Origin: Convolutriloba macropyga
Lineage: Eukaryota
Direction: 5' to 3'
Length of the DNA stretch: 64,000 bases
Assembly (NCBI RefSeq): GCF_964194025.1
Contig: NC_134481.1
Location: 20,398,001 to 20,462,000 of the forward strand
The position numbers and the translations under genes were made by a program. Shown here in pieces: positions 1 to 64,000 of the stretch; within the stretch, counting starts at the first letter, position 1, and every line of letters starts with the position of its first letter. A model generated the notes under the pieces. That model ran no database searches and was not told where the DNA came from. It saw only the letters and a list, made by a program, of their open reading frames with translations.

Positions 1-305
1 ATTTTTTTCTAGAAGAACTGCGTGACGAAGTGTTTTAATTGAGTGGAACTGTTTGAGTTCGAAAAAAAACTACTTGACTAATTAACATTAATCAAAAATT
101 TGTGGGACAAAAAAATTATCCGAAATGGAACAAACTTCCAATTAGAACAATATTACTAAAAACTACTTCAAACATATGTTAAAACAATAATTTACTACTA
201 CCGCTGGAAAAAATATCGGATGTTTTGAAATTTATTTTACCATGTGCATAATCTCTTTTGTCTGTTTAAATTCAACCCAAGGATTATAAACTTAAATTTA
301 CCTAA

Positions 306-953
306 TCAAAAAATGTACAAACCCATTTCAGGTGGTCCAAAAACACCACCACCTCCCATGGGCGGGGGAGGAACTGGCGGGGCTGCTGGAGGACCTCGAC
401 TACCAAGAGCTAGATCAATTGGCATTTGACCTCCGTCGGGTATCCCCCCAAGGGGTCCGGAAGCTTGCAACATTCGTCTAACATGGTGTGCTCCTACTTC
501 TGTGGCTATTTTCTTCAAACTTGAGCTACTGATTTGCGCATGACGATCTTCCATCATTTGCAAAAGCATCAGAAAATCATCCCTGGCTGCTGAGTTTGTT
601 TCCAAATCCTCCATAATCGACCTCCACTTTGTACCGGAATCCAAGATGCCCAAAATCATTGGTTGGTCACCCCAAAATTCTAAAAGTTTCTGCCTGATGT
701 TATTGGAGACATTCCGGACCATAGAACCCCAGGCTCTGGCTTTCCGGGCACCTTTAGACTCGAAACCTGCGGCACTGGATGTGCTTGTTCCGGAAGGCGA
801 GGGTTTTCTTGGTCTCCGGGCCGATGAATGGCGGTTGTTTTTTGCTGACGTTATGGTATTGTCTCGATTGTAGGAATCTAAAGAAATTGAGCTCTCCATC
901 AGTCGGTCATAGCGATCCAAAACATCGCCAAGAACTCGGTCTTTTCTGGACAT
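306..953 (-). CDS. Probable exon or ORF of an unidentified host gene (215 aa, Pro-rich C-terminal tract)
   Basis: GC-richer 648-nt ORF in AT-rich flanks, ATG preceded by a T-rich tract ending in AG, PPAAPPVPPPP tract, possible GT donor (GG|GTTTGT) near 322. No family recognised. Confidence 0.5.
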   Translation of the reverse strand: MSRKDRVLGDVLDRYDRLMESSISLDSYNRDNTITSAKNNRHSSARRPRKPSPSGTSTSSAAGFESKGARKARAWGSMVRNVSNNIRQKLLEFWGDQPMILGILDSGTKWRSIMEDLETNSAARDDFLMLLQMMEDRHAQISSSSLKKIATEVGAHHVRRMLQASGPLGGIPDGGQMPIDLALGSRGPPAAPPVPPPPMGGGGVFGPPEMGLYIF

Positions 954-1320
954 TGTTCTTTTGTGAATAAAATAAAACGTGTATTTTCAAACTACAATAA
1001 GAACAAAAGCATTAACAAGCTATCGAACTGTATAAGCGCACGTTTAGCGCACAATTTAAAGAGTGAAAAAGATTTACAGTTTTCGAGAATGGAGAGTTGG
1101 TTTATAACCATTGTTGACAGATGGCCGTGGCTAAGAGCCCTTTCTGTATACGAGAGCACTGTTTTATTTTGCTCAATTAAAACAACAGAAACGCAATTGA
1201 TTAAACGAAAAGAAGGTATGGTTTTTTGAGTATAAAGTGTATTTGGCATGAATGGTACGCATGAGTTTCGCATTGTTAAAAATCTGTAACGAAGAAAAAG
1301 ATCGCGTTGCTTCTGCATTT

Positions 1321-1520
1321 NNNNNNNNNNNNNNNNNNNNNNNNNNNNNNNNNNNNNNNNNNNNNNNNNNNNNNNNNNNNNNNNNNNNNNNNNNNNNNNN
1401 NNNNNNNNNNNNNNNNNNNNNNNNNNNNNNNNNNNNNNNNNNNNNNNNNNNNNNNNNNNNNNNNNNNNNNNNNNNNNNNNNNNNNNNNNNNNNNNNNNNN
1501 NNNNNNNNNNNNNNNNNNNN
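1321..1520. other. Assembly gap (N run)
   Basis: Run of N. Confidence 0.99.
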
Positions 1521-1855
1521 AGCAACGTATAAGTATAGCGTCTCTATATTAACGATCAATGCAACAAGTGAAACTTAGGCGGCAAGGTTTTTTCGATGCT
1601 CTTTTACTGGTTTTTGTCTGATGTTATTGACGTAAAATCAGTTCGTATTCAATCGGCAATTGTCTAGAAAATCTAAAAATATTAAGCCGAAAACCACCTC
1701 AATCGGTACATATCGTGGTTATATTTACTTAAAATTAGGTTAATTGAACTTTTTCGGAACTTTCTACGTATATTGGAACGTATTTAATTCATATTTTAAA
1801 GTTTAGAAATACTCGATTCTGATTGGCTAATAATTCCTCCATTTACTACGTAACA
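1521..1855 (-). repeat. 3' LTR of element 1 (truncated by the gap)
   Basis: Starts TGTTACG on - right after a purine-rich GGGCAGGAGGA tract; the pol stop lies inside it; near-identical copy at 11029-11355. Confidence 0.8.
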
Positions 1856-4800
1856 TCCTCCTGCCCGGAAGAAGATGTTGTGAAAACTGGTACAAGTTTT
1901 ACAAGCGGGCGGACGAGTGAACCGGTCGACGTACGTAAAACGGCGGAGCGCGCGACGCTATCGGAGCCGTAACGGAGTACCACAATCCGAGCGGTTGGGT
2001 AGTAACCCTTAGGGTTGGTTTCCTCATTCTTTCAAACCAAGTCACTGGTCTTAAGGTGTTGGTCGGCAGGCGTCTGCCACTAAGAGCGCCGGTTCAGCGT
2101 CGGTACGTACTCTTTGATCCAACGGGACCAGATCGCATTAGCGTTTGACTGCGCACGGGCGTAACGTTTACGATGGTCGAACCCATTGTTGCCGACAACA
2201 GACGGAATATCGGCAGAGTGTTCTCCTAGAAGAAAGTGGTTGGGCGTTAAAGCGTTCAAATCGCACGGATCAGCGCTTACTGGTGTTAAAGGACGCGAAT
2301 TGAGGGCATTCTTCACTAGACAAAGGGTAGTATGCAGTACCTCATCCGTCAGGCGACGCGTGCCAAGAGTAGTATACAACACGCGCTTGAAACTGCGTAC
2401 CAACCTCTCCCAGATGCCACCTTTATGTGGTGCGCTGGGTGGATTGAAACTCCACTTTATTCCTTTGTGAGCGAGCTCAGCTGCAATGTTGACAACGTTC
2501 CACTTTTCAATACTTTCTCGGAGTTCTTTCTCCGCTCCAATAAAGTTAGTGCCATTGTCCGACCAAATCATGGCAGGTGTACCCCTACGTGACACAAACA
2601 GCTCAACTCCCATAACACAAGAACTGGTGTCCATGGATGTAACTATCTCGACATGGACAGCGCGAGTAGTGAGACAGGTGAAGAGGAAGCCCCACCTTTT
2701 CTCAGTAGTACGGCGGACAGTAACATAGAACGGCCCAAAGTAATCAACGCCAGTGTTCGTGAAAGGCGGATACTGGTAAGCAAGTCTCTCCTTATGTAAG
2801 TCAGACATGATTGGTTGCATAGTTACAGCAACCAGTTGGAATTCTCGGCATCTCAGGCAGTGTGCTTTGATGGAACGCAAAGATGATCTTAGTTTCAGTA
2901 CTGTATAGTTTTCCTGCACAATTGATCTTAGGTATTCAACGCTTTGATGGTAATTCTTTACGTATGTGTGTTCATGAAACAGTTTTACAAACGGATGACG
3001 TGCATCCAAGATGATTGGGTACTTTACGTTAAACCCAACTTCAATTAACCGCTTGATGCGGCCCGAGGAACGAATTAGCCCATTTGGACTAATAAACGGT
3101 GAATGTGGAGCAATTCGGCTACTCCGTTTATCAAATATAATGTCAAGAAGATCTTTTCTTTCGGTTTCAAAAGACTCTCCTTGCACCAAGTACTGTAGAT
3201 GACGCTCGGCTTCGTCAAGCTCAGTAGGGTAAGTAATGCTATCATCGAGATTACGGTAGCCGGCATGTTTCGGCAAAAGCTGGAGAACGTATGCGGCAAT
3301 GCACATGTACTTTTGATAAGAACTAAACTTATCAAATGGGAATAAGGACGGAACGGGAGTTGTCTGTTTTTTGACAGATATATGGAGAGAAACAGTGTCT
3401 TCTATAATGACTGCTTGGTTGACGCCAAGTTTGATGTTATTAATGACGTCTTTGTTCGGTACAAACGGGAAACGTGAATTAGTTAAGAAATGTGGACCTT
3501 TGACCCAACTGCTTAGTTGCAAAATCTCAGCGGACATTCCACGCGTTCCAACGTCAGCTGGATTATCCTTAGTTAGGACGTGGTTCATTGGTCAACGCTG
3601 GTATACTCCAAAATTTCGCAATCACGGTTTGCAACAAAGATTGGTTGCTTTTCATTTGAGTTAATCCATTGGAGAACGGTCGTGCTGTCTGTCCACATGA
3701 ATACTTGGTTAACAGATACAGTAAGGCTTGCATAATCTCCCATTTCAATCGAGCGGCAAGTAGAGCTGCTTGTAACTCGAGTTTTGGGACAGTCATTACT
3801 TTCATTGGCGCCACGCGTGCTTTCCCCAAAACAAACGCAAGCTCTGTTTTCACCTTGCCCGTAGGAGTTGTTACTCGGGCTCGAAGAAATGCGACGGCAC
3901 TAAAAATATCCTGGGAACTATCAACAAACATATGCAATTCTACATTATCAAAGGGTCCAGTAAAATAACTTCAAGCAACTTTGATGTTTTCAAGCTTTGG
4001 TAAGTCCCCACTCCAAACCAAAAATGATTGAACGATGTCCTGTAGGAGCTCGTCATCCCATTGTTGTCCTGTGACACGCCAGATGTCTTTTAAGGGCAGT
4101 CGCGCACCGACCGTAAAAGGTGCGACAAGACCAATGGGGTCAAAGACTTTCGAGACAAGACTTAGGACCAAGCGTTGCGTGAGGGACTTGGTGATAGCGC
4201 AGCTTGTACTCCTACTCACAACTAAAGTGTCATTAGTATGATCCTACTTTAACCCTAGCACATGCGATGAATCCTCCTGACATGAAACAATAACCTTGGG
4301 CTCAGTAGATTGAGGAGAACCATCAATTCGGTCAGCCAGATTTGGCACATTGCTTACAAAATTTGTAAGCTTGAACCCACCGAGATGGAGAAGATGCACC
4401 AATTCCTTCGATCTATTGATGGCTTTCTCAGGAGACTCCACTGAGTCAAGGTAGTCGTCCATGTAAAAGTTTTCAAGGACGGCTTTTGCAGCTTCGGGAA
4501 AAAACTTAGCATTGTCTCTCGCAGTGCGTTGCCGTGCATAGTTGGCGCATGCAGCCGAGTCTTTAGCGCCGAATATGTGGCGCGAATATTGATACACTAC
4601 AACATTATTTGTGGGGTCCTCCCACCACAGAAAGCGAAGTGATGGTTGATCTGATGGTAATACGCCAACCTGTAAAAACATTACCTCGATGTCGGCAGAG
4701 ACGGCATATGGATGTTGTCGGAAGCGAAGAAGTACGTAAATAAGGTTCTGGAGCAGATCAGGGCCAGTGAGCAAGGACTTATTCAGTGAGGCACCATGAA

Positions 4801-7800
4801 AATTTGCTGCTCCATTGAGCACCCTACGCACCTTACCCGGTTTGTTCGGGTTTAAAACCGGATGGGTGGGTAGGTACCGCTCTTTATCGGACCGGTTCTC
4901 AACCTTGTGAGCGTCCGGAACCTCAACTACATGCCCTTTATTTAGATCTTCCGTGATGGTACTAGTATACTTGTCCCTAAGGTCTTCATCCTTGGCCAAT
5001 CGTTTTTCGAGAGACTTTAGTTGCACAAGGGGCGAGAAGTAATTATTTGGGAGCTGGGTGTTGTCTGCTGCCCACAACATTCCGATATCGTATCTCAGGC
5101 CATTGTGTATGGTGGAACTTTCAAGGATTTCGTGAGCCCTTGGGTCTGCTGTAGATCTTGAGTCGACCTGCTTGTTTGCTCCGAATGATTCAATGTCGTA
5201 CCATGATTTTACTTGACTTGCAAACTCATTGTCCTGTTCGATATTCACTTTAAAGCACGTTGAGGTTAAACACGAACTTGATGGCAACGGACCGCTTAAG
5301 ACCCAACCTATGGGTAAGCGTACGGCAACGGGTGAACGCTTCTCATCGGCAGAGAACTATTCTAACGGGCGGATGGCATGATAGACATCTTGTCCGAGTA
5401 TCATCTCAATGTTTTTATAGGAATATGTCATGGGATCAAGGACTGCTAAGTGTGGGTAAGTCTCTTGCAGAGCCTGTACATTATTTATATCTGAGCCCAC
5501 GTTCAGACTCTCCTTAACAAAAGGGTTGATAGTAAATGGTTCAAAATCCTGATGTTCTCTTGGTTTCACAGTGACTTCAACAACTCTAGTATCGACTACT
5601 TTTTCGGTATTAATACCCTTGACAGTTAACTTTAGTGCTTTACCGTGCAAACCGAGCCTATCTGCGAGACTACGGGCCACCCAAGAGTTACTGCAGGCGG
5701 TATCACACAAAACTAAAGCCTTGGTATCTAAACCGGACGAATTGAACAACTGCAATTCAGTCACCTGGAGAAGCCCCTTAACGTCAGTAACTGATGACAT
5801 CGTTGTGGTCTTATTAAACGGCTGTTGAGTAGCAGTTGCTTTACTTTGACCTGTGTTGCCAGAAGACTGGATAGCATTGGAATTTGTGGACTGTTTTGCT
5901 GGGAAAACCCCAGCTGCTCCATGCAATAGTGTGTTATGCGAACTATTGCACCCCTCTGCTCGGCACTTTCTCGGTTGAGGGCACTGGCGCAATGTGTGCT
6001 TATCGCGTAAGCACGAAAAGCAAAGTTTATTGTCCGCCACCAACTTAGCTCTCTGGGTTGGAGTCTTTCCCATGAAAACTCGACACTCCCATAGCCGGTG
6101 GTGACCTTTGCATACAATACAGCGAGAGTAAGTGTTTTTTGAAGAAGGTGGCATTTGCTTCTTTGTTTCCTTTTTTTGTGAATTTGATGCAATTACTTTT
6201 GAGGCTGTTTTGGTCTTGGTTACTGAAGTGCTGTTATCTTCAGGCCTTGCCTTGTTTGCGCTTTGTTTCATAAGATCATGGGTTTCAGCCTTTTTTTTGA
6301 GTCAATCGTTAAAGTCAAGGAGGGTAGGCTTAACCCAGTGCTTATTAGCCGTAAAGAGCAACCATGACTCTTTCATGTTTGTTGGTAATTTCTGTACCGC
6401 TTGGTTAAGTAGGGAAGCGCTTTTCAAGTCAGCATCATATGATAGTGACTTGAAAACACCAACGAGGCTGGATATGGCTGCAGAATAGTTAATGATGTTA
6501 TCACTATTATGGTTTTTAAGAGGCGGAAAATTGCTTAGTTTATCCAAGTGTGCACTTACGACTATCTGTGGCTGGCCAAATTTACGTTCTAAAGTCCTTA
6601 GTGCATCCTTGTACATTAAACCACAGTAAGCAAACTCGGCGATTGCAATCTTTGCTTTACCGGTGACGAGTGTTTTGAGGTATGTCAATTCAACGTCATC
6701 AGTTAGCGATTGCGAGTCAATTGCGCTTTTGAATAGACCATACCACTCGTGCCATTGTAATGGATCGCCATTATACTGAGCAGGTTTCCTTTCAGGTAAG
6801 GAATCAATTTTTTTCTGGTTATTGCATCAGCTAATTCCCTAATCAATGACCCATTGTCCGGTGTCGGAGGGGCCGGTGCAGACACCTGCGGACCGCTCCA
6901 ACTCAACGGAGTGGGCCCAACATAGGAGTTTGTTGGCTGAAAAACCGGAGTGGCTAGACCAGGTACAACATTACTAGTAGTCGCGATCAGGTTTTCCTGC
7001 TGTGCACCTGATGGTGATTGTATATCAATCAAAGGGGCGAATTCTGATGAATTTGTAGTGGAACATTAGTGCTTGATATTGCAATCTGGGTGTGTACATC
7101 TGGAGGTAGACTATTCACGGTGGTTGCGCCTTGGTTGACTTTTGACGATCTGTGCAGTGGAAACCGCCAATGACTCATATTTGGCACAAAGTTTTGGCCA
7201 AGAGGGATATTAGGCATTTTTGGGACAGGAGGAGCAACGGAACGTACGACTTTGTGTACTCGGTTATTATTATTCTGAAATGTGTTGTTGACGAGAAGCT
7301 GATTAATCACAGGGGCGTGTGCGATGGGAGCAGTGTGGTTAGGTACGAAGACTGGGTTCGGAATTAGAAGGACGTTAGGATGAGTGGGTTCGGAGTTGTG
7401 CTGTTGAATGTTTGGACTTGGTGGGGCGCTTGGGTGCAGGGGAACGTTTTTTGGGGGGTTCTGGATGATTTGTTGTCGGAAAAGGAGGAAGAGTGGCGTT
7501 TGGTGCTCGGGGGACAAAATTAATTTGTTGTCGGGGCATATACGCTGGGCCGAATTGTTCTCGGGCAGACTTGATGTTTCAGTTCCCCTGGATTGCAAAA
7601 TTTGAAGTTGTGCGTTGGGAAATATTTCGGTTGCAATATTCTGACTTTCTTGTGGTGCGAACGTCTGTGGTGGAATGGGCTGTTGAATGGGTGGTGAAGA
7701 AGCCCCTGGGGCGTGTACAGAAGGCGGCTGACTATCCGCGTTTCCTTGGTTAGTTATGCTTGGGAGCGCCGTGCCTTGCTGGCCTGTTTGATTCATTTGC

Positions 7801-8620
7801 GCCCTTAGGTGCGCCTGGTACAACGCCTGTGTGTTAGCAGCAGCCAAAAAATTTTCAGGTGGAATGTAATAGGGGTCGAGTTGCTGCAAGGTCTCATTGC
7901 TGAAAATGTAATTGCCTCGACAATTTTTTGGAATAGAATGCCTTGAAAGTTCAGTGTTCTGATCTTCCACTGTTTTGCCGTTGTTGTGGCTAGGACATTC
8001 TGGAGGGTCAATCATAACCTGTGGTTCACTAGTTTTCTCCTCATTGTGAAAACTTAAAGCAAGTGAGGTGTTTATCCAGTCTTGGACAGCCTTTTCACTT
8101 CTCATTGAGCTCCTAGCACTTGCAGTTGTTTCAGATAGGCTACCTTTAGAAACGGCGTCCAGCAATTCAAATTCTTGCCTCTGCCAACCGTTTCCTGTTG
8201 CTTTCCTCCAGTTCATCTAGATGTTTTTGACGAGGTCATAATTGAGGGAAGTCTAGAAAGAATGGGAGCCCCTGGTTACTGGAACTCATTCACTTTATCA
8301 TCAACAGAGTTGATGTAGTTTTGTGCTGAAGTGAGTATCTTGTCATTCTTAAGTGTCATTGCCTCCAAGTAAGACTCTAATGAAGGAACAAGTGCACTTG
8401 GATCCTCCGTTTTTCCAGCAAATGCAATCAGGTCCTCATTTTTTTCTACAACAGTCATTAATGCTTCGTTCCACTTTGTTAAGAGACGTTCAACTTTCAC
8501 TCGCCTACTTTGACTATTTATACAATGAAGAATATCTTCATGTATGGCATGCAATTCAGCCTCACGCTTTGACCTGGCAGCGTACAACTTTTTGACTTTT
8601 TGATCAAGACTATTAGACAT
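1846..8620 (-). pseudogene. Disrupted gag-pol polyprotein of element 1
   Basis: Collinear ORF fragments (8276-8659, 7029-8216, 6302-6688, 5357-6271, 4244-5287, 3971-4219, 3569-3937, 2080-3588) separated by stops and frameshifts. Confidence 0.92.
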
Positions 8621-9120
8621 TACGATGTTATTATTTCCAAAGACCAGCAAACCTACCACTGCACACGGTTAATTATTATATGCACACTCCAAATAAATCG
8701 AACCCACGCAAAACAATTCCAACGCAAAAAGGCACCAAACACAGCACACTGTACACAGTCTGTAAAACAAACCAACCAAAGAGCAGAGAAGGTCGTCGAG
8801 CACACGATGCCCGACAAAAACAGAAGTGGAGCGCTGAACGCTATGCGCTCAACGCGGAGGGAGACAAAAGACACACGGGAAGTCGAGCAAGCAACGCGCG
8901 GCGAAATGGAGACGTTACGGACGGGAAGTCGAGCGAGCAACGCGCGACGCAACGGAAACGGGACAAACGAGAAGTGGAAAGAGCAGTGCGCGACGGAACG
9001 GAAACGGGACGTGCAGGAAAGCAAGCGAAAAACGCGCAACACAACGAAACCGGACGGTGGGAAAGAACGGGCGGGAGAAACTATGTTAGCAGACCGCAGA
9101 AAAAAACTCAACCAAACAAC

Positions 9121-9643
9121 CTAGCCGTAACTCCAGAACAAACTTAAGTCACACCCTGGGAAGAAAGAGAGAAGCTACTGCAAGACAATCTAACATAGTT
9201 CATATTGGGTCTGTAACGACAAATTTAACGAAAAATTAATATACGGCAATGCAGTAATACACTTATAGGATGAAAAGGTCGAGACATTTACTAGCGGTAA
9301 CTCCAGAATAAACTTAAGTCACATCCTATCAAAACCACAACAAACAATCAGCATACTAACAGTATTAAACAAACTACGTCAAAGTTGAATAAACTACAAT
9401 AGTATATTTGTAGACTAAGACAGTTGGAAAAGTCAAGAGACAATCCAGCCGTAACTCGAGAATTAACCTAAGTCACACCCTAGAAGGCGAAAAGACCAAA
9501 CCAACTAGCAATCATACAGATACACACAATTATACAGCAGCAAAATCAATATACTACAACAGAAGGGCTAGTAAATCAGTAAAGTTGAAAAGTCAAAAGA
9601 CAATCCAGCCGTAACTCGAGAATAAACTTAAGTCACACCCTAG
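9121..9643 (-). repeat. Four copies of a ~37-nt motif at 154-170 nt spacing in the element 1 leader
   Basis: AGC(C/G)GTAACTC(C/G)AGAAnAAACTTAAGTCACA(C/T)CCT on + at about 9121, 9291, 9445 and 9605. Confidence 0.9.
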
Positions 9644-10551
9644 AAAGCTAAAAGACCTAAGCATACTAGCATACTCAACATACTACAGCGAAAACAACAA
9701 CATACTTCATCGCTTATGACATACTACATCAAAATCCAGAAAAGTATTGGAAGAAAACGAAAAGCGAAGTTTTGGGAGAGCGACGTTATTGAAAAAACGG
9801 AACACGAGAACCGGAAAGTTAAAGGACGAAAAGAACGCGGACAAAACATTACATAAACGACCGACGAGGAAAAATTTAGCGATTCGATAATTTTTTGTAG
9901 GCCAAAGTTTGTGAAAATTTTCACACCTTTTTCTGTGTATTGAGTTTTCCCTCAAATTACGAACCTTCTTAATGAGAAAAATGATTAAGGAAGGTTTTAT
10001 ACTCAAAAATGTGGTTTATCAATATTCGGTATTAATCTTCTAAAGTTTTTTGAATTGCATCAAAATTGACCAAAAATTTGCAAAATTCAACAATTTAGCA
10101 TAATATTCTATCAATTTTCTCTATATCAGGAGTTATTTTTGATAAACGAATCAACTGTATCAATTTTTCCGAATTTTTGCTAAATCTACCAAAAAAATTT
10201 AAAATTGATGTTTTTGCGTCTCAAAATTAGGTTTGCTTGGATTAATGGTGATCTGTTACGGATATTTTTCAAAATATGGTTTAATTTTACTCCCAATGCG
10301 ATATCAAAAACAACTTTTCACAGGTGGGGTTTCTTGCCGTCTAAATATTATAGAATTTAGTGCAATATCGGTAAATAAAACTTCTGTTCTGTCTTACAAG
10401 TTTTTTCGGGTACGCATTTCCTTGTGCAGTTCGTGGGCTTCAGGACAGTTGTCGTGTTTCGTCTCTCTGACTGGCAATAATGTATGTTGTGAAGATAATT
10501 TAAGATTGCCTCCTTGCTACGTCCACTGGACCAGATTCCCTCTCGTTAGAA

Positions 10552-10915
10552 AACCTTTTCAGCTTCGGCGGCTTCATCCTCGGATGAAGCCGAACCGATC
10601 ACTTCCGAACCGATCAACATTATCATCGTCGTCATCTTTCGCAGCTGCCTTTTTAGTTGAACCGTTAGTCACTGGCTCCGGAGCTTTGCCGATCATTGGA
10701 CATTCAGCAGAGACGAATTTGCCTTTCTCGGCATCCGAGAATGAGGCAATTTGTCGACACCATCTAGCTAAATGAGGGTACTTGTCAGTGTCGGGTGTAT
10801 CCTTCACTTCGGCGAGTAGGATGGCGTCTGCGGACGAAGGGATGTAGCCCACTACGTAGCTCCTGGTGGCGAGGAAGGTGTAGATTGATTCGAAATCTCC
10901 GTACGGCGTAAACAT
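10552..10915 (-). pseudogene. EEF1B2: Truncated elongation factor 1-beta pseudogene (N-terminal domain plus acidic linker)
   Basis: FLATRSYVVGYIPSSAD...YPHLARW..I.SF...DDDDNVDRFGSD matches the EF1-beta N-terminus. Removing a 16-nt insertion restores FGSDEDEAAEAEKV. The C-terminal GEF domain is absent. Confidence 0.85.
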
Positions 10916-10973
10916 TTTGATCCTCAGCGTTCAACGTTTAACTATTTGATATGCCCTTGAGCCGGGAGCGGCA

Positions 10974-10983
10974 CTATATAAAC
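10974..10983 (-). promoter_or_regulatory. TATA-box-like element upstream of the EF1-beta fragment
   Basis: TTTATATAG on -, about 60 nt upstream of the ATG at 10915. Confidence 0.4.
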
Positions 10984-10993
10984 TCAGTAAAAC

Positions 10994-12485
10994 TGTAGTT
11001 CGAGAATTCAATTCATCTATAATGATAAAGCAACGTATAAGTATAGCGTCTCTATATTAACGATCAATGCAACAAGTGAAACTTAGGCGGCAAGGTTTTT
11101 TCGATGCTCTTTTACTGGTTTTTGTCTGATGTTATTGACGTAAAATCAGTTCGTATTCAATCGGCAATTGTCTAGAAAATCTTAAGCCGAAAACCACCTC
11201 AATCGGTACATATCGTGGTTATATTTACTTAAAATTAGGTTAATTGAACTTTTTCGGAACTTTCTACGTATATTGGAACGTATTTAATTCATATTTTAAA
11301 GTTTAGAAATACTCGATTCTGAATGGCTAATAATTCCTCCATTTACTACGTAACATCCTCCTGCCCCGAAGAAGATGTTGTGAAAACTGGTACAAGATTT
11401 ACAAGCGGGCGGACGAGTGAACCGGTCGACGTACGTAAAACGGCGGAGCGCGCGACGCTATCGGAGCCGTAACGGAATACCACAATCCGAGCGGTTGGGT
11501 AGTAACCCTTAGGGTTGGTTTCCTCATTCTTTGAAACCAAGGCACTGGTCTTAAGGTGTTGGTCAGCAGGCGTCTGCCACTTAGAGCGCCGGTTTAGCGT
11601 CGGTACGTACTGTTTGATCCAACGGGACCAGATCGCATTAGCGTTTGACTGCGCACGGGCGTAACGTTTACGATGGTCGAACTCATTGTTGCCGACAACA
11701 GACGTAATATCGGCAGAGTGTTCTCCTAGAAGAAAGTGGTTGGGCGTTAAAGCGTTCAAATCGCACGGATCAGCGCTTACGGGTGTTAAAGGACGCGAAT
11801 TGAGGGCATTCTTCACTAGACAAAGGGTAGTATGCAGTACCTCATCCGTCAGGCGACGCGTGCCAAGAATAGTATACAACACGCGCTTGAAACTGCGTAC
11901 CAACCTCTCCCAGATGCCACCTTTATGTGGTGCGCTGGGTGGATTGAACCTCCACTTTATTCCTTTGTGAGCGAGCTCAGCTGCAATGTTGACAACGTTA
12001 CACTTTTCAATACTTTCTCGGAGTTCTTTCTCCGCTCCAATAAAGTTAGTGCCATTGTCCGACCAAATCATGGCAGGTATACCCCTAGGTGACACAAACA
12101 GCTCAACTCCCATAACACAAGAACTGGTGTCCATGGATGTAACTATCTCGACATGCACAGCGCGAGTAGTGAGACAGGTGAAGAGGAAGCCCCACCTTTT
12201 CTCAGTAGTACGGCGGACAGTAACATAGAACGGCCCAAAGTAGTCAACGCCGGTGTTCGTGAAAGGCGGATACTGGTAAGCAAGTCTCTCTTTATGTAAG
12301 TCAGACATGATTGGTTGCATAGTTAGACTAACCAGTTGGAATTCTCGGCATCTCAGGTAGTGTGCTTTGATGGAACGCAAAGATGATCTCAGTTTCAGTA
12401 CTGTATAGTGTTCCTGCACAATTGATCTTAGGTATTCAACGCCTTGATGGTAATTCTTTACGTGCGTGTGTTCAAGAAACAGTTT
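10994..12485 (-). mobile_element. Duplicated 3' part of BEL/Pao element 1 (integrase ORF 11346-12419 plus LTR)
   Basis: 11029-12485 aligns with 1521-2985 (offset 9500-9508, one 8-bp indel, scattered substitutions). The LTR end at 10994 (...CTACA on -) is tentative. Confidence 0.9.
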
Positions 12486-13100
12486 GGTGTAACTTGGCTG
12501 AATACTTCCCCGACTGCGACAGATCGAAGACCTTTTTTTTCAATGGAATAAGGGAAGCAATATGTAAAATTGAGGCTGACAGATGAGGAACTCGAGCCGT
12601 TTTTACAATTTTCGCGATCCCCTGTATGACGTCTAGATTGATTAGGTTCAGCGTAGGTGAAACCCAGCAAAATAATTTTTGGATATCTAATTGAGGGACC
12701 TGTGGCAGTACAAAATTAAAACCATTGCAATTCATTGAACACTTGGTGATCGTCAATTTGGTGGTATAAGTCTGTGTAGTCCTGAGACATCAGTTGATGT
12801 AATTTAATTGCTGAAGTTATTTCCTCTAGTTGTTATTGTTAGGTTGGAATCAACGCAAAGCTAAAACTTTAGCTGTCCGAACACAATGGTGTTTTGACAA
12901 ATTAACTTTAGTTCGGGATTCTATGCCAGTTGAGAGTCGTTGTCTTGTTTTCTAGACTGCTAGATTGCTCACTTGACGTAATTTTGTTCCCCAGACATGC
13001 ACTGTCTCCAACAAATGTCAAAATAGTTGGCTTGCAGTTGGCTTAGAAAACGGCTTGCAGTAATTTGTACTAAGAATAAAGTAAGAAAAATTAAACTTAT
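12486..13100 (-). mobile_element. Decayed CRE-like non-LTR retrotransposon fragment
   Basis: Frameshifted ASLIPLKKK-GLRSVAVGEVFSQV resembles the LIPL.K...RPIAVGEV motif of CRE-clade RTs. Confidence 0.6.
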
Positions 13101-13163
13101 GACAAACCTGTAGATAAAAATAGTCGTTTCCATGGAAAAGAACTGTAGAAACGGCTGGAAAAA

Positions 13164-13308
13164 NNNNNNNNNNNNNNNNNNNNNNNNNNNNNNNNNNNNN
13201 NNNNNNNNNNNNNNNNNNNNNNNNNNNNNNNNNNNNNNNNNNNNNNNNNNNNNNNNNNNNNNNNNNNNNNNNNNNNNNNNNNNNNNNNNNNNNNNNNNNN
13301 NNNNNNNN
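13164..13308. other. Assembly gap (N run)
   Basis: Run of N. Confidence 0.99.
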
Positions 13309-14744
13309 CAGTTCTTTTTAAATTGTTTTTTTTAAACAGTTTTTAAAGAAATAACATCCTGAAATTTTTTCCCAGCCTTTCTTAGTTGACAGTCGCATTT
13401 TAAGTAATGACAGGACTGCGTTCAAGTGGAAATAGTAACACATTGCAAAATGTTCCCTGCAAAAAAAACCCAATAAACGCTCAATTAAACTCTAAAATAA
13501 TTCTTCTTTTGATTTTCCGATACATTTAAAATGAATGCAACAGGTACTCTGCATTGTGTCAGTTTTTTTAAAATCTTTGATTAATAGTTCAAAACATTGA
13601 AGACGTTTTTTTATCGCGTTTTTGTATAGATTAATACTGAATTATCATTACGAGGATTGCATTTGTCTGTTTTCTCTAATGCGAGTGTCTGATTCGAGTG
13701 CAAATTGTTCCCAGATTCCAAAAACTCTGCTGATTGCCTTTTAGCGCACTCACTACTTCATCAACGGATCTTAAAGATAATTCAATATATAGATAGCTCT
13801 TTCCCTGTGCATTACACTTTGATCAATAAAAAGCGGACACGATCAAAATCAGTAATCGGCGGACTCGTAACCGATGTTGTTTTGTTTTCAAATTTTGCGT
13901 AAAACCACTTTTTGCATTTCACAAGTTCAACAACTATGGACTGTCCTGTAACAAAACACTCACATTTCTGCAGATATTCAATTGATTGTCTCTTTTGAGG
14001 GGTCATTTCGTATTGTGTTTCCATCAAACGGTAAACCAGAATTATTGCATGGCATTCGTCAATTGTTATCTCGAGAAATATGAATTTTTTGACCTTAAGT
14101 ATTTCATTTGCTGGAGCGATCGAAGTGATTTTGCTTTGGTCTCTATTTTAACCCTGTTTTGTGTGATAGTTTAGTGAAGAATTCAGAAGGGTTGTGTTAA
14201 CAGCGGCCAGTAACCAATAGGACAGGTTTCACGGGAGTTTCATTATTGTTTACAATACAACCTGTCACGTGACCGTCGGTCAAAAATTTGGAAAGATCTA
14301 AGATTGCATCATGCGTTATTTGGATTGCGTCAAGTGTCTTTCTAAAAGAATCTAAAGGTTTTAAGGTACATAAATGTTTTAAGTATGAAGAATTTAGATC
14401 GGAAACCTAATGGCTAAGGATTCGAACCTTTTTTTATCAATCAAGATGCGCAGAGAACTTGAAAACGGATAAAATAGTTGAAGCAGATATGTTGCATGAG
14501 AGTAATGATTTTTTTGCCACAATAAACTCCAAAATTTGCCAAAGTGTAAATAAAAAATGGGCTATTTTGTAATCTTCTGTTAGAATTTTGGCTAATGCCC
14601 CTTCTCAATTCATTCGGAGGTATTGCTGCCGATTGCAGCCGATTATTTGATTGAGAAATATTCCCCTCCTCCAATTAATTTTTAATAGATAACAAATTTT
14701 CACTGAATGTATCCGGCTATTATGTAGCATTATTAAGTTTTGCT

Positions 14745-14930
14745 TTTTTAATGCCTCTCAAACGAGGATTTTTTTAAGCAATTATACTAGTTAAGCGTTT
14801 TTTTTTTCAAAACGATTTTTTTCTTGACGGATTTTGTTCTGACCGATTTGATATTTCCTCCTCAAAAACGCGATAAACGGATAACACATTATGTTCTCTT
14901 AGATCATTACGCCGTACCAGCGAATCGCGA
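14745..14930 (+). mobile_element. Diverged 5' part of a Helentron-type repeat, family A
   Basis: TTAATGCCTCTCAAACGAGG...AGCAATTATACTAG...CCTCAAAAACGCGATAAAC matches the copies at 49635 and 57437. Confidence 0.6.
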
Positions 14931-15239
14931 AAACTGGTTTGTGGAGAAATTTTCATCTTGTGAAGGGTCTTTCTTAATCTTTAATGAGTTGACATTCGCG
15001 AGTACTGGCAGAGGTCAACGACGCGTGCTTCATGATGTCAAACATGAGGTGCAACGTCGCAACTTTTTTATTGGATGGGCTTCCACGAAACTTGTCTTTG
15101 GAAAAATTAGGAATTCTTGGAAAGAACTGAACTCCAAAACATAATTATTGACCATTTGTGGAATTAGTTTGATAAATATTGGATATCAAATTTCTGGTTA
15201 GTGGATTTTTACATGCAACCATGAAATTAAGGGTTACAC

Positions 15240-15689
15240 AAATCTCGTGATGTTACGACAAAGTCACAATAATTATGATAAAGGTGATGTTACGACAAAA
15301 TCACAATAGTGATAATAAAGATCTGGAAGAAATTTAAGAAATAAATCGCAGAAATAAAAGCCGATTGTTTTGACATCTGTGCTAGTTAACAAACCCTTGA
15401 AAAACATGATCTGTATTCAGTATCAAAGCAGAAGAACACTCGTGTCAAAACAAAGTTAAACCAACATCTATGCCATTAGAGGATTTGAAGCATGCCTCTC
15501 GTCTCAAGATCTCTTTTGGTTTAAATTTGAAATTGAAATCCCGTATGATATAAAAACATCTGTTGGGGTTCATGAGAACTGGAAACAGTATCTGAGAAAG
15601 TCTCCAAATCATTTGAAATAGAAGTCTTTAGAGCACGCAAGTTCAGTAAAATACAAAAGTGTCTGCGTAGCATAAGAAAATTTCCTCTT
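15240..15689 (+). mobile_element. Decayed CR1/L2-like LINE, left part (interrupted by element 2)
   Basis: A-rich coding-like remnant that appears continuous with the RT remnants after 23673. Confidence 0.4.
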
Positions 15690-16718
15690 TGTTGGAGCTG
15701 AGCTTAAGGAATAACAAGCTTGCATAGGCGGGGGAAAATAGAAACAAAACATTTTCTGTTGTCTTAGTCATTTAATAGTTATAGTTATAGTTCTAGTTCT
15801 AGTTACAGTTTGTCACGTGAGAAAAAAGAGAAAAAGGGGGAAATAACAAAAAGCAACACACAGAACTCAACGTAGTAGCCGCAGAAAACGGCTGAAAGTA
15901 TAACTCAGCAAAATATTGCAAAACAAATTGTCTTGAGCGGTAAACAACGTGTTCCTGTGTCTTGAACTAGAAATATTCCTGAGCAGTAAATTGTTACTGT
16001 GTCTTGTATTCAAAATATTATTCTTGAGCAGTAAATTCTGTTACTGTGTCTTGTACCAACGAATTATCGGAGCTGAAATTCAACCGTTACAACCCCAACT
16101 TCTGGTATTCTCAACTTGTGAGTACAAACAGCAAAAGCCAACTTAAGTTTAAATTTAAATATTTTTGCACAAACAGGTCTTAGACATATATCTTTGTCTT
16201 TGATTTGTTTTTTCGATCGGATTGAACTGGTATACATAAAGAGATCCCGTATTGTGTGATCTGTAGCAATCCAGTTGAAATTGAAAGTTAGAAAAATTAT
16301 TATTCTTGTTCAGTTATAGTCATAGTAACTCACCCTTTTTCTGTAATCTTTGTAGCAGAAAGCTGAAACTTTGTAGAAGTATAGCCAATTTACAAGGCTA
16401 CAATTTGTTGGAATTAGATTTCCAAAATTTGGTTTATAGCTTGAATTATTTAACAAAATTCGAGCAGAAATTGATTGTTTCAATTTGAGTTATTTTGTTA
16501 TTCTGAGAGAAACAATTTTGTTATTCAGCAAAGCTGAGCGATTAGTTAGCAGGAGTAATTGAGCAACAAGTAATGCAACGGTAAGTACAGCAGAGCGGAT
16601 ATACAGTTACAAAAGCGAACTGCATAAACGAAGTATCCGGACAGATTTTGTAACCACTCAGAACGAACTGGGCGGTGTAAAACTTTCTTTGTGAAACACA
16701 AGGAGAGCAGCCGTTACT
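15690..16718 (+). repeat. 5' LTR of element 2
   Basis: Direct repeat of 22643-23672; starts TGTTGGAG and ends GTTACT. Contains (TAGTTA/C)n and three ~40-nt subrepeats. Confidence 0.97.
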
Positions 16719-16720
16719 TT

Positions 16721-16738
16721 TGGTCCGCCGACCCGGAC
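16721..16738 (+). promoter_or_regulatory. Primer binding site (tRNA-Tyr-like)
   Basis: TGGTCCGCCGACCCGGAC 2 nt after the LTR; its pattern resembles the TGGTCCTTCGAGCCGGA Tyr-type PBS. The tRNA identity is inferred. Confidence 0.75.
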
Positions 16739-16936
16739 AGTGGAATAAACTGCTGTCCAACCCAACTTTCGAAGTGACGAAGTCATCGACGAACGAGAAC
16801 AAAACTCAACGAGCAATTCAACAACGCAAAGCCAATTAGGCAAAGTGCATTAGAAGTTGAATAGCAAGGCTTAATTAAAGCAAATAAACAAAAGGTACTG
16901 TAGAGATTCAAGCTGCAGTCCCAAAGTACAAACGCA

Positions 16937-19900
16937 GTGACTCCGTCACAGAGTCAAGACATTTTGCAGAGACAGATTAGCAACTCCACAAAACAAATCG
17001 AAGCAAAAATTCAGGAGGGTCAGGAACTAATCAGAAACAACGATAGATCAAGCAAACTCAAGACCATCTATAAACAGGTGCTGAAACTTGACGACTCTCT
17101 TTGCATTCTTAACCGAAAGCGAGCAAATTTTCTTGGGGATTCTGAATTGTTTGAACGTTACGAAGCCGACCGACTAAATTTCTTGCAAACATTAAACGCA
17201 GATTGGTTACCATACATTCACGGAGAAACAAACATGACGGATGAACAGAATCAAACCGCACAATTGACAAGCGATGCAGAACCAACTGCCGCTAAGTCTT
17301 CACAGTCTGTTGTGGGAGTTTCTCAACAAACTGCTGAACATGGAAACCCAAACAGGGACAATGATTCAAAGGCCTTCTCTGATAAACGAGCTAAAAACGC
17401 AGAAAAGCTTGCGGGTCTAGAGAAAGACTTTGCATCAAAAATGAGGTTGAAGAAAATTGAATTCGAATTGAAAAGGAAGGAGCTTGAAATGGAGATGCAA
17501 CTTTTTGAAGAAGAAGGTGCACTGAAACTGGAATACGAGAAAGAAGCTCTTGACGCAAGAGCTTCAGATTCTGATGATAGTGCAGCCCCTAGTATGCGAA
17601 GTAGATCACCATTCAACTGGAAAACCCCGAAGAATAAAGATGTTTCCGGTTGGCTTGATAACTCGGATAAATTCTCCAACTTGCACGATCATAGTTTCGA
17701 GCGTTCAAAAAACAGGAGCGGCAACAATTATCCCAGGGTAAGCTTCAATCGTGAAGGTGTACTTAAATCACGGTCACCAAGTGGAGAGCGTGCCATCACA
17801 GCCCGGGAACAAGACAAGCTTAAGCGCAATAAACCAAGCAGTCAGCTACCTAAGTTGAAGTTGAGTTCTTTCGACGGAAACCCCCTAGAGTGGCCGGAGT
17901 GGTCGAATATGTTCAAAGCGACGGTTCACCATCGCGATATACCCGACTCAGAGAAAATGAGCCACTTGAAAACTTTGTTGACAGGTAAAGCAAAGTCAGC
18001 TATATCAGGAATGGGCTATTCGGGGGAATTCTACGCTCAAGCGTGGGAACTCCTGGGACGGAAGTTTGGGCGACCTTACCTAATTGTCGACGCTCAGCTT
18101 AACATGTTGCGCAAACAACAACCAATTCGAATGCACGACTCAACGGCTATAATTAATTACTCAAAAACAATCAGCAACCTAGTTAATGTACTGAAGCAAT
18201 ACAACTATGAGGGCGACCTGCAATCAAGTTCAACACTGCAAGTGGCAATTGAAAAATTGCCCCCAAACTTGAAAGAAAAATGGTTCTTTTTCGTTGACGA
18301 GTGTCAAGAAGATAGGCCCGATCTCACTCTCCTTGAAAAATGGTTAGCTCGAATGGCTTTTGTCCATGAAGGAATGCCATCAACCAAGAGCGAACGGAAG
18401 GAAGATGATCGACCAAACGCTAACAAAGAAAAACGTTTCTCAAAATCGTCAAATGTTACTGCGAGTTCGAATGCGAGCGAAACGAAGCAAATGCAAAACA
18501 ACAACTGCCCACTAGCGGATGGCACTCATAAAATATGGAACTGTCCAACATTTAAGAATATGAATGTCACCGATCGCTATGCAGCAGTGAGAAAAGAACG
18601 CTTATGCTATGGATGTCTGGGGAAAGGGCATGCAATCAAAGATTGTAAAGTCCACCCGTGCGGTATAAATGGATGTACCAAAAAGCACAACAGACTGCTA
18701 CACTCAGAAAACCAAATGGACGAGGGTAGTCACGCAGTTAATGTAAGCGCAGCAACAATCAACCAGAGTAACCAAGTTACTAGTTTTCTTCAAATAGTTC
18801 CGGTATCGGTTCAGAGCGGTGGTAACAGGTTGACTACCTACGCTTTCCTCGATAGTGGGTCAACAGTATCATTCATCGATCAAAGTGTCAAGGATCAACT
18901 ACAAGCCAAAGGCACGGACGTTACCTTGAACATAGCTGGCATACATGGGACGCAAGATTTGAGGACAGAGAAGGTTCCTATCACAATAAAGGGACTAAAT
19001 TCAAATGTGCATTCAATTGAAGCGTTTGCACACCCATCAATCTCGTTGGGAAACACAACATATGATTACAAGGAACTGAAGAACAACTTCAGACACCTGA
19101 ATGTTCTCACAAACAGAACATTCAACCTGATGGAAGTAGGCATCATACTTGGACAAGATGCCTACGAAATTCAACGTCCATTAGGCTATAAGATTGGAAC
19201 AAGAAGTGAGCCTTTCGCCGTCTTAACAGAATTAGGATGGGTAGTCAGTGCTCCCATGACAGGCAAGAAAAGTCAAAATGTTTGTCATTTTGCCTCCACA
19301 GAAGATGTGAAAGTGGCTGAAAATATACAATCATGGTGGGACATAGAAACCTATGCTTCCAAAATAAATGTTGTAAGTCAATCAAAGAAAGAGCAGCGAG
19401 CTCAGAAATTTCTAGAGAGCACGACAAAGTTTACAGGCGAGCGGTACGAAGTGGGCATGCTCTGGAGTGAACCAGAACCCAATCTCCCAAACAACTACGG
19501 CTCGGCCCTTGGTCAGCTCTACTCACTGGAACGAAGATTCCAACGAGACCCAAACTTAAAAGAATTGTATCAACAGTCAATTGATACAGATGTTGAAAAA
19601 GGATTTGTGAAGATCCTTGGCAAATCGGAAGTCAAAGGCACTTTCGGAAAGGAATGGTATTTGCCACACCATCCAGTACTAAACCCCAACAAACCGGGTA
19701 AAGTTCGCCGTGTTTGCAACGCTGCAGCAAAATACAAGGATATATGCCTAAATGACAAGTTGTTAGCCGGACCCGATCTACTACACGGATTGATCGGAAC
19801 AATATTCAGATTTCCAGAAGGACCAATTGCCCTAACCGCAGATATTGAATCAATGTTTCTGCAAGTGCAAGTTCCTGAACGGGATAAAAGCTGCTTGAGA

Positions 19901-22667
19901 TTTTTGTGGCGACCAACAATGAACGAACCTGTGCAAATATACGAGTATCAACGTCATGTTTTTGGAGCAAAAAGTTCACCAACATGTGCCAACTACGCTC
20001 TGAAGCGAGTAGCAATCGACAACGAGGACGAGTTCCCAATTGCAGCGAAAACAATCCAAAACAACTTCTACATGGACGATCTCATCAAGTCAGTCGAAAC
20101 ACCTGAAGAAGCAATCAATGTTTTCAAACAACTGCAACCTCTTCTCTCTAAACAAGGATTTGAACTGAAGAAGTGGATCACCAACAGCGACGCGGTAACC
20201 AGCGCAATCCCAGAGGACTTAAGATCAATCACCAAAACAAAGCAGGTTGAAGTAGAAACGAGCCAGCTGGGGTCATCGGTGCTTGGGCTTCAGTGGACGA
20301 TAACCGATGATAGTCTACAGGTTTGTAGAGGAACAAGCAAAAGAAGTTGAGAACCCAATCACCCAAAGGAAGATCTTATCTCTAGTTTCTTTAGTATTTG
20401 ATCCTCTTGGACTGTTTGCACCATTCAGTGTTCATAGGAGACGACTCCTTAAGAGCATCTGGACCAAAAATGGACAACATTGGGACAACTCAGTAGAACC
20501 TAACGAAGAAGAAAGGTTTCTGAAGTGGAAGGCGCAGCTTCCAGAAGTAGCAGAAACCAGCATTGATAGAAGATACTTCAGCACAGCCAAGAACAAATGG
20601 GAACTTCATGTGTTTGCCGACGCATCTGAAGATACAATGTGCGCAACGGCATACCTACGTTCAAAGCCCAAAGAATACTCAGCAGACTTAGCATTTGTAA
20701 TCGGAAAGTGCAGAGTCGCACCTATGCGACACCTTTCCATACCACGCTTGGAACTACAAGCAGCAGTGATGGCGGTGAGACTTAAAGAGCAGATAGTGAA
20801 GGAACACGAATCGAAGATTCACAGTTCTAACTTTTGGACAGACTCCACTACTGTTCTGCAATAGATTCACAGCTCCCACCGTAAGCAACAGGTGTTTGTT
20901 GCAAACAGAGTAGCTGAGATTTTGGATACAACTAATGTTTCACAATGGAATCTTGTGAGTGGTATTAACAATCCAGCTGACATCGGGACACGAGCGATCG
21001 ATGTTGACGAACTCAAGAGAAGTGAATGGCTCACTGGGCCGGCCTGGTTGAAGCAGCGAGAAAACGAATGGCCTGAACAAGTGGCTTTAACATTTGCTTC
21101 AGACGAATAAAACGACCAAATGGTCTTCTCAGCAAAGGTTGAAGAGAAGAAGCCGATGATTCAGTGGGAACGATTCAGCAATTACAATCGACTAGTAAAT
21201 ACAATGGCATACATACAGCGGGTATTCAACAAACACAAACCGGCAACAAAAACACTAAGTGTTGAAGAAAGAGAGGATGCACAAGCAAGCATCTTCAGAC
21301 TACTGCAGCAAGAACAGTTTACTGAAGAGATGAAATCTCTCAAGGCTGAAAGGGAAATTCCAAAAAACAGCAAAATCCTCCAGTTTTCACCATTCATATA
21401 CCAGCAAGGACTTATTCGTGCTCAAGGCAGAATAGGTAAAAGTCATCTGAACTTCGAAACCAAGCATCCAATACTGTTACATTGGAAGCACCATGTAGTT
21501 GAATTATTCTTGCAAAATGAACATAAGAATAATCACCACGAAGGTACTGAACATGTCAGAAACATAGTCCAGCAAAAATTCTGGATCCTAGGCATACGAA
21601 ATGCTTTGAGATCGATCAAAAACAAATGCATTAGATGTCGAAAGGGAAGAGCCCAAACAAAGGCACCAGTAATGGCAGATCTACCTGAAGAAAGATTAGT
21701 CGCATCAACAGTGTTCTCGAATGTGGGCGTAGACTATTTCGGACCATTCACAGTAAAGATTGGTCGAAGAAACGAAAAGCGTTGGTGCTGTCTATTCACA
21801 TGCCTTACTGTACGTGCGGTACATATAGAGGTTGCACCAAAACTAGACACTGATTGTTGTCTGAACGCAATTATGCGATTCATTGCACGAAGAGGCAAAC
21901 CGGTCAAAATGATTAGCGATAACGGGACAAACTTCGTTGGAGCTGAAAAAGAACTGGCAGAGTATATAGCAGCATGGAACAAGGTGCGAATTGAAGAATA
22001 TCTGATTCAACAAGGTATCAGATGGAAGTTCAACCCACCTGCATCACCACACTTTGGAGGAGTATGGGAAAGACTGGTTAGGAGTTGCAAGAAGGCAATG
22101 TACGCAGTGCTGGGCAATCGATCAGTCACGGAGGACGTTCTGTCAACCACGATGTGTCTTGTTGAACAGACGCTGAATGCTAGACCGCTGACACAAGTCA
22201 GTTCTGATGCTACCGATTTAGAAGCTATTACTCCAAACCATTTCCTAATTGGCAACAAGAACCTTTGTTTACCGTATCTATCAGGTGCAGAGCAATTTGT
22301 TGATCATAGAAAGCTCTTTCGACAAACACAAGCTTACGCAGACCTCATCTGGGACAGATTCCGTAAAGAATACTTGCCAACGTTGAATAGTCGAAAGAAA
22401 TGGCAGACCACAACGGACAGAAGTCTTGAGCAGGGTGATCTTGTGTGGTTAGTGGAAGACAGTGACAAACGTGGATATTACAATCTGGGTCGAATAACCG
22501 AAACATTTGAAGGTTCCGACGGAGTGATTCGATCAGCGAAAATCCGAACAAAAGATGGATTCTACAAGAGGCCCGTAGTGAAGCTCGCTCCAGTACTACC
22601 AACTGACGATGATGTTTTCACGAAGAAAAACAGGGCCGGCGATGTTGGAGCTGAGCTTAAGGAATAA
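16937..22667 (+). pseudogene. gag-pol polyprotein of element 2 with one frameshift (~20340) and two in-frame stops (20862, 21108)
   Basis: ORFs 16937-20350, 20307-20864, 20892-21110 and 21120-22667: CCHC knuckles, LDSGS protease, YMDD RT, FADAS RNase H, DYFGP/SDNGTNF/WERLV integrase. Confidence 0.95.
22623..22642 (+). promoter_or_regulatory. Purine-rich tract (PPT) before the 3' LTR
   Basis: AAGAAAAACAGGGCCGGCGA immediately 5' of the LTR TG. Confidence 0.6.
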
Positions 22668-23672
22668 CAAGCTTGCATAGGCGGGGGAAAATAGAAACAA
22701 AACATTTTCTGTTGTCTTAGTCATTTAATAGTTATAGTTATAGTTCTAGTTCTAGTTACAGTTTGTCACGTGAGAAAAAAGAGAAAAAGGGGGAAATAAC
22801 AAAAAGCAACACACAGAACTCAACGTAGTAGCCGCAGAAAACGGCTGAAAGTATAACTCAGCAAAATATTGCAAAACAAATTGTCTTGAGTGGTAAACAA
22901 CGTGTTCCTGTGTCTTGAACTAGAAATATTCCTGAGCAGTAAATTGTTACTGTGTCTTGTATTCAAAATATTATTCTTGAGCAGTAAATTCTGTTACTGT
23001 GTCTTGTACCAACGAATTATCGGAGCTGAAATTCAACCGTTACAACCCCAACTTCTGGTATTCTCAACTTGTGAGTACAAACAGCAAAAGCCAACTTAAG
23101 TTTAAATTTAAATATTTTTGCACAAACAGGTCTTAGACATATATCTTTGTCTTTGATTTGTTTTTTCGATCGGATTGAACTGGTATACATAAAGAGATCC
23201 CGTATTGTGTGATCTGTAGCAATCCAGTTGAAATTGAAAGTTAGAAAAATTATTATTCTTGTTCAGTTATAGTCATAGTAACTCACCCTTTTTCTGTAAT
23301 CTTTGTAGCAGAAAGCTGAAACTTTGTAGAAGTATAGCCAATTTACAAGGCTACAATTTGTTGGAATTAGATTTCCAAAATTTGGTTTATAGCTTGAATT
23401 ATTTAACAAAATTCGAGCAGAAATTGATTGTTTCAATTTGAATTATTTTGTTATTCTGAGAGAAACAAGTTTGTTATTCAGCAAAGCTGAGCGATTAGTT
23501 AGCAGGAGTAATTGAGCAACAAGTAATGCAACGGTAAGTACAGCAGAGCGGATATACAGTTACAAAAGCGAACTGCATAAACGAAGTATCCGGACAGATT
23601 TTTGTAACCACTCAGAACGAACTGGGCGGTGTAAAACTTTCTTTGTGAAACACAAGGAGAGCAGCCGTTACA
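22643..23672 (+). repeat. 3' LTR of element 2
   Basis: TGTTGGAG...GTTACA, followed by the TSD CTCTT. Confidence 0.97.
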
Positions 23673-25300
23673 CTCTTTTACGCTCAATCATGAGACCCAA
23701 CGACAAAACACTAGAGACTGACGTCCAAAAATGCAAGGTTTTCAAAGAACTCTTCTCTAGTGTGCTAACAAGCTCCTAACAAGTTGAATCAAACACTTTT
23801 GCAAAAAAAACAGGTACAATTGGTTCAAAAAAGTCGAAAATTAGTGCAAAAATATTGAAGCCACTCAAAATCAACAAAGCAACAGGCTTTTACGGGTTTT
23901 TTATAACCAGAGTTTTATATAACCAATTATAAAAAACTCTTTCAGATTCACTATCAAATTTTTTAACATCTCTTTCAAACATTTCTAAAAATGGGCGTAT
24001 TCGCAACAACTGAAAAAGAGTGACGTGATTTCAATCTTCAGGGATGGAGGTAAGAGTGAAATAGGTCGATACCGCCTTATCAGTCAGCTATTTTGCATAT
24101 CAAAATTTTTTGAAAAATAGTTTTCGATTACATATGCGACAGCATGAAAGAAATAATATAATCATCACAGTCCGGGTTCCAAAAAAATGGTTGGCCGTTA
24201 CACAACGTATAAAATACCAACAGAAAATATGAGAAATCTTTTTAAAACCAATCTCAAGCACTTACTAGCTCTTTCTAGTTTTCAAAGGGTTTTTTTTACC
24301 TCATGAACTTAACAATCTTAAAAATCTTAACAATTTGGTTTTGGAGGGAAAAAATTAAGTCTCATTGTTTCTACCTGAACCAGAGACAGCAGTAGCTAAG
24401 ATTCAATGATAGAAAGTCCCAAAAATTTTGCGTAACAAGCAGGGTACACCAAGGTTCAATCCGTGCACGACTATTAATCATATTCCACATAACTGACCTC
24501 TTCTTTCGCTCAAAAGCACAAACTATTTTGGCTTAAAAGAAAGTCAGCCGAAAAGAGACCATAGCGTACAGACAATTAAGACTTGATGCAATGAAAAATG
24601 TATGAGAAAAAATACAAACAAGTGCACGCTTGCTAAATTAAAAATGCCACTTTAAACCAAAATCAATCAAGGAAAAAAGTAATGTGAATATATAAAAAAG
24701 ATCTCGGAATCTTTTCAATTTTATTTTATTCACTTTGTCAACACCTTCCAAAATTTTCTCCAGATACCACAAAAGTAAACGCCTATTAAGTTTATGTTGT
24801 ACTGATAGCAGTTTACAGAACTCAAGCCACGTCCTAAACAAAAAGCAATGTGAAAACATACGAACAAAACGTCCAAAAAAACGAACACTTGGATATCCAG
24901 TTACATGATAACCAATAAGCTTAGATTGCAAAAAAAGACGTCTGCTCCTCTTGTCAATATAAACCGAAATGCAGGTTATACTATTACTTTTTTTGTCGAA
25001 ATAAAAAAGATGTAACAATTTCCAATTGGATTAAAAAGGTCTACACCAAAACAAGACAAGGTACGCAGTATGAGAAGAAGCCAACTGACAGAGAAATTGT
25101 TGCCATAAATACAACGTTTTGTATTCAAACCAGTCCTTTAATCAAAAAAGGCTAAAATGAAAAAACTAAAGCTAATTTGACAAGGACATACTGGATTTTT
25201 TTCAAAAACTACTCAGAAACCGATACTTGTTCAAGGAGATTCAATTACCCATGTGGTAAGCGCAATAATAATGGCAAACTATACGTCCCAAGTTTATGAC
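23673..25300 (+). mobile_element. Decayed CR1/L2-like LINE RT, right part
   Basis: Remnant motifs in broken frames: INKATGF.G, YRLISQL.CISK.FEK, SQSGFQ, SRVHQGSI...L. Confidence 0.65.
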
Positions 25301-25399
25301 TATGTTTTTAGCTGCAAATCCGAGGGTATAAGATCCTTAAGTCTTTAATACTACCTCTAATCCATTTTGCTGGGAGAGATACCACTGTGTTGCTACCAA

Positions 25400-26480
25400 T
25401 CGAGTATCGTAAACTTACATGTCAAAAGAATATTCGCAGTCCTTGACGCCTTATGCGTGAAATCTTCAGAACAACGCAAAGCAAGTTTGTGTTATCTAGT
25501 GGATACGGGCCATGCAAAAATTTTACCATACCGTCAGTTCACTATAAGAGAAATCTGCATCAAAAATCACAAATCTCTGCCTGGTGGTATAGAAGTCAAT
25601 TTTATCTACGTCAACGGAGATCACATAGCCGAGCATAGACAACAATGTGCCCAGAAGAGAAGGGAACGGACAGAAAAACGCATTGCGGAGACAAACACTT
25701 CAACACGGTAGACGATCATCAGAGGCAGAAAATTCATCTTCCAGAAACCGTCGTAAGATTTCTGACTGAGGGCTTCATGAAGGCGCAGGAAAGAATGAGA
25801 AATAATCAAAAATAGTTGAACCCTCACATGACTGTTTTATTTTGACGGAAACTGTCAAAATTAATGAACTCTAAATCTCTAACTATATATGTACAGAAAA
25901 TCAAAGCCAATGAGCATTCTACAGGCCGTTCCAAATGCAGAATAACAATTTCTACATACCAACGCATCAATTCAAACTTTACAGGCAAACACAGAAGCGG
26001 CCAAATCCTTGCAGGAGAACTAGTTAATCTCAATTTTATAGCAGCCTATTTCCAACCAACAATTGAAATGGAGCATACAAAGGAAAAAACTAGTGGTAGT
26101 CTAAAAATTTTGACTTGAGGAATCAAACAACAGTCGAAGGCGACCTAAATGCTAGGCTGGAAATAAGTTCTCAAAGGATGACATTCAGCAATTTCTTTCT
26201 CACCAGTTTTTCCTGCTTTGAAGAACGCAAAGACCACTCAATTGTATCTAAGAAGGATCTATTGCAATTGATATAGTCTTCTCTAGTTGTAACTCCAAAT
26301 TCAAAGTGGGTTCTTAATCTCAGCACCTCCCCGTGTACTTTGCATAACCCCGTTTATTGTGCACACTACGGGCAAAATAAGCAGCTGAAACTAATATCAA
26401 TGGAGACGATGAACACAAAGAAACCAGTTTCTCAAATCCCAGACCTCATTGGTGTTTAAAATCCTAAAATTTGACATTGT
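25400..26480 (+). mobile_element. Decayed APE-type LINE (ORF1 end plus endonuclease), copy 1
   Basis: TGRSKC, AAYFQP and GDLNAR endonuclease remnants; repeated at ~28760-29700. Confidence 0.65.
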
Positions 26481-27070
26481 GGTCCAATGTATTAAATTAA
26501 AAATTTACCAAACCACCACTTAATTTATGAAAAACTCATTTCTTCAAGTGTTACAAAATCTGCCATATAGACTCATGAAAGACAGTGCCCTTCTGTCCTG
26601 GAGGGCGTACTTGATTGATCGATGCAATATGATTGCTAGGCCAGCAATACGAATAGCAATCTCTCATTTGATTTTACTTCTCTATTTGAACATCCAAATT
26701 CAAATTAGGTTCCCAATCTGCGTCAGCACCTGAGGTACTTTGCATATCCCAGTTCAGTTTGCACACTATGTGCAAAATAAGCAGCTGAAACCAATATCAA
26801 TTGAGACGATTGAACAAAAAAACCGAATTCTCAAATCCCAGACCTCCTTGATGGTTAAAATTCTATAGATTTGACACTGTGGTCAAACGTATTAAATTAA
26901 TATTTTACCATACCAACACTTCATATTTGAAAAGCTCAATATTTCAAATGTTATAAAATCTGCCATATGGACTCATGAAAGACAGTGTCCTTCTGTCCTG
27001 GAGGGCGTCCTCGATTGATCGACGCAATATGATTGCTAGAAGAGCAATACGAATAGCAACTTCTCATTTG
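26295..27070 (+). repeat. ~400-bp tandem unit, two copies (further copies start at 29510 and 29911)
   Basis: CCAAATTCAAA...GCAAAATAAGCAGCTGAAAC...CTTCTGTCCTGGA...CTCATTTGAT starts at 26295, 26694, 29510 and 29911 (last copy partial). Confidence 0.9.
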
Positions 27071-28660
27071 ATCTTTTCTTATTAAATGACCCAGAGTACA
27101 ACCGATAGGATATGGGGAAGTTCTTAAGCGAATTATTGGTTGAACTATCGTCGATTGTGTTAAAACTGACCTTCAGATATTAGGTGGTGGTTAACAACTT
27201 TGTATGGGTCAAAAAAGAAAAATTGAACTTCCTATGCATTCTTTGAGTGCTGCTTTTTATATTACAGATTAGGAAGCGATCTTGATTATTGAAGCAAAAC
27301 AACGCTTTCAACGGCCTAATTTGTGATAGTGCCTTAAATATTGTTGAGGAATTATTTCCTTTTCTCTATCATTCTTTATGTAAATCACATCGTCAACCAT
27401 CAAGTTTGTTTATTGATAAAGAAATAATGCTCTTTTAGGAAAGTACAATCAAAGGGGATACCCTTGCAATGTCGATGTATGAAAATGCCATTTTCCGCAC
27501 AACTGAAATAGTGGAGGTTTGATTATAATTTCAAAAGTGGCATGCAGAGGATTGTAGTAACCTTTTCGGCTCTTTTGATGACAATAAAATGCTTTTTGTT
27601 TCATTCAAAAATACGGTCTTTTTTGTTTACCATCTTACCAAGTCCCGTGCTATTAACAAAAAGGTCTTTTGAAAAATCACAGCAGATTTTTGTCCACGAT
27701 CAATTGGAGATAGTTGACGGTTGTAGAGTACCTAGTTGTGTAACAAATTCTGATAATGCAGATAAGAAATTTGCAGAGAAATCACTTAAAAAGCAAATTG
27801 TGGTTTTAAAAAGGAGGCCTTTGAAGCCAATTTTTCCTTAAATGTATTTAATTTGTTCGCTTCATCAAATTAGCAGAAATTGACTTTCTCAGCACGTACA
27901 ACACCTAAAATTGGAGATATGTTAAACGAATTTGAGAAATCAACCAGCGGTAAGCTTCTACTCAATCTACTGAAGAATCCCGCCTCCAAAAAAAACGGAA
28001 TATATTTCTTTGTCGATAAGGAAAGGTGGCCTAAGTACTTATAAACGCGAAGACCGTTCTTGAAAATATGAACAACCAATTCAAATGTCAAGTCGCTCAC
28101 CCCTATCTCTGCCCGAAGCGAAAATAAAGTAAAACAAAGTACATTTGAAAGAAAAACGAGCAAGAGCCAGGTATCAAATCGAGAAAACAAGAATTAACAG
28201 CTAAATGAATAAGAACGAAATTCGCTCATTTGACTTAGCTAGGGAAAAAGGAGCGTCATTCAGATTGAATGCTGTGCCCTTGAAGCAATAAAAATTTGAC
28301 CTAACGAAAACAAGTTTCTTGATGGAACTGCCGGTTGCTATGGTTTTGATCTTTTCCAGATGTCATAACTATGCCTATCAATGAAAACTTCACTCTAGCA
28401 AATGCCCTAAACTGTCTGCGAGGAGATTACACTCACAGGAGACATAATGAAATTCGGGATTGCTTTGCTAATTTGTTAAATGATTTCTGTCATTATGTAA
28501 AGATCAAATTTTATTTTTCGCCGTTGCAATGGGAAATATTTGCTCTTAAATCAACGAAAACTGAAGATGATGCAAGATTAGATATCAAACTCAACGGACT
28601 TTTGGAATTCAGGTTCATCAAAATATATTTTGATGTAAGAATTGCCAACCTGCTAGCAAA
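26890..28660 (+). mobile_element. Decayed CRE-clade non-LTR retrotransposon (RT plus restriction-like endonuclease)
   Basis: PIGYGEVLKRIIG, NAFN and KGDTLAMSMY RT remnants; CLRGDYTHRRHNEIRD...DDARLDIK...FDVRI (RHN and PD-(D/E)xK-type region). Confidence 0.8.
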
Positions 28661-31600
28661 AAAGTAGTAGCCCTGAATGCAGTAGCCAAGCCTAAAAGTA
28701 TTGCGATTCTATCAAAATGAACAAGGATAACAAAGGAAAAAACTTTAAAAAAAGAGTCTTCGAAAATCACAAATCTCTGCGTGGTTATGCAAAATTTAAA
28801 AAAAATGTCAACGGAGATCTCACAGCCGAGCAGAGACAACAAAATGGTCAGAAGAGAAGGCAACCGAAGAAAAAACTAAATGCAGAGTTAAGCACTTCAA
28901 CCCCATAGACGATCAACAGAGGCAAAAAGTTCAGCTTCCAGAAACCGTCCCAGGATTTCTGACTTAGGGCTTCATGTTGGAACATTGAAGGCGCAGGAAG
29001 GAATGAGAAATAATCAACTATAATTGAACCCTCACATGACTGTTTTAGTTTGACGGAACTGTCAATGTTAATGAACTCTAAATCTCTAACTATATATGTA
29101 CAAAAAATCAAAGCCAACAAGCATTCTACAGGCCGTCCCAAATGCGGAATAATAATTTCTATCCACCAACGTATCGATTCAAACTTTACAGGCAAAGACA
29201 GAAGTGGCCAAATCCTTGCAGTAGAACTAGTTAATCTCAAATTTATAGCAGCCTATTTCCAACCAAAAATTAAAAAGGAGCATATAAAGGAAAAAGTTAG
29301 TGGTAGTCTCAATAAACTTGACTTGAGGATTCACACAACAGTGGAAGTTGACCTAAATGCTAGGCTGGAAATAAGATCAAAGAAAGATGATCCTCTCATC
29401 AGTTTCTTTCACACCCCGAATTTTTCCCGCCTTAAAGACTGTAAATACCACACAATTGTTTCTAAGAAGAATCTAGCACAATTGATTTGTTCCTCTCTTT
29501 ACTGTACCTCCAAATTCAAATTAGGTTCCTAATCTGCGTCAGCACCTAGTGTACTTTGCATATCCCAGTTCAGTTTGCACACTATGTGCAAAATAAGCAG
29601 CTGAAACCAATATCAATTGAGACGGTTGAACAAAAAGAAACTGGTTTTTCAAATCCCAGACCTCCCTATTGTTAAAATCCTATACATTTGACCATGTGGT
29701 CCAACGTATTGAATTAAAATTTTACCATACCAACACTTCATATTTGAAAAGCTCATTATTTCAAATGTTATAAAATCTGCCAAATAGACTCATGAGAGAC
29801 AGTACCCTTCTGTCCTGGATGGCGTCCTCGATTGATCGATGCAATATGATTGCTAGACCAGCAATACGAATATTAATCTCTCATTTGATTTTCCTTCTCT
29901 AATTGTACATCCAAATTCAAAGTAGGTTCCTAATCTCTGAGTCAGCACCTCCCAGTGTACTTTGCATTTCCCAGTGCATTTTGCATGCTATGTGCAAAAT
30001 AAGCAGCTGAAACCAATATCAATTAAGAAGATTGAACAAAAAAAAACCGGTTTCTCAAATCCTAGACCTCAGAGATGGTATCAGATGCTATAAATTTGAC
30101 AACGCCTTCCAACGGTATACCAAGATATTTTTCCGATCCGTCCCAAACAATTTTTCCAGACAAATAGGGCAATGGTTTGACAGCAAGCTGTATTACTTGA
30201 ACGAACGAGAGAAATTAATTTTTACAGATACCTTCCAACTTTGGGAGAACGGAAAACAACTTGTGGCAGCCAAACAGATATACAAAAAACTTAGAAGAAG
30301 AGAAAGACGTCTTATGAAACAAAAAAGGAAACCAGCCTAATAACATTTGCCGAAAATAACGAGAAGGACTGCTTTTCTCTGTTGAAAGTGAAACAGCAAA
30401 CTCATTAGCTTGCAAACAGCCTTTCAGAGTCTGGCCACACGACACCAAGATTCCGACCTACATTCTTTCGGACCTGCTAATATCCGACAGCGAAAATACA
30501 CAGTTTAATAACAAGAGCGGGCAACAATCACGCCAGTACAAAATGGCATCATTACATTATAGGAGCCCAATATCGCATTCGCGGCAGTCAAATTGAATAA
30601 AGCGACTAGGGTTGACTACAGTTGGGGGAAAAATCTTATATCTTTATATCCAGTAAGGAAAGAAGTCTGGATTGAATTGGTCTTGTACATAAAAAAACGC
30701 AAAATGTTTCCAAAAGATTGGTTAACAAGAATATTTATTCCGATTTGCAAAAGAAAGGCAGAAAGGACAATCCACACAAATACAGAGGAATTGTGAAAGA
30801 AAAAAATCATCTCCAATTTTTAATTACACTCTCACCTCTCGAATAATATGGTGGTCTGAACACATCAGCAGCTTTTTAACATCACAGCATAGACTTCGGG
30901 CTTATCTTTTGACTAACACATCAATTAGGAAGCTTGCAAAAGAAATTGAAACCTCAATGGCATCTTGCAACCAGATACGTTTGTTTTGTTGACCTTGATA
31001 TAGAGTTAGACAGAATAAACAGACAACGTCTGCTCCAGAAGCTACTTGACCTTGTACTGCTAGAAAATTTTTTAATACTTTCCATTGCCTCCTAAATGAG
31101 AACATATTACAGCTATGAACAATTGGCTGCATAATTGACCCAATCACTATGAATTCACGTATGGCGCAGGGTGATAAATTGTCATTATCTTGCGTCCTAA
31201 TCTATATCTCGGAACTTGATAGCAGGGTAAATTATTGCACGGTACATTCAGTCTTTTAAACAGGTGATCCTGTTTTTTGTCATTGCAGAATTCTTTGCAT
31301 GCAAAACGCCCTCGAAAGACTGTCGATGTAATGCAAGACTACCTCCATGAAGACAAACGTACCCAAAAAAAGTAGCAAACAATAAACCCGAGTGGACGTA
31401 GGAAAACCGCAGAGCGTATTTTCTGTGATAGTTTTAAACAATGCGCTACGAGACAGCTCGACTAACTGTGAGTTGTTCCTAATTATAATCTTGGCGACAA
31501 AAAGCAAAAGGAGCACATGCAGACAAAAGCGGCAATATTGGCTCTAATCTTGCGTAATGAAATGAACTTTCGTAGAGTCATCCTAGAGTCTGCTACGAGA

Positions 31601-31700
31601 CTCATCAATTCAAAATTTATTTTTCCCGGCACATACTTTTTAAAAGTATACAAAGTTACAAAAGACCACTACTATTTGCAAAAGAAGAAAAAATAAAGCA
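28660..31700 (+). mobile_element. Decayed APE-type LINE, copy 2 (endonuclease plus RT)
   Basis: ORF 29050-29532 is APE-like; IFIPICKRK, GITLSP and AQGDKLS RT remnants follow. Confidence 0.7.
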
Positions 31701-33049
31701 TCTTCTTCAATTAACGGAATGGTATGGAAAGAAGACGCCCTACAATGGGCCTGATAGACAGCCTTTTTTTCTCTCCGGTAGTTTTCATATCTCCAAAGCG
31801 ACTGCTTTCACAAAATCTCGTATTGTCATCTTCTACAGTCTTATTTGCCACCATAAATTCTGCGCGCCGAATCACTGTTATTCAATGAAGGATCACTGGC
31901 GAGTCTAGGCATGCATAATTTATGAATCATGCATAGCGAAAAACAACCAAATTCTTGAGTGCAATGCCCTTCTTTCTCCAACCACTATATTGATATAAAG
32001 TATGTGCTATTTAGCCAGTGTTTTTTTTTTCAATCCATTCGCTGATTCAATATACAAACCGGCTGTCGAACAACATATACATCAACCCTCCACTTTCGAC
32101 GTCAATGCGCTCATTTGCTACGAGAAGAAAATAGAACTTTAAACAACGGTTCCTCTTTCTATTCCGACATCAGTGCATATCGCTATCAGATATCAGTTGA
32201 AATTATTTAGCACCATATTTTTTAACAAGGCCCTCGTGACCTAATCCTAACGTTATGCATGTATTTCGCCGTCTTCCCTTATTACTGACATGTTCCTTTA
32301 TCTAATATACTACCAGAATGAGTTCTCCTACCTGCTGGGTAATGACGAGTTTCCGCTGCCGAGCAAATCAAAAACTTGATTTTGTTTTGCTTTGGCTTCC
32401 ACTGCAATGACATTTAACTACTACAATAAAATTTACAATAACGTCGGATCCCAATCTGAGATGCTTTTGAGATTTTTCAGAAGGCTTTAATTATTTTTAA
32501 GCCACATAAACAAGAATATCGAAATTGACATCAAAGAACAAACTTGAGCAGCTCGGGGTAGACAAAATCTTTGACTATGAAAAAGATTGCACCCAGGTGG
32601 GAAATGGTTGCTCTGCGCACAATGGACAAGATGGAGCGCCCTCTCTACAATAACTTAAAGCAATCTCGGTGCTTAAGTGGTTTGCACTTGGCAGCCTGAT
32701 ATCAGAGAGCTTCTACTTGAATTTTAAAGAGCGCAAATTAAAGCAATGTAGCTACTGCGCTCATGTCTCACCGAAGCCGTCGCTTCTCATTTTCTTATGG
32801 CCCGACACATTTTCAGTGCAAGTGTTTTTGCTCAAATTACAGTATTTTTTGACAGACGTAGTGCTGAGAGGGCCCCGGGCCAGCCAATATTCACCCAGTG
32901 TTTGGGAGGGAAATTTCTGTATTTAGCTTATGAAAAAAGAAGATTCTTTAGTGGGTAAGCATCTGACTATGATTATTGCGGAGACACCGAGCAAATCGAC
33001 TGGAAATAATCGGTTCATTAACTGTGAAACTAAGTTAAATGTTGAAAAA

Positions 33050-33820
33050 ATAAAAGCCAATAAGTCTAAATCTTAATAATTAAAAACAAATGTTTCTATA
33101 AATAGCATCATCAGGTTATCGACTTCACTCGTTGAGGGTTTTCGGCCAACACGAACATATATCTACGATTATTATAAAGATCATTTTCTTCTTGGAATTG
33201 AACAACTTGTTTAACTGGAATTTTTCAGAAATTTCAAAAATCTTTGATTTTCAAGTTTCGAAACGTGCCGCTCTTTTTCTCTTCTGAAATTTTTTTGGAC
33301 AGTTTTACAGAATTAGCGTTCTTTTTTATTGTTCATCGCAAATTTTGGTCGTTAAACTATTTTCAGACCAGCCGCCTCACAAGTCGCACTAACCTTCGTT
33401 GCTTTATATGCAATGCTTCTACGGTGATCAATTTCTCCGTTTCACTACACTGGTCAATTGGTCAATGATACTCTTCGGGTGAATCAAGTTCCCGGTGCTT
33501 TGTCATCTTCTCCGAAATATGACGGGAAGTTTGACATCCACTAAAAGAAATTTTATATACTACGTGAGATTTCAGTTTTTAATCAAATTTTGGCTTAAGG
33601 AAAGGCCAGCAAGTTTTCATTTTATGTGTCATTAATATAAAATAAAATTATTTTTTTTGAACAATCAGGTAATTTCTGATTGGGATCTTTGTTTAGGCCT
33701 GGCTCGGGAACACAATTTACTTCTTTTAGTTTATCTTCGAACGATTTCATCCAAATGTTTGCCAATATGATCGCCAAAGATGCACCAATTGCTAGGTTGT
33801 CTCCTTGGCAACGTTAATGA
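33050..33820 (-). mobile_element. Penelope-like element, inverted and internally deleted copy
   Basis: Minus strand: CQGDNLAIGASLAIILANIWMKSFE (RT motif B), then KSHVVYKISFSGC...ITVEALHI (GIY-YIG remnant). Confidence 0.75.
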
Positions 33821-35000
33821 AACGGAAATTGGTTTCATGTGAAGTGCAAGATGATAAACGGTGAAGAAAACGAAATAAAGGGAGTTTTTGTTTGGTTTCG
33901 TAGTCACTGGTCACCCAAAACAGAACTCGTGATTGATAGAAAGTTTTTTGCGCGATATGTTGACGAAGTCGTCTGGACCACAAAATCAACAAGCGACGAA
34001 ATGCTCGGAAAAGCTAACGCATTCCAAGAAAACCTTCATTTTACATTAGAAGGTGTAGATGGAAATGGTGAACTTGCTTTTCTTGACATGTGTATTAGCG
34101 AGGAAAATAAAATTTCAGTTCATGCAATTGGTACAGTAAGCCAACAGATACCTCCTTAATTTTAAGCCTTTGTAGTGGTGCCGCATTGCAACTTAAGAAA
34201 AAAATTGAGCAAGGCACTTTGCATAGGATTTTCCGTTGCACTATCAGTTGGAAAAGTTTTGACAAGGTGCTTAAAACAAACCCGGATATATGTTTGAAAA
34301 ATCAGAACCGTGCGGAAATTGTAAACGAAACGCTCGTTGTAGGAAAACAGAAGGCCTCAAATTCCGAGAGAGGAATATACCATTGAACAGAAATAATCGA
34401 GAGGAAATCCCTATTTTTCAATGCAATACAGGCAATTCAAGCTTGCGATTGAAACAAAACTACAAAAGATAATTTGGTTAAATATTATCTTACGACTATG
34501 AAAATGAAAGCTTGCTTGCCTTCGCTTAATTCGAATTCCGATAAAAATCTCACGTGGGTTATGAAATTTCGGATCTATTCTGTTTCGGCCCCCCCAGTGT
34601 TTTTTTATGACCCCCAGTAACAAATTATAGGTTGTTATAGAGCACGTTACTATGTAAGAAAATGGCACGTGCGCCCGGGGGTCATAAAAAACTTATGCTC
34701 ACTAAGCTGGGGGCCAACACAGAATAGATCCGAATTTTCTTGTGGATGTGAATCAACCGACGTCGGTCAAACTTGACGTCATGGTACCACGAGGATGACA
34801 GAGCACCAGAAACTTGATTCACCGGTCGGGCATCATGTTAGTTACTGCTGTGTTTCGTCAAAGGCTCTTAATTGGCGTATCATTGGTCAGTGCAGCGACA
34901 CAAAAAAAGTGATCACCTAAGAGGCACATAAGGCAACGAAAACCAAAAATAAACACGCATGACTAATACCGAGGCGGGAGCTGACCCTCAAGTATTAGTC
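33821..35000 (+). mobile_element. Penelope-like element (RT C-terminal part plus GIY-YIG endonuclease), decayed
   Basis: RYVDE, FTLE...LAFLD, GTLHRIFRCT, SHVGYEI..CGCESTDVGQT, ending ELTLKY*. Confidence 0.85.
34570..34732. mobile_element. 163-bp MITE inserted in the Penelope GIY-YIG region
   Basis: TIRs CGGATCTATTCTGT..GGCCCCC / GGGGGCC..ACAGAATAGATCCG; inner inverted repeat TTTTTATGACCCC / GGGGTCATAAAAA; AATTT on both flanks. Confidence 0.9.
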
Positions 35001-35077
35001 TGACGTAAAATTAAGGATGAAAAAACTAGAGTTAATATACAGAGACCCCTGACCTGGAGATTTGTTATCTCCATGGC

Positions 35078-35080
<3 letters not shown>

Positions 35081-35125
<45 letters not shown>
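35081..35125. repeat. (GA)n microsatellite, probably the 3' tail of the adjacent minus-strand LINE
   Basis: About 20 AG units next to the CR1-like 3' end. Confidence 0.9.
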
Positions 35126-36028
35126 AAGACTTAATTCTCAAAGAGAAACCAAATGTATTAGCATATGCTCTTCATAACAACACAATTTGAACAAGTACAT
35201 ACAACATAATAGGTACAGATTAAGTCAACTTAAAACTTTTTTTTATCAAATCTTTGACAGCTTTTCTGTCACTCTTACTGATTCCGGTAATAATCTTATG
35301 ACGAAAGAGATAATTAGCCATAACTGTACTCCGTGAGAAGAATGATTTTGAGTTGCTAAATTTGGGGTCGATTACAAATAAGCAGGAGGAGCAAACACGG
35401 TTTTCACTTTTGTTAGCATTGAAGGCGATAAATTGATCGTAGTTAAGTTTGTATTTATTGTTCATGAGTTGTGCTAGAAAAACAAAGGTCCGGAACTCGA
35501 TAAGATGACACATCGGTAGTATGGAATGCTTTTTGAGTAGTGATTGTTATGGCCTTTTTGTTCCAGAAATCCATTTGAAGCATTGCATTTGAAACTTTTC
35601 CTTTGACTTCAGACGTGTTATGTCAGGAGACCAAATTGGTATTCCATAGAGAAGTACAGATAACACTACGGATGCATAGAGTTCATACTCTTTCCATGAC
35701 GGAATTTGCCATGGAGTTTTCTGTTTAAAAGCGTGAAAGCATCTCGTAGCCTTATTCAACTTTGTTAACACGTGCTCTGTCCATTTAAGGTTTTTGCTAA
35801 CGATTATTCCAAGATCCTTTATATGAGCAACATTATCTAAGATATGGCGATTCATTTCAACAGAGGAAGACCCTTTCAAATTAAGACACTTTGTTTTATC
35901 GAGATTAGCGATCATTCCGTTTGTAATGTTCCAGTTGTAGAGCCGCGAACGATCATTATGAAAATTCAAAGACGTTAAAAGGAGTTTAAGGTCATCTGCA
36001 AACATCCAGGCTAGACAGTCTAGAAAAA
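35126..36028 (-). mobile_element. 5'-truncated CR1-like LINE
   Basis: ORF 35547-36005: FADDLK, NLDKTKCL, IKDLGIIVSKNLKWTEHV, LLYGIPIWSP. Confidence 0.85.
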
Positions 36029-36553
36029 TCGCTCTCTCTCATCTTCGGATCTCTTCCGTTTGTGCCCCCCAGCATAGTGGGTGCATTCTATTTGCAATCC
36101 CCAGACGCACGGGCCATATTTTTACATAATGAATCACTATGTAATGACACGTGCTCTGTACCGGGGGGAGGGGTGCATAAGTGTGATTGTCACACGTATA
36201 TAAAGATGTACTTAAAAACCTTGGGTTTCAAGGTTAAAGATTTAGTTTAAAACTTGATTTATTACCTGATTTATGGCTGACACAAGGTTGATAGGTGTCA
36301 GAAAAGAAAATAGACCTTTGATTAGACAAAGCTCGGGCTTTGTCAATCGGGCTTAGACAAAGCTCGGGCTTTGTCAATCGATTTATGATTCTTTTTGTCA
36401 CCAAATTAAATTCACCTAAATTGTTGATCTTACATCAAGAGGACTGTGGCTGTTTTTTTTTCATTGAAGCTGTCAATTTGAGTGATGCGATTTCGATCAA
36501 CCTGATTAAAGCGATTTCCAATATCTTCAGTAATTTCAATATTACGTTTCTAG

Positions 36554-36847
36554 ATGAATCAGTTTGATGCCTCGGGTGGGAGGAATCTTTACTCAAACCC
36601 CAGTTTATCAGTAGCAAGCCAGAGAACCTCAGAGATGGAGGGTATACCATATCGGATGTCGAGCATCAGGAGTACAACTACTGCAATAATAACTCCACAA
36701 GCGACAAAAAACGTAGCCAACGCTTACACAAGAGTTATGGATGAAGTTTGCAATACAGTTCGAGATACGTTTTTAGACGAAGGCGTTGAAATATCAGTTT
36801 TGCAAGAGCTTCGTAGGCTTTGGGAGAACAAAGTCTATGAATCGAAG
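36554..36847 (+). CDS. GTF2A1: TFIIA alpha/beta exon 1 (helical region I)
   Basis: VANAYTRVMDEVCNTVRDTFLDEGVEISVLQELRRLWENKVYESK, donor AAG|GTAAGA. Start codon uncertain (other ATGs at 36635 and 36656). Confidence 0.92.
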
Positions 36848-39800
36848 GTAAGAGTCAGTTACAGTAATTTTATTCCATCGGAACTCTCGAAATAAAATTG
36901 TTCTAAAACGAAGTTTTGCCTAACCGATTTTCGTCTGACCCATTTGACTTTTCGTCCTCAAAAAGGGGGATAAACAGGTAGCTCATGCTCCTTCAATTCA
37001 GCTAAAGCTAGCCTCACTAAATCGTAGCTAGCTACTGACAAAGCCAGCCGGTCGTTTGAGAGCAATTCGCCTGACGTTATTCGGTTATGTTTTTCCATTA
37101 TTAATAGCTGCGATAGCTGAGCGGAGCTATTATTGGCCTTATCGTGGTTTTCTTTACGACTGCGGGAGTTTTTTTTTACTCGCATGACTATATGTTAAGG
37201 CGGCGCTTTGGCCTAAAAGCGAAAGTAAAGTTGCCATGTGAATTTTGTGCGAAAGAATTTTTTTTACGTAAGGGTCTGACAGAACATATCAGTAAACATC
37301 CTTTTCTACCCTATTGCTTTAGCAATACAGATGTAGCAGTTGATCTTTGGTACCTGTGGCTACATGGAAGTTTCGAGGAATTCAAACCGCGGAAAACGAA
37401 ACAGACTGCAGCTTCCTCCATGGGTTACTCCGAACACGTCAAATATGCTAAAAAGAAGACGTCAGACGACGTTCAGAGCCTGGCAATGCCTCCTGGTTCT
37501 GCGCACCGCCAGGACTCCGAAGAAACTTCGAGGATTGACGGACCAAACGGAGGCAAATATATCCTGGATCTTTCCAGACTTCGAGACTGCTATTCGGGAA
37601 TTGCGCCGGCGGGTTTTTTTTCCTGGAGCAACCCATGCCAGCGACGCTGATCAGTGCTCTACTTCTAATTGCTGGCATAGAATCTAATCACGGACAGACA
37701 TTAGATGGCCATGTGGTATTTGCGGGAAGAATGCCACCAGAGGGTGCATTGGATGTGTAATATGCAGAAGATGGTTTCACTTCAACGGTGACACAAAGCC
37801 AAAGCAACCATGGTCCTGCCATGCATGTTCAACCACGAGCAAATGGCAATGTGGAGTATTTGAATTGAACGTAACTCTGCCATCGAATGAGTGAAGTGCA
37901 AGATATGGCATCACTACAGCTGCGTTGGGCAAATTAGTCATGAGACTCGATCATGGTTCTGTCAAAAGTGCAAAGACAAACCAACCAAGCCTTCTTTAGC
38001 AACGTTAAATATTCTACAACTGATCATCAACGGAATAAGGAAGAAGAAAGAAGAATTATCGATACAATGTTGACAAAGCTCTTCTACAGGACACCAAAAT
38101 CCCTCAAAGGTCGCAGATAGCTTTTGACGGATACAACGTCATTCGGAAAGAGAGAAACCAGAATGGGGGAGGAGTATGCACCCTGTTAAAAGATCTCAAG
38201 TACAGTGTGATTGACACTGAAGATGATCTTGAAATGCTGGTAGTGAACGTTCATGGAAAGGAAACGCTTCGAATGATTAACTACCAGCTTCCTCCGAATG
38301 TAAATGTCAACCCAAAACAATTATTCAAGAGCCAACCCGTCCCGACAGTTTGCTGCGGAGATGCCAATGCCCATAATTCTGTATGGAATTCAGAACTGCC
38401 TGGAGACGCTTGAGGTACTGAATGTGAAGAAGTGGTATCCGAAAGTAACCATGTTGTGCTTAATGAGGACGGACCAACCAGAAGAGCTCTGAATGGAAAT
38501 GAAAAGCATTTATGGCCTGATATTACAGCAGCGACAGAGGATATTGCAATCTGCGCATCCTGGAACATTGTCGACAATCATTTAAGTAATCATTATGCCA
38601 TACTAGTCACTAGCTGCTTAGACCCATTCCCCGTAGTGGGAAAACCAAAAGGAAAACACAAATTAACTTCAAAAAAGCTGACTCGAACCTCTTCACCCAA
38701 ACATTAGAGGATCTGCTTACTGAATACAAAATTCCGGATACAGTTGAAGGGTGAAAGAGTGCTCCGGGCAGCTGTTCTGAGAGCCCCTAAGCTAGCCATT
38801 CCTCATGGTCGCTATCACGAAATTACGATCAAAGTACCCAACGAAATAAGAGTTGGTCCTGCAACGTGACACATCAAAAGATAGAAGTGTAATCAAAGAA
38901 AATAACGACCAAATTCAATCCTTGTCCCAAAAACACAGAAGAGATCAGTGGATGGCGTACATTGAAAGTAATAGACATCTGACAACTGAAAAGAGTCCGC
39001 AAGGTCTAGTCACGTTGAAAAAAGCAAGCTGAAACGACAAAACAAAAGACTAGCGAAAAAGGTAGAAGGCGAAGACTTCATTATTTTGACTAAGATGATT
39101 GACGAAGCTCTAAAACTGACGAGCAACAGTAGAGCCCTGGGGCCAGATGGAATCACGAAAATGCATAAATAGAAGACAGGACCAATCGCTAGAAAATATC
39201 TAGCAGGACAGGCCACCTTTAGCTTTAGCTGCTGCAGGATACCGGCAATCTGGAAGCAAGCAATAGTAATTCCGTTGAAACCGGGGAAACCAGCGGATCA
39301 AGCATCCAGTTACAGACCGGTCAGCTTTCTCTCACACGTGGCACGCTTATTGGGAAGAATGCTACCTCTATTGACCTAGAGCATAGCTCTTCCTCATTTC
39401 CAACACGGCTTCAGAAAAAAACTCAACTACAACGTGATTAAGTGTGTTAACTGTGTTCTCTGCGGCTTTAATCAGAAGGGGACCACAACTAGAACTGTTG
39501 CTGTAGCCGTGGATCTTAAGCGTGTCTTCGATACGGTGAATCTCAACCTAACTGGAATAGAACAAAAAACGAATTTCGATAAAATCATGTCTCGAACGGG
39601 ATAGCTGAGAAGCGGGGTACCTTAAGGAGGTGTGATCTCACCTTTTCTCTTCTGCTGGTATCTGAAAGATATGCCTCAGCCGCGACGCAGCTTTAAAGTT
39701 GTCTGTTACGCTGATGACATAACTGTATACTGTTCTGACCTCTACTACAAAGAAGCTGTCCAAAAAATTAATGGTTACCTTAAAGATCCTAATACCTTCT

Positions 39801-42800
39801 TCCACAGAAAACCCTCGCCCTCAAAGGGCTCTGCCATTCTACTATCCACCTCCCACTCGGACTGGAAAGATTTATACGTTGTTCTGGGTACGTACCGGAT
39901 AAGAACAATCAATGACCTTACCCTGCTTGGAGTTAAGATTGATCACTCGCTGACCTTTAAAGATCATGTAAAAGATCTGGTTAAAAGAGCCTCTTTTAAA
40001 AGAGAAACTTATAAAAGGAAGGAAATGTTTTCCACTTTTGCACGAAATTTTGAAGAAACGTGCGAATTTGATTTGAAAATTCCGAAAGCGCAAAAGATCC
40101 TACACACCAAATTTGTGAAATCTACGATGAGAAACAGTGAACCCAACAGATTACGAAAAGAGCGTATTCTTCTCTCAAATGATTCCTCCAACTGCCCTCT
40201 GTTAGGAGACTTGAAGAAGAAAGTCAACGACGACCAACCAGATGCTTGCAGGAAATGTCATAGAGAGCGTGAAACAGTACCGCACATTGTTGAATGTATT
40301 GGCGGAATCAAGTGCAAAGATCTTTGGCGGTCCCCCGAGGAATCAGTCTCAAGGCTTGCAGAAATCTGGCCTAAACAACGACGTTCAGAGCGTCTCAAAG
40401 ACGACCCACGCAAGGAAACATGGAGGAATTTGCAGAATTGGATACATTTGTAGAATGCCGTCTGAATGACACCGAAAGGATTTCGAAAGATTTTTTTCAG
40501 AAAGAAAATTTTCTTAAAATACTCCTAAGTGTTAGGAATCGCACTTCTACCATCGCAATATATCTTGGAGAGAAGAAAGCCACAACCGACCTTGAAAAGC
40601 CTAACACCTTTAATGAGATTTTTCAATCGGTCGTCGTGGCATCTTTGGAGTATGAAAGTAAGCCAATTAAATCGGCTTCAATTCTTATTGACAAGGTTAA
40701 TTTTTTGGAGCTTGACGTAATGTTGATATTGGAAATTCTTGATGTGAATAAAGCTCTGGATGCCTTATGAAATCTTTAGCCTTCCTGCTTAATATTGTAG
40801 ATGAAGTACTGAAATGACAAACTTTTTGTGCAGATTCAGAAAATTATTAGTGCAGTGGAACATGGCTTCAGCAAAAAGAAGTCAGAAGTGATTCAAACTT
40901 TGCCCATCGAATAAGCATTTGGTGTGGTAGGAACATGATGAAGCTAAGCGTCAAATAATGCAAAGCGGTCTGTTCTAAAGAAGATATCTCGATAAAGTAG
41001 GGAAGTAAGATCCGGAAATCTTCAGAAAACCTGAGGTTTTGTTTCAAAAACCTGTCATGTAGCAATCAAGAGCAAACAAGATATGAGAGGTTTTTATATA
41101 ATTTAAACGGAATTTTGCATGGTCAAACCATTGGACATCGAAAAGAAAGAAGTTTCCAACGGGTCCAATCCCCAGCTAGCCCTTGGATTCTATCAACGAA
41201 AGATTTCTTTTACAGGGACTATCTCGGCTTAGTCTTCTATCATTGTCAATGCAACATGAGCTGTACGTTCTTCTTGTTCATTAAGTTTCTAACCGGCAAA
41301 TTATGCTGTATTGGCGTTGACATAGTTGAAATAGTTGAACCAATATGTTGAAATGGATAAACCAGAATGCCGAAACACGCGATCTGGCGATATCCCAGCT
41401 TAAAAAACTGAAATAATCGACAAGAAGTGTGTCCGCCTTGAGAACATCCTGGGAGCTAATCGGAAAAGAGCTGTACACGCCATCGAAAATTTCAGAAGTG
41501 TGATCACGGAGATACAAAGAAATGTTTTTCGAAAATTTGGACACTGATAATTATGCTTTCGGAGACTGATTGCAGTTGTTTGAACTGCAGAACATCAAGA
41601 AACTGACCTCTGACTTACTTGTACTCGGGAACTAACCATTCCCGTGTGATGTTACCAAAATCCACAATTACCCCTACGCTGTATAACGTAGCGACCGACT
41701 TCCATTAACTCCTGCATCCCGTTCCTCACTTTTTGACGGTAGGTGTTTTTTAAATTTAAAAACTGTTTACACAATCGATGGAGTTTTGTTCAATTTTTCA
41801 AAATTGTTCCTTGGATTTTGTTCTAGTCTTTTTCATGCTCCGTCAGGGATATTAGATAAGAGTTACTGATAATTCTGTTTTTTTTTATATTGCAAAGACA
41901 TAGTTATTTACAAGTTTATTCATAATGTCAAAGATTTTCTATAAAAGTAATGTTGGCGAAAGGTTTCAAAGATTCAACTGTTTAATTTTTTAGCTTTTTG
42001 TTTTGGCGACAAGATGTCTCAATGCATTTAATCAATCATCAAGGGCCAATGATTAAATTTCTTGTTATTGTACTATTTTTTAACATTGTTTTCAAATTGA
42101 TCTGCTTTCTGAGAAATTTCTTATGTCTAGGTTTCGTTTGAAATGAATTTTCGACTTTTCGTTTTTTGTCTTTTTCTTTTTAAATTTAAGTTTTGATAAT
42201 ATCATCAAAGGCTTTTCCTACCATCATTAATTTATGTTGCTGTATTTCTAGGTTTGAATTGCGGTTTTACCAAAATCGAGAGGGTTTGTTCTCTTATACA
42301 TTTTTCCGAGTTGCATTTTGGGACTTAATTTTTTTAGTTCAACTTCTCAGGTCATTATACAAATTGTGCGTAGTTTTTGTGGACTTCAGGTTCACATTGT
42401 ATTTTTCTCACTAACAGTAATTGACTCATAGTATGTTCCCAAGTTTTTTAGCGTGTTTTTGTTTTTAGCGGACATTGTGATTTGTTCTTTCGGTAGTGAT
42501 TCAGTTCTTTTTCGTAAGGGTTCTCAAGAAGCATGTAATGTTGCGTACTACAATGACGCTAACAATGAAATGTTTCTGTTTGCGACAGCTGATCGTTTTT
42601 AGTAACTATTGTAGTTAATGTCTAGCCAGAGAGGGTTGTTTTTCTACGAAAGGTCAATAGCGTTTACTCTCTTTTCTGAAGTTCATTTTTTTGCTTCATC
42701 CTTCCCTCTTTTGTAAATTATGGAAAACGAATTTGGTGCTCAGTTTTGTTGAGTTTTCTGCAATATTTGTAATAGTTTGATAGGTTGCTCGGGAAAGTCA

Positions 42801-45800
42801 CGCAAGTGAAAAAAATTTTGGTTACGTACCTAACTCTCAAGATGACTTTTCCTCGCTCTCAAATTGTCTTTGCGTACTTTAATGTGATAATTTAAAGTGA
42901 ATAAGTTTCACTCGATCTAATTGAAGGTTATTTGAGGGAAGTTTTTAGAAATTACGCTTTAGGCAAGGATACTGCGACTTCTCGATACAAAACCACACCT
43001 GAGGAACAAAAAAATCAAAGCTCGACGAAAGTAGGTGACTTCCATTAAACTCTAGTTTAAAAATCAAGTGAAACAGCAAAATGTATTGCATTATTGCTAA
43101 TAAACCGTTCCGCAATTGTAAGATCTAATCTTATTTCACTAAGTTAAATGATTTTAAGACGTCACAACATGGTTAAAACATGGAAAAAATTTTTTCCTAG
43201 TTTCCTAGGACTTGTATATTTAATTGCCGAAAGAGTTCTACGAAGCTATCGCTGCTGTTTTCTAAAAATCCGACAGATATATTGGTATATGAATGATTAA
43301 TTGCTCTCAAACGAGGTTTGTAGCAATTATATTAGTCCTGTTGGTCTTTTTTACGCGATTTTTTGCTTGAACGATTAGTCTGACCCATTTGAATTTTCGT
43401 CCTTAAAAAAAGAGATAAACTGGTAGCACCCAGCGGGCATAAAGGCACCTGTAATTTAATTTTAAAAGGTCATTTTTAAGGGTTTTTGAGCCCGAAATGT
43501 TGCAATTTTTCGTGTTTATTCGTCATTTTTCTATTTTTTGTTGGACCAGTCTAAAATTGAGGCTGATTAATGTTTATTTTGCAAGATATAAGTACTTTTC
43601 ATGGTCATTTTCTGAGCTATTTGTTTTGGTAACCCAAACAAAAACACTCAAACTTATACTAATTTTCACAATTTTTTTGAAAATGTTAGTCATTTTTTAG
43701 GTTTTGCCACCTACAAGAGCCAAGGAACCTCCTCTAGGGTTTGATATTAGGTTAATGATTAGTTTCTAGATGTGATGGAATGGTTTTCAAGATTTCAAAT
43801 CACGAATTTTTGCCTTATTTTGAAAGAACTCCATTTTTTTCATTTTTTGAGCCTCAGGGGTCAGAAAACCTCCGTTAGGGTTTGATAATAAATTACTGGA
43901 AAATTTTAATTGGCCATTGATTAGTTTTCAACTTTTTATTATCACAAATTTTAGAAATCTGTTTGAGGTTTTTTTTAATTTGTTTGTCATTTTATGTTTC
44001 TACAGTCTCAAGAGCCTAAAAACCTCCTCTAGGGTTTGATAATAGGTTACTGCGTAGTTTCTTGATGCAATTGAATATTTTTCAAGATTTTATTATCTTT
44101 TATTTAAACAATTTTTTTTGAATATTTTGAATGTATTTGAATTTCCGGCACCGAAGGCCCAGGGTCCCCCTCCAAGGTTTGATAATAGGCTGTTGCATAA
44201 TTTCTAGAGTTAATGGAATTGTTATCAATGTTTCAAGGACTCGAGTTTTAACATTTTTTGATAAAATTTAAATACTCAAATTTTCGGAAATTTGTTATCT
44301 TGTTCCGAGTTTATGGATCTTTATGAGCCAATAAAACTATTTAAGGCTCGAAATAGGCATGCTGGCTAGTCTCTTGAGACAATGAAATGTTTCTGAAGAT
44401 ATTAATATCACGTATTTTTTGCAAGATTTTGTTAAAATATGCCCTTGTTAAAATTTTTGAATACTTTTTCTTCCATTAAACTCTAGTTTAAAAATCAAGT
44501 GAAACAGCAAAATCTATTGCGTTTTTGATAATAAACCGTTCCACAATTGTAAGATCTAATCTTATTTTACTAAGTTAAATGATTTTAAGACGTCACAACA
44601 TGGTTAAAACATGGAAAAACTTTTTCCTAGTTTCCTAGGACTTGTATATTTAATTGCCGAAAGAGTTCTACGAAGCTATCGCTGCTGTTTTCTAATAATC
44701 CGCCAGATGTATTGGTTTATGAATGATTAATTGCTCTCAAACGAGGTTTGTAGCAATTATATTAGTCCTGTTGGTCTTTTTTACGCGATTTTTTGCTTGA
44801 ACGATTAGTCTGACTCATTTGACTTTTCGTCCTTAAAAAAGGGATAAACTGGTAGCACCCAGCGGGCATAATAGCACCCGTAATTTAATTTTAAAAGGTC
44901 ATTTTTAAGGGTTTTTGAGCCCGAAATGTTGCAATTTTTTGTGTTTATTCGCCATTTTTCTAATTTTTGTTGGACCAGTCTAAAATTGAGGCTGGTTAAA
45001 GTTTATTTTGCAAGATATAAGTGCTTTTTATGGCCTTTTTCAGAGCTATTTGTTTTGGTAACCCAAATAAAAACACGCAAACTTATACTAATTTTCACAT
45101 TTTTATTGAAAATTTTAGTCAATTTTTAGGTTTTGCCACCCACAAGAGCCAAAGAACCTCCTCTAGGATTTGCTATTAGGTTAATGATTAGTTTCTAGAT
45201 GTGATGGAATGGTTTTCAAGATTTCAATATCACGAATTTTTGCCTTATTTTAAAAGAACTGCAAGTTTTTTTTCATTTTTTGAGCCTCAGGGGTCAGAAA
45301 ACCGCCGTTAGGGTTTGATAATAAGTTACTGGAAAATTTTAATTGGCCATTGATTAGTTTTCAACTTTTTATTATCACAAATTTTAGAAATCTGTTTGAG
45401 GTTTTTTTTTTAAAATTGTTTGTCATTTTATGTCTCTACAGTCTCAAGAGCCTAAGAACCTCCTCTAGGGTTTGATAATAGGTTACTGCGTAGTTTCTTG
45501 ATGCAATTGAATATTTTTCAAGATTTTATTATCTTTTATTTAAACAATTTTTTTTGAATATTTTGAATGTTTTTGAATTTCCGGCACCTAAGGCCCAGGG
45601 TCCTCCTCCAAGGTTTGATAATAGGCTGCTGCATAATTTCTAGAGTTAATGGAATTGTTATCAATGTTTCAAGGACTCGAGTTTTAGCATTTTTTGATAA
45701 AATTTAAATATTTTCAAATTTTCGGAAATTTATTATCTTGTTCCAAGTTTATGGATCTTTATGAGCCAATAAAACGTATTTAAGGCTCGAAATAGGCATG

Positions 45801-46128
45801 CTGGCTGGTCTCTTGAGACAATGAAATGTTTCTGAAGATATTAATATCACGTATTTTTTGCAAGATTTTGTTAAAATATGCCCTTGTTAAAATTTTTGAA
45901 TATTTTTTCTGAGTTTAACGATCATTACTGGCGAACGAAACTGTTTAAGTCTTGCAGATGGGTTACTCGACAGAACTCCAGAGACAAAAATTGATATTTT
46001 TGATTTTTGTACTGCGAAATCTGGAAACTTTTCTTTCAAATTTTGCCATCTTCATTTTCTGTGATTTATTTACTAACAAGGCTAGAGAACTAGAAGTTGC
46101 AGAGTCGAATCCCATCATAGAATATATT

Positions 46129-46179
<51 letters not shown>

Positions 46180-49100
46180 CGCTCGCTCTCGGTTAGGGTT
46201 TCTTTCCTTATCTTTCTCGTTCACGTTTTCTCTCTCACTCTTTCTCTCTCTCTTTCCTAAACTCTTTTTTGTTGATGCCGTACTTCAGTTGTTGTGGCGT
46301 GATGTCATCATCTACTACCCTCACCTTGCGTACCTTTAATGAAGCTAAAGCTAGCTTCACTCAACCGTGGCTAGCTACTGACGAAGCAAACCGCTCGCCG
46401 GTCGCTTGAGAGCATTTCGCCCGACGTTAGTCGGTTATGTTATTTTTTTATTGGGGGGGGGGGGGGGGGGGGGGCTATACGTTAAGTGCTAAGATGGGGG
46501 CAACAATGGGAAAATGTTAACCAGTTAACCATTAATGGTAATCTTGAACGTTAAGGTCTTGGAAGCTCGATCAATAGCGGAAACTCGTGGTAGCTATAAC
46601 AGTATGATGCCAACTCACGTGCCGCTTCAGCAGGGAAGAATGGGAATGCCTCAAGTATACCAAGTTTCTACAGCCGGACTATCTTCCTCTCTTCCTATTC
46701 GTTTGCCTGGAAATCAAACAATGCCCGGTACCGTCAAACGTTCTGAAATTTGTTTTTGTCTATGGAAATTGTTCAAACATCCGACTTTCCTAATGTTAGA
46801 CGTTTTTAATACTGTCCTCTGACATCCCTCCCAACAAAGCCTTAGTCACAAAGATTGCGTCCGCAGGCCTCTCTGCAGTTAGCTGTGTTTTAGTGGAAGC
46901 GAAACTAATTTAAATATTTAATTTTGTTCTTGTCCGGGTGACTTCATACAGTCGGTTAATATGATATATTTTCAGGCTCACAAACGTTACCAGCGGGCTA
47001 TAGAGTTGTACGACCTTCGCAACCTCAAACAGCATATTCAAATCAGCCTTATGGAGGTAGGTTTCGGTTATATACTACCGTTTGTTAAACGAAACTTTTG
47101 TTTTCGCTATTTTCAAATGTTTCTCGATATTTCATTTCAGCAAACATTTGGGCCAGAGTTCCTGAGTTAATTTTTGTAATAGCTTATCTTGGGTCCGACG
47201 TGTCTGGCACCTAGTCAATCCTCTCTGGTCAATGTTTGCTGCTCGACAACTGGTGCTCAAATGTATATAATTGAATATGATTTGTAGTGTACAACAGAGA
47301 AATAAATATACTGAAATTATTGTGGGTCAAAGAGATCTCATACCAGTCACTTCTAGGTGGAGGTGGTCAATTCATTCCCCAAGTTGACGGTGCTAGGCCT
47401 GCGACCATTGTAACTAACGAACTTGTTACGGGAAGCGCAACACATGATCAACCGCAAGATGCAAATGTACCTCCTCCTCGGCTACTGCAACTTGACGGTG
47501 CTAAGGGTCAACCGCAATCTAGTGACGATGACAGCGAAGATGAGTTCGTGGAGGATACTACAGGGCCACAAGCGAAAGTGGCAAAAATGACCTCGGCTTC
47601 ATCCAACAAATCCCAATCTGTAAGTGTTAGATCGGTTGGGTTGCAACTCGCTTTACAACTCCGCAATAGAACATAAGTCGCTCCTTGTCATGTTTACGTC
47701 CTTAAATTTCGGAGCTTCGTGTGATCAAAATTGCTGTCTCATTCGCAATTTTAAGCAGTTTTACTCAATTGGCGGCGGAAATCAAATGAAAAGTATGCCT
47801 AAAACTATTTTTAATAGCCGCGAAACGATAGCGGCTATCATTGAGGACATCGTGGTTTTTTTACAATTCAAAGAATTTGAATTATATTGGGCGTTGTCTT
47901 TTTTTTAAGATCTGTTCACTCATTTTTATGACTTTTGAAGTCAAACTGGGGTAGCTTTTTGGATTGGATTTTTTCTGAATGGTTTTCCCAATCCATTCAT
48001 AGTTCATTCTACGCCTAATTTTTTGTTGAACCAAATTTCCATTCTCGATAGTAGTTTCTTGTTCACATGTGGCATTTTGACATTGATTTTCTGGTTTTTG
48101 TCTGTTTTTTTTTAGAAATGGTTTTCCCAATTCACTCATAGTTTGTTCTAGGTCTAGTTTTTTGCTTAGGCAAAGAAAATTTTTTGAATTATACGTCAGG
48201 ACTTGTCCTGCTATGTTTTTTAATTTGCTTTACCATTTGATCACATTTTTCGTTTTTTAATGAGTCACGATTTTCACGTTTGACTTCTGACTTACCTCCT
48301 CACTGTTTCATTTGAATGGATTCTTAATCCTTTCACGCATTGATTTACGCAATGTAGTGAATACGGTCAATGTCAAAAGAGCAAAATGAAAAACGGGATG
48401 AACCAATAAAGCCCGGTCATTAAGTCATAGTGCATTAGGCTATCAAAGTTCATTAGAACAATGTTCATTCTCTAGCTAATCTGAATTCTTATCATAAATC
48501 AAAGTCTGTTAATATTAGCCGCGAAGCGATAGTGGCTATTATTGGGGACATCGTGGTTTTTACGACTCGAAGAGCAGTATTGAGACTCTACATGTTTTTT
48601 TTAGCAGAAAGCAAGTTTGTTCATGACTTGAATTTTGACTTCACTCTGTTTGAGCATTTACCTCCGTTTTTGACTGTTGACTCCTGTTTTCGAACATTGG
48701 ACTTTGACAGAAGCTTCGTTTGTAATGTATAGTAATTAGGAACTGCTGGTAATGTTTAAGGCGAAGAGGTCATTTTGAGATTTTTTGTTTCTATATAAGT
48801 CACCCCTAATTATCAAAACTACACCGCACAAACCCCCCACCAGCTATCTACCCCTCCCCCAACACCTACCTACCCCCCCCCCCCTTCCCCAACTATCCCA
48901 GTACTACCCACCTCCCCAACCTATCTACCCACCCATCCCACCTAGCTCCCCCGCACCAAAAAAATTGTCGGCATTTTTAAAACTCTTTAATGTGGTTTGT
49001 TGGGCTACTGTTTTTTCTCGTCTATTTTGATGTTCTGATTTCGGTAATGATAGGTTAGAGATTATAATGCACGACTATTCGAGTCATTTTCGGTATTCTA

Positions 49101-52100
49101 CCGGCTATGTTTTTTATTCGTCGTCTCTATCAATGATTCTTACGACCTGACTTCTTGGAATTTACTTTTTCAATGACTTCAGTGATTCTACTGCTTTGCA
49201 GTTAAAATTTGTGTGCGTGACGTCATTTCTGCTTTTAGGTCAATTGCGTGATTTACCTCACTAAAAAATGACTTCTGAACTCTTTTATGAAACTTCAAAT
49301 TTTATGAAAATTTCCTAGTTAAAGATCAATAGTGTGCATCTATGTAGTGCCCAACTTATTTGCCCTAATTCTTGAGTATTTATCTTGAGTTTTTGATTTC
49401 GATATCAATCTTGAAAAAGCTCTTTTAGGGCTTTTTCTTTATAGACTGCATGTGTCATAAAATTCCCAGTCAGTCCCAGTCTTACCCAAAAAGTCTAGTG
49501 GTCTATTAGAGGACTGGTGGTCGTTCTGTCTATCTTATTTCTTTAGTTGTTTCATTTCATGGAAGGCGGCGACAAGCGTCTATTGCGGCTAATTTCCGAA
49601 AATCTGCGGGCTATGTTTTAATTTTCTGCAGTTTTTAATTGCTCTCAAACGAAGTTTGTAGCAATTATATTAGTCCTGTCGGTCTTTTTTTGCAATGCAA
49701 TTTTTCGCTTGACCAATTTTGCGTCTGACAAATTTGACTTTTTGTCCTCATAAACGGGATAAACAGGAAACGCCCAGTGGACATTAAGTGCTCTTAGAGT
49801 TTTTCAGCTTACTTTTGGAGACTTATACTTATGGTGCGAAGGGCGGTTTTTAGAGATTGACCCCCCACTGTTGCCCCCCCCCACCACGACCGAAGCCAAA
49901 CAATCGCCGGTGGTTTGAGAGCAATTCGCCCGACGTTAGTCGGTTATGTTTATTAGTTTTAGGTAACTTCGGATCCTATTATGATTGATCAACTGGAGTG
50001 CCAGTGTTCCAATACTACTATTTGCCCAAAAGAACTTTGCCTTTTTGTGCTTTTTTTATCGGATTCTTTTAGTTGTTTTCCGCATTCCATTTATTGTACA
50101 TTCTATGTCTAGTCTTTTATTTAGCCAATAAAATTTCATTGAATTGTGCCAGCACTTGTCCTGCTATAATTTTTGATTTTATGATGTTACACCATTTGAT
50201 TTTACAATCACTTCAAATCTGCTTTTTCATTCGTTCCTGCATTTTCAACTGAATTGCGTGCGCTGCGTNNNNNNNNNNNNNNNNNNNNNNNNNNNNNNNN
50301 NNNNNNNNNNNNNNNNNNNNNNNNNNNNNNNNNNNNNNNNNNNNNNNNNNNNNNNNNNNNNNNNNNNNNNNNNNNNNNNNNNNNNNNNNNNNNNNNNAGA
50401 CGTAGAGAGGGAGCGAGAGGAAGAGAGAGATAGAGATTTTTGTTCATTTGCGCTATTAACTTTTTGGGAACGCGTGACTTACCTCACTCTCAAAAATGAC
50501 TTCCTCACTTTAAAACTGACTTCTTTCTTTACTTTAATTTAAAGAGATATGGTCAAGTGATCTTGTGTCATTCTAAATTATGGTTATTTGAGAGCGGCTA
50601 ATAGAGGCAGCAATAACTTGTACAGATTCTCAATTAAAATATTACAACTCGGCCTTCAATAAAAAAACTTATTTTTTTGGTCTCGTTTTAAATGTTTTTT
50701 TTAGACTGCAGGTCTACTAAGCTATTGTGGCTATTTTCTGGAAATCTGCAAGCTATGTTAAAAAATATTGGCGCTTGTGATTAATATTTCAATATATTCA
50801 CTCATTCCTTTTTGTCTGTAACGGCTTTGACACTTTGAATAAAATTGAGTGAATATATTTTTTTTTCTTTTTGTTTTTTTTGCTCTCGCTTAGTCTAACT
50901 GACAGGCCACTTACGCTCTCTAATCAGTCACGTTTTAATCTACTTAATGGGTTTTTATAGTTGTTTTTTGTGCCTTAACATAGTCTCACTTATGACAGGT
51001 CTCATTGGCTCTTCAATTTTTACTTTTTACTCATATGAATGTTTTCGTTATATCAAGCGTTTAACAGTTTTGACAAAACTTGTTTTCAAGCAGTTTGATT
51101 AATTTGTTTCAGATTTCCTGAAGAATTTTTTTTGTATTAAATTGCTCTCGAGTGAAGTTCGTAGCAATTATTGTAAACATGTTGGTCTTTTTATGCAATT
51201 TTTTTGCTTGATCGTTTTTGCGCTTTTCTTCTAGAACATTCTTTGATTTCCCAAAAAACTTTTCACGCTTTCATTTTTTTTGAGTGATTTCTATCGTTCT
51301 CGCTCTGAAGTGAAATTTGTTGCCAATATAAAGTTGATTGCAGCATAGCAAAGCAGGGGCCCCATAGCCGAGTGGGCAGTGCTGGCAAGGGATTGGGAGG
51401 TTCAATTCCCATGGTTCAATTCCTGGTGTGGTCAACTATTTTTGCATTCGTAAAGAAAAAAATATCTAGGCTACAACAGCTGAATTAAATTGCCTCGTCT
51501 GTCGTTCGAGAGCAGTTCTTCCGATATTAGTCGGTTTATGTTGGTATTCGTTTATCTGTCCCTTAGTCTTTTTAATTACTGGTCTAATTTGCGCGCTAAT
51601 GAATTACTATTGTCTTTACTCAATGATTTCGCTGGTTGTTAACATTTTTTCTGGGTATGATAACAGTCGGTTTCGAAATATTGGTTGATGCGTGCAGTTG
51701 TTGCTACTTTTTTCTACGTGGTTCCTCAATTGGTTATTAATAAAAGTTTCTAATAAAAAGTAATGCTATATAATGACGGAAAGTAATATTTTTTTACTGA
51801 TTTTTAATTTTGTTTTTTTAAACTGATTTTGCTCCTCTTATTTTTAAAGACATTAGTTAAAATCGATTTGCGTGAAGTGTCTTGCGTTTTCCTTCTACTG
51901 TGACAGAATTGCGTGTCAACATCGTCTTGTGCATTCGCTTGAATAATTGTTGTCATTTGTGATTTAGCACAATCTCACATTGACTTTCCCTCTCTCGAAT
52001 TGACTTTTGATTACAGGATGGATCAAACTTAAATCGGAATTCTTTAATTGAAGGTTATTTGAAGGCAATTGTACAGCCTAATCAATTTAATGAGTTAAAT

Positions 52101-55100
52101 CAATTACAGAAATGAGAACTATGTAGAAAACCCTTTTTTCAAAGTTCATTTCTTTCTCAAAGTTCGTTTTTTTCCGTCTACAGGCTTACAAAACTATTAG
52201 CTTTTTCCTACAGTTTCCCTGATATGCTGTTTATTCGCAACCCAGATTAACGTTTTACTGCCTCTGCGAGAATGTGAAGCGCAATAAACGTTAATCCTTT
52301 TCCACCATTTCAGGAAGCATCATCAAGCAAGCTAAAGAAATCGGTTGCCAAGAAGACAACGGGCAACAGTGACGATGGAGACGACGAAGATGATGACGAA
52401 GACACAGATGACGATGATTCGGACGATGCAGTCGAGACTAAAATCAAAGAGGAATTGGACGATGAAGATGATCACGACGAGGAGGAGCCACTAAATTCAG
52501 GAGATGACGTCACAGATGATGAAACAGTAAAAAACTTAAACATGCCAGTTTTGTGAACAAATTTTGAGCCCTCAGAGAATGAGCAAATAGTTTATGTTGA
52601 TTAATCCATAAGTGGTTTTTACGTGGACATATTTTTGTTCAGACAATTTTGGCCGATCGATATAATCGTTGTAGAGAATTGTGAGTGGTATCATTAGAAA
52701 GCCCCTCCAGCGTAGAATATGGATTGAAAAAGATTTTTTTCAATTTTTGTTTTTTATAGGGAGTTATCGAGGCTTAAAGTTTTGTGAATATTAGACGTAA
52801 TTCACCTGTTAAAAATTTGCTCAAATATGATACAATTGTTAATTGTAGTATTATTGATTTCCTCTCGAAAGATAGAAGAGGGTTGCTGAACTGATCGACC
52901 CAAGTTTTTTTGGCTAGAGTTACTGCTAAATTTTTCAAAATTCAGACTTTTTTCGTCAAAAATGAGATCAAATTTGCTGCTTTTAGCCCACTTGCTTTAA
53001 ATTTGCTGGAAGTAGACTCCTTAAAATTGCGGCCATATTCTTTCACAGCTCAAAATAGAGCTAGTTGTACTTCGCTGGCTTTAGGAATCTTCTGGAATTA
53101 TAGTTTTGCCAGGTTTTTGCAAATTTAAACTCGATAATTATACAAAGTTCTATTTATTATAATTATTGGTCTATTTTGCGAGCATTAGAACAATTGAGTG
53201 TTTTGTTTGATGTGCAGCAATTCATGGGCTGATCTTGATCTCAACATGGAACCTTACGATAAAAATTTTTTAGATTTTTATGGGACGCGAACTTTTTAAA
53301 ATATTTGCGCTATGTAAATGTTTTTTATGCAAATTACTGACAAGACTTTCAAATCCGGGCTCAATTAATGACAGATATAATATAAAATAAACGAGGCACA
53401 AAGAGATTATATGATGATTTCAGAGTTAAGCTCATGGCTTTCATGGTTATGACCAATTGTTTTCGTGAAAATTTTATGGACTTCTTGAATTTCGCTTTCA
53501 TTTCTTATTTTTTGGATCCAAATGACAATGTCCCAAATCAAAGATCGAGTTTGCTTTCCAGGAGGTATAATGAACCTAGAAAACTATTTCAGTTGTTATC
53601 TAATGTCTGTTTTGACTTTGAATATATTTGTTTTTGAAATTATCGGTGGTTTTTTGAACGTTGCCACTATTTTTATCATGTTTCTCTCAACTTCGAGCGC
53701 AGTCTCAGTAAAAACAGGTAGAAATCAATTTTTTGTGAATTATAAATTATTGTTGGAAACGGTTTTATATTCAACCAATGGTTTCTCTGTTTTGATACTC
53801 CGCGTTTTCATTTTTTTTCGATCATAATTGCATATTTTGAGTCTTTTTTTCCTTTCGAATTATCACATTTTTGACCAGACCGATTGAAAGAAAGCACCGT
53901 AAAGAATATGCATAATCTTGAGAAAAGGGGTATCTGGATATGTTAACTGTTTTTGTTGAATAGTTATGCTTTTTGGGCGTTATCGCGCAGAATTTCGTGG
54001 ATTTTTTTGTTTTTGCCTATGTTTGTATTTCCTTTTGTTGTTGTATGCCATATGCCTGATAAAGATAGTTCATAATTGCTTCCATAGGACGTATAACGCA
54101 AAATCTAGTTAAAGATTTCAATTTCTAGCTGTTTGGTTTAATGACTTTCAAATTAAATAAAAAAGGTTTTTTTTGTTTGTCTCCGTTTTGCTTTTATTTT
54201 CGTCGCCATGTAACTGACTCTCACTAATTAGAAGTCTCAATTAGTTTTGTTTATTCATTTTTTTGCGCTTTGTTGTACGTTGTGACTGATTGCTTCGACC
54301 AGTTAGTTTCATAAAATGTTTTTGATATCTATACTGTTCATTTTTGGGTTTTTTGTTGTCATGTCTACGTAGTCCTTTTATGACGACGACTCGTTTTTTT
54401 GATGATTTACAGTTCTTGTAGGTAACATTTAATTATATTGCTTGACCAGTGTGATGTCGTAAAGTTGTTTGAAGTTTTCGCATCTTTATATATTTGATGT
54501 TATTTTGTGGTGTGGTGACTTAGTCTCAATATTAACAGGCCAAATTGGCTTTCTGGGGTGTTGCAACCTAATCCATCGTTCTTGTTGAAATCTTAAGTCT
54601 GTTGTAACTTTTGAAAATATATTTTTTTCAAAAATATATTTGGCTTTTTTTAGCTTCGTCATTTTTTAACTAGTTTTTTTGGTCGGTTTATAGCTCAGTC
54701 TCTGTAAGCACAGGTCACGACACGTTTCCATTGAGCTATAGTTTAATCTTTATAAAGGTTTTAGCTGCAAACTTTTGCTTCTCGGTTTTGCTTTTCTACT
54801 GTTACTACGAGATTTCTTGAAATGTTTGAGATTTTTATATGTTTGTACATTTTAAAGGGTTTTTCTTTTTAATTTATTAAAAAAGTCGTTGGTCCCATTG
54901 GCTTTGAAATTTTGCGCAATTGAACAATAGTTAATGACATGTCTCAATTGATTCCAACAGATATAAATGAACATTTAAGTGAATTCAGTTGATATCTAAT
55001 GACATTAATTGTTTTTTATTTTTTTTTATTATAGAGATCGAGTTTTGGTCGCAAATAGTTTGTTATTTGTTTTTTGTCACTGTCCTATCTCTTCATCTTT

Positions 55101-58100
55101 GGTATCCAATTAAGTCAAGAATGTGGATGAGCGGGGTGGGAACTGTGCGTACGCACATTGCCGAGCCTCCTTGTTCGTTTAAACAATGGTCATTCAATTT
55201 TCAGCGCTCGATTAATTTGAAAAATACTTTTTTTGTAATGCCTATTTTATTGATTTTGGTTTTTTGTGTTTGATTGATTTATCAAAAAGTCATCCTAACG
55301 AATGTTTTTATTAACCGATGGTTCAAAATTTAAAACTGATATAGCAATCTGATATAAACAATGCTATCGATTGGACAGAACCAGATTGTCTTAATTTTAA
55401 GCTAAAGAAATTAAAGACTGAAATTTTTACTCAGAAACTACACTACTCTGATCTCGATAGTAACTAGCGAGGCAAAATCAACTAATGAACTTTTTCCCTA
55501 CTACCCGTCATGAGATTGATATATTGATTATTAGCCGCCTCAGCTGCTCAGCCCGCTATCATAGCGCTACTATTTTTAACAATTCAAAGTATTTGAATTG
55601 TATTGGGGCGCTGTCTTTTGAGATCTATTCACACATTTTCATGATTTTGAAGTCAAATTGGAGTAGTGATTTTGGTCACACGGAGACAGGAAATGGAGCG
55701 AAAAAGCGGGTGGTTTTGTAGCGTGAAATTTCTTCGCTCTAATTTTAAAGTAGAAGGAAAAAACGGTGTTTGAACAAAGATTCGCTTTCTCGCTGTGGTT
55801 TTTTGTTCACATGCGGCAATTTCACTTTGGTTTTTACTGTATTTTCAATTTTTTGGATCAATTTTTTTCTTAAATGGTTTTCCCAGTCAATTCAAAGTTA
55901 ATTCTTGGCCTAATTTTTTGTTAGAATCAAATTTACGTTTTTCTCTAGCGGTTTTTTTGTTCTCGCTAGCGGCATGTTGACATTGATTTTCTGTTTTTCT
56001 ATTTTTTTTGTTTTTTATCTGATTTTTTTTAGAAATGGATTACCGAATTCACTCATAATCCGTTCTAGGTCCAGTTTTTTTGTTTAGTCGATGAAAATTC
56101 TTCCAATTGTACTTCAAGACTTGTCCTGCTATGTTTTACTTCGTCGGATTAAAATTTTTCGCTTTACCTCATTTTGCCCGCCTTTTCGACATTTTGTGTG
56201 AAATCTTTTTGACTTCTCTATGTAAGTTTCACTCTTCTCTCATTCTGCTAAAATTGTTTTTAGACAGCAGTTGCTCAACAAAGCAATTCAAAATGAACAG
56301 AGTCAGTATCAAAAAAAAAACTAAATCAGAAATAGAAACGGGATAAATCCATTAAGCCCGATTCTACATGCCCGTTACTCGAACTTTGTTCTTAGTTACC
56401 GTTTCTAATGCTTATTGGTATTGATACTAACCCCTCTGTGGTCGCACTACGAAACAGGAGCATGTTCCGCTCCAAAATGACATCAAAATAGTTCGCACTT
56501 TAAAATTGTTTGTACAAAAATCATTTTTTCAGTAGTTTTTATCTCTTCTTTCAATCCCAATGTCGGTTATGGGAATCAACGGCGGCAGTATTCCGGCAAT
56601 CTGCCGGGTATATTTTAATGCTATAAAAGTGTTATAAAAGCTGGCCCATCTTTAACGGGTTCTGCTTTCCAAAGCAACAGTCAACGTCAAGTCTGTGTGG
56701 ATGTTTTTATTACCTCGAATACCGTTAAAGTTTCCATTTTTTTTCTATTTCAGAGTAATTATCCGAACAGTGTTTCTGGTGCAGGGGAAGGGGGAGGTGT
56801 TGGAGGCTCCAGTTCGACTAGAACTGTGTTTGGGTGTGATGACGTTGTTGTGTGCCAGTTTGAAAAAGTCAGGCGCCAGAAGAACAGATGGCATTTGGTC
56901 CTAAAGGTAAATGAATTGAAGCAATGAAGCATTGAAAAATCTGTCAGGGTAGTTAAATAACTGACGATCTATGTTTGATACTTGGAAGATAGTATATTGA
57001 AAGTACAGATGGTGTATTGAAGTTGCAGCTTATTTCTGAAGGTGAACATGTCACCCCGATTTGTTTGCGAGATGTTGCAAGTTCTTAATTGCTCAGGATG
57101 AAGTTGAGCAATTTTTGCAGTCGCATGTGTCTTTATGCAAAATTTTTTGACCATTATGAATTTTTTCGCCGAACATATCGATTTTTGATTGATCTAAATT
57201 ACTCGCTCATTAACAATTTTAAGCGGATGATCTCAATTGGCGGTAATATTCTACGAAATTGAAATGAGTAATCGGCGAAATTGGTTTCATTTTTACCCTT
57301 GAGATAACATCCTGCATATAACATCTTAATAATTAGTAAACCACTGAAATTTCTCTTCATTATTATTTTCATTGTCCTTTTGAAACTAGGCCTACAAAGC
57401 TATCGCAGCTGTTTTCTGTCAATTTGCCAGCTATGTTTAATTGCTCTCAAACAAAGATTGTAACAATTATATTAGTCCTGTGGTCGTTTTTAATGCAATT
57501 TTTCGCTTGACCGATTTTTCGATGGACCCATTTGACTTTTCGTCCTGAAAAACGAGATAAACAGGTAACGCTTGGAGGGCATTATGTTCTCTTAGAGCCT
57601 TACGCCTAATCAGTCTCTTAAGATACAATTCAACCAAAACTATTTTGAGGAGATAATTTCCTGATGCAAAGGGCGGTTCTTATTCTTAATTATTGACCCC
57701 CGCAGTCACTTCATTTTTTCACGTTAAATCTTAAGAGTTGTCTATATGAACAACACATTGCCACCAATTTAACATTGCCCGGACAGAATTAAGACACTGT
57801 AAAGTCAGGACTTGCCCGTGTTTTGAGCCATCCGTTGGAGGTTAGTTTCTTCGAGTTGTTAATTATCATTAATGGATTTTCCTCAATTTTTTTGTCAAAA
57901 ATGGATGGAAGCAATTACGAATTTTTAAAGCGATAGTAAGGACGATTTTTTTCTTCGAGTTTTTCAAATTTAATTGCATCCCGGGAAAATTGCTTATGGA
58001 TATTTTTGAAATACAACCAGTGTTCAATGAACTATTCCCTCTGAAAAAAAATTGTTATACGTCAACTGAATTTTTTTCACATTGATCTGTTTTATTTTCG

Positions 58101-60027
58101 TTTTACGTATCGATCACGTTTTTCTGTTTCCTTTTTTGTGTGTCTCTGTCATTTTTCAGTATGGTTGAATTGAGCGTCATTCTTTTAAATAAGATAACAC
58201 TATATGTAAAAAAAGTCATTCAAATGGCCAAATTGTCACTCAAAAAAATCAATAGTAGGAACTATTGACAACCTAATTGAATGCATTATAGTAAGTGATA
58301 GAGTTTTCATGCTGAGCTCCCAAATCTTACTTTTTGAAACTTGATTCGGCAAATGCATCCAACCTAAATACCAATGTAAAGGAGCCTTGAAACAGACGGA
58401 ATTTCAATACTAGTGTTTTTTTTGATGGCTCTCGAACGATGTTTGAAGCAATTTTAAATAAAGGTGTGCATCTTTCATATTCAAAATTGTCGCTTGACCG
58501 TTTTCTTCTAGAACTTTCTTTCGAATGCACTTCTCGGGTGACTTTTTTGCGTGACCTAAATTGCTCCTATTCATAAGTAAAAAATAAGTCAAAATCCAGG
58601 TCGCAAATTAAGTCTTTGTTTGTAAAACAAAAGCTGTTGTAATATGTGCTGTCTCAAAGATTAATAAATTGTATTAAGGTGAAGGTCCGCGGGGGGGGGG
58701 GGGGGGGGGGGGGGTTCGATTAATTCTTCGGATTTTTTTTGAACCGATTAAGATTTATTAATAGCCACCTCAGCTTAGCTTCTCTGCCGGCTATTATTTT
58801 GCTTTAATTTTTACAATTCAAAGAATTTGAATTGTATTGGGGCGCTGTCTTTTTTTTAAGATCTCTTCGCACATTTTCATGATTTTTGAAGTCAAATTGA
58901 AGTAGTGATTTTGGTCACGCCGAATCAGGAAGTGGAGCGAAAAAGCGAGTGGTTTTGCGGCGTGAAATTTTTTTCGCTTTAAATTTAAAGTGGAGTGAGA
59001 AAACGGTGTTTGAACAAAAATTCGCTTTTTCGCTAGTGGTTTTTTGTTCACATGCGGCAATTTAACTTTGATTTTGCTGTTTTTTTTCAAATTTTGGATA
59101 GGATTTTTTCTAAATGGTTTTCCAATCCATTCATAGTCCGTTCTAGGTCTAGTTTTCTGTTTAGTCAATGAAAATTCTTTGAATTGTACGTCAGGACTTG
59201 TCCTGCTATGTTTTTTACTTCGTCGAATAAACATTTTTCGCTTTACCATAGTTCACAGCTTGTTCAACATTTTGTGTGAAATCTTTTTTTGACTTCTCTA
59301 GGATAGTTTCACTCTTCTCTCATTCTGCTGAAAGTGTTTTTAGGCAGCAGTTGCTCAGCAAAGCAATTCAAAATGAACAGAGTGAGTATCAAAAAACGAA
59401 ATTAGAAATAGAGATGGGATAAACCCATCTCTAATGCTTTTTGGTATTGATACTCGCCCCTGTGTGGTCTCACTACGAAACAGGAATACGTTCAGCTCCA
59501 AAATGACATCAAAATAGTTTGCACTTTAAAGTTGTTTGTACAAAATTAATTTTTTCCCTAGTTTTTTTCTTTCAATCCCAATCTTGGTTATAGGAATCAA
59601 CGGCGGCTATTTTCCGGCAATCTGCTGGGTATGTTTTAGGTTACAGACCGTTTTGAATTAAGTGCCCCGGCTGTCGTTCGAGAGCAATTAATCCGACACT
59701 AGTCGATTCATATATTCCCATTTTATATTTCTGCTGGAATTGCTAAGATGTTTCTCAGTTATTTCCAAATATTTTTTAAATGACTTCAATTTTTAAACCG
59801 GATGAAATGCGGATGGCATTGGATCAGAAGATCATATACCGGCAAATATACACACCGGCGAATATAGTTTTAAATCAAGATTGCATCCAGTTTATTTTTG
59901 TCATTTGAAAAGGACCTGAAATAAAACTGAAAATGTTAAAATAATTTGTTTATTATAGGATGGAATAATGAACGTGCAAGGTCGAGATGTGCTTTTCCAT
60001 AGGGCAGAAGTGGACTGTGAGTGGTGA
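36554..60027 (+). CDS. GTF2A1: TFIIA large (alpha/beta) subunit gene, 7 coding exons, 414 aa as spliced
   Basis: join(36554-36847,46556-46727,46976-47056,47357-47619,52314-52526,56754-56906,59959-60027) = 1245 nt; GT-AG introns with matching phases 0,1,1,0,0,0. Conserved regions: VRDTFLDEGV...LWENK, QVDG, EEPLNSGDDV, VVVCQFEKV, LKDGIMN...EW*. Confidence 0.93.
36895..37093 (+). mobile_element. Helentron-type repeat family A, internally deleted
   Basis: Ends GTTTGAGAGCAATT + imperfect hairpin (CCTGAC-GTTA-TTCGG) + TTATGTTT. Confidence 0.7.
37200..37478 (+). mobile_element. CR1-like LINE remnant, left of the Vingi-type insertion
   Basis: PRK-RNRLQLPPWVTPNTSNMLKR; the reading frame continues after 40391. 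Confidence 0.65.
37478..37554 (+). ncRNA. HDV-like self-cleaving ribozyme fold at the retroelement 5' end
   Basis: P1 CCTGGC/GCCAGG, P2 GCCTCC/GGAGGC, P3 GGT/ACC with a 7-nt loop TCTGCGC, P4 CGAAG-AAA-CTTCG, in nested pseudoknot order and starting at the TSD. Confidence 0.7.
37479..40377 (+). mobile_element. Full-length decayed Ingi/Vingi-type non-LTR retrotransposon
   Basis: 13-14-bp TSD ACGACGTTCAGAG(C) at 37466 and 40378. Domain order: 2A-like peptide, two PHD fingers, APE (NILQLIINGI; GGGV; CGDANAH), RT (YRPVSFLS; FQHGFR; YADD), terminal CRKC...H...C. No RNase H seen. Confidence 0.88.
40378..41720 (+). mobile_element. CR1-like LINE remnants, right of the Vingi-type insertion
   Basis: ATTDLEKPNTFNEIFQSV, LDVNKALD; further fragmented LINE-like pieces. 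Confidence 0.55.
43039..45910 (+). repeat. Tandem duplication of a ~1431-bp unit
   Basis: CTTCCATTAAACTCTAG begins at 43039 and 44470; the units are collinear with few differences. Each holds a family A 5' end and about five AACCTCCTCTAGGGTTTGATAATAGG-type subrepeats. Confidence 0.95.
46130..46190. repeat. (CT)n microsatellite
   Basis: About 23 CT units followed by (CGCT)n. Confidence 0.95.
46335..46442 (+). mobile_element. Helentron-type family A 3' end
   Basis: CTTGAGAGCATTTCGCCCGAC-GTTA-GTCGG-TTATGTT; also shares upstream sequence with 37000-37093. Confidence 0.7.
46556..46727 (+). CDS. GTF2A1: TFIIA alpha/beta exon 2
   Basis: AAG|GTC continues ESK-VLEAR in frame; donor G|GTACCG, phase 1. 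Splice signals are weak. Confidence 0.75.
46976..47056 (+). CDS. GTF2A1: TFIIA alpha/beta exon 3
   Basis: TTTTCAG| ... G|GTAGGT; reads GSQTLPAGYRVVRPSQPQTAYSNQPYG in phase 1 (not the frame in the ORF track). Confidence 0.8.
47357..47619 (+). CDS. GTF2A1: TFIIA alpha/beta exon 4 (cleavage-site region)
   Basis: TTCTAG| ... |GTAAGT; IPQVDGA and LLQLDGA motifs, then an acidic stretch. Confidence 0.88.
47811..49620 (+). mobile_element. Nested or adjacent Helentron-type family B copies
   Basis: 5' ends (A/T)TAGCCGCGAA.CGATAG.GGCTAT at 47811 and 48513; 3' ends ...GGCTATGTTTT at ~49110 and ~49620. Confidence 0.6.
49635..49951 (+). mobile_element. Complete Helentron-type (HINE/DINE-1-like) family A copy
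   Basis: 5' subterminal IR AATTGCTCTCAAAC with a local inverted copy GTTTGTAGCAATT; 3' GTTTGAGAGCAATT + CCGAC-GTTA-GTCGG hairpin + TTATGTTT; T-rich flanks. Confidence 0.75.
50269..50397. other. Assembly gap (N run)
   Basis: Run of N. Confidence 0.99.
51137..51542 (+). mobile_element. Helentron-type family A variant copy
   Basis: ATTGCTCTCGA ... TCGAGAGCAGT + CCGAT-ATTA-GTCGG + TTTATGTT. Confidence 0.65.
51356..51440 (+). other. tRNA-derived SINE-like head (Pol III A and B boxes)
   Basis: A box TAGCCGAGTGG (51365); B box GGTTCAATTCC twice (51399, 51413); no full cloverleaf. Confidence 0.55.
52314..52526 (+). CDS. GTF2A1: TFIIA alpha/beta exon 5 (acidic region III)
   Basis: TTTCAG| EASSSKLKKS...DDEDDD...EEEPLNSGDDVTDDET |GTAAAA; missing from the ORF track. 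Confidence 0.92.
55528..56616 (+). mobile_element. Helentron-type family B copy
   Basis: 5' TTAGCCGC...GCTAT; 3' GGCGGCAGTA-TTCCGGCAATCTGCCGG-GTATATTTT; body similar to 58757-59637. Confidence 0.7.
56754..56906 (+). CDS. GTF2A1: TFIIA alpha/beta exon 6 (beta-barrel region IV)
   Basis: TTTCAG| ...VFGCDDVVVCQFEKVRRQKNRWHLVLK |GTAAAT. Confidence 0.93.
57437..57700 (+). mobile_element. Helentron-type family A 5' part, directly after a family B 3' end
   Basis: GCCAGCTATGTT|TAATTGCTCTCAAAC junction. Confidence 0.65.
58757..59637 (+). mobile_element. Helentron-type family B copy
   Basis: 5' TTAATAGCCAC...CGGCTATT; 3' GGCGGCTATTTT-CCGGCAATCTGCTGG-GTATGTTTT. Confidence 0.72.
59959..60027 (+). CDS. 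GTF2A1: TFIIA alpha/beta exon 7 (terminal)
   Basis: TTATAG| DGIMNVQGRDVLFHRAEVDCEW*; the terminal Trp is conserved. Confidence 0.94.
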   Translation, partial: DGIMNVQGRDVLFHRAEVDCEW

Positions 60028-60744
60028 TCCAAAAGATCTGATGAACCCAATTCTGATTTCCGAATCATTTGTGCTACTTTTTCTTTTCCTTTCATTTCAA
60101 TGTTTAATACGTTGACGAGGTACATTGTTATTTTTATTGAAGTAAAGATGACTTAATGAATGCATTGATAGCTTTATGGGTTGTGAGAGCAAAATTCTGT
60201 GGCTTGTTTCTTGAGCTTAATGTCTAATTTGTGATCTAAATTTTGATGCTGGTGGAAATTGATTAGCAATTTGCTCCTTTTACTTTTACAAACCTCTCAG
60301 ATGTCTAGACTGCAAAAAATTGCAGAGTGCAAGCTCTTTGCAAATGCTTATTGATGATAGTTTAACGACAAGTTTAAGAAATTAATAATAATTGTAATTC
60401 AAAACCAATTGAACTCAAGCCATTCGTTCTTCAAATATTTCGGCTTCATAGATGAATGCGCCTGAACCTCTAGACCGTGTAACTGAAATTCACAAAGTTC
60501 AGACAAGTTAATGGCTGAAAAAATTGGTTCTGTTTCTTTCATCCCTATTGTTATAACCCCTACATAACCCCTACAGAAGCAAAATGTTGCATCTTCAACC
60601 CTAAATCATTTAACGCGAAGTGTTCAGCCTAAAACCCTTTCCCCAAAGCCGGTGAATATCCAATTTATTGTTCATCCCGAAACTCGTAACCCGGTCACCT
60701 TAAATTTCCCTAATTCTGGCCGTTAATTGTAACAATCGTATAAA

Positions 60745-60862
60745 CCCTAGACAAACTCCGACGCTTATCTTACAATATTCTTGCATATCCAACGGCTATC
60801 TTGCAAGATGGTGCGTAATCTTACAAAACTCTTGCAAGATAGCCGTCGGTAATCGACTAGGG
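60745..60862. mobile_element. 118-bp foldback MITE-like element
   Basis: CCCTAG..CCGACG..TATCTT / AAGATAGCCGTCGG..CTAGGG; inner IR ACGGCTATCTTGCAAGA / TCTTGCAAGATAGCCGT; no clear TSD. Confidence 0.6.
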
Positions 60863-61488
60863 AAGAATACAAGTCGGGGGATTAAATGAGAGGTACCGAA
60901 AAAAAGAAAAATGCTATCGGGTTATTTTAGAAGAGGTTACAGGTTTTAATTGTGTAGATTTTTCTTTTTCAGAGTTATTGGCGTTGTAGTTGATATTGTG
61001 ATCAGAGTTTACTTTGATTAGTGGGTATTACGTTGAGGGTTGGTAGAGGATTTTGTAGCACTCGATGTTCCCAGATGCTATGCTGTCTCATTTCATCCGT
61101 AAAGCGTTAGTGGGCACTTGAGCAAATCACTGGATCATTCAATCACACAATATTTTTTATCTACGAGAGAGTAGAGTTTTCTTTTTATTATTAATCCAAT
61201 ACCGGCTAGCTATACAGTGCTTGATTTATTAGCCAGGCAAATTCTTATTTTGGGAAACGAATTGGTTTGTTCAGTTTTTTACGGCTGGGTAATTGATGGG
61301 TCGCGAAAGGGAAAACGGGCAGAGCTATTCCTGTGAGAGTTAATTTTCTCAAACCGAAGGTCAGTTTGTTTTCTATTTTTTTGGATATATCTGATGCTTC
61401 AAAAAGAATTTTTTCACATCTTGAAAAGGTGCGTGGTTGTAACTTCTACCAAATTCGATTCACTTTTGACATCTTCGGGGTTGTTTGT

Positions 61489-63620
61489 TTAATAGCCGCC
61501 CTCATCTTCTCAGCCGGCTATTATAGCGCTCCTATTTTTTTTCACAATTCAAAGAACTTGAATTGTATTGGGGCGCTGTCTTTTTACGACTCGAAGAGGA
61601 GTATTGGAGAAGTCATTTTTTAATCAATTTTATTGGAGTGAATTTTGAAGTGGGAAATGAAACGCGTGAAAAAATTTGGAGTGATTTTGGTGCTGAACAA
61701 AAATGAAGAGCGGAGTGAAAATAGAGTGGTTTTTGTTCATACCGCTGTTTTTGAGAAACCGAGAAATTGATGTGTGAAAAAAATTTTCTCTAAGCGAGCG
61801 AAATTTTTTTGTTCACGTGCGGCATTTTAAAGCAGTTTTTTTTTCATTTATTTTGGTTAAGAGGTTTCTTTATTTTGTTTTAATTTTAGGCTGGTTTTGG
61901 TGGTGGTGTGAAGGTTTCTGGAAAGTCATATGAATTTTATGATAATTCGGAGGTTTTTAATTTATTTTGCTGATTTTCGGTCTAATTTTTGCGTTTTTTT
62001 GACGATTATTTTGTTTTACTGGCTCAAATGGGTATTGAAGAAACCCCTTCTACTTGATCAATTTTGTGATAACAATTGGTTACAGTTTTGTGGGTAAGAA
62101 TCATTTTTTGTTGAGAAATATGACAAAAAAATGGCGAAAATTGGAACTATTTTTCTTAATTTCTTTTTGCAGTTTTTCGGGTTTTTTTTCTGTTTTTTGA
62201 GACAAGTTTCATAGACTATTATGACTTGTCTATTGTTTTGCGAGCATCTAGATGATCTATTAGTTGAAAAGAATTTTTCTTTGCATTTATATGCTTTTGT
62301 AATATTAAGAAATTTACTAACTTTTTCCAGTTTTTTTTTAGTGCAAGTTGTTTTTAAATAGCTTTTTTTTAAATAGCTTTTTCACAATTTGCCCTCAAGT
62401 CTTTTTAAAACATTCAATTATGTGGTTTTAGTAAGTACTAGTTGTTTTGATGAAGTTCTTTTGGCAGAGATAGTTTTTTCAGGATCTCAATTTATAACCA
62501 AATTTGATCAAATTTTTTTATCATATTTTAACAGATTTGATTTCATAGTTTTTACTTTTTTGTTTCATTACTTTGTTTCAAGATAGTTATAAATTAGTGA
62601 AGGCACGTTTTGTTTGATGAGTAGATGGATGGCGTTTAAATGGATTTTCACTTCGAGTCGTTTCCGGAATTCTTCCGGCTATGTTTTGAAAGGCTTTGAA
62701 AGGCTATCTTAACTGTTTTCAAACAGCTTTTATAAATTTCTAACGAAGTATATTTATAGCCGCACAGCGATAGCTGGGGCTATTATTGGCCTTCTCTTGG
62801 TTTTTTACAATTCAAAGAATGTGAATTATATTGTGGCCCTGTATTTTTGTAAGATCTGTTCACACATTCATGATTTTTGAAGTCAAATTGGAGTTGTGAT
62901 TTTGGTCACGTCGAAACAGGAAGTGGAGCGAAAAAGCGAGTGGTTTTGCGGCGTCAATATTTTTTGCTCTAATTTTAAAGTAGAGTGATAAAACGGTGTT
63001 GGAATAAAAAATTCTCACTAATGGTTTTTTGATCACATGCGGCAATTTCACTTTGATTTTTTTTCGATTTTTGATTGGATTTTTTCTAAATGGTCTTTTC
63101 AATCCATTCATAGACCCTTCTAGGTCTAGTTTTCTGTTTAGTCAATGAAAGTTCTTTGAATTATACCTCAGGACTTGTCCTGCTGTTTTTTTAAATCGCC
63201 TTACCTTTTGACCTCATTTTTTGTTTTACATAAGTCTCAAATTTCACGCTTGACTCCTGACTTACCTCACTGTTTCAACTGAATGGATTTTGAATTCTTT
63301 CACGCATTGAATTAGTTAAGGTAGTGAATTCGGTCAAAGTCAAAAGAGCAAAATCAAAAAGGGATAAACCGATGAAGCCCTGTCATTAGGTGATAGTGCA
63401 TTGGGTTATCAAAATTCATTAGAGTTATTGCTAGCTGACATTAGTATTAAGGTTAATAGCTTTCAGTTTAGAAGCTGAATTGATTTTCTTTAATAGCCGC
63501 CCTCATCTTCTCAGCCGGCTATTATAGCGCTCCTATTTTTTTTTACAATTCAATGAATTTGAATTGTATTGGTGCGCTGTGTTTTTTTTTTAAAGATGTG
63601 TTCACACATTTTTCAATGAC
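61489..63620 (+). mobile_element. Cluster of Helentron-type family B copies
   Basis: 5' ends at ~61489, ~62753 and ~63489; 3' end CCGGAATTCTTCCGG-CTATGTTTT at ~62687; bodies similar to 47811 and 58757. Confidence 0.65.
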
Positions 63621-64000
63621 TTTGATCTTTCAAAACGGGATAAACAGGTAAAGCCCAGCAGGCATTAAGTTTCATTAGAGGCCCAAAGTGGGCTTTAGTA
63701 GTCCTTCAAGTGCATATAGTGGTGCAGCTGCTGGGATGGCCTTAATTAAGGTTAAAAGATCATTTTTAGGAGTTTTTCGGCTCAAAATGGTGCAAATTTT
63801 CATGTTTTTTTTGTGATTTTTCGGAGATTTTTGTTTGATTAGTCTTTGGTTGAAGTTTTTAAAAGTTGTTGAAGGCCTTTTGCTAGACAAAATTGCTTGT
63901 TATGACCTTTTTATGAGCTATATGTTGTGGTACTACAAACACAAACACACAAAATGATAATTTTTTGCAATTGTTTTCAGGTTTTTTGAAAATTTTTGTC

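Follow-up and report, generated by a model that had tools for sequence, protein, structure and literature searches.

A LINE copy lies in sense inside an intron of the gene for the TFIIA large subunit (TFIIA-L) of Convolutriloba macropyga, and its first 76 nt can be drawn as an HDV-like double pseudoknot. Two questions arise from this arrangement: (i) is the motif a ribozyme head of the kind that trims retrotransposon RNA, or could a structured leader with another job, or chance, account for the same features and (ii) does this particular copy matter to the gene in which it lies. We address both for a window of 64,000 nt (contig NC_134481.1, positions 20,398,001 to 20,462,000 of the forward strand), whose own numbering is used throughout. 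The host gene gives a PF03153 match at 36725–36856 (profile positions 2–45, 54.5 bits), and later TFIIA-L exons, likewise on the plus strand, are found at 56.8 and 59.9 kb. The element begins 630 nt into the intron downstream of coding exon 1, and the sense orientation described in the first-pass annotation of this sequence is correct.

The LINE copy occupies positions 37479–40379 and is bracketed by an 11-bp target-site duplication (TSD), GACGTTCAGAG. The motif had initially been placed at 37478 with a length of 77 nt, but the left TSD runs up to and includes G37478, and base 1 of the element is C37479; 77 nt is the length in most copies, whereas the window motif, which is without one A in the P4 insert, measures 76 nt. 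Eight copies of this family (family A), 85–91% alike, were found across the full 1.18-Gb assembly. The element comprises, in order, a 2A leader, PHD fingers, endonuclease, reverse transcriptase (RT), Cys/His knuckle and (AAC)n tail, the tails of the other copies ranging from 2 to >12 units. All eight have the same first base, allowing for a few bases lost to wear or wrongly extended. Because similarity among the copies begins there and the DNA upstream is unrelated, the HDV-like motif is located at the genuine 5′ terminus of family A. The copy in the window is an old, coding-dead, APE-type LINE of ~2.9 kb (Table 1).

Table 1. Features of the TFIIA-L intron locus, elements of the predicted fold in the window copy and the corresponding heads of the sister families. 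Fold numbering (n) is the window position minus 37478.
Feature	Window position	n	Strand	Description
TFIIA large-subunit first coding exon	36725–36847		+	Donor AAG/GTAAGA at 36847/36848
Left TSD	37468–37478		+	GACGTTCAGAG; exact repeat at 40380–40390; adjoins first base of element
Predicted HDV-like ribozyme fold	37479–37554	1–76	+	76 nt; predicted cleavage 5′ of C37479; covariance model R1, 92.6 bits
P1	37479–37484, 37508–37513	1–6/30–35	+	CCUGGC + GCCAGG; 6/6 pairs
J1/2		7–9		
P2	37488–37493, 37549–37554	10–15/71–76	+	GCCUCC + GGAGGC
Extra pair U16–A69	37494, 37547	16/69		Across bulged C70 (C37548)
P3	37495–37497, 37505–37507	17–19/27–29	+	GGU + ACC; 3 bp, encloses L3
L3	37498–37504	20–26		UCUGCGC; 7 nt, U first, G sixth
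A36–C37, following P1′	37514–37515	36–37	+	A36 is the only P1.1 candidate (partner U22, 37500); invariant in all families
P4	37516–37542	38–41/61–64	+	Basal stem UCCG (37516–37519) / CGGA (37539–37542); 19-nt variable insert
J4/2	37543–37546	65–68	+	C-C-A-A (C-N-R-A); C37543 candidate catalytic cytosine
Element ORF start	37635–37891		+	AUG, decayed 2A-like peptide (IAGIESNHG), then frameshift, then PHD-type fingers
Broken APE endonuclease and RT (YADD) frames	38207–40378		+	C-terminal Cys/His knuckle
Element 3′ end	40374–40390		+	(AAC)2 tail, then right TSD
Family B head				4 copies, all from own +1; P1 GCUUUU/GAAAGC, P2 GGUUGC/GCAACC, P3 GCG/CGC, L3 UCUACGU, P4 CCCA/UGGG, J4/2 CCAA
Family C head				Copies 93–100% alike; P1 GUUGGC/GCCAAC, 7-bp P2, P3 CCG/CGG, L3 UAUACGC, P4 GCAGC/GUUGC, J4/2 CAGA
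Family D head				1 copy; P1 GCUGGC/UCCAGC, P2 GUAUUC/GAGUAC, P3 GCG/CGU, L3 UCUUUGC, P4 UCCC/GGGA (5-nt loop), J4/2 CCAA

The strands first named for P1, P2, P3 and L3 are all present in the sequence, and two other assignments had to be revised. The CGAAG/CTTCG hairpin that had been taken for P4 sits in a variable insert that is absent from two sister families (B and D, see below), and the stem at the base of that insert, TCCG/CGGA, is the conserved P4. The catalytic cytosine, which had been regarded as unassignable, has a candidate in a J4/2 segment that can be assigned: C37543-C-A-A lies directly 3′ of P4, and A37547 pairs with U37494. For P1.1 only the A36–U22 pair is possible. Both nucleotides are invariant and the second position is mismatched in all families, and P1.1 is therefore without comparative support. 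All 19 helix pairs of the window copy and the U16–A69 pair are standard, making this the best-preserved head among the eight family A copies. The earlier suggestion that the copy may be dead finds no indication in the sequence of its head; every core pair is intact.

How easily such a fold could be drawn by chance, as from a GC-rich 5′ UTR that happens to permit an HDV-like arrangement, depends strongly on what is demanded of it. A loose descriptor of topology only gives ~64 matches per 64-kb strand in first-order shuffles, and topology alone is therefore weak evidence; in the window itself, 99 and 64 start sites satisfied the loose descriptor, which was therefore tightened. The nested minimum free energy structure given by RNAfold for the 76 nt is also unremarkable (z = -1.3) and uses a rival helix, 16–21/63–68. 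A strict descriptor that adds U1 and G6 of L3 and a C-N-A-A junction, in contrast, gives 0.45 chance matches per 64-kb strand (~7e-6 per position), and its sole match on the plus strand of the window is the head at 37479, precisely where the family begins. The strict-descriptor match on the minus strand, at ~6662, is at chance level.

The question was taken further by comparison with related elements. A genome search with the PHD segment, followed by a run of the descriptor upstream of the matches, identified families B and C, and the head of a further family, D, was first spotted by eye and then recovered by a covariance model built from A and B only (E 3.8e-4). The RT of family D is 40% identical to that of family A, and an intact 2A (NPGP) is present in B, C and D. 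All three families have LINE 5′ ends with the same HDV-like architecture, located at the exact first base in the multi-copy families B and C. We also note a further covariance-model match elsewhere in the genome, at C7:70074561-70074636 on the plus strand, which lies ~2.8 kb upstream of an RT match and may represent a fifth family. The match at 18359–18426 of the window (E 5.8) was set aside as being without P1 or P3, and a genome search with a P3–L3–P1′ pattern (3 mismatches allowed) returned mostly an unrelated ~70-nt satellite (GGTTCTACCCACCCCGAGGAC...) with no matching P1.

Compensatory changes are found in all four helices across the four families. In the A+B alignment 90% of cells pair, compared with 30–47% when partners are slid, and 11 of 20 pairs are changed on both sides; with D included the values are 90%, 31–45% and again 11 of 20, figures that rest on few lineages (A, B and D, with C aligned by hand) and thus represent many pairs but few events. 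Changes on both sides between families affect 3/6 pairs of P1 and 4/7 of P2, and the basal stem of P4 covaries as UCCG, CCCA, UCCC and GCAGC, with an insert of 5–20 nt in the other families. P2 was recovered by RNAalifold unaided, and when D was added through a covariance model free of P2, that helix was still 93% paired, and two of its positions showed three pair types. Two family A copies, that of the window and L002, have C11, and the compensating G75 occurs in the window alone, a pattern that speaks for selection on P2 among master copies. The rival nested helix 16–21/63–68 shows no double change and pairs at shuffle level. Pairing is thus both conserved and covarying among family copies and sister families, and the first-pass proposal that a non-LTR retrotransposon starts exactly with an HDV-like double pseudoknot is backed by this covariation. 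The compensatory changes effectively refute a chance resemblance, to which we give next to no weight; the recurrence of the architecture in four families and the strict-descriptor match also speak against it.

Features of the core are conserved as well. All four families have a 3-bp P3, a 7-nt L3 (7–8 nt being usual for HDV-like ribozymes) and an A after P1′. L3 follows the pattern U-[C/A]-U-N-[C/U]-G-[C/U], in which U1 and G6 are constant and position 4 differs between families (A, U or G); UCUACGC is the common form in family A. Counting back from P2′, positions -6, -4 and -3 hold C, a purine and A, respectively, in each family (family C being parsed by hand), and the nucleotide at -2 is paired to the lone base that separates P2 from P3, as U–A in A and C and as G–C in B and D. 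The resulting J4/2 motif, C-N-R-A, appears as CCAA directly after P4 in A, B and D and as CAGA after two extra nucleotides (GA) in C, and its conservation makes C37543 the candidate catalytic C. The HDV genomic ribozyme has an L3 of UCCUCGC and C-G-A-A directly after P4. The window copy resembles it in strand order, in the 3-bp P3, in L3 (UCU(A/G)CGC in family A) and in the C-C-A-A that follows P4. Family A differs from HDV in having 6 rather than 7 bp in P1, a C–G first pair instead of a G1·U wobble, at most one P1.1 pair instead of two, and two extra nucleotides between J4/2 and P2′, where there is an additional bulged pair.

The ends of the insertions bear on whether the fold cleaves. The predicted +1 coincides with insertion ends in three families, and TSDs adjoin it. 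In family C, whose tails are (GAA)n, 6/7 copies begin at +1 of their own HDV-like fold and TSDs of 10–11 bp adjoin G1 in three copies. Five internal-deletion derivatives of this family all retain nt 1 to ~95, joined to different points of the 3′ body (the reading frame is kept in only 2/5, which is at chance level), so that the head persists where most of the element has gone. TSDs that adjoin G1 and derivatives that retain the head indicate that the retrotransposed RNAs start at the predicted cleavage site. Transcription initiated at +1 by an internal promoter, with no cleavage, would also explain these ends. In the mechanism that we favor, the active lineage, which has no demonstrated promoter, would be transcribed within a longer host or read-through RNA. 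The head would then fold as an HDV-type nested double pseudoknot, and C65 (37543) after P4, acting with a metal site at the reverse-wobble U/G pair of L3, would cut the chain just 5′ of C1. The LINE RNA, starting at C1 with a 5′-OH, would be translated and reverse-transcribed, so that full-length insertions would have C1 as their first base, immediately behind the target duplication.

An alternative that accommodates the covariation is that the double pseudoknot is a structured 5′ leader that has ceased to cut itself, or never did, and that serves another purpose. Candidate purposes are recruitment of ribosomes to an uncapped or non-AUG ORF, recognition by the element's own RT and an internal promoter acting at the DNA level. 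The reduction of P1.1 to one invariant pair is compatible with such a leader, as is the finding that Rfam HDV-type families have no match in the window region or in families A, B, C or D at E values up to 10, although those models encode no pseudoknots and a miss is weak evidence. The AUG of the family B ORF lies inside the fold, in the P4 strand, and the family C ORF, open from nt 3, reaches its 2A without an AUG, arrangements that tie the head to translation; in addition, one report describes the first 77 nt of L1Tc as promoter and ribozyme both (PMC3383444). On the other hand, the features of the catalytic core (U1 and G6 of L3 and C-N-R-A after P4) have been kept while the helices drifted, the insertion ends match the predicted cleavage site in three families and the trypanosomatid ribozyme L1TcRz has been reported active with a single-pair P1.1 (PMC3185411). 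The other roles proposed for a leader are, moreover, compatible with cleavage. We regard a leader that does not cut as unlikely. Our preferred reading, to which we assign a probability of roughly 80%, is that 37479–37554 is the 5′ ribozyme head of this old, coding-dead LINE copy. Self-cleavage is inferred from the sequences, as are the assignment of the catalytic cytosine and a possible part in translation.

A ribozyme that worked in the active lineage may nevertheless be inert in the intronic copy in vivo and irrelevant to TFIIA-L, for example if the RNA misfolds in its intron context or if splicing outruns cleavage. We judge the chances of this to be about even. The copy is old, as seen from the 85–91% likeness within family A and its shattered ORF, and its head departs from the majority of family A copies in two respects, G in place of A at position 4 of L3 and a changed P4 insert. 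The minimum free energy structure pairs 16–21 with 63–68, which would block P3 and the J4/2 junction. Against these points stand the intact complement of 19 helix pairs and U16–A69 and the fact that L3 position 4 varies between families anyway. The window copy could, on the strength of this preserved core, still cut TFIIA-L intron RNA, but for the host gene the element is probably just a passenger. The intronic HDV-like ribozyme of mammalian CPEB3 likewise lies in sense inside a protein-coding gene, but is a conserved single-copy host feature, whereas the window head is carried by a transposon and shows no sign of host conservation.

The position of family A among LINE clades was also considered. 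Its single ORF of ~910 aa in ~2.9 kb leaves no room for RNase H, a domain that follows the RT in the Ingi clade, and no RNase H was found after the RT: the element ends ~250 aa past YADD, with only the Cys/His knuckle in that interval. Vingi has been described as ~3 kb with one long ORF (~990 aa), no RNase H and internal-deletion derivatives (PMC3708506, PMC5786205), the single ORF being given as 993 aa in a citation by Odon et al. (PMC3708506). Family A agrees with this description in size, single ORF and lack of RNase H, traits that are not exclusive to Vingi; internal-deletion derivatives were observed for family C only. Family C has RNase H (PF00075, E 2.6e-13), APE, PHD and a canonical 2A, and is distantly related to A, with only 30% identity over 50 aa of the RT tail. 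An Ingi/Vingi label for family A, as first proposed, is plausible from these traits. The order 2A-PHD-APE-RT has been ascribed to CR1/Crack-type elements and a 2A directly before APE to Ingi (Odon et al., PMC3708506). We note that the front of family A matches the description of CR1/Crack-type elements.

The closest comparison is with L1TcRz/Pr77 of the trypanosomatid L1Tc-ingi elements, in which an APE-type LINE likewise starts precisely with an HDV-like fold of ~77 nt (PMC3185411, PMC4035085). The two share a C1–G first pair, and the P1.1 of L1TcRz is a single pair, the most that family A could form. Their J4/2 segments are alike, C-U-A-A in L1TcRz and C-C-A-A in the window, and L1Tc, like the families described here, has a 2A peptide at the ORF start. 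The resemblance of P1 to that of L1Tc, as first described, is borne out: primer sequences give CCCUGGC/GCCAGGG for L1TcRz (PMC4748587, PMC3185411), against CCUGGC/GCCAGG in family A. As a retained hallmark, however, this helix is weak evidence, since P1 begins with GCUUUU, GCUGGC and GUUGGC in the sister families, and L1TcRz and family A have no sequence likeness outside P1. Family A further differs from L1Tc in its PHD fingers, its lack of RNase H and an (AAC)n tail in place of poly(A). Promoter activity and cleavage have been demonstrated for L1Tc; for the families here cleavage is predicted. Deletion derivatives that keep the head, as in family C, are also familiar from L1Tc-ingi (NARTc, RIME and SIDER), and R2 SIDEs follow the same pattern.

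HDV-like ribozymes are established at the heads of R2, RTE, baggins and other metazoan LINEs (PMC6765202, PMC5786205). These heads occupy the same position, have a variable P4 and have been assigned by inference the same job, namely release from a co-transcript with a precise 5′ end and possibly an aid to translation; the families here differ in belonging to another LINE lineage, with a 2A-PHD front. Judged by its pairing and core, the window head is a genuine HDV-like head, of an already familiar class of device that trims retrotransposon RNA to its exact start.

These results would extend the set of retrotransposons that carry a self-trimming HDV-like ribozyme by a LINE lineage whose front is 2A-PHD, and they support Kojima's observation that ribozyme-headed clades are those that spawn derivatives in which the 5′ and 3′ ends are joined by internal deletion. 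With clean compensatory changes among them, the four families also constitute convenient natural variants for studying a core with minimal P1.1. Within the literature that could be searched, a ribozyme paired with a 2A is found only in T. cruzi L1Tc. A speculative extension, which we consider doubtful, is that ribozyme head and 2A leader form one conserved expression module common to trypanosomatid Ingi/L1Tc and the Convolutriloba 2A-PHD LINEs. In such a module the ribozyme would yield an uncapped RNA, translation would begin inside or just past the fold, as the start arrangements of families B and C may suggest, and the 2A would remove the junk leader peptide that the ribozyme sequence encodes. 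Should family A prove to be Vingi, the ribozyme–2A module would go back to the ancestor shared by Ingi and Vingi, and the clades listed as ribozyme-headed would number one more than the present six.

The ribozyme fold at the 5′ end of these elements overlaps the start of the open frame in two of the LINE families. In family B, the AUG of the ORF that runs into the 2A sequence lies inside the fold, in the 3′ strand of P4. In family C, a frame of 1348 aa is open from ribozyme nucleotide 3 and contains no AUG upstream of its 2A (GDVEKNPGP).

Family C has also given rise to five internal-deletion derivatives (L084–L088), in which the ribozyme head and ∼20 nt beyond it (nt 1 to ∼95) are retained and fused to a shared 3′ body at nested positions. 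These derivatives range in overall length from 0.7 to >1.6 kb, carry TSDs and (GAA)n tails, and resemble NARTc/RIME/SIDE; the reading frame is preserved in only two of the five.

At the opposite end of family A, the stop codon TAA is located only ∼8 nt upstream of the (AAC)n tail in most copies (3′ ends of L011–L036). The window copy has lost one C near this site (40340–40379), and its frame therefore continues into the flank. In the TFIIA-L gene hosting this copy, the open frame of the first coding exon carries a putative, unusually long N-terminal extension ahead of the conserved TFIIA N-terminal helix.

Some full-length copies are immediately preceded by additional, incomplete repeats of the 10–15 nt with which the element itself begins, in direct or inverted orientation. 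Those upstream of the L007, L081 and L005 elements may be template-switch products formed at the RNA 5′ end.

The genome pattern search also met, by chance, a tandem satellite with a unit of ∼70 nt (TTTTCGGTTCTTCTGGGGTTTTACCCACCCCGAGGACCCC...), present on many chromosomes (L049–L061). The covariance model built from the family A and B heads gave an additional full-length match on chromosome C7 of the same assembly (60.9 bits, E = 3e-6), with an RT match ∼2.8 kb downstream on the same strand, and this site may represent a fifth family.

Coordinates of the features discussed, by fetched stretch (L), chromosome (C) or window position
Feature	Location	Strand	Orientation
Family C internal-deletion derivative, example	L086:1501-2930		
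Family B head and ORF start	L078:1541-1760		
Family C head and ORF start	L082 from 1753 downward	minus	
Partial 5′ copy	L007 ~1708-1737	minus	direct
Partial 5′ copy	L081 ~1472-1501		direct
Partial 5′ copy	L005 ~1466-1495		inverted
TFIIA-L first coding exon with putative N-terminal extension	window 36554-36847		
~70-nt satellite, example	C4:54980458		
~70-nt satellite, example	C10:17146981		
~70-nt satellite, example	C16:45492793		
Candidate fifth family, model match	G000:C7:70074561-70074636	+
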